From a virus (lineage: Duplodnaviria; Caudoviricetes): a stretch of 29,382 bases of DNA. The translations under genes were made by a program, and so were the position numbers. Numbering within the stretch: position 1 is the stretch's first letter; the number at the start of each line of letters is the position of its first letter. The stretch spans positions 1 to 29,382 of IMG/VR virus record IMGVR_UViG_3300032305_000118. One strand, written 5' to 3'. Below are positions 1 to 29,382 of the stretch, one piece after another. Below the pieces are notes generated by a model. The model had not been told where the DNA came from. It worked only from the letters and a program-made list of their open reading frames with translations, and did not search any database.

Positions 1-405
1 ATGGGTGAGTTGGTTGTGGCTATTGACACTTCGGGGTCTATTGGCAACGAGCAGATTAGTGAGTTCGCAACAGAACTGGCATCCATCTGCGACTTGTGCA
101 ACCCCGACAAGGTTCGTGTGTTGTGGTGGGACACGCAAGTGCATGGTGAGCAAGTGTTCGAGGGTAACTACGGAGACATTGCCAATATGCTCAAACCATT
201 GGGCGGTGGTGGTACTCATGTGGGTTGCGTTAGTGACTACATGATTAAGAATTCCGTCAATGCGGAAGTGTTAGTTATCTTTACTGACGGATATGTAGAA
301 GGCAATATCAAGTGGGATGTGACTGCGCCGACTATGTGGTTCGTAACAGAGAATGGTAGGTTCGAGCCTCCAGCAGACGGTCGTATGGTTAAGGTTGTAG
401 ATTAA
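1..405 (+). CDS. VWA-domain protein (DUF2201-like, C-terminal part; probably truncated at the window edge)
   Basis: MIDAS motif VAIDTSGSI, then GGGGT and IFTDG, as in phage VWA/metallopeptidase proteins that usually accompany a MoxR-like AAA ATPase. Confidence 0.85.
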   Translation: MGELVVAIDTSGSIGNEQISEFATELASICDLCNPDKVRVLWWDTQVHGEQVFEGNYGDIANMLKPLGGGGTHVGCVSDYMIKNSVNAEVLVIFTDGYVEGNIKWDVTAPTMWFVTENGRFEPPADGRMVKVVD

Positions 406-415
406 TTATCTTTAA

Positions 416-428
416 TAACAGGGAGAAA
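416..428 (+). promoter_or_regulatory. Conserved RBS-overlapping motif TAACAGGGAGAAA (copy 1)
   Basis: Directly upstream of ATG 433; near-identical copies at 1440, 3221 and 3817. Confidence 0.6.
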
Positions 429-432
429 TAAA

Positions 433-1440
433 ATGAGTTTGAGTTTCAATAAACTTGCAAGCAAGGTACGTTCAACAGACCCCTATCGGGGGACTATGCG
501 TTACCCGATGGAGAATCGTAGTAATCGAAATAATGTCTTCGAACTAGTCGAGACCGATAACGATATTGAGTTCCATGTGTCGCATGGACATAGATATGTG
601 GAGAAGGAAATCAGCGAGGCTAGGTTCAAACTGCTCGATGGTGTGCGTGGCGCAAGAGTTCATAAGAAGACGCATGACCGTGAGAATTACGAATACTACA
701 CTCACGAGTCTGTACCAAGAGTTCTGTGCGTGGTGCGTTCGGATGATACGCTAGAGTATGTTGCTGACTCGTACTGGCAAGGTGACAACATGAAGATGAC
801 TGATTGGATAGGAGGTTATCAGTATGACTCTTATCGGATGAGTGGGACTGCGTATGCAAGTAATTACTATGGGAGAGATATTAATCACCCAATCTTCAAG
901 GGGTTGCGTATTGATGCTGACCACAACCCCGTCGGACAGAATGTGCAAGTGTTCCGTAGGACTGTGAATCGTAAGCGTTCTAAAGAGTTGATGGGTAGAT
1001 ACAAGGAGTTGTTTAAGTCACCCGATGCGATGCTCAAGTGTATGGATACGGAAACAATGGTTGTGACTATTAAAGATATATTAGATGAACACTTTGGTAA
1101 CAACGACAACCACTATGTATCTACTAAGGATTGCTTCACGATAGCTGAGAGAATGTTTGCCGAAGGTAGCAATTACGACGGTGTGATTCTGCATGGCTTT
1201 GCACAAGGTCTTCAAGGGTTCAATCGTTGGGCAATAGATAGTTATACATCAAAACAGAATCGTAGCTATTACAGGATGGTCGAGCCTAAGAATGTAGTGC
1301 CAAGACTTATCGCTAGTATGTCTAAGAAGTTATACAAGGAGTTCAAACCATTCGATGAGGAAGAAGTGAGTTTCAAGAATGTAGCCCCAAGTCAATGGGG
1401 TATTCGTGTAGTAGTAGATGGTGTAGAAGTTAAACTTTAA
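433..1440 (+). CDS. Hypothetical phage early protein (335 aa)
   Basis: Long ORF with GGGAG RBS; no motif recognised. Confidence 0.8.
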   Translation: MSLSFNKLASKVRSTDPYRGTMRYPMENRSNRNNVFELVETDNDIEFHVSHGHRYVEKEISEARFKLLDGVRGARVHKKTHDRENYEYYTHESVPRVLCVVRSDDTLEYVADSYWQGDNMKMTDWIGGYQYDSYRMSGTAYASNYYGRDINHPIFKGLRIDADHNPVGQNVQVFRRTVNRKRSKELMGRYKELFKSPDAMLKCMDTETMVVTIKDILDEHFGNNDNHYVSTKDCFTIAERMFAEGSNYDGVILHGFAQGLQGFNRWAIDSYTSKQNRSYYRMVEPKNVVPRLIASMSKKLYKEFKPFDEEEVSFKNVAPSQWGIRVVVDGVEVKL

Positions 1441-1450
1441 ACAGGGGAAA
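1440..1450 (+). promoter_or_regulatory. Conserved RBS-overlapping motif AACAGGGGAAA (copy 2)
   Basis: Directly upstream of ATG 1455. Confidence 0.55.
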
Positions 1451-1454
1451 TACA

Positions 1455-2390
1455 ATGAACGATAGATTATTTCATGCAGTAAGTGACGTTTCCTTGAGAG
1501 AGGAAGTCTTATCTAACGCAGTCTTGCCGTTGGTGAGAGAACTCAATTATGCCTATGGCTTAAAGGTATATGTTAAGAATCATCACAACGGTTACAACGG
1601 CTACGGTATGTGTAACGAGGAAGGCTTACCAATAGCTAAAGTATTCTTTCATGACGACTCGTTTTGCTACAATGCGCCGTATCAACAAAAGTCTAGAGGT
1701 ACTGACGAGTTCGACAGGCAGACTTATCGAAGTAAGAAGTTGTCTACTTTGATGTCAACGCTGAAGAAAGCAGATGTTATTACTACTACAGATAAAGTCT
1801 TATTCCACAACAAAAGAAGACTTACTGACTTAGTGACTAGGGTTTCTAATTCGTTTGAAGATAGGGGTAAAGATAACTTACCTCCAGCTCATGCGCAGAA
1901 ACTTTTACAAGCAATGGTAGAGGGTAAGGACATAAATTCTTTTTCAGAGAGTGATAGGGGTTTATACCTAAAGATACTTGACGAATACAAAAACATTGAC
2001 ATAATGAAAGAAGTGAAGAAAAAAGGAGTTGAGTCTATGTTTAAAGATTGTTATCTAGTGCTTGCTGATACCAATGGACATTACATTGTTAGTGAATCAA
2101 GTTATGAATATACTAGTAATGGTTCTTCGGTAGGTAGTGTTTATCTGAATATTAAACCTACTACACCGTTCAAGCGTGTGAAAGACCTTAGTGAATATCC
2201 TAGCTTGTTGGCAACAATGACAATGCTAAAGGTTAACTTAGGTGATGAGTTCAGACCTTTCTCAGGGGCTACTAGCAACTGTCTTTTTCCAAGGGGAGAT
2301 AAATACATATCTGATTTAGATGTCGTCTACGGCTATGAACGTAGTAGCGGTTCTAACTTTGATATGGGGTGGTTATGCCTATCCAAATAG
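1455..2390 (+). CDS. Hypothetical phage early protein (311 aa)
   Basis: Long ORF with RBS, tightly packed with neighbours. Confidence 0.8.
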   Translation: MNDRLFHAVSDVSLREEVLSNAVLPLVRELNYAYGLKVYVKNHHNGYNGYGMCNEEGLPIAKVFFHDDSFCYNAPYQQKSRGTDEFDRQTYRSKKLSTLMSTLKKADVITTTDKVLFHNKRRLTDLVTRVSNSFEDRGKDNLPPAHAQKLLQAMVEGKDINSFSESDRGLYLKILDEYKNIDIMKEVKKKGVESMFKDCYLVLADTNGHYIVSESSYEYTSNGSSVGSVYLNIKPTTPFKRVKDLSEYPSLLATMTMLKVNLGDEFRPFSGATSNCLFPRGDKYISDLDVVYGYERSSGSNFDMGWLCLSK

Positions 2391-2743
2391 AGAGTCAGCT
2401 AAGTCCATTAGTGCATCCATATAACTGGCATCTGTATCGTGTTCCGTTACGCAGACTTGGTGATGACCATACTGTTTATCTTGGCAACGGCAAGACTCGG
2501 ATATATACTGCTGAGTCTTTGCCTGATTGTATTAAGTTCAAGCTCACTATGGTTTTAGCATCGCCTAGTGTTGGGTTACATGATGAGTTCAAGCGTGAGT
2601 TTGGTGTTCATTCATTGATGATAAACAATAGCGCAGCGCATATGAATGACATTGGATGGAGGGCTAGTGATACGTATTTTGTAGTTGTTATCACAAGCGA
2701 TGAGTTGGATTCTCTCATTGGTGAATCGTTATACAAGGAATAG
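2369..2743 (+). CDS. Hypothetical protein (start GTG 2369 or ATG 2375)
   Basis: Fills the gap between neighbours in the operon. Confidence 0.75.
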   Translation: MVMPIQIESQLSPLVHPYNWHLYRVPLRRLGDDHTVYLGNGKTRIYTAESLPDCIKFKLTMVLASPSVGLHDEFKREFGVHSLMINNSAAHMNDIGWRASDTYFVVVITSDELDSLIGESLYKE

Positions 2744-2745
2744 AT

Positions 2746-3060
2746 ATGGCAATGACACCCGAAGCAAAAGTTAAGAAGTTAATAAAGTTGCACCTAAACG
2801 ATATGGGTGCGTATTTCATTCAACCGATAGGTACAGGCTTTGGTGCTAACGGTGCGCCTGACATTGTGGCTTGCTATAAGGGTTTCTTTATTGGTGTAGA
2901 AGCAAAAGCAGGAAAGGGCAAGACGACAGCACTGCAAGAATTTAATCTCAAAAGGATTGAAGGAATGGGCGGTCTTGCATTAGTGATTAACGAGACAAAT
3001 GTCTCACAGTTAAAGGAGTTAATAGAATCATGGGTAAATACAGTAAAAACAAAGATGTAG
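2746..3060 (+). CDS. VRR-NUC / PD-(D/E)xK nuclease (Holliday junction resolvase-like)
   Basis: PEAKVK...GAPDIV...FIGVEAKA...TALQ is the characteristic VRR-NUC signature. Confidence 0.88.
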   Translation: MAMTPEAKVKKLIKLHLNDMGAYFIQPIGTGFGANGAPDIVACYKGFFIGVEAKAGKGKTTALQEFNLKRIEGMGGLALVINETNVSQLKELIESWVNTVKTKM

Positions 3061-3239
3061 ATTCACTAGTGTGTGAACTACTAGAAAGTGGTTGGCAACC
3101 ATTGAAACGAAAACGTCATTGGCAAGTTGTTTCACCGACAGGACTTAAGTTAACTATTCCTGTTACACCAAGTGACGGGAGAGCGTTCCTAAATTTTAGG
3201 GGCGATGTTAGACGGGCTACACAGGGAGTAAGTATATGA
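3030..3239 (+). CDS. HicA-like small dsRBD-fold protein (possible mRNA interferase)
   Basis: 69 aa, LLESGW...RHWQVVSPTG...TIPVTPSD..AFLNFR; size and conserved His pattern fit the HicA-like family. Confidence 0.6.
   Translation: MGKYSKNKDVDSLVCELLESGWQPLKRKRHWQVVSPTGLKLTIPVTPSDGRAFLNFRGDVRRATQGVSI
3221..3231 (+). promoter_or_regulatory. Partial RBS-overlapping motif ACAGGGAGTAA (copy 3)
   Basis: Upstream of ATG 3236. Confidence 0.4.
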
Positions 3240-3448
3240 GACCATTAATAACTTTGCGCAAGCTAAAGTCAGTTGATATAAACGAAGTAATAAGCAAACC
3301 ACCAATGGCTATTGAGCGTGGGTCAAAGTTTGTTTATACCAACGGCTCTGACGTTATGAAAACATTTAAGCGGTACGGGTTCATACCACCATCTGAGGTG
3401 CGCAACGACTATCTCTTTAAAAAGAATCGTGAGATGAAAGATGAATGA
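3236..3448 (+). CDS. Hypothetical protein
   Basis: ATGA overlap with the upstream gene; GGGAG RBS. Confidence 0.7.
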   Translation: MRPLITLRKLKSVDINEVISKPPMAIERGSKFVYTNGSDVMKTFKRYGFIPPSEVRNDYLFKKNREMKDE

Positions 3449-3629
3449 GCAAGACCTAAGAGATTGTTTTGCTATGTTCGCTATGATGGGACTGCTTATG
3501 AGAGGCGATAATAAGTTAGTGCAGATACCCGAAGGAGCATACGAAATAGCAGATCATATGCTTGAGGCTCGCAAACCTAAAGAGGTTGGGATTAAAACCG
3601 TTAAACGTACGAGGAAAATAAATGACTAA
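3441..3629 (+). CDS. Conserved small phage protein (LRDxFA..AM.GL...AY.IAD.ML family)
   Basis: LRDCFAMFAMMGLL...AYEIADHMLEAR pattern, common in small phage proteins. Confidence 0.75.
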   Translation: MNEQDLRDCFAMFAMMGLLMRGDNKLVQIPEGAYEIADHMLEARKPKEVGIKTVKRTRKIND

Positions 3630-3819
3630 ACGATTTGAGCCTATCCCTTTTATGGGTGTGGTTGAGATAGATGAAAATGAGGTTTACCCTATGACACAAC
3701 AGGAGGTGGCAGATGTACTAAACACAAGTAGACCCGAAGTTAGTCGTATTGAGAAACGAGCAATGCAGAAGTTTAAACAGAAGCTTTTAAAGAAGTTCAA
3801 CAAAGATGATTTTATTTAA
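3622..3819 (+). CDS. Stand-alone sigma-70 region 4 helix-turn-helix protein
   Basis: MTQQEVADVLNTSRPEVSRIEKRAMQKFK matches the sigma region 4.2 pattern (T..EIA..L.IS...VSRIE..A..KL). Confidence 0.8.
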   Translation: MTKRFEPIPFMGVVEIDENEVYPMTQQEVADVLNTSRPEVSRIEKRAMQKFKQKLLKKFNKDDFI

Positions 3820-3829
3820 CAGGGAGAAG
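3817..3829 (+). promoter_or_regulatory. Conserved RBS-overlapping motif TAACAGGGAGAAG (copy 4)
   Basis: Directly upstream of ATG 3833. Confidence 0.6.
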
Positions 3830-3832
3830 TAA

Positions 3833-4246
3833 ATGAGAAGAGTATCAACAAAAACCACAAAAGTATTAGCTTATCTAGAAAATAATCCTAGTGCCAAGCC
3901 AGCAGATGTGGCTAAGAAGTTTAAGATGGCGGTGCAGTATGTGTATAAATTACGAGGCTACACTAAGTTGGATAAGGCTCTAGAGATGAGCAAACCATCG
4001 GCGGTGTTCTTAGTTAAGAATTCCTTAAAAAAGGAAACCAAAGATAACGTCAACAGTCCAGCACATTATATTACTGGTGGGATCGAGACTATTGATTTCA
4101 TCGAGGCAAAGTCTCTTAACTATAACCTTGGCAATGTAGTGAAGTATGTATCTCGTTCAGACTACAAAGGCAAGAAACTAGAGGACTTGAAGAAGGCTCG
4201 TTGGTATCTATGTCGTGAAATATCTAACTTGGAGAAAGTAAAATGA
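3833..4246 (+). CDS. N-terminal HTH fused to a DUF3310 (SaV / T7 gp1.7 nucleotide kinase-like) domain
   Basis: DNVNSPAHY..GGIETIDFI...LGNVVKYVSR...K...EDLKKARWYL is the DUF3310 signature; N-terminal NPSAKPADVAKKFKMAVQYVY is HTH-like. Confidence 0.85.
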   Translation: MRRVSTKTTKVLAYLENNPSAKPADVAKKFKMAVQYVYKLRGYTKLDKALEMSKPSAVFLVKNSLKKETKDNVNSPAHYITGGIETIDFIEAKSLNYNLGNVVKYVSRSDYKGKKLEDLKKARWYLCREISNLEKVK

Positions 4247-4386
4247 AAAAAGCAATCGCAGTAGTATTTGTAGCGTTATTATCAACGGGTGTTATGGCAC
4301 AAACTAAATGTGTGCCTGATGGTCGTGGCGGTATGTGTTGTTGGGATGTGCAGACACAAGGACCGTTTAAGCCTATCATGTGTTAA
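4243..4386 (+). CDS. Small secreted Cys-rich peptide (47 aa; not in the ORF track)
   Basis: MKKAIAVVFVALLSTGVMA-QTKCVPDGRGGMCCWDVQTQGPFKPIMC; GGAG RBS at 4231, ATGA overlap with the upstream stop, classical signal peptide. Confidence 0.75.
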   Translation: MKKAIAVVFVALLSTGVMAQTKCVPDGRGGMCCWDVQTQGPFKPIMC

Positions 4387-4402
4387 TTATTAGTTAGTCC
4401 TT

Positions 4403-4436
4403 GGGGAGTTTGCCTGACGGTACGCTCCCCTTTTTT
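4403..4436 (+). terminator. Intrinsic terminator closing the early operon
   Basis: GGGGAG...CTCCCC stem with inner TGCC/GGTA pairing, followed by T6. Confidence 0.8.
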
Positions 4437-4460
4437 GTAACTACAAAATATGGTATTTAA

Positions 4461-6335
4461 GTGAGCCTAATTACACTAGATTTTGAAACATATTACGACA
4501 AAGAGTTTTCTTTGCGCCGTCTGACTACTGAGGAATATATCAGGGACAAACGCTTTGAGACTATTGGTGTTGCGGTGAAGGTCGATGACCAGCCCGCTGT
4601 TTGGGTTAGCGGTACTTGTGAGCAGTTGAAGTCTCACCTGATGCAGTACGACTGGGCAAACTCTATGGTGCTTTGCCACAATATGATGTTCGATGGCGCA
4701 ATCCTTGCGTGGAAGTTCGGCATCATCCCTTATATCTACGTTGATACATTGTGCATGGCTAGGGCGGTGAACGGTGTGGATGTGGGCGGTTCGCTTGCGT
4801 TCTTGGTTGAGAAGTATGGACTGGGTGCGAAAGGCACAGAAGTCGATGATGCGCAGGGAAAATATATAACTGGCTTCACCTTAAGTGAGTTGGAGCGGTA
4901 TGGTCAGTATTGCATAAACGACGTTGAGCTAACTAAAAAGCTTTTTGATGTGTTGTCTGTTGATTTCCCGATGGATGAGTTAAAGCTGATTGACATGACG
5001 TTACGGATGTATACCAACCCTGTGCTTGAGGTAGATGATGCTCTACTGATGGAACGCTTAGACGAAGTCCGCAGCGAGAAGAGCGAGTTGCTCAAGTCTT
5101 TAATGGTAAGACTAGAGTGTGATACTGAAGAAGCGGTACGCAAGAAGCTGGCAAGTAATAAACAGTTCGCTGGCTTGCTGGTGGAATTTGGAGTTCCTCC
5201 ACCGATGAAGACAAGTAAGACCACAGGCAAGGAAACCTTTGCGCTGGCAAAAAATGACGAGGGTTTTATTGCGTTAACAGAGCATGAAGACCCGTTCATT
5301 CAGCAACTATGCGCAGTCCGTCTAGGTACTAAGTCAACGATTGAGGAGAGTAGGATTGAGCGATTCATTAGCGTTGGAGCAAGAAACAAAGGAAAGCTAC
5401 CCATCCCACTCAAGTATTACGGGGCGCATACGGGTCGTTGGTCAGGGTCGGACAAAGTCAATTTCCAAAACCTACCGAGCCGTGACAAGAAGAAAAAAGC
5501 CCTCAAAAATGCTGTTGTCGCTCCTGATGGGTACATGGTCATCAATTGTGACTCGTCGCAAATTGAAGCAAGAGTTCTTGCATGGCTATCGGGTCAGACC
5601 AACTTGGTTAATGCCTTTGCGAGTGGGGATGATGTTTACTCCCTCTTTGCATCGGAAGTATATGGTAGACCGATCACCAAAGAAAACCCTATTGAAAGGT
5701 TCGTGGGTAAAACCTGCATACTCGGTCTCGGATATGGTACTGGAGCAATTAAATTACAGCACACACTAAAGACTACTCCCCCAGGGGTCGAGGTCGATGA
5801 GTATGAAGCCAAGCGTATAGTTGAGCTATACAGGCTGAGTAACGACAAAATCACCGACCTGTGGAAAGATTGTGAAGATGCTCTAACAAGTATTTTCTCA
5901 GGCACAAAAAAACCGTATTATCTAGGTGTAAACCGTTGCTTGACTGTCAATTCGGAGGGGATTCTTTTGCCCAACGGTTGCTACATCCGCTACCCCAAAC
6001 TCACAGTTGAGTTTGAAAACAACAGAAAACAGTTCATTTATAAGTCTCGTAGGGGACAGATACACTTGTGGGGCGGGGCCGTGGTAGAGAACGTAGTCCA
6101 AGCCCTTGCCCGTTGTATAGTAGGTGAGCAGATGGTAGCTATCAACGATAGATACCCTGTAGTATTGACTGTGCATGATGCGGCGGTATGCGTAGTCCCC
6201 GAAGCAGAAGTTGAGGAGGCTTGCAGATTTATCGTGGGGTGTATGTCTAAGACACCCGACTGGGCTAAGGGTTTACCCGTAGCTTGTGAGGCTCATTATG
6301 GATATAACTATGGCGAAATGAAGGAATGGAAATGA
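4461..6335 (+). CDS. polA: Family A DNA polymerase with 3'-5' exonuclease
   Basis: ExoI LDFETY, ExoII HNMMFD, ExoIII YCINDV; HTGRWSG; NFQNLP; motif A DSSQIEARVL; motif B RFVGKTCILGLGYG; motif C TVHD. Confidence 0.95.
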   Translation: MSLITLDFETYYDKEFSLRRLTTEEYIRDKRFETIGVAVKVDDQPAVWVSGTCEQLKSHLMQYDWANSMVLCHNMMFDGAILAWKFGIIPYIYVDTLCMARAVNGVDVGGSLAFLVEKYGLGAKGTEVDDAQGKYITGFTLSELERYGQYCINDVELTKKLFDVLSVDFPMDELKLIDMTLRMYTNPVLEVDDALLMERLDEVRSEKSELLKSLMVRLECDTEEAVRKKLASNKQFAGLLVEFGVPPPMKTSKTTGKETFALAKNDEGFIALTEHEDPFIQQLCAVRLGTKSTIEESRIERFISVGARNKGKLPIPLKYYGAHTGRWSGSDKVNFQNLPSRDKKKKALKNAVVAPDGYMVINCDSSQIEARVLAWLSGQTNLVNAFASGDDVYSLFASEVYGRPITKENPIERFVGKTCILGLGYGTGAIKLQHTLKTTPPGVEVDEYEAKRIVELYRLSNDKITDLWKDCEDALTSIFSGTKKPYYLGVNRCLTVNSEGILLPNGCYIRYPKLTVEFENNRKQFIYKSRRGQIHLWGGAVVENVVQALARCIVGEQMVAINDRYPVVLTVHDAAVCVVPEAEVEEACRFIVGCMSKTPDWAKGLPVACEAHYGYNYGEMKEWK

Positions 6336-6505
6336 ACAATACCTTTTGTAAAAACTGCCACAGAATTCCAAGTCAATGTTGTTGCACACCAGTAAAGACA
6401 CTAACAGATGAGGATTTATTGCGGCAATACATTGCTGAGTTAGAAAAGGCATTGGAGTCGTCCTTGGCATTAAACAAAGCGCAAGCGGAAAGACAAAAGA
6501 AATAA
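6332..6505 (+). CDS. Small Cys-rich (putative Zn-binding) coiled-coil protein (57 aa; not in the ORF track)
   Basis: MNNTFCKNCHRIPSQCCCTPVKTLTDEDLLRQYIAELEKALESSLALNKAQAERQKK; ATGA and TAATG overlaps on the two sides. Confidence 0.7.
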   Translation: MNNTFCKNCHRIPSQCCCTPVKTLTDEDLLRQYIAELEKALESSLALNKAQAERQKK

Positions 6506-6945
6506 TGGAAAAGGGCTTATTCCGTAAGGGCGATGAGCAGATTGCCGAAGATACCAATAATCAAGAGGATGCTAGGCAACGGTTGGCAGACCTACTAGGT
6601 ATGGAGATAGTTAATATGGATAGCTTTTCTATATGGGATTGGGAGTTTAGAAAGGATAAATTAATAGCTATCGGTGAGTATCGCCGTAGGTTTAATGACT
6701 TTGATAAGTATCCTGATTTTCAGTTTAGTAAATATAAGTTTGATACGATGAGAGGCAAATGTGCGTTTCAAAATATCTTAGCGTTTATGTTCGTAGAGTT
6801 TGATGATGGGTTCTTTTACTTTGCCATTGAAGGATACCCACCTATTGAAATTATGCAACGTGGTGGTGAGATGCGGACAGAAGAAGTAGTAGTCATCCCT
6901 AAAGAAAGCTTTAAACCAATAGAAGGGCTAACAAATGAGTTTTGA
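6505..6945 (+). CDS. Putative PD-(D/E)xK-fold nuclease-like protein
   Basis: E...FSIWDW...IAIGEYRRR...Y...K layout resembles restriction-like phage nucleases, with ExR in place of ExK. Confidence 0.5.
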   Translation: MEKGLFRKGDEQIAEDTNNQEDARQRLADLLGMEIVNMDSFSIWDWEFRKDKLIAIGEYRRRFNDFDKYPDFQFSKYKFDTMRGKCAFQNILAFMFVEFDDGFFYFAIEGYPPIEIMQRGGEMRTEEVVVIPKESFKPIEGLTNEF

Positions 6946-7054
6946 AATCATGCAGCACAACGGCATGAAAATTATTCAATACTTCTTTAGTATGGATGAA
7001 CTTATTAAATCAATGCTTAATAACCCTAAAGATAGATACTGGAGAATTAAATGA
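6935..7054 (+). CDS. Hypothetical small protein (39 aa; not in the ORF track)
   Basis: MSFEIMQHNGMKIIQYFFSMDELIKSMLNNPKDRYWRIK fills the gap exactly, with an ATGA overlap to the next gene. Confidence 0.6.
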   Translation: MSFEIMQHNGMKIIQYFFSMDELIKSMLNNPKDRYWRIK

Positions 7055-7260
7055 CAACATTTACAAGCGAAGATAGGGCGGAGGCTTACAAAGGTGAAAC
7101 CCCGACAGTTATTGTCGACAGCGGTTATAGCGTTAAAACCCTTGGTGAATATATAGACTTAGAGCAACGCATTGAAATGTACCGTAAACAGATGGATATT
7201 ATGCAGATGGAAATTCAAAGACTAAAGAAAAAATTAATGGAGGCTGGAATAAATGAGTGA
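7051..7260 (+). CDS. Hypothetical coiled-coil protein
   Basis: GGAG RBS; heptad-rich C-terminus. Confidence 0.7.
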   Translation: MTTFTSEDRAEAYKGETPTVIVDSGYSVKTLGEYIDLEQRIEMYRKQMDIMQMEIQRLKKKLMEAGINE

Positions 7261-7453
7261 CACAAAGTACACAAGAGCGGATGTAGATGAGGCTTTTTTT
7301 AATTTAGGAAAACTAGCTGGGCGCATTCCAAAAGATGAAGGCAAGCGTTTGTGTATGCTTACCCATGTAATTAGCAGCTTTATTGCCCAAGTGGTAGAAG
7401 AAAATAAGCATCTTAGAAACGGCGATGAGTTTGACATAGATGGGAGATGTTGA
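7253..7453 (+). CDS. Hypothetical protein
   Basis: Overlaps both neighbours in the operon. Confidence 0.65.
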   Translation: MSDTKYTRADVDEAFFNLGKLAGRIPKDEGKRLCMLTHVISSFIAQVVEENKHLRNGDEFDIDGRC

Positions 7454-8106
7454 TGTTTACATGGTCATATTCAGCCCTTAAGGACTATGTTAATTGTCCG
7501 AAGCAATATCAAGAGGTCAAAGTTTTAAAGAACTATCAGAAGGTTATGACTCAACAGATTCTTTACGGAAATCAAGTCCATAAAGCTCTGGAGAACTACA
7601 TTAAAGACGGCGAACCCCTTGCTGAGAACTATAAAAGATTTGAAAAACTGATGGACACCTTAAAGGATATACCTGGGGAATTCCATCCTGAGCTTCGTAT
7701 GGCACTTAATTACGAGAAAAAAGCTTGTAAATGGAGCGCGGAAGATTGTTGGGCTAGGGGTATAGTTGACTTCCTAGTGGTTGACGGTGAGGATGCCTTT
7801 ATTGTGGACTACAAAACGGGTAGCAATAAGTACCCTGATGTAAAACAATTAAAACTGATGGCTTTGATGGTTTTTGAGCATTTTCCCAAAGTAAAGAACA
7901 TTAAGGCTGGGTTGATGTTCGTCATGCATAACAGTTTTATTACAGAGGAATACGTACGGGATCAAATAATACAGCTGTGGGATGCTTTCTTACCAGACCT
8001 TGCTCGTTTGACCCATTCGTACGAAAATGATGTATGGCAAGCAAACCCCACCCCCCTATGTGGTTGGTGTCCAGTTAAGTCTTGCGAACACCACAAGGAG
8101 AGATAA
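7453..8106 (+). CDS. Cas4/RecB-like PD-(D/E)xK exonuclease
   Basis: WSYS..KDYVNCPKQY; G..VHKALE; RGIVDF; IVDYKTG; QL.LMA; C-terminal CGWCP....C completing a 1+3 Cys Fe-S staple. ATG 7453 preferred over 7447 on SD spacing. Confidence 0.88.
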   Translation: MFTWSYSALKDYVNCPKQYQEVKVLKNYQKVMTQQILYGNQVHKALENYIKDGEPLAENYKRFEKLMDTLKDIPGEFHPELRMALNYEKKACKWSAEDCWARGIVDFLVVDGEDAFIVDYKTGSNKYPDVKQLKLMALMVFEHFPKVKNIKAGLMFVMHNSFITEEYVRDQIIQLWDAFLPDLARLTHSYENDVWQANPTPLCGWCPVKSCEHHKER

Positions 8107-8417
8107 TGCCGTACGTAACTAAAGCCCGACCCTATAAGAAGGAATACCAGCAACAAAAGGCTCGTGGAGAGCATGAGAACCGCATGGAGCGTCAAAAAGC
8201 ACGACGAGCTATGGACAAGACAGGAAAGGATGCCAACGGTAACGGTAAGGCAGACAAGCGGGAAGGCAAAGACATAGCCCACCGCAAAGCTTTGGACAAA
8301 GGTGGTTCTAATAAACACGGTGTGTATGTAACCACTGCCGCTAAGAATCGTAGCTTTAAGCGTGACTCAAAGGGTAACTTGGTATCTGAAACAAGTAAAA
8401 AAGAACGTAAAAAATAG
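8106..8417 (+). CDS. HNH endonuclease-like protein
   Basis: R.YKKEY...R..ARR...GKDIAHRKALDKGGSN...KNRS phage HNH pattern; ATG 8106 with AAGGAG RBS and TAATG overlap. Confidence 0.75.
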   Translation: MPYVTKARPYKKEYQQQKARGEHENRMERQKARRAMDKTGKDANGNGKADKREGKDIAHRKALDKGGSNKHGVYVTTAAKNRSFKRDSKGNLVSETSKKERKK

Positions 8418-8429
8418 TACAAACCCCTA

Positions 8430-8466
8430 TTACTTTTTGTAAAGTTATGGTGTAAAGTATTAGGAT
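8430..8466 (+). promoter_or_regulatory. Possible sigma-70 promoter for the ncRNA / helicase operon
   Basis: TTGTAA(8437)-18 bp-TAGGAT(8461), or TTACTT(8430)-17 bp-TAAAGT(8453), in AT-rich intergenic DNA. Confidence 0.35.
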
Positions 8467-8469
8467 ACC

Positions 8470-8586
8470 GTTAGACATGAGTGGGTATTAAAAAGCTCCT
8501 TCACGAGTAAACCATGTCAGTTAGATTTGCTGCTTTTCATCCCTGTTGGGCAGTAAAAGACTAACCGACTAACCCCCGTAAGGGGT
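8470..8586 (+). ncRNA. Candidate structured small RNA (three-way junction with two antisense-like loops plus a GNRA hairpin)
   Basis: P1 GTTAG(8470)/CTAAC(8569); P2 ACATG(8475)/CATGT(8513) with GTGGG/TTCAC; P3 GTTAG(8520)/CTAAC(8561) plus TTTGCTGCTT/GGGCAGTAAA; then CCCC-GTAA-GGGG. Confidence 0.6.
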
Positions 8587-8612
8587 CACAGTTAAATTAG
8601 TTAAGGACTTTA

Positions 8613-10184
8613 ATGCAGATAGTAGACGACACAGCAGTACGCTTTACAGTACCTACGGAGTTAGCTCCTATGGTGCTTAATACCATAGAGAAAAGCGAGT
8701 TAGTACAAACCAAAGGGAATCTATCTGAATTATTAGTTTATTGGGGGATAGAAGAACTAACCCATTTAAACCGCCTAATAAAGTTTAATAAGCGTTTACC
8801 CTCACCTATTAGCAAGCACTACAGCTGGCCTGGGTTATACAAACCGTTTGACCATCAGCGCACCACTGCTGAGTTTCTTTCTATTAACATGAGAGCCTTT
8901 TGTTTTAACGAGGCTGGCACAGGAAAGACTTCGTCAGTCATATGGGCGGCAGACTATTTGATGACACACAAAGTAATAAAAAAAGTATTAGTGATTTGCC
9001 CTCTGTCAATTATGTATTCAGCATGGCAAGCAGACATATTTAAAACTGCTATGCACAGGAGAGTTGCTGTTGCATACGGAGATGCAGCTAAGCGTAAAAA
9101 GATTATTAACGGAGACTACGAATTTATTATCATTAACTATGATGGTATCGGAATAGTTTTCGATGAATTAGACACCGTAGGGTTTGACCTAATAGTAATT
9201 GATGAGGCAAACGCTTATAAAAACGTTACGACTAAACGCTGGAAAGCTTTAGCAAAACTAATGAAACCAACAACAAGGCTTTGGATGTTAACAGGGACAC
9301 CAGCATCACAATCACCAATCGACGCATTTGGGTTAGCTAAACTTGTATCACCACAAAACGTACCACGCACAATGACTGTGTGGCGGGATAAAGTTATGCA
9401 CCAACTCAATCGTTTTAAGTGGGTTCCAAAGTCTGACTCAAAAGATAAAGTGTTTGATGCGCTACAACCAGCTATACGCTATACGAAGAGTGAGTGCCTA
9501 GACTTGCCTCCTGTGATGTATCAAACAAGGGAAGTACCCTTATCCCCACAGGCTTTGCGGTACTATAACGCCCTCAAGAAAGATATGCTTATTCAAGCGG
9601 CTGGGGAGCAAGTAACCACAGTCAATGCGGCAACAAACCTTAACAAATTACTACAGTTATCAGGCGGTGCAGTCTATACCGACGAAAGAGAAGTAGTAGA
9701 ATTTGATGTTGCTCCTCGTAAGAACGCATTACTAGAAGTGATTGAAGAAACAGAACATAAGCTGGTTGTGTTTGTACCCTTTACACACACGATTCATTTG
9801 GTGCGTAAGTTCTTATTAGCAGAAGGTATTACTAATGAAGTAATTGATGGCAGTGTTTCAGCAATAGAAAGAAGCAATGTTATTAAGCGGTTTCAAGAAA
9901 CGTCTGAGCCTCGTGTTCTTGTGATTCAGCCGCAAGCTGCAAGTCATGGTGTCACTTTGACTGCGGCAAATACTGTAGTATTTTGGTCTCCTGTAACAAG
10001 TGTTGAGACGTATTTACAATGTATTGCTCGTATTGACAGATATGGACAGAAGAACAAGATGACAGTAGTGCATTTACAAGGCTCGCCAGTAGAAAGAAGG
10101 ATGTACGAAGTGTTACAAAGTAAAGTTGATGCCCACGAGAAGTTAGTGGACTTGTATAAATTAGAACTCGGTTTAGGAGAATAA
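8613..10184 (+). CDS. SNF2-family (SF2) helicase/ATPase
   Basis: Q-motif FDHQ; Walker A EAGTGKT; ICPLS; Walker B IVIDEAN; motif III LTGTP; HGVTLTAA; motif VI QCIARIDRYGQ. Confidence 0.92.
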   Translation: MQIVDDTAVRFTVPTELAPMVLNTIEKSELVQTKGNLSELLVYWGIEELTHLNRLIKFNKRLPSPISKHYSWPGLYKPFDHQRTTAEFLSINMRAFCFNEAGTGKTSSVIWAADYLMTHKVIKKVLVICPLSIMYSAWQADIFKTAMHRRVAVAYGDAAKRKKIINGDYEFIIINYDGIGIVFDELDTVGFDLIVIDEANAYKNVTTKRWKALAKLMKPTTRLWMLTGTPASQSPIDAFGLAKLVSPQNVPRTMTVWRDKVMHQLNRFKWVPKSDSKDKVFDALQPAIRYTKSECLDLPPVMYQTREVPLSPQALRYYNALKKDMLIQAAGEQVTTVNAATNLNKLLQLSGGAVYTDEREVVEFDVAPRKNALLEVIEETEHKLVVFVPFTHTIHLVRKFLLAEGITNEVIDGSVSAIERSNVIKRFQETSEPRVLVIQPQAASHGVTLTAANTVVFWSPVTSVETYLQCIARIDRYGQKNKMTVVHLQGSPVERRMYEVLQSKVDAHEKLVDLYKLELGLGE

Positions 10185-10186
10185 CA

Positions 10187-10585
10187 ATGAACACCGATCA
10201 GTTAGTAGAAACATTTATTAACTTACGAAATGAGCGTGACCGTATGCGTAATGAATGGGAAGCACAAGATGCAAAAGTAAAAGAAGAGATGACTGTGTTA
10301 GAGCAAGCATTGTTATCTATTTGTAATGAAGCAAATGCGACAAGTATCAAGACAGACAAAGGTACTGTGATTCGCAAATTAAATGAAAGATTCTTTTGTT
10401 CAGATTGGGATAACTTTAGGGACTACGTGCTGGAGCATCAAGCATTAGAACTCTTAGAGCGTCGCATCCATCAAGGGAACTTTAAAGAATTCATCGCTGA
10501 GAGAGAAGCCGAGGGTTTACCCCCAGGTGTTAACGTGATGCGTGAATATGGTGTAACAGTTCGTAAACCAGCTAGTGTTTCTTAA
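10187..10585 (+). CDS. Conserved phage replication-module protein
   Basis: Coiled coil followed by SIKTDKGT...DWD.F..Y.....L.LLERRI...LPPGV, typical of the gene between helicase and SSB; AGGAG RBS. Confidence 0.75.
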   Translation: MNTDQLVETFINLRNERDRMRNEWEAQDAKVKEEMTVLEQALLSICNEANATSIKTDKGTVIRKLNERFFCSDWDNFRDYVLEHQALELLERRIHQGNFKEFIAEREAEGLPPGVNVMREYGVTVRKPASVS

Positions 10586-10610
10586 TTAATATTTTATAGT
10601 GGAGTTAAAA

Positions 10611-11465
10611 ATGAGTAATGAACTATCAGTAATCCTACAAGCCAATCCATCATTGATGGGTTTAGACGAAGACACCTTAGCAGTTGCTGGTGGTGGCAGT
10701 GTAGTTTCCAGTGGCAACAAACGTATTTCAATTGCGGGCGGTGTATTCCGCAAGATGGCTAACGGTAAAGAAGTTGGCACTATCGAAGATCGTCATATGA
10801 ATGTTATCTTTGTTAAGATGGCACATGACCCAAGTCGTGCTTTCTATGCTGAAGCGTATAAAGAAGGTGAGAAGTTAGCCCCAGCTTGCTGGTCATCAGA
10901 TTCTAAAAAGCCTGACGCAGATGTACCTAATCCGCCATCAGCTACTTGTGAAACATGCCACAACAGCACTAAAGGTTCTGGTACTGGCGGTCAAGGTACG
11001 TCGTGCCGCCTGTCATGGCGCACAGCAGTTGTGCTTCCTAATGACCCACAGGGCGATATTATGCAGTTGGTTATCCCAGCTACGTCAGCCTTTGGTAAAG
11101 AAGACAATGGTCGTTGGCCCTTCAAGGCTTATATCAATATGCTCGCTCAAAACAATGTTAGCGCAGGGCGTGTTGTAACAAAGATGCAGTTTGATACTAA
11201 GACTAAATATGCAAAGGTTTTGTTTTCTCCAGCATCAGCAGTTGATGAAGGCGATTATGAGATTGTTAAAGCGCAAGGCAAGAGTGCAGCTGCTGAAAAT
11301 GCAGTTAAGTTAACTGTGTATAAACAAGATGGCGGTGCTCCAGCACTAGAAGCCCCAGAAGCAGATGTATCTGAGCCTGTAAAACGTGAGAGTACAGCCA
11401 AGCCAGCAACCAAGACCGAAGGCGATGTTACTGACATCGTTAAGAAGTGGTCTAAGAAGGCTTAA
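10611..11465 (+). CDS. Putative single-stranded DNA-binding / annealing protein with a Cys cluster
   Basis: RISIAGGVF...PACWS.D...CETC.N...GSG...CR pattern, flexible charged tail, position between helicase and primase; ATG 10611 follows GGAG at 10601. Confidence 0.65.
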   Translation: MSNELSVILQANPSLMGLDEDTLAVAGGGSVVSSGNKRISIAGGVFRKMANGKEVGTIEDRHMNVIFVKMAHDPSRAFYAEAYKEGEKLAPACWSSDSKKPDADVPNPPSATCETCHNSTKGSGTGGQGTSCRLSWRTAVVLPNDPQGDIMQLVIPATSAFGKEDNGRWPFKAYINMLAQNNVSAGRVVTKMQFDTKTKYAKVLFSPASAVDEGDYEIVKAQGKSAAAENAVKLTVYKQDGGAPALEAPEADVSEPVKRESTAKPATKTEGDVTDIVKKWSKKA

Positions 11466-11474
11466 GGAATAGAG

Positions 11475-11783
11475 ATGCCACGGAGCTATAGTAATAAGTT
11501 TTTATTAACCTTGAGTAAACCAGATGCAATTTTGACTGGACAGAATCTGGCAAAAATTTGTGTAGAGGCTAACTTACCAGCTAGCTATGTATGCAAAGTA
11601 TTTGGTATATCAAGGATGGCTTTACATACTTGGTTCCGTGGCGGACCTATCCGCCCACGTCGTATTAAAACAGTTGATGCTTTTATTAGGTTAGTTGATG
11701 AAGATATAAAAGCTGGTGTGTTACCAGCAAAAAATCTAAAAGAAGCTAAAGCCTATATCGAGGACATGCTCAAAGAAGATTAA
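11475..11783 (+). CDS. Helix-turn-helix DNA-binding protein
   Basis: LPASYVCKVFGISRMALHTWFRGG is a Cro/XRE-like HTH. Confidence 0.7.
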   Translation: MPRSYSNKFLLTLSKPDAILTGQNLAKICVEANLPASYVCKVFGISRMALHTWFRGGPIRPRRIKTVDAFIRLVDEDIKAGVLPAKNLKEAKAYIEDMLKED

Positions 11784-11789
11784 ATTAAC

Positions 11790-11842
11790 GGGGGAAAGCA
11801 GGTGTTAAACCCATGCTTCACATACATGACTGTAAGTACCCC
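11790..11842 (+). ncRNA. Candidate structured RNA hairpin with a loop-E/S-turn-like internal loop
   Basis: GGGG-GAAA-GCAG ... CTGT-AAGTA-CCCC: two helices flanking an asymmetric GAA/AGUA loop. Confidence 0.4.
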
Positions 11843-11855
11843 ACCCTATAAACCG

Positions 11856-11878
11856 AGCCGAGGATTTCTCGGCTTTTT
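11856..11878 (+). terminator. Intrinsic terminator / attenuator directly upstream of the primase gene
   Basis: AGCCGAGG-ATT-TCTCGGCT stem followed by a T-run. Confidence 0.75.
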
Positions 11879-11892
11879 AGACTACGCCATAT

Positions 11893-14796
11893 ATGTTAAA
11901 ACAATTTTACGAGAAAGCATTGGCTACGCAGGGTGTCTATTGCGCTACAGGAATAGAACCAGGTGAAGCTGGCAAAGTAACAAATAAGTTTGCAGAGAAT
12001 TTAGATGATCTAATAAAACAAGTCGAGTTAATTAAAAAGAAAGGTTGGAGCGCATATGTTGCGTTGGGCACGTTTGAAGGATATAGCCGTAAAAAAGACG
12101 ACTGCATTTATTACCGTTCGTTTTTTATTGACCTTGATGTTAGTGAAGATAAAGCTAAAGAAGGTAAGGGCTATGCTTCTAAGGATGATGCGCTAGAAGC
12201 CCTTAACAAATTTGTTACTGAGGCTGAACTACCACCCCCTATCCGTATTGATTCGGGCACGGGTATACACGCATACTGGTTATTGGATGAAGACGTACCT
12301 ATAACTGAGTATTTACCCTATGCGGTAAAGTTTAAAGAGTATGTATCCGCTCGGATACACGCAGACCCAGCAGTTATGGCTGAGCCAGCACGGGTTATGC
12401 GTTGCCCTGAGTCGCTTAATTACAAGACAGACCCCCCATCCCCTGCTGGGTTTATTGACACAGAGTTCCACACCTATTCCTTTGATGCTTTTAAAGAGTT
12501 CCTGGGACCTGTAACAGTGCCAGTCAACAATATATTAAGTCTTATACCAAAGGGTTTGGACGAAGAAACCAAGAAGATGCGTAAGCTGGACAACTATATT
12601 AATAGCTTTGACCAGATTCTAAAACGCAACGAAGATGGTACTGGCTGTGCGCAAATCAAATACGCACTAGATAATGCCAAGCATTTGGAAGAACCCATAT
12701 GGCATAGCTTGATGACTATTGCAGCGCACTGCGACAAGAAAGAAGAAGTAGTACACCTTGTATCTAAAGATTACGTTGGGTACTCGGCTGACATCGTCAA
12801 TAAAAAACTGGAGAACATACTAAGTGTCGAAAAAAGCGGTCCGCATACCTGCGCTACTTTTGAAGCGCGTAACCCTGGAGTCTGTGACGGATGCCCCAAC
12901 CGCCACCTTGGAAACCCCATCAAACTTGCAAGAATCCTCAACACAACTAGAACAGAAGAGGACCAGCCAGAACCAGAACACAGTGACGAACCCCTCACAG
13001 AAGCGTCAAATCAAGAGAAATCAGTTCGGAAGATTACGAATTCCAAAAAAGTTCCAGAGTTCCCAGAATATTTAGCACCCTTTGTTCGTGGCATAAATGG
13101 TGGAATTTACTTCCAACCGCCAGCTAAATTCAATAAAGAGACTGAGAAATACCATGACGTAGATGCTGTTCTTTTGTGTGAACATGACTTCTACCCATAC
13201 CGCCGTATATATAGCCCCAATGATGGGGAGTGTTTCATGATGCGTGTACATTTACCTAATGACGGCACAAGGGAGTTCTTGCTACCAATGAAGGCAGTTT
13301 ATTCGCAAGAAAAATTCAAGGAGGTATTGGTTAGTGGTGGAGTATTTTTTAATCAATCGTATGCCAAGCAAGTACAGGAATATATTATGAAGTGGGGTCG
13401 TTACTTTCAGAACACCGCCTCGGCGGAAACAATGCGTATGCAGATGGGCTGGGCTGATGACAACGATGCTTTCGTCATTGGTAATATTGAAATTACAGAG
13501 GAGACAGGACCAGAGGGTAAAGAAACCCCAGTATCCCCTACGGCTTCTAACATTGTTAAAGCTCTGTCTGTTAAGGGTACATTTGAGAAATGGAAGTGGG
13601 CAGCTCAGCAGTTAAATGACCATCCTGGACTTGAAATGCACGCGTTTGGGGCTTTGACTGCATACGGTGCTCCATTGATGCAGTTCGCTTCTACTGACGG
13701 TGTATCGCTATCATACGAGGGTGAGTCAGGCGCAGCTAAGTCTGGGTCACTTTACGCGGCGCTAAGCGTCTGGGGTAATCCTAAAAAACTAAGCGTCTTT
13801 GAATCTACTGACAACGCTATGCAAAGTAGGCTATCAACGTCTAAGAATATCTTAGTTGGTATTGACGAGGCGGGTAATAAGTTTCCAGACGTAATCTCTA
13901 ACTTCATCCACCGTATTGCTCAAGGCGAGTCGAAGTTAAAGCTTAGTGGGTCAAACCACACCGAGAAAGAACAAGCAATTACTGCCTCTACTATTGGGTT
14001 CTTTACTACAAATCACGCATTGCTGGGTATTGTAAAGAGAAAGAAGGCTACCCCTTACGGTGAAACTGCTCGTATGGTTGAGTTGTTTATGCATAAGCCG
14101 CAGTTATTTAAAGACCAGCCTGAGAAGGGCAAAGAAATTTTTGATGAGTTTCGTAAGAACTATGGTCATGCTGGCCCAATATATGCTCATGAAATGATTA
14201 AGTGGGGAGAGCCTAAAATCATAAAGCGTATGGAGGCATGGAATATGCGCTTTCGTAAAGACTTCGGGCATGATGCTACCTATCGTTACTATGAAGACTT
14301 AGTAGCTACAGTAATGACAGGCGGCGAGATTGCTGAGTCTGCTGGCTTAATTAAGTATGACCTAGACCGTATCTATAATGTAATGATTGGTCTAATGATG
14401 GCTAAACGTGACGGCGGTAACTCCATCAATGAGTCTGACTTTGAGAGTGTATTGGGAGAGTTTTTCTTAGATCAAATTGGTAGTTCAGTTGTAGTCCTAA
14501 ATGGGAAAGTAATCTCAACACCATCTCCACACAAAACCTGTGGAATACGCATGGACTATGACGAAAAAGAATCTTATGTATCTACCAAGTTTATGTGCAA
14601 GTGGCTAGCCGAGCACGGGTATAGTGAAGAAAGTTTTTTCTTTGCGCTTAAGAAAAGCGGTAAATTTATTAAGAAAGATAAGAAACGTTTGGCAGCTGGC
14701 TGGAAGGGAGCACCCGAAAGTGCTAACGTAAATTGCTATTGGTTTAGTGAAGTGCCTGAGATAGACCTAGATGAAATCCAGCAATCCGCTGCGTGA
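11893..14796 (+). CDS. Primase-polymerase (AEP/RepB-like) fused to a DUF927-type helicase-like domain
   Basis: FFIDLD, DSGTGIHAYW, RVMRCP.S.NYK; Cys cluster CATF..RNP.VCDGCP; C-terminal QMGW, GESGAAKS, GIDE. Confidence 0.88.
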   Translation: MLKQFYEKALATQGVYCATGIEPGEAGKVTNKFAENLDDLIKQVELIKKKGWSAYVALGTFEGYSRKKDDCIYYRSFFIDLDVSEDKAKEGKGYASKDDALEALNKFVTEAELPPPIRIDSGTGIHAYWLLDEDVPITEYLPYAVKFKEYVSARIHADPAVMAEPARVMRCPESLNYKTDPPSPAGFIDTEFHTYSFDAFKEFLGPVTVPVNNILSLIPKGLDEETKKMRKLDNYINSFDQILKRNEDGTGCAQIKYALDNAKHLEEPIWHSLMTIAAHCDKKEEVVHLVSKDYVGYSADIVNKKLENILSVEKSGPHTCATFEARNPGVCDGCPNRHLGNPIKLARILNTTRTEEDQPEPEHSDEPLTEASNQEKSVRKITNSKKVPEFPEYLAPFVRGINGGIYFQPPAKFNKETEKYHDVDAVLLCEHDFYPYRRIYSPNDGECFMMRVHLPNDGTREFLLPMKAVYSQEKFKEVLVSGGVFFNQSYAKQVQEYIMKWGRYFQNTASAETMRMQMGWADDNDAFVIGNIEITEETGPEGKETPVSPTASNIVKALSVKGTFEKWKWAAQQLNDHPGLEMHAFGALTAYGAPLMQFASTDGVSLSYEGESGAAKSGSLYAALSVWGNPKKLSVFESTDNAMQSRLSTSKNILVGIDEAGNKFPDVISNFIHRIAQGESKLKLSGSNHTEKEQAITASTIGFFTTNHALLGIVKRKKATPYGETARMVELFMHKPQLFKDQPEKGKEIFDEFRKNYGHAGPIYAHEMIKWGEPKIIKRMEAWNMRFRKDFGHDATYRYYEDLVATVMTGGEIAESAGLIKYDLDRIYNVMIGLMMAKRDGGNSINESDFESVLGEFFLDQIGSSVVVLNGKVISTPSPHKTCGIRMDYDEKESYVSTKFMCKWLAEHGYSEESFFFALKKSGKFIKKDKKRLAAGWKGAPESANVNCYWFSEVPEIDLDEIQQSAA

Positions 14797-14983
14797 TGAA
14801 CCCTCATGGCTGTACCCGTTTATGGGTATGAATGTAGGGGATAGTTTCTTTATCCCCACCATGAGGTCTTCAGAAATTATTTATTCAGCGATGGAAGCTG
14901 GTAAAGAGTTTGGCATTCGCACTAAAGCCTACGCTTGCATGAAGGACGGCATCATGGGGGTACGAGTCTGGCGGGTTAATTAA
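14771..14983 (+). CDS. Small conserved phage protein (YPF..M.VGDSFF...GVRVWR family)
   Basis: YPFMGMNVGDSFFIP...GVRVWRV motif. Confidence 0.75.
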   Translation: MKSSNPLRDEPSWLYPFMGMNVGDSFFIPTMRSSEIIYSAMEAGKEFGIRTKAYACMKDGIMGVRVWRVN

Positions 14984-17900
14984 GGTCCTCGTATGCCCCA
15001 AACACGCTTATCAAATGCCGCTTGATTAGATTCTGTTGCTCTTTTACGTTGTCAAGTAGCTCTTTACGCTCTTTAGGCGACAGTCCTGGCATAGCCCGAT
15101 ATTTGTTAGCTAACTCCCTAGCCGTCTTCAAATCCCCATTTACACCCTTGTTATACATATTTACAATCCCTTGGTCAAAAGGATGTGCTGTTATGTACTC
15201 CATATAGCGCTCTGGGTCATTCTTAAACATATTTAACTTACGCTCTTTGTCTTTGATCTGGTTCTCTACCTTGGAGAACTCCCTTGCGTCAAAGTTAGAC
15301 TTAGCACCAAAGAACATATCAAACGCTAACGTATCCGTCTTAGGATTAAATTCCTTCTGCCCTGTGCCAACCATACCAATGTTGTAAGAGTTGTGTATTA
15401 AACGGGTCAACCCGTCAGCATAGTTATTAGCAAAGAAGTACATGGTGTTTGGACTAAAATCTACCGCACCATTCGTAATGTTTGCGAGCATTTTGGCGGC
15501 ATCTTTGTATAACTCAGGGATGCTATCCCCGCCTGTGTAAGCGTCGCCGCTACGTGTTTGACGGTTATTATAGATTTCACGACCCAAACCATCTAGGTTC
15601 ATTGCATATTCAAAGAACGGTCTAAAGAAAGAAGGCGTTGCGCTGTCCATTGCCCAAGCAGCTGGGTTCTCCCACATGTTGATCCTAGATACTGGGAGGG
15701 GCAAGAACGCATCAAATCCAACGTCTTTTACGTTATTAAACACATCCTTAATAGAACCATTACCCAAACCAAAAGACATTATCTGCGCACCAGCAGAAGC
15801 GAAAGCGCCAAGACCGAAGCCCCAAGGAATTTGGAATATAACATCCGTGCCTGGAATATGGAATCGTGCATAACGCGTCCAGCGGGCTAAGTCATCTGTA
15901 GCTACTTTATTACGTCCCTCGTCGTCCTCTTCGGCTAGCGAAAGCGCCATGAGGTAAATTAATGCACCTGCACCAGCCAAAGACATCAACATTGCCTGAG
16001 CCGAAGCACGTTGTTTAAGCATGTTATTACGAAAAGCTGTTACTGCTTCTTGGTCGTTTCGAACTGATTCTGGTAATCCAGCTATAGATGCATCAATATT
16101 GCGGAACAATGGAACAAGAGCTTCAATAGCACGAACTGCACCTGTAGCCGACGGACGGAAGAACATAAAGATGGCTCCTAGCCCTTTACCCCACACGCCT
16201 ACCTGCTCAAAGTTGGCAAGATTCTTCACATAACCAGCCGCTTTAACTGCTGCTTCGCGTTCTGATAATTGTTCTGGTCCGTTCATATACTTTGCTTTTA
16301 CCACTTGGTAAGCCGCAGTACGGCTAGCAAATTCAAATGAGTTAGTCCAAATATCAATAACACCATCAATACTATCTTTAGTAGCGGCTATTTTTTTACG
16401 ACCTAAATTTTTCTGCATCTGCTGGAACTGACTTTCAGCACCAATACCCGACACGTAAGAAACTTTGCCGCCAAGCTGGATGTATTCGTACATGGCTTTG
16501 ATGTACGGGTCTTTTTCACCAAGCTTTTCAATTGCCCCAAACTCACCTTTTCTGTAAAGGTTAGCTACTTTAATTGCTCTAGCCAAACCACCTTGGGCTA
16601 CCTTGGAGGCAACGGCGCCAACTGTACTAGGACCCATCTCAGCACCCATAGTAAAGGCGTTAGTCAACGTGTCACGTATAAAGTTCATTGGCGCAAAGGC
16701 TACGTTATAGCGAGTATGGAACTGACCCATCAAGCTAGTAATGTTGTTTGCCGCATCAACTAAAGGCTGTGATGTGCGGTATGTACGACGAATAGCTTCA
16801 CGCAACTTAGTGTTGTCAATAGCATAAATTTCTATAGAGCCATCTGGGTTATAGTGAAAGAAAGTGTTTTCACCTGTTGGCAGCGTGTTGTCTTCGCCAA
16901 CTTTATATCTGTCTTTAAACTGGATAGTGGCTATCTTTCTACCACTAAGTAGTTTTTTATCAATAGCGTTCTTAACAGCTAGGGTAATCCCGTACTGTTC
17001 TGTAGTCCCATCTTGGTTGGTATACGTACCGCCACGCCCAGCACGTAAGGCTGCGCGCACTCCGTCAGATAGAGTTTGGAGCAATGGGTTGTTTGACTCG
17101 GATACACGACCCTCAAATGCTTGTTCTTTCTCTTGCAGTTCCCTGCCGTTGTATTTACCATCAAAGTTAAGCATGTCATCAACGACGGACTCTTTCTTGT
17201 CTGGTCTGCCCTTTAAAGGAACGTAGTTCTCAAACCCATAAAAAGCTACAATGTTGCTTACTGGCTGTGACCAATAGTTAGCTTTCTTATTAAGCTCCGT
17301 AGTTGCCTTATGTACTTCCTGTACCGTGGCTCTTATCTGATCTACTATCTCTTTATTAGGAGTGTAGTATTTAGCAAGAGTTTCTTCACGGACGGCTGGG
17401 CGAATACCCGCTACGTTATAGAAGTCAGAGTTCTCATCTAAAGAAAAACTAGACGGCTCGGAGTTTTGACCAAAGCCTTTCTCCTGCTTATTGTTAGCAA
17501 CTAATTCTTCTAACTCTGCGCGCAGTGCGCTAGCAGTATCTTCGTTAATATCAGCAGAGCGTACCAAATCCATGATTGCGTCGCGTTGCATAGCAGCTTC
17601 AGCGTTTAGCGGTACTGTCATTAAATACTTAGCGTGGCGACGTTCGCCTTCGTGCAGCGCAATAAAGATTGCTTGTAGTTCTTTTAATGCTGCGTCTTCA
17701 TCAATGCCACGGGACTTAGAATATTCGCCGACTGCCTTATACATAGCGTTAGACGGGTTGTACATGTTAACAAGGAACTCATCCTCAGCACGCCCAGTAG
17801 ATAAAGAAATCTCTGTGTAGATAGCAGTAGAGTCGTTACCAGAATAGGTAATCTTATTTGCCATAGCCAACAAATCTTCCCAGTTTTTAATTGGGGCGCG

Positions 17901-20900
17901 TTCGTTCTGGAGTAGGCGGACTAGTTCTTTAGCGCCTGGAACGGTTGTAAAAGCTTCTCTTATCTTTTTAACTCTTGGCTCTGGCTGTCCAGGAATAGAG
18001 GCAATCCAATCTTCTGCGTTTTCAAGTCCACGGAGTTCTGGCTTAAGAGTTTCTTTTTGTGCTTTAGCGTCGTACTTAACTGTCTCAGGAACAAACTCAG
18101 TAGTCTCTTGGAACTGACGACCTGTGCCGAGCATAGTATCTACAGAGATAAGGGCTGAAGCTAGGGCATTAAATTTGTCCCCCTCACCAATGCCTAGGAT
18201 ACGTAATACAGTACGGGCAAACTCAGTAAAAGCATTGGTGCGCTTGTAAGGAATCTGTCTTAGCTTCTCTTGGAAACTGCGGTTAGACATGACTTCAGAC
18301 GCAAATTCAGCTAAATCTTCTTTAATGCCATACTCTGTAGCCAGCTCAGGGTTGTTGGTCTTTAGGTAGTTATATAGATCGTTTAGGTCGGCAATACCCT
18401 TATTAACAATCTCACCCTTATCCCAAGCCCTAATCATGGTGGTTGTGTAGCCATGAACCGCTTCGTGCAATACGATGTGTGAGTTAAGAGCGTTCTGAGC
18501 GATGTACATAGTATCTTCGCCAGTGTTGTATGCACCTAGTGCGTCGTCTGGCAGCCTATCTACAACTACAACTGAAGGCAGATTCTTAGCGCTCAGTAAG
18601 CGTTTAGCTACTTCTTTATCTAGCGCAGTGAACTCACCAGAATTATTTTTAACGATTTCGTTCAGCGCACTGCGTAAATCGCCACGCAATATGTGCGCCA
18701 TAAATGCTGGGGTAGTGCCACCAAACATCTCGCCTTCAGCTTTGACAGTCTCACCAAGCTTCTTAAGGCTTTCGTTGTAGGCTTTGATCTTGGCTTCGTT
18801 TTCAGCAATCTGTTTCTTATTAGCTTTGTTGAGTTCTTTACGCTCTTTGCCAGTCATTTCAATTGTTATAGACTCGCCGTACTCATCAAAGTCTTTCTTA
18901 GTTTGATCTTTTTTATCACCGCTAAACTTCTTAAGCCTTTGTTCTTGCGACTTAAGAAAAGCTACCTTGTCGTCTACAAATTTCTTGTTGGCTGGGTTAA
19001 GAGACCCATAGAATAACTGTGCGGATTTACCACCAACATTAGGTAGGTATGGGTTTGAGTTAAACGGTGCGCCGTCAAATAAGTCAGCAGCCAATATGTT
19101 TAGTGCGTTCTTGATGTTGTTATTACCAACAATCATGTAGTTTTGGAACGCCTTACCAGCAGCTTTTTCTTCTTTGCTGAGTGTCTCATCACTATCAATC
19201 TCTTTAGCCAGCTCGGTTTGTTGCTGTCTGTAAGTCTGGGCAAGTTGCACCCCTGCAGTATGCGTAGCTGTACGACGGGCTTCTGGCTCTACATCTAAGC
19301 CTGTTTCTACCTTCTGGTTCATTACCTCTACTGGCTTTTTGCTAGCTGCTTTACGGGCTTTTTCAGCAGCAATTAAGTCCTGAGTAGTTTTGCTAGGGTT
19401 ATATACGGGCGCAGGAGTAGGCTCTTTCTTAGCCTTTGGAGGCTTAACTTCTTTAGGCGCTTCAACTACAGGCGCTTCAGCTACAGCCTCTTCAACTGCT
19501 GGGGCGGCAACTTTGGGCTTAGCAGCGATAACTTCTGGGGTAATAACTTCTTTAGATTGATTTTCAAATTGCTGTCTTAGCAACACAATCTCTTCAGCAC
19601 TTAAATCTTTATCGCCATATCCGTTATCGGATAGCCACTGTACAAACGGTGCATCTGCAATAGCAGATTCTTCAGCAGCTTGTTCTTCAGCTTGTTTTTC
19701 CTGTGCAGCAACTACGGCTTTTTCTGCGGGTTTAGACTCTGGGATTAATGAAGTACGCTGCTCTCCTTCTCCAGCTTGAGTTGCGACTGTAGCACCTCCA
19801 ACGTCAACCACTGAATCGGCGTCAAGTCCTGCAACTGTAGTGGTGGGTATATTTGGTTTGAGTCCTCCAGGTACTGCAGCGCTAACTCCACTTGCTGTAG
19901 CGTCAGGTCTGTTATCACTTGGAATCTCCTCTTTCTTTTTACCAGCAGCGGCTACTTTTGCAAGCGCTTCTTCCTTGCTAACCTTAGCTTTTGTTGGTTC
20001 AGTTGTTTCTGTTACTGTCTTTGCAGGGGTCGGTTCAGTAGCAGTGGTGGGCTTAGCCGCTTCCCGTTGCCCAAAGGCTACGTTCGTAGCACCACTTATT
20101 GCACCGCCGCCGATACCACCTTTAAGTCCTGCATTGATAAACCGCTCAAAGTTCTGTGGGGTAAAGAACTCTTTATTCTCATCAACAAACTTCTCAGCAG
20201 CTGCGGAAGACATCTCTTGCACTGCCTCGGTTGCGCCTTCTGTTGCAAAGCCTGTAAGCACACCTTTACCTGCCCGCTTGTACCACGCACCGATAAGTTC
20301 ATTTTTGGTCAGTCCTGCGCCACTAGCTTTACGTAGTAAGGTCAAAGGAGTAACGGCATCCAGCACGGAGTTAAAGCCACCAAATAATAAGGCAGCGCCA
20401 AGGTCTTCTTGACCTGTTTCCTGGGCTACGTTCTGATAAACCTCTGGAACGTTCTGCGCCGCGGAACCCGCTACTGCACCAGCTGCTTGATACTTAAGCG
20501 CCACCTTACTTGCTGCGTCACGGCCCGCTTTAACAGCCTCTTGTCTCGCTAAATTAACTAATTGGTCTTGAGATAGCTTAGACCCTGAGTACGTTAGCAT
20601 AGTCTTTTGCGCCGCCTCCATGGATGCTTTCTTAGCTGCTTGCTCCGCCGCTACCATTGCACCGCGCCCTGCTATACCTGCTGCACCACCTGTTAGGATA
20701 GACGGAATCATAGACGGAATCAACTCGCCCACAGACTCAATAACATAATTTAGTAAGTCGCCACCACTTTTAATGTCTGTATAGCTAGGCACTGCAGCGG
20801 GATACATCTGCTGGATACGTTGCTGGGCTTCTACAGCCTCTTGCATTTGACGGTTAGCATATTCGCCAGCGCCTTGGATACCTAGCTTTTCACCTACCCG

Positions 20901-21140
20901 CCCAGCCATTGCTGGTGCTACGTCACCTAATAGAGACTGAATACCTAAAGCGCCACGCTTTATAGACGGAATGAAACCAGTTTCTGGGGTAGGGGCGTAC
21001 TCAGGGATTGGCTCTTCCCTTGTTATATCCGAAGAATATGCCTGATTAGCAAATGCTAAAATAGACTGTTCTGGAGTACCTTCTGGGGCTTCTACGTCGT
21101 AGATTTTTCCATTAGGGGCTTCAACGCTATAGATTGGCAT
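14976..21140 (-). CDS. Large polyvalent / internal virion (ejected) protein with a zincin-like metallopeptidase and an LPD38-like C-terminus
   Basis: 2054 aa; Gly/Ala hydrophobic N-terminal helices (EGATEAVQE); A/E/P/K linker; GAY...VLHEAVH...EFASE; C-terminal IPWGFGLG...GREIY. Confidence 0.82.
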   Translation of the reverse strand: MPIYSVEAPNGKIYDVEAPEGTPEQSILAFANQAYSSDITREEPIPEYAPTPETGFIPSIKRGALGIQSLLGDVAPAMAGRVGEKLGIQGAGEYANRQMQEAVEAQQRIQQMYPAAVPSYTDIKSGGDLLNYVIESVGELIPSMIPSILTGGAAGIAGRGAMVAAEQAAKKASMEAAQKTMLTYSGSKLSQDQLVNLARQEAVKAGRDAASKVALKYQAAGAVAGSAAQNVPEVYQNVAQETGQEDLGAALLFGGFNSVLDAVTPLTLLRKASGAGLTKNELIGAWYKRAGKGVLTGFATEGATEAVQEMSSAAAEKFVDENKEFFTPQNFERFINAGLKGGIGGGAISGATNVAFGQREAAKPTTATEPTPAKTVTETTEPTKAKVSKEEALAKVAAAGKKKEEIPSDNRPDATASGVSAAVPGGLKPNIPTTTVAGLDADSVVDVGGATVATQAGEGEQRTSLIPESKPAEKAVVAAQEKQAEEQAAEESAIADAPFVQWLSDNGYGDKDLSAEEIVLLRQQFENQSKEVITPEVIAAKPKVAAPAVEEAVAEAPVVEAPKEVKPPKAKKEPTPAPVYNPSKTTQDLIAAEKARKAASKKPVEVMNQKVETGLDVEPEARRTATHTAGVQLAQTYRQQQTELAKEIDSDETLSKEEKAAGKAFQNYMIVGNNNIKNALNILAADLFDGAPFNSNPYLPNVGGKSAQLFYGSLNPANKKFVDDKVAFLKSQEQRLKKFSGDKKDQTKKDFDEYGESITIEMTGKERKELNKANKKQIAENEAKIKAYNESLKKLGETVKAEGEMFGGTTPAFMAHILRGDLRSALNEIVKNNSGEFTALDKEVAKRLLSAKNLPSVVVVDRLPDDALGAYNTGEDTMYIAQNALNSHIVLHEAVHGYTTTMIRAWDKGEIVNKGIADLNDLYNYLKTNNPELATEYGIKEDLAEFASEVMSNRSFQEKLRQIPYKRTNAFTEFARTVLRILGIGEGDKFNALASALISVDTMLGTGRQFQETTEFVPETVKYDAKAQKETLKPELRGLENAEDWIASIPGQPEPRVKKIREAFTTVPGAKELVRLLQNERAPIKNWEDLLAMANKITYSGNDSTAIYTEISLSTGRAEDEFLVNMYNPSNAMYKAVGEYSKSRGIDEDAALKELQAIFIALHEGERRHAKYLMTVPLNAEAAMQRDAIMDLVRSADINEDTASALRAELEELVANNKQEKGFGQNSEPSSFSLDENSDFYNVAGIRPAVREETLAKYYTPNKEIVDQIRATVQEVHKATTELNKKANYWSQPVSNIVAFYGFENYVPLKGRPDKKESVVDDMLNFDGKYNGRELQEKEQAFEGRVSESNNPLLQTLSDGVRAALRAGRGGTYTNQDGTTEQYGITLAVKNAIDKKLLSGRKIATIQFKDRYKVGEDNTLPTGENTFFHYNPDGSIEIYAIDNTKLREAIRRTYRTSQPLVDAANNITSLMGQFHTRYNVAFAPMNFIRDTLTNAFTMGAEMGPSTVGAVASKVAQGGLARAIKVANLYRKGEFGAIEKLGEKDPYIKAMYEYIQLGGKVSYVSGIGAESQFQQMQKNLGRKKIAATKDSIDGVIDIWTNSFEFASRTAAYQVVKAKYMNGPEQLSEREAAVKAAGYVKNLANFEQVGVWGKGLGAIFMFFRPSATGAVRAIEALVPLFRNIDASIAGLPESVRNDQEAVTAFRNNMLKQRASAQAMLMSLAGAGALIYLMALSLAEEDDEGRNKVATDDLARWTRYARFHIPGTDVIFQIPWGFGLGAFASAGAQIMSFGLGNGSIKDVFNNVKDVGFDAFLPLPVSRINMWENPAAWAMDSATPSFFRPFFEYAMNLDGLGREIYNNRQTRSGDAYTGGDSIPELYKDAAKMLANITNGAVDFSPNTMYFFANNYADGLTRLIHNSYNIGMVGTGQKEFNPKTDTLAFDMFFGAKSNFDAREFSKVENQIKDKERKLNMFKNDPERYMEYITAHPFDQGIVNMYNKGVNGDLKTARELANKYRAMPGLSPKERKELLDNVKEQQNLIKRHLISVFGAYEDLN

Positions 21141-21149
21141 AGGTTTATT

Positions 21150-22985
21150 TTATCTTACGCCAACAATCTTCATACTATTACTTCCACCACTAACTCCATA
21201 TAAAGATGGGTCAGGATCTGGCAAGTCTTTTTTAATCTTGTTTTCTAAAGATTGTTTCTTAGTAAGTAGACTATCATATTTTGCTCTTGCTTCTTTGTCA
21301 TTTGGATTCTTAGCTAATCTTTGTGCGTAAGTTTGCAGCATTCCTAAGTCCATATACTCTGGTCTTTCTAAATACTTGCCTGTTTGTTTTACGCGTTCTT
21401 CTCTTACACTGTTTAACGCATTAGCATATCTAACAGAGTTACCTTGGGCTAATTGATCCTTGCGGAGCTTGGCTAATGTTTCTGCGTTGTAAGCAGTGCC
21501 TAGCATCTTATCGCCAGCAATATCTTGGGTAGCGCGTAATTTTTGTAACTGCGCCAACTGTTGAACGCCTAGCTGACCACCTTTACCAATATTTTCAAAA
21601 GCATATGGTGATGTGCCGCCCAGCATACCTAGACCAGCAGCTAAACCAGCCTGCCATTTATCCATTTCTGCAGCTTTATCAGCCCTAGCTTGACGGTCTC
21701 TGATGTATTTCATCAGGTTAAATGTTTCTTCTTCAGCCTTAGCCTGTGGGGTTTCGGCTGCAGGGGGCGCCGTAGTTACCGCGGGTACGTTTTGGACAGT
21801 CTCTACATCGTCCGCCTTTTGTATTTCTTTTTTAGGTTGTTTTGCTTTTGACTTACCACGATATCCGCTAAATAACTTTTCTCCAGTCATAGGGTCTATG
21901 GTGTATTCGTCAATTTCAGGTCTGGTAAGAGGGACGCCTATATCTGTATATACATCATCAAAGCCACCCATAGTGCCGCCTACTTGAAAACGCTTAACTT
22001 CTCCGCCTTCAGCTAGGTTTACCCCACGGATATAACCTTGAGTTTCTTTAGGTAACTTGCGGATGTCGGCACCAGCAGCTAACCATTTATCTGTAGCCCC
22101 AGGACCCATGTTATAGGCAATCATTGCTAATTTAGGGTCTTGGTAACGGTTTAACAAAATACTAGCGTATTCATCACCCACACGGCGTAATTCGTCTGGG
22201 CTATTGTTTCTTGCGGGTTTAATACCAAAACCTGGGTCTCTTGCTGTAGCGGGCATAACCTGCATCTCGCCTAATGCACCCTTAGATGATGTAAGCAAAT
22301 TACCGTCTTTATCGTAGCGGCGACCGCCACTTTCTCTTTGCATAATTTCGGCGCGTAGACGGTCAACTAGATCGCCTTTATCTTCACTACGACCCGCTTT
22401 AATACCATACCCAGTATTTTTGTTATCAGGCGCAGAAAAAGATTGAAAGCCCGTACCAGCAGTAATACCAACGCCAGCATTGTCAATAACGTTGTTACCC
22501 ATTTCAGAAATTAAGTCAAAAATATTTTGATTTGTCTCATCTTCTTGAGCTTGTTCTATAAGTTCTTGGTAGTCGTCTTCTGCGTCTACATCGCCGCCTT
22601 CATCAAAGGCAATAATGCCCCCGCCAGCCATTTGCATAGGGGGTACGGGATTCTGGGCGATGCCTACATCTTCTGGTAACTGTGGAGCCTGAGCCATCAT
22701 CGGTTGTTGCATTTGTTGTGGTGCTGGATTCTCGTCTTGAGCAATTTTCATCATGTCTTGTTCCATGACGCTAGGCATCTGTCCACCACCACTTTGGGCT
22801 AAAGCCGCTTGTTTAGCTGCTTGGTCAATCATGTCCGCTTTTGCGCTAATAACCATTGCTACTTCTTCTTGAGAAAGGTCTTTACGCTGCCCCATCTGCA
22901 TAATCAATACTTGAGGTAGCTTGGCTAACTCTTTAATATCTTTTTTCTCTCGGGTATTTCTGTTAATAGCGTCAATAATGCTCAT
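21150..22985 (-). CDS. Internal virion protein with an SLT lytic transglycosylase domain
   Basis: IMQRESGG, SSKGALGEMQVMPATA, AYNMGPG and ETQGY are the SLT motifs. Confidence 0.9.
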   Translation of the reverse strand: MSIIDAINRNTREKKDIKELAKLPQVLIMQMGQRKDLSQEEVAMVISAKADMIDQAAKQAALAQSGGGQMPSVMEQDMMKIAQDENPAPQQMQQPMMAQAPQLPEDVGIAQNPVPPMQMAGGGIIAFDEGGDVDAEDDYQELIEQAQEDETNQNIFDLISEMGNNVIDNAGVGITAGTGFQSFSAPDNKNTGYGIKAGRSEDKGDLVDRLRAEIMQRESGGRRYDKDGNLLTSSKGALGEMQVMPATARDPGFGIKPARNNSPDELRRVGDEYASILLNRYQDPKLAMIAYNMGPGATDKWLAAGADIRKLPKETQGYIRGVNLAEGGEVKRFQVGGTMGGFDDVYTDIGVPLTRPEIDEYTIDPMTGEKLFSGYRGKSKAKQPKKEIQKADDVETVQNVPAVTTAPPAAETPQAKAEEETFNLMKYIRDRQARADKAAEMDKWQAGLAAGLGMLGGTSPYAFENIGKGGQLGVQQLAQLQKLRATQDIAGDKMLGTAYNAETLAKLRKDQLAQGNSVRYANALNSVREERVKQTGKYLERPEYMDLGMLQTYAQRLAKNPNDKEARAKYDSLLTKKQSLENKIKKDLPDPDPSLYGVSGGSNSMKIVGVR

Positions 22986-22993
22986 ATCTGCCC

Positions 22994-23935
22994 TTATCTT
23001 GGAGTGCCAAACATATTATAAAGAGACAGTCCTGTTAAGCCCATACCAGCTAGTTGGCTAGCAAAGCTTGGTGGAGGAGTTGTTTGAGACCCCATAGCGC
23101 CTGTCTGTGTCAGTGGTACACCACGTACTAAGTTATTCATAGTCTCTAGGTTAGTAATTGGGTAGTTCAACTTAGTCATTAAATCTTGATACTGAGCATC
23201 TAACTGCTGTTGCTGAGTAGCACGTTGCAAGTCACCGTATGCACCTTGAGTTTTGAGGCGGTCAATATCTGTAGCTTGCTGAGCAGTACCCAACTGACCG
23301 AATGTTTGACCTAATTGACCATATGTAGATGCGGCTTGTCCGTATCCAGCTGCTTGCGCTGCCTGTGCTTTTTGCGCTGCGTCAAAGGCATTCTGCATAC
23401 CTGTGGCTTGGATATTGCCAAGTTTAGTTTGTAAGTTACGGTCAGCCTCAGACATCATAAGCGCATTACGAGCGCCACCATAAGTGCCTTGTCTAGCTGA
23501 CGCTAAGTTACCAGCCGTTAAACCTTTTTGTGCATCGCGCAACGCCTCAGCTTTATTAACGTCAATAACATTCTGCTGATACGGAGACATAAATGACTGA
23601 ACAGCATTAGGGTCATTAAACCCAGCTAAAGAACCAAGACCAAGGGCATTGGCACCAACACCTAAATTAGCCGCTCCTGTGCCTTGTGCAAACTGTCCAG
23701 GGGTAGCCATACCCTGTAGCTGAGTTCCAATTTGCTGTTGCATTGGAGACAAGCCAGCAATGCGTCCTGAGCCAGCTAACCCAGCTGCTTTAAGTGGGTC
23801 GCCGTAGGTCTCGTTATAACCCTTAGTTAAAAGCGTTTGCGCCGTTGGTAGAATACCGCCAGCACCCGTAATATACGGGCGTAAGACCTCTGGGACGTCT
23901 GTTAATTGTGTTGATATCGAGGTTTGTGTTGGCAT
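22994..23935 (-). CDS. Gln/Ala/Gly-rich internal virion (DNA ejection/pilot) protein
   Basis: FMSPYQQNVID...GTYGGAR...; hydrophobic C-terminal LAGMGLTGLSLY; position among virion core genes. Confidence 0.7.
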   Translation of the reverse strand: MPTQTSISTQLTDVPEVLRPYITGAGGILPTAQTLLTKGYNETYGDPLKAAGLAGSGRIAGLSPMQQQIGTQLQGMATPGQFAQGTGAANLGVGANALGLGSLAGFNDPNAVQSFMSPYQQNVIDVNKAEALRDAQKGLTAGNLASARQGTYGGARNALMMSEADRNLQTKLGNIQATGMQNAFDAAQKAQAAQAAGYGQAASTYGQLGQTFGQLGTAQQATDIDRLKTQGAYGDLQRATQQQQLDAQYQDLMTKLNYPITNLETMNNLVRGVPLTQTGAMGSQTTPPPSFASQLAGMGLTGLSLYNMFGTPR

Positions 23936-23944
23936 GTCAGTCCT

Positions 23945-25660
23945 TTACGCAGGTAGATACTTGCGTGGGTTAATTTGTTTACCCTGCTTAGGGTTTCCAG
24001 TACGAGCTTTGCGCACTTTATCCATCATTGAATATAACTGTTTTGCACCAGCTTTGGAAGAGCCGTTACCTATGTGTGAAACTACATCGGCTGGGATAAC
24101 AAACTCACCATCAGCAAGACGAGCTGGTTGATTTCCATTAATAGTAGCTGGGATGTCATCGCTCATTCCGTCACCGCCACCTGACAAGAATCTTAATCCT
24201 CCACCAGCTGCATAACCTTGACCAAACAATCCTTTTTGCAAGTTACCCTGCATAATTCCACGGGCTTCGTCCATACCAGACTCGTCATCTACTGAGCCAC
24301 CCATAGCGTATAAGGTAGAGTTTTGATTGCTACGACCGTACAAAGTATCTTCTGCACTGCCTCTACCATAATAAGTCTCACCAATTGAAGTGTCTCTATC
24401 AGGGTTTGTACTAAATGGATTCTCACTTACCACTTTTCGTGCATAGTCTGCCTGCCTGTTAATCTCAGCTAACGCTGCATCGTACTCAGCTTGGGCTATA
24501 TTGCCAGCGGCTTTCTGTTGATTTAAAAAGTCACGCTGCGCGTCTAAATCGGAAAGAGTTGTTTCTCCGTAAAGAGCTAATCCAGCCATTGGCAGTGCTT
24601 TTACCCCAGTTTTAGCTGCTAATGCAGCAGCTTCTTTAGCTGTTCCTTCGCCAAGACCTAATAAGTTTAAAGCTCCCTGACCAGTCTTTGCTGCTTCTGA
24701 TACCCCAGTTGTAGGAAGCTCGGTAACATATTTAGTAGTCCCACCTACTGCATCACCAACTTTTGTACCAATTCTGTCTAAGAAAGAAGGAGCAGGTGCG
24801 GGTGGTGGAGGAGGAGTATAGGCTTGTGCCATACCCGCTGTTGGGTCACTAAGAGACCCAGCAAAATCACCTGCTGACGGTGCTGATGATAGGGCAGTTG
24901 GAGCAACATCAAAATATCCAGGATCAACGCCAGTTGGTAGTGATGGTAATCCTGAAGATGCTCCGTCAACTAACGAAGTTGAATAATCCGTTATTGGAAC
25001 AGACTCAGGTAACGCATTAAATGATGATTCTCCACCAGGCGGCACAGCACCACGCATATAATCGCCTAATTCAGACATAGCATAAGCAGTAGCACCGCCG
25101 ACCATAGCACCTTGAAGATTAAAGTTTCCGCCTTTACGCATTACTCCAGAGCCTCTAGCCGCACCATAAGCCACTTGTAATGGTACTGGAGCACCCGTTG
25201 CTGAAAGAGCTATTTGCCCAACCGTACCCCAACCGCCTGGAATAGTTTTTCCTACAGCCTTATCAAAACTTGCAAGACCTGCACTAACAGGCTTAACAAC
25301 CGCTTTTTCTATAGGCTGAAATATTTGAGTGCCTACATTATTAAGGGCTTTATTAATATCGCCAACTACAGGAGTTGTATTGATTGTTTTGCTAAGGCTG
25401 CTGCCAGGATTTAGTGGGTTTAATTGCCCAATAGCTTTTGTAACAGGTTTAGTAACAGCTTGAAACGCTTTTTTAATAAAAAACTCAGGAAGACCTGTTT
25501 GGGGGTTAATGGTGCCAGAACCACCCATAGCTTTAAGCATTCTGGCTTCGTCCGAACTAATGTGCGCTACTACGTCATCGCCATAACGACCGTATTTAGG
25601 TAGCTCTTGGGCTAATGATTTAAGTCCATAGGCTTGACTGCCTTTTGCGTAGTCATTCAT
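23945..25660 (-). CDS. Putative internal virion protein with tape-measure-like motifs
   Basis: N-terminal GRYGDDVVAHI...GGSGTINPQTGLPEF; C-terminal GDGMSDDIPA...LADGEFVIPADVV. Confidence 0.7.
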   Translation of the reverse strand: MNDYAKGSQAYGLKSLAQELPKYGRYGDDVVAHISSDEARMLKAMGGSGTINPQTGLPEFFIKKAFQAVTKPVTKAIGQLNPLNPGSSLSKTINTTPVVGDINKALNNVGTQIFQPIEKAVVKPVSAGLASFDKAVGKTIPGGWGTVGQIALSATGAPVPLQVAYGAARGSGVMRKGGNFNLQGAMVGGATAYAMSELGDYMRGAVPPGGESSFNALPESVPITDYSTSLVDGASSGLPSLPTGVDPGYFDVAPTALSSAPSAGDFAGSLSDPTAGMAQAYTPPPPPAPAPSFLDRIGTKVGDAVGGTTKYVTELPTTGVSEAAKTGQGALNLLGLGEGTAKEAAALAAKTGVKALPMAGLALYGETTLSDLDAQRDFLNQQKAAGNIAQAEYDAALAEINRQADYARKVVSENPFSTNPDRDTSIGETYYGRGSAEDTLYGRSNQNSTLYAMGGSVDDESGMDEARGIMQGNLQKGLFGQGYAAGGGLRFLSGGGDGMSDDIPATINGNQPARLADGEFVIPADVVSHIGNGSSKAGAKQLYSMMDKVRKARTGNPKQGKQINPRKYLPA

Positions 25661-25956
25661 ATAATAGTCACCGTTACTGTCCCCACACTAGCTGTGGCAG
25701 ATACTCCAAATAAATAAGAAACGTTGGGTACGACTATCTTTAAGTCTTCCCCGACCCGAAATACAGTACCATTGGGCAAATTGTACCCTGATGTTGGTAA
25801 ATTTAATAGCCGAATTCCGTCCACTTGTAAAGCAGCATTTGAGTCCAACTGGGTAAAGTAAAGCCTTAAAACACCAATTAACTGGGCTAACTGTGCTTCA
25901 TTATATTCAGGCGTAGCCAGAGGCAAAGCTGGTGCCCGAAACCGTTGCATCCCCAT
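25657..25956 (-). CDS. Small virion/tail-associated protein
   Basis: APALP.A..EY......L...LRLYF.QL pattern; translationally coupled to the tail gene. Confidence 0.7.
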   Translation of the reverse strand: MGMQRFRAPALPLATPEYNEAQLAQLIGVLRLYFTQLDSNAALQVDGIRLLNLPTSGYNLPNGTVFRVGEDLKIVVPNVSYLFGVSATASVGTVTVTII

Positions 25957-28004
25957 TAGCGTTTTCCGTCTGGTCTGCCATCCAGCCTAGGACTACCCAA
26001 CTGCCACTGCACCCCTAAATTGGTGGATTCAATCTCAACAGCCATCTGACGTGCCCTAGCCCGCATAAATATCTGGTCAGTGTATATATCAACTGGAGTC
26101 TCAATTACTGCCCCAGACTCAGTATTGGAATAGGCATTGCCTGGAAAGTTCCTTGGCTTAATAAACATAGTAACTTCGGGAGCAGCCGCCGTAGACCCTT
26201 GGAAATTAATGTCAGGGATTATCCGTTTGGTTAGGATAAACTGATCGCCGTCTACTAGGTCAAAGTCAGACGAGGCAATATAGGAGTTCATTGGCAGAAC
26301 ATTGTCATCTACACCCTGCTCGTGGTTATATATGACGCTATCGCCTGTCATGCTAGTTTGGACTACAAGCTGGGATATATTAACTATATACGTTCCTGCA
26401 CCACCCAAACCTGTACCTAAAGCGGTAATCTTTGTGCCCGTGGCTACCCCTGTACCAGTAATGACTGAGCCAATCTGCAAGTAACCCACCATACTACCTG
26501 TTACGGTCAAAGTAGTGCCAGAAATAGCACCTGTAAAGTACGTTGCGGTCAATGCTTGAGGGTATTCCCTTAGTGAAGAGTCTGACCACGCAGTGCGGTC
26601 TATCGTGCCGTAATACCAAATCTTCTCTAAATGGTTGTATATCGCATAGGCATTGTTACCTTGACTATCTGCTGTGGGGTAGAACCACCAAATCTCATTC
26701 CAGCCCTCATTAGTCCCGCAGACAATCTGGTCGGCTTGGTCGTAGTTCAGGTTCTGGAATATGTGGTTACGGATAGTACAAGGAAGCGTCTCTACACGTC
26801 CGCCATAAGCATAGAACTTGTCATGCCCAAACCAGTAAGCCGTGTTATTTACTACGGCAACCGAACGAGGGCTAAGAATTGAAATATTGTCAGCCAGCTC
26901 TTGGATACCAAATACGTCTGTTGTGCCTAAAAACTGCAAAGAACTTAGGGTACCCTCAGTAAATACAAGGATCTCCTGCCGTGTTGCAGCTGCACAAACA
27001 ATGGCAGAGCCACGGGAAACCCGCAAAAACCCTGCTGAATTAGTGACTTGCGGTGTCCAGTTATTAGGCTCATCTTGGCTTGACCAGCGAATAAGAAGAG
27101 GATCAAATACACCACCCCCAAACGGAGTAGCTCCAAAGCAAAGAAGGTGCTTGTCGTTTTGAGAGACTAAAACCTGCATAGCCTCCGCAGGTACATCAGA
27201 AGGCGCAACGCCGTCTATGGTTGTTGCCGACAGCAAAGTGGCTCTAACCCCTGTACCGCCAGAGTTTTTCCAGTAATAAATAGCGCCATTACGGATATTA
27301 GCCACAAGGTCATCATCAAAGTTTTGCAAGAACCAATCCCGCTGAGGATTGACTACAGGAACACCAGCACCTGAACCCCAACCTCCCCGACTCCATACGC
27401 CAGCGCCCCAGCCATAGCCAACAGAAGCGTTGTCGTTACCAATTGGTATTTGAAAGGCAGCTGTAATTGCCGTGCCGCCGCCCGAAGCAATGGACGTAGC
27501 CGCAGTAGTTGTAGTAATGGTAAACGTGTTTACGGTAATAAAATCAACAATAAACTCGGCATTAAATTCAGATGCAGGTATCCCGCCAATAGGTCCAACC
27601 ACACCAGAAAAGGTTACGTAATCGCCTTCCGCAGCTCCGTGGGCAGCAATAGTTACTGTTACCGTCTTAGACCCGTTTGCGGTCGTAAAGCAGTTATTGG
27701 TTGCTGGGCTGACAAAAGTCTGACGAATCGGCGTAATGTCATAAATAATTTGACCAGCCTCAATGTAGAGTTTCTTTGACGTTCCAAGGGCTAGGTAATT
27801 ATTTGAAGCGGTTGTAATCCAGTTGAAGACCTGCCTACATATACCCGCTAGAGTTTGTGTGCTGTAGCGAAGCCAACCGCCCATCTTTTGTGGATAGCCA
27901 GAACGAAAGCGAATTTTGTCGCACTCATACCAACCGCCTTCGTTGGTATAGTTTGTTTGATCCCTATTTAAGCCAGGCTTGAACTGGAGCTTCTGTAATG
28001 GCAT
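25956..28004 (-). CDS. Tail tubular / head stabilisation (nozzle-like) protein
   Basis: [11 protein letters not shown]...[15 protein letters not shown] start, IRWSSQ, W-rich beta-propeller-like segments, end [14 protein letters not shown]. Confidence 0.75.
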
Positions 28005-28010
28005 GCGGGT

Positions 28011-28529
28011 TTACCCTAACATCTTAAGTGCTTCATCTTTAACTTCTGCAACGCGCCTCGACCAGCCTTTACCAAATGTTTCGAAGGTCTTAAGTGATTG
28101 TAAGAACTCTAGACGTTTAGCGCAATACAGTTCTACTAATCGTGTTGGGTCTTCTTCCGCTTTTTCTACGGCAGCCATAGTAGCAGGCCCAAAACCACCA
28201 TCAGCAGTAACGCCGACACAGCTTTGCAAAAACTTAACAGCGCGCCCTGGCCCTGAATTAACAGCAACGTCAAAAACACAGTAGTCAACACCAACCACAA
28301 GCTCATCAGCTCGGATAGCATCCCAGTATTTCCTTTTATAAAGAGGCGCAACGGTTTCAGGAGTCAAAGCACGCATCTGCTTCTCATCTACATCGTGCCC
28401 TACCCACTCTTCCCAAACCCGTTTAGTAACGCCAAGGTTAGTCATGCCACCTGGGTCTTGAGGATGATTTACAAAGCCGCCCTCGTGGGCAAGCATCTTA
28501 GCTAGGCACTTTTCAAAATTACTTTGCAT
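28011..28529 (-). CDS. Endolysin, glycosyl hydrolase family 108 with a peptidoglycan-binding C-terminus
   Basis: HEGGFVNHPQDPGGMTNLGVT...YW...FDVAVNSGPGRA...FGKGWSRRV. Confidence 0.95.
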   Translation of the reverse strand: MQSNFEKCLAKMLAHEGGFVNHPQDPGGMTNLGVTKRVWEEWVGHDVDEKQMRALTPETVAPLYKRKYWDAIRADELVVGVDYCVFDVAVNSGPGRAVKFLQSCVGVTADGGFGPATMAAVEKAEEDPTRLVELYCAKRLEFLQSLKTFETFGKGWSRRVAEVKDEALKMLG

Positions 28530-28932
28530 CTTGTTTCTCTTTCGCCTTCATATCCATAATCTTCTCAAGGGTGCGACCGCCAAAGTAGAACGACATAATG
28601 AGCATACCCCACTGCCCAAGCAGTTCTACATAGTTATTGTTTACTTCAATATCGGCAGCAGATAGACCAGCAAAAGTAGTGTAAACAATCAAAATAAAGA
28701 CAAGCGTCATAGGTCGAATGTTCTTAGACATCCAGCTATCACTAGCCATGTCCGCTTCGTGGCGTTTGGTAAGCTCTTGCTGCTCTGCGGTATCTGCCGC
28801 AATCTTAGCCAGCTCACCGTTTTGCTGCATTTCCAGCAGTTTTAACTTAGCCTGTTCAGCCTGTGCTGGATCTGGGAATACCTTGTCTAGTATCTTGCCG
28901 CCAATGTCAAGTAGTGCGCCTAGTGGAAACAT
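28519..28932 (-). CDS. Holin (3TM, gene-transfer-agent-release type)
   Basis: GKILDKVFPDP...DMASDSWMSKNIRP + transmembrane segments + FYFGGRTLEK; adjacent to the endolysin. Confidence 0.85.
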   Translation of the reverse strand: MFPLGALLDIGGKILDKVFPDPAQAEQAKLKLLEMQQNGELAKIAADTAEQQELTKRHEADMASDSWMSKNIRPMTLVFILIVYTTFAGLSAADIEVNNNYVELLGQWGMLIMSFYFGGRTLEKIMDMKAKEKQDAK

Positions 28933-29192
28933 TATTTTTTCTGCCTTTCCTCAATCAGTTTGACTCGTACATGAATGTCGTGAAGTTCTTTGTAGATTTC
29001 CTCACGCATCTTAGCCCTGCGTTCTGCTGAGATTGGGCTGTCTGTTGGTATGCCTTCTGAGGTAATTAAAGCTGGCATCTTGCCTTCAATTTGAGTAAGA
29101 CGGGTTTGGAATGACGATACTTGACCGAGCAGCCATGCTATACAGGCAACTAAGATTGGAATAACCGCCTTAAGAACGTCCTGCATATTCAT
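28932..29192 (-). CDS. Small membrane-anchored coiled-coil protein
   Basis: N-terminal TM segment AVIPILVACIAWLL; ATG at 29192 overlaps the upstream TGA. Confidence 0.7.
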   Translation of the reverse strand: MNMQDVLKAVIPILVACIAWLLGQVSSFQTRLTQIEGKMPALITSEGIPTDSPISAERRAKMREEIYKELHDIHVRVKLIEERQKK

Positions 29193-29382
29193 CAAAATGC
29201 TCCCAAAATAAACTTAAGCCACAACGTTACAACAAGTGCCGCCACAAAACAATAAAACTGCACCCGCCTTACAGCCTTTAAATCATGCTGGAACTCTTCG
29301 TCATTCTTGCGTTCCATATTCTCGATGTCCAGCTTAATCTTAAGTAACGCATCCCATTCTTTGGCACCGTACTGCTTTACAA
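29192..29382 (-). CDS. Partial hypothetical protein with a C-terminal TM helix (truncated at the window edge)
   Basis: ...VKQYGAKEWDALLKIKLDIENMERKNDEEFQHDLKAVRRVQFYCFVAALVVTLWLKFILGAF*; stop at 29192-29194. Confidence 0.65.
   Translation of the reverse strand, partial: VKQYGAKEWDALLKIKLDIENMERKNDEEFQHDLKAVRRVQFYCFVAALVVTLWLKFILGAF

What the first reader, a model, noticed from the sequence alone, without database searches (positions are those of the whole stretch)
8470..8586. Candidate phage sRNA whose loop is antisense to a motif shared by the RBSs of four early genes
Seen: this intergenic region folds by eye into a three-way junction (P1 8470-74/8569-73, P2 8475-79/8513-17, P3 8520-35/8548-65) followed by a CCCC-GUAA-GGGG GNRA hairpin. 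The P3 loop UUCAUCCCUGUU (8536-8547) contains UCCCUGUU, the exact complement of AACAGGGA at 417-424 and 3818-3825. It also matches AACAGGGG at 1440-1447 with one G-U pair and ACAGGGA at 3221-3227. All four sites overlap the Shine-Dalgarno of an early gene. Pairing to UAACAGGGAGAAA extends to about 13 bp with one bulged A. Known: the P1/P7 c4 and P4 CI RNAs are multi-stem phage antisense RNAs acting through exposed loops. Inference: a trans-acting RNA from the replication operon silences translation of a set of early genes through a shared RBS address, acting as an early-to-middle switch or an RNA-based immunity system.
Basis: partly seen in the sequence, partly recalled or inferred. Interest (0 to 1): 0.85.

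Follow-up and report, generated by a model that had tools for sequence, protein, structure and literature searches.

The report
Phage guide RNA silencing early genes
A knotted RNA fold in this phage carries a loop that is complementary to the ribosome-binding sites of four early genes, and in related phages loop and sites change together, so it likely shuts off early genes by base-pairing, a predicted first job for an RNA family of unknown function.

Summary
Window 8464-8585 is one of about 243 distinct copies of a phage RNA with an invariant pseudoknot core, a covarying P3 stem and a variable P3 loop. The loop pairs better with the Shine-Dalgarno regions of its own phage's early genes than with other phages' (z -5.6, 19 clusters; z -4.3 in 10 held-out phages). 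Shuffled loops, the P2 loop, coding windows and the adjacent helicase's own site give no signal. A within-clade test was weak. No expression or bench evidence exists. The core matches the consensus of the orphan family Proteo-phage-1 (RF03044), but that model does not score it. The scan noted this RNA before on other DNA with function unknown; the loop-target covariation appears in none of the notes I saw. Best reading: a trans-acting, c4-like antisense repressor of an early regulon in apparently lytic phages (0.7).

The parts
8464..8585 (+). Predicted ~120-nt structured RNA: conserved pseudoknot scaffold plus variable antisense loop
   Evidence: about 243 distinct copies; covariation; model R1
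8464..8489 (+). P1 hairpin (8464-69/8484-89); its 14-nt loop holds the conserved elements 8470-74 and 8480-83 and the 5' pseudoknot strand
   Evidence: MFE; 7 of 7 aligned pairs show changes on both sides, 70% of cells paired
8475..8517 (+). Pseudoknot helix 8475-79/8513-17, preceded by conserved AAAC (8509-12) and followed by CA (8518-19)
   Evidence: 100% of cells paired in 29 copies; 39 of 44 anchored helicase-neighbour copies pair 5/5 without a pairing filter
8495..8508 (+). Variable P2 hairpin; no target covariation found
8520..8565 (+). P3 stem-loop
   Evidence: outer helix 94% paired, 5 of 6 pairs compensatory
8536..8547 (+). P3 loop, the predicted guide (anti-RBS)
   Evidence: the central UCCC is predicted unpaired, the flanks may form a weak 2-bp helix
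8574..8585 (+). P4 GNRA (GUAA) hairpin; interchangeable with other small hairpins in relatives
   Evidence: 109 CGUAAG-type, 37 GGAAAGAC-type, 14 CACGUUACG-type, 83 other
417..424 (+). Predicted target: SD region of gene 433-1440 (335 aa, unknown function)
   Evidence: family alone z -1.6, 8 clusters
1440..1447 (+). Predicted target: SD region of gene 1455-2390 (311 aa, unknown function)
   Evidence: family z -3.9
3221..3227 (+). Predicted target: SD region of gene 3236-3448 (70 aa)
   Evidence: family not tested on its own
3818..3825 (+). Predicted target: SD region of gene 3833-4246 (DUF3310 protein)
   Evidence: family z -3.8
8106..8417 (+). Upstream conserved 103-aa gene (weak PHROG 4590; HNH-like by my recall only)
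8613..10184 (+). Downstream SNF2 helicase; its own RBS does not covary with the loop
   Evidence: z +0.18

Best explanation
The stretch is a conserved pseudoknotted RNA fold whose variable loop is complementary to a word shared by the ribosome-binding sites of the phage's early genes, and it likely acts in trans to block their translation once the replication operon is transcribed. Shown: the fold, the complementarity, and loop-target covariation across phages. Inferred: the RNA is made from a promoter just 5' of P1 or cut from the operon mRNA; the knot protects the 5' end or binds a protein partner and holds the loop out; the loop pairs over positions about -14 to -5, excludes the 30S subunit and shuts down a regulon of up to about 9 early genes (AAA ATPase, peptidase-vWA protein, ~300-aa unknowns, DUF3310).
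For: Own-versus-other pairing of loop with early RBSs: z -5.55 (51 loci, 19 clusters); P2, shuffled, reversed and coding-window controls z -0.8 to -1.3. Signal confined to -20..-6. Against 14 coding offsets the RBS scores -6.3 and -5.0, the best offset -1.8. Ten phages found later by another gene: z -4.26, p 2e-5. Loop-complementary word in start regions before the polymerase gene / from it onward / in other phages: L536 9 of 24, 0 of 13, 7 of 2344; L555 7 of 22, 0 of 9, 23 of 2372; L215 9 of 20, 0 of 14, 64 of 2328; window 4 of 10, 0 of 16, 14 of 2344 (words chosen by eye). Sigma-70-like promoter within 75 nt upstream in 49 of 243 copies against 7 of 187, 4 of 183, 3 of 176 control windows. 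Three copies (L122, L499, L522) face a convergent gene and lead nothing. G-U pairs and the GNRA loop fix the plus strand.
Against: No transcript or bench data. The window copy has no recognisable promoter or terminator; only 17 of 148 copies have a U-rich tail, and 175 of 181 assessable copies lie within 260 nt of a same-strand gene. The within-clade test is weak: z -2.9, but one coding control reached -2.5 and the control spread is 1.3, so shared ancestry inflates the effective sample. Own genome ranks first for only about 6 of 19 clusters. A blind search for each genome's most shared RBS 7-mer recovered the loop in few cases (8 of 54 at 7/7 against 7%; 17 of 54 at 6 or more against 24%). The early gene set was picked after inspection. 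Canonical Proteo-phage-1 copies in satellite-like elements show no self-targeting (n 25, z -0.2 to -0.8). Many loops resemble a generic anti-SD.
Confidence: 0.7

Rival explanations
1. The pairing is real but serves exclusion of related phages or mRNA decay rather than timing: the RNA would silence the early genes of a second, kindred phage entering the same cell, or mark the mRNAs for cleavage through a protein bound to the knot.
For: Loop and address diverge between clades as immunity types would; c4 works that way (PMC5320573 passages); a copy with a U-run sits in a Polynucleobacter chromosome island.
Against: 0 of 35 carriers have a tyrosine integrase; no matching RBS word was found within the 20-kb L499 locus. 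Not exclusive of the best explanation.
Confidence: 0.14
2. It is a cis-acting leader (riboswitch-like aptamer or attenuator) for the helicase-SSB-primase operon, and the loop match to early genes is incidental.
For: 158 of 230 copies lie within 250 nt of the helicase; an H-type knot with invariant loop bases resembles small-ligand aptamers (own knowledge); an earlier scan note favoured it (e1-6284645).
Against: Loop versus helicase RBS shows no covariation (z +0.18) while early genes do; the window loop pairs with the helicase RBS at only -3.4 kcal/mol; copies facing convergent genes exist; genes are inserted between RNA and helicase in 15 copies. A second cis role of the knot is not excluded.
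Confidence: 0.09
3. Loop and RBSs track a third factor, such as the host's 16S rRNA tail or a protein that binds the RBS word, without pairing to each other.
For: Many loops read like an anti-SD; the window word resembles a CsrA site (recalled, no call); middle genes show a faint signal (z -1.9).
Against: The addresses differ sharply between phages and are near absent from middle and late genes of the same genome; a protein decoy would carry the site itself, whereas the structured strand carries its complement.
Confidence: 0.05
4. It is a self-cleaving ribozyme that processes the operon mRNA.
For: Compact pseudoknot with invariant unpaired bases.
Against: No Rfam ribozyme match; does not explain the loop-RBS covariation.
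Confidence: 0.02

Closest known systems
Proteo-phage-1 RNA motif (Rfam RF03044; typed 'Gene; sRNA')
   Same: Same core order in the Rfam consensus: hairpin whose loop reads 5 nt ending AG, pseudoknot strand, AGUG; then AAC, the partner strand and CA. True members are also followed by a stem with a variable, often anti-SD-like loop that the model leaves out.
   Different: No 5' hairpin; pseudoknot strands RYRYG rather than CCGG-type; variable P2 insert; RF03044 gives no match on the window and none over cut-off in 50 carriers; my model does not hit canonical members. Canonical copies sit mostly in ~10-12 kb satellite-like elements or late leaders. I found no function in print.
c4 antisense RNA of phages P1/P7
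   Same: Phage RNA with conserved stems and variable exposed loops that pair in trans and occlude ribosome-binding sites; loop changes define specificity (PMC5320573 passages).
   Different: c4 is a 77-nt three-stem RNA cut by RNase P that uses two loops on one operon in a temperate phage (recalled). This RNA is pseudoknotted, has one covarying loop, addresses many dispersed genes, and occurs in integrase-less phages. No Rfam C4 match.
Candidate DNAVirus_1549 (Fremin et al. 2023, PMC10690425)
   Same: 117 nt, 74 freshwater sequences, 25 of them within 25 bp of an SNF2 gene; may be the same RNA.
   Different: Sequence and alignment files could not be read, so identity is untested; listed without function.
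P4 CI RNA
   Same: Phage RNA acting through loop pairing on its own transcripts (recalled; only a search listing seen).
   Different: CI acts on the transcript it comes from and triggers termination (recalled); no Rfam match here.

Membership tests
Proteo-phage-1 (RF03044) | Score at or above 42 bits with the Rfam model | tested here: not met
   no match on window; 0 of 50 carriers over cut-off, none of the 6 weak hits matched a motif position I hold
Proteo-phage-1 (RF03044) | Core hairpin with loop NNNAG-N5/6-AGUG, then AAC-N5-CA with loop-tail complementarity | tested here: met
   consensus and members compared by eye
Proteo-phage-1 (RF03044) | 5' hairpin ahead of the core | tested here: not met
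   absent from window fold and alignment A1
Proteo-phage-1 (RF03044) | Reciprocal detection by a model of this RNA | tested here: not met
   R1 hits none of 20 canonical loci given; only an 11-bit partial hit on a second core in L477
c4 antisense RNA | Rfam C4 match, three-stem cloverleaf | tested here: not met
c4 antisense RNA | Variable loop complementary to target RBS and covarying with it | tested here: met
c4 antisense RNA | Second specificity loop pairing upstream of the RBS | tested here: not met
   P2 loop gives no signal in 8 windows from -40 to +30
c4 antisense RNA | RNase P processing and lysogen immunity | not testable with these tools
   0 of 35 carriers hold a tyrosine integrase; other integrase types not searched
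Trans-acting antisense sRNA | Discrete transcript and repression with compensatory rescue | not testable with these tools
   bench work needed
Known riboswitches and ribozymes | Rfam model match | tested here: not met

The most novel reading that the evidence does not exclude
The knot is a portable, reprogrammable guide-RNA chassis: an invariant pseudoknot that recruits an unidentified protein effector and a swappable loop that addresses a whole regulon. Lytic phages aim it at their own early genes; phage satellites carrying the Proteo-phage-1 form, whose loops do not match their own genes, would aim it at helper-phage mRNAs as an RNA-guided interference weapon.
Probability: 0.22. Interest if true: 0.92.

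Novelty: new variant of a known kind. Interest (0 to 1): 0.82.

Why it matters
Early-gene shut-off in lytic phages is usually credited to proteins (own knowledge). Here one short RNA loop and a private RBS word shared by up to nine early genes have changed together many times. That gives a testable function to a widespread orphan RNA family, marks which unknown genes form the early regulon in an abundant group of uncultured aquatic phages, and points to a compact natural scaffold for programmable translational silencing. Named sources of relatives exist for bench work: Polynucleobacter sp. 73C-SIWE (L499) and Pseudomonas phage phiAH14a (L738).

Tried and rejected
Rfam scans of the window, L007, 20 short loci and L499 gave only chance hits. 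No annotated phage matched 8100-9200. No RNA holder was listed by the run search; this is no evidence either way. A carrier versus non-carrier comparison is void: all 6 'non-carriers' proved to carry diverged copies. A blind shared-7-mer test was weak. In carriers from other phage groups no clear multi-gene address was seen (G050, G013, G020); G035 and G038 each show one 7-8 bp match to a replication-initiator-like gene; G021 looked like a false hit and G043 had no copy. Rows dropped: L477, L493, L498; L513, L519, L497, L512 (false pattern hits, the Vibrio ones attC-like by my recall), L429, and L313 (mis-set P3) in later scripts. Target-gene function stayed unknown: no Pfam/PHROG family, confident models (pLDDT 90 and 85) with no PDB match, Atlas hits under 0.9 only. 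Resemblance to hatchet, pistol, HDV and c-di-AMP RNAs was recalled and dropped for lack of Rfam support. Literature: eight searches found no paper describing this loop-RBS relation. The Weinberg 2017 supplement and the alignment files of Fremin 2023 were unreadable and may bear on novelty.

Full report
Setting. The window is a whole 29.4-kb virus record, about 46% complete. The plus strand runs from a vWA gene through unknown early genes, DNA polymerase, exonuclease, SNF2 helicase and primase; virion and lysis genes are on the minus strand. The finding lies in the 195-nt gap between the gene at 8106-8417 and the helicase at 8613.

Observation. The word ACAGGGR occurs 8 times against 5.3 expected, which is unremarkable. 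Its placement is not: 4 of 23 plus-strand start regions, 0 of 9 late ones, and 11 of 1957 start regions in other carrier phages. The 13-bp duplex with one bulged A forms at two of the four sites.

The RNA is real and widespread. Of 80 loci found by the helicase alone, 44 have the flanking anchors upstream; without any pairing filter 39 pair 5 of 5 in the pseudoknot, 4 pair 4 of 5, and one (L001) was mis-anchored (true copy). Pattern scans and fetched regions gave 251 distinct copies, 248 after three drops and 243 after five more; these were filtered for pairing, so they are not evidence of it. On 29 aligned copies 15 of 18 pairs change on both sides, 0 of 500 shuffles reach the score, and slid controls pair at 30-36% against 86%. 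The architecture is P1 hairpin, loop with conserved RUHAG and AGUR, a 5-bp pseudoknot to a strand after AAC, CA, P3, and a small interchangeable P4.

Loop and targets covary. For phages with at least 7 kb upstream I called genes, grouped them into families, defined the loop by a fixed folding rule and scored every loop against every genome. A first test on all upstream genes gave p 0.006 to 0.0001 in 33 clusters; the P2 control was null on two of three measures and p 0.02 on the third. For six early families chosen after inspection the own-genome excess is -2.3 kcal/mol, z -5.55, with five null controls. Across 20 families tested singly, the AAA ATPase (-4.9), the 1455 family (-3.9), the 3833 family (-3.8) and a 296-aa family (-3.4) stand out; polymerase, exonuclease, SSB, primase and the adjacent helicase (+0.18) do not. 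The signal lies between -20 and -6. Ten phages found afterwards through the vWA gene, all with new loops, gave z -4.26, p 2e-5, although the rule picked the wrong sub-loop for L702. Examples: L555 loop CACCUCG with UGAGGU before 7 of 22 early genes; L536 CUCCCUGUUU with ACAGGGAG before 9 of 24; L697 GCUACCUCG with GAGGUAGC before its three core early genes.

Limits. Phages are related, so the z values overstate independence. The between-cluster result stands well clear of 14 coding controls (-6.3 and -5.0 against a minimum of -1.8), but the within-cluster result does not (-2.9 against -2.5). Own genome is the best partner in only about 6 of 19 clusters, the blind 7-mer test is weak, and start codons were called heuristically. 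No expression data were available.

Cis or trans. Most copies sit just 5' of the helicase (158 of 230 within 250 nt; 15 further off; 31 too short; 26 flagged without helicase, 8 of them through a mis-extrapolated start). Synteny explains that as well as cis action does. For an independent RNA: a sigma-70-like promoter in 49 of 243 copies against 2-4% of control windows, three copies facing convergent genes, and no covariation with the helicase RBS. The window copy itself shows no such promoter and no terminator, so it may be processed from, or act as part of, the operon mRNA.

Mechanism. I commit to trans-acting translational repression of an early regulon, timed by transcription of the replication operon (0.7). 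Lysogen immunity is less likely because 0 of 35 carriers encode a tyrosine integrase. The targets include an AAA ATPase and a DUF2201 peptidase-vWA protein, a pair proposed as a chaperone system in jumbo phages (PMC7824862, passages); the 300-aa targets have no known family or fold. Hosts are probably Betaproteobacteria: copies occur in a Polynucleobacter isolate contig and in Methylophilaceae, Fluviibacter and beta-proteobacterial bins, but also in bins labelled Planktophila, Actinomycetota and Marinoscillum.

Relation to known RNAs. An earlier scan note pointed to Proteo-phage-1. I checked it: the Rfam consensus has the same core order, and true members carry a following stem with a variable loop outside the model. 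But RF03044 does not score this RNA and my model does not score RF03044 members, so it is a structural relative, not a member by score. In 25 canonical copies, mostly in satellite-like elements, loops do not match their own genes. In the temperate phage phiAH14a the copy lies ahead of the late genes, and loop plus stem arm pair best with several leftward early genes and the terminase; group means do not differ, so this is an anecdote. In action it resembles c4 (PMC5320573, passages) but fails c4's structural tests.

Novelty. The structure has been seen: RF03044 relatives, perhaps DNAVirus_1549 (PMC10690425; passages and supplementary files 3 and 5 searched, file 4 not searched, alignments unreadable), and 31 scan notes naming the family, of which the 8 shown leave the function unknown. 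PMC5737381 was seen as passages only; its supplement was unreadable. PMC10085705 (one section, supplement search) and bioRxiv 10.64898/2026.09.22.753630 (outline) held nothing relevant in what I saw. Eight searches found no report of the loop-RBS relation; the library lacks most subscription journals. Verdict: new variant of a known kind, with a new, strongly supported functional prediction; interest 0.82.

Noticed in passing
L026, L050, L056 and many others, just 5' of the helicase SD: A second small conserved hairpin sits directly before the helicase start in one clade, also in relatives that lack the main RNA; possibly a translational operator.
   Followed up: no
L710, L714, L719: Early RBSs share GGAGAAUGCA and the P2 loop carries UUGCA, which could pair with the spacer: a possible second guide loop in this clade, although P2 shows no family-wide signal.
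   Followed up: partly
window 8536-8547 with starts 433, 1455, 3236, 3833: All four targets begin AUGAR, so the loop's UUCAU could alternatively pair with the start codon with the spacer looped out.
   Followed up: no
window 9290-9297: A fifth loop-complementary site lies inside the helicase coding sequence (-13.8 kcal/mol); may be chance.
   Followed up: no
window 8438-8445 and 8451-8458: TGTAAAGT occurs twice just upstream of P1; a possible phage-type promoter element.
   Followed up: no
L603-L660, L593, L477: Canonical Proteo-phage-1 copies lie mostly in 10-12 kb satellite-like elements before a head-tail connector gene; L477 holds two cores 350 nt apart; the Rfam model omits the following stem-loop.
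   Followed up: partly
L499:9914-10081 (-): Standalone copy with a U-run in a Polynucleobacter chromosome island next to a toxin-antitoxin-like gene pair, a sigma70-r4-like HTH gene and a vWA gene (names by my reading).
   Followed up: partly
G035 and G038: In another phage group the loop matches the RBS of a gene that looks like an HTH replication initiator (7-8 bp).
   Followed up: partly
window 433-1440: Atlas neighbours under 0.9 hint at an ADP-ribosyltransferase-like protein; the predicted fold found no PDB match.
   Followed up: partly
L472, L479, L484, L492, L504, L505, L509, L513, L519: Vibrio repeats that look like integron attC sites (recalled) match the core search pattern by chance.
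   Followed up: no
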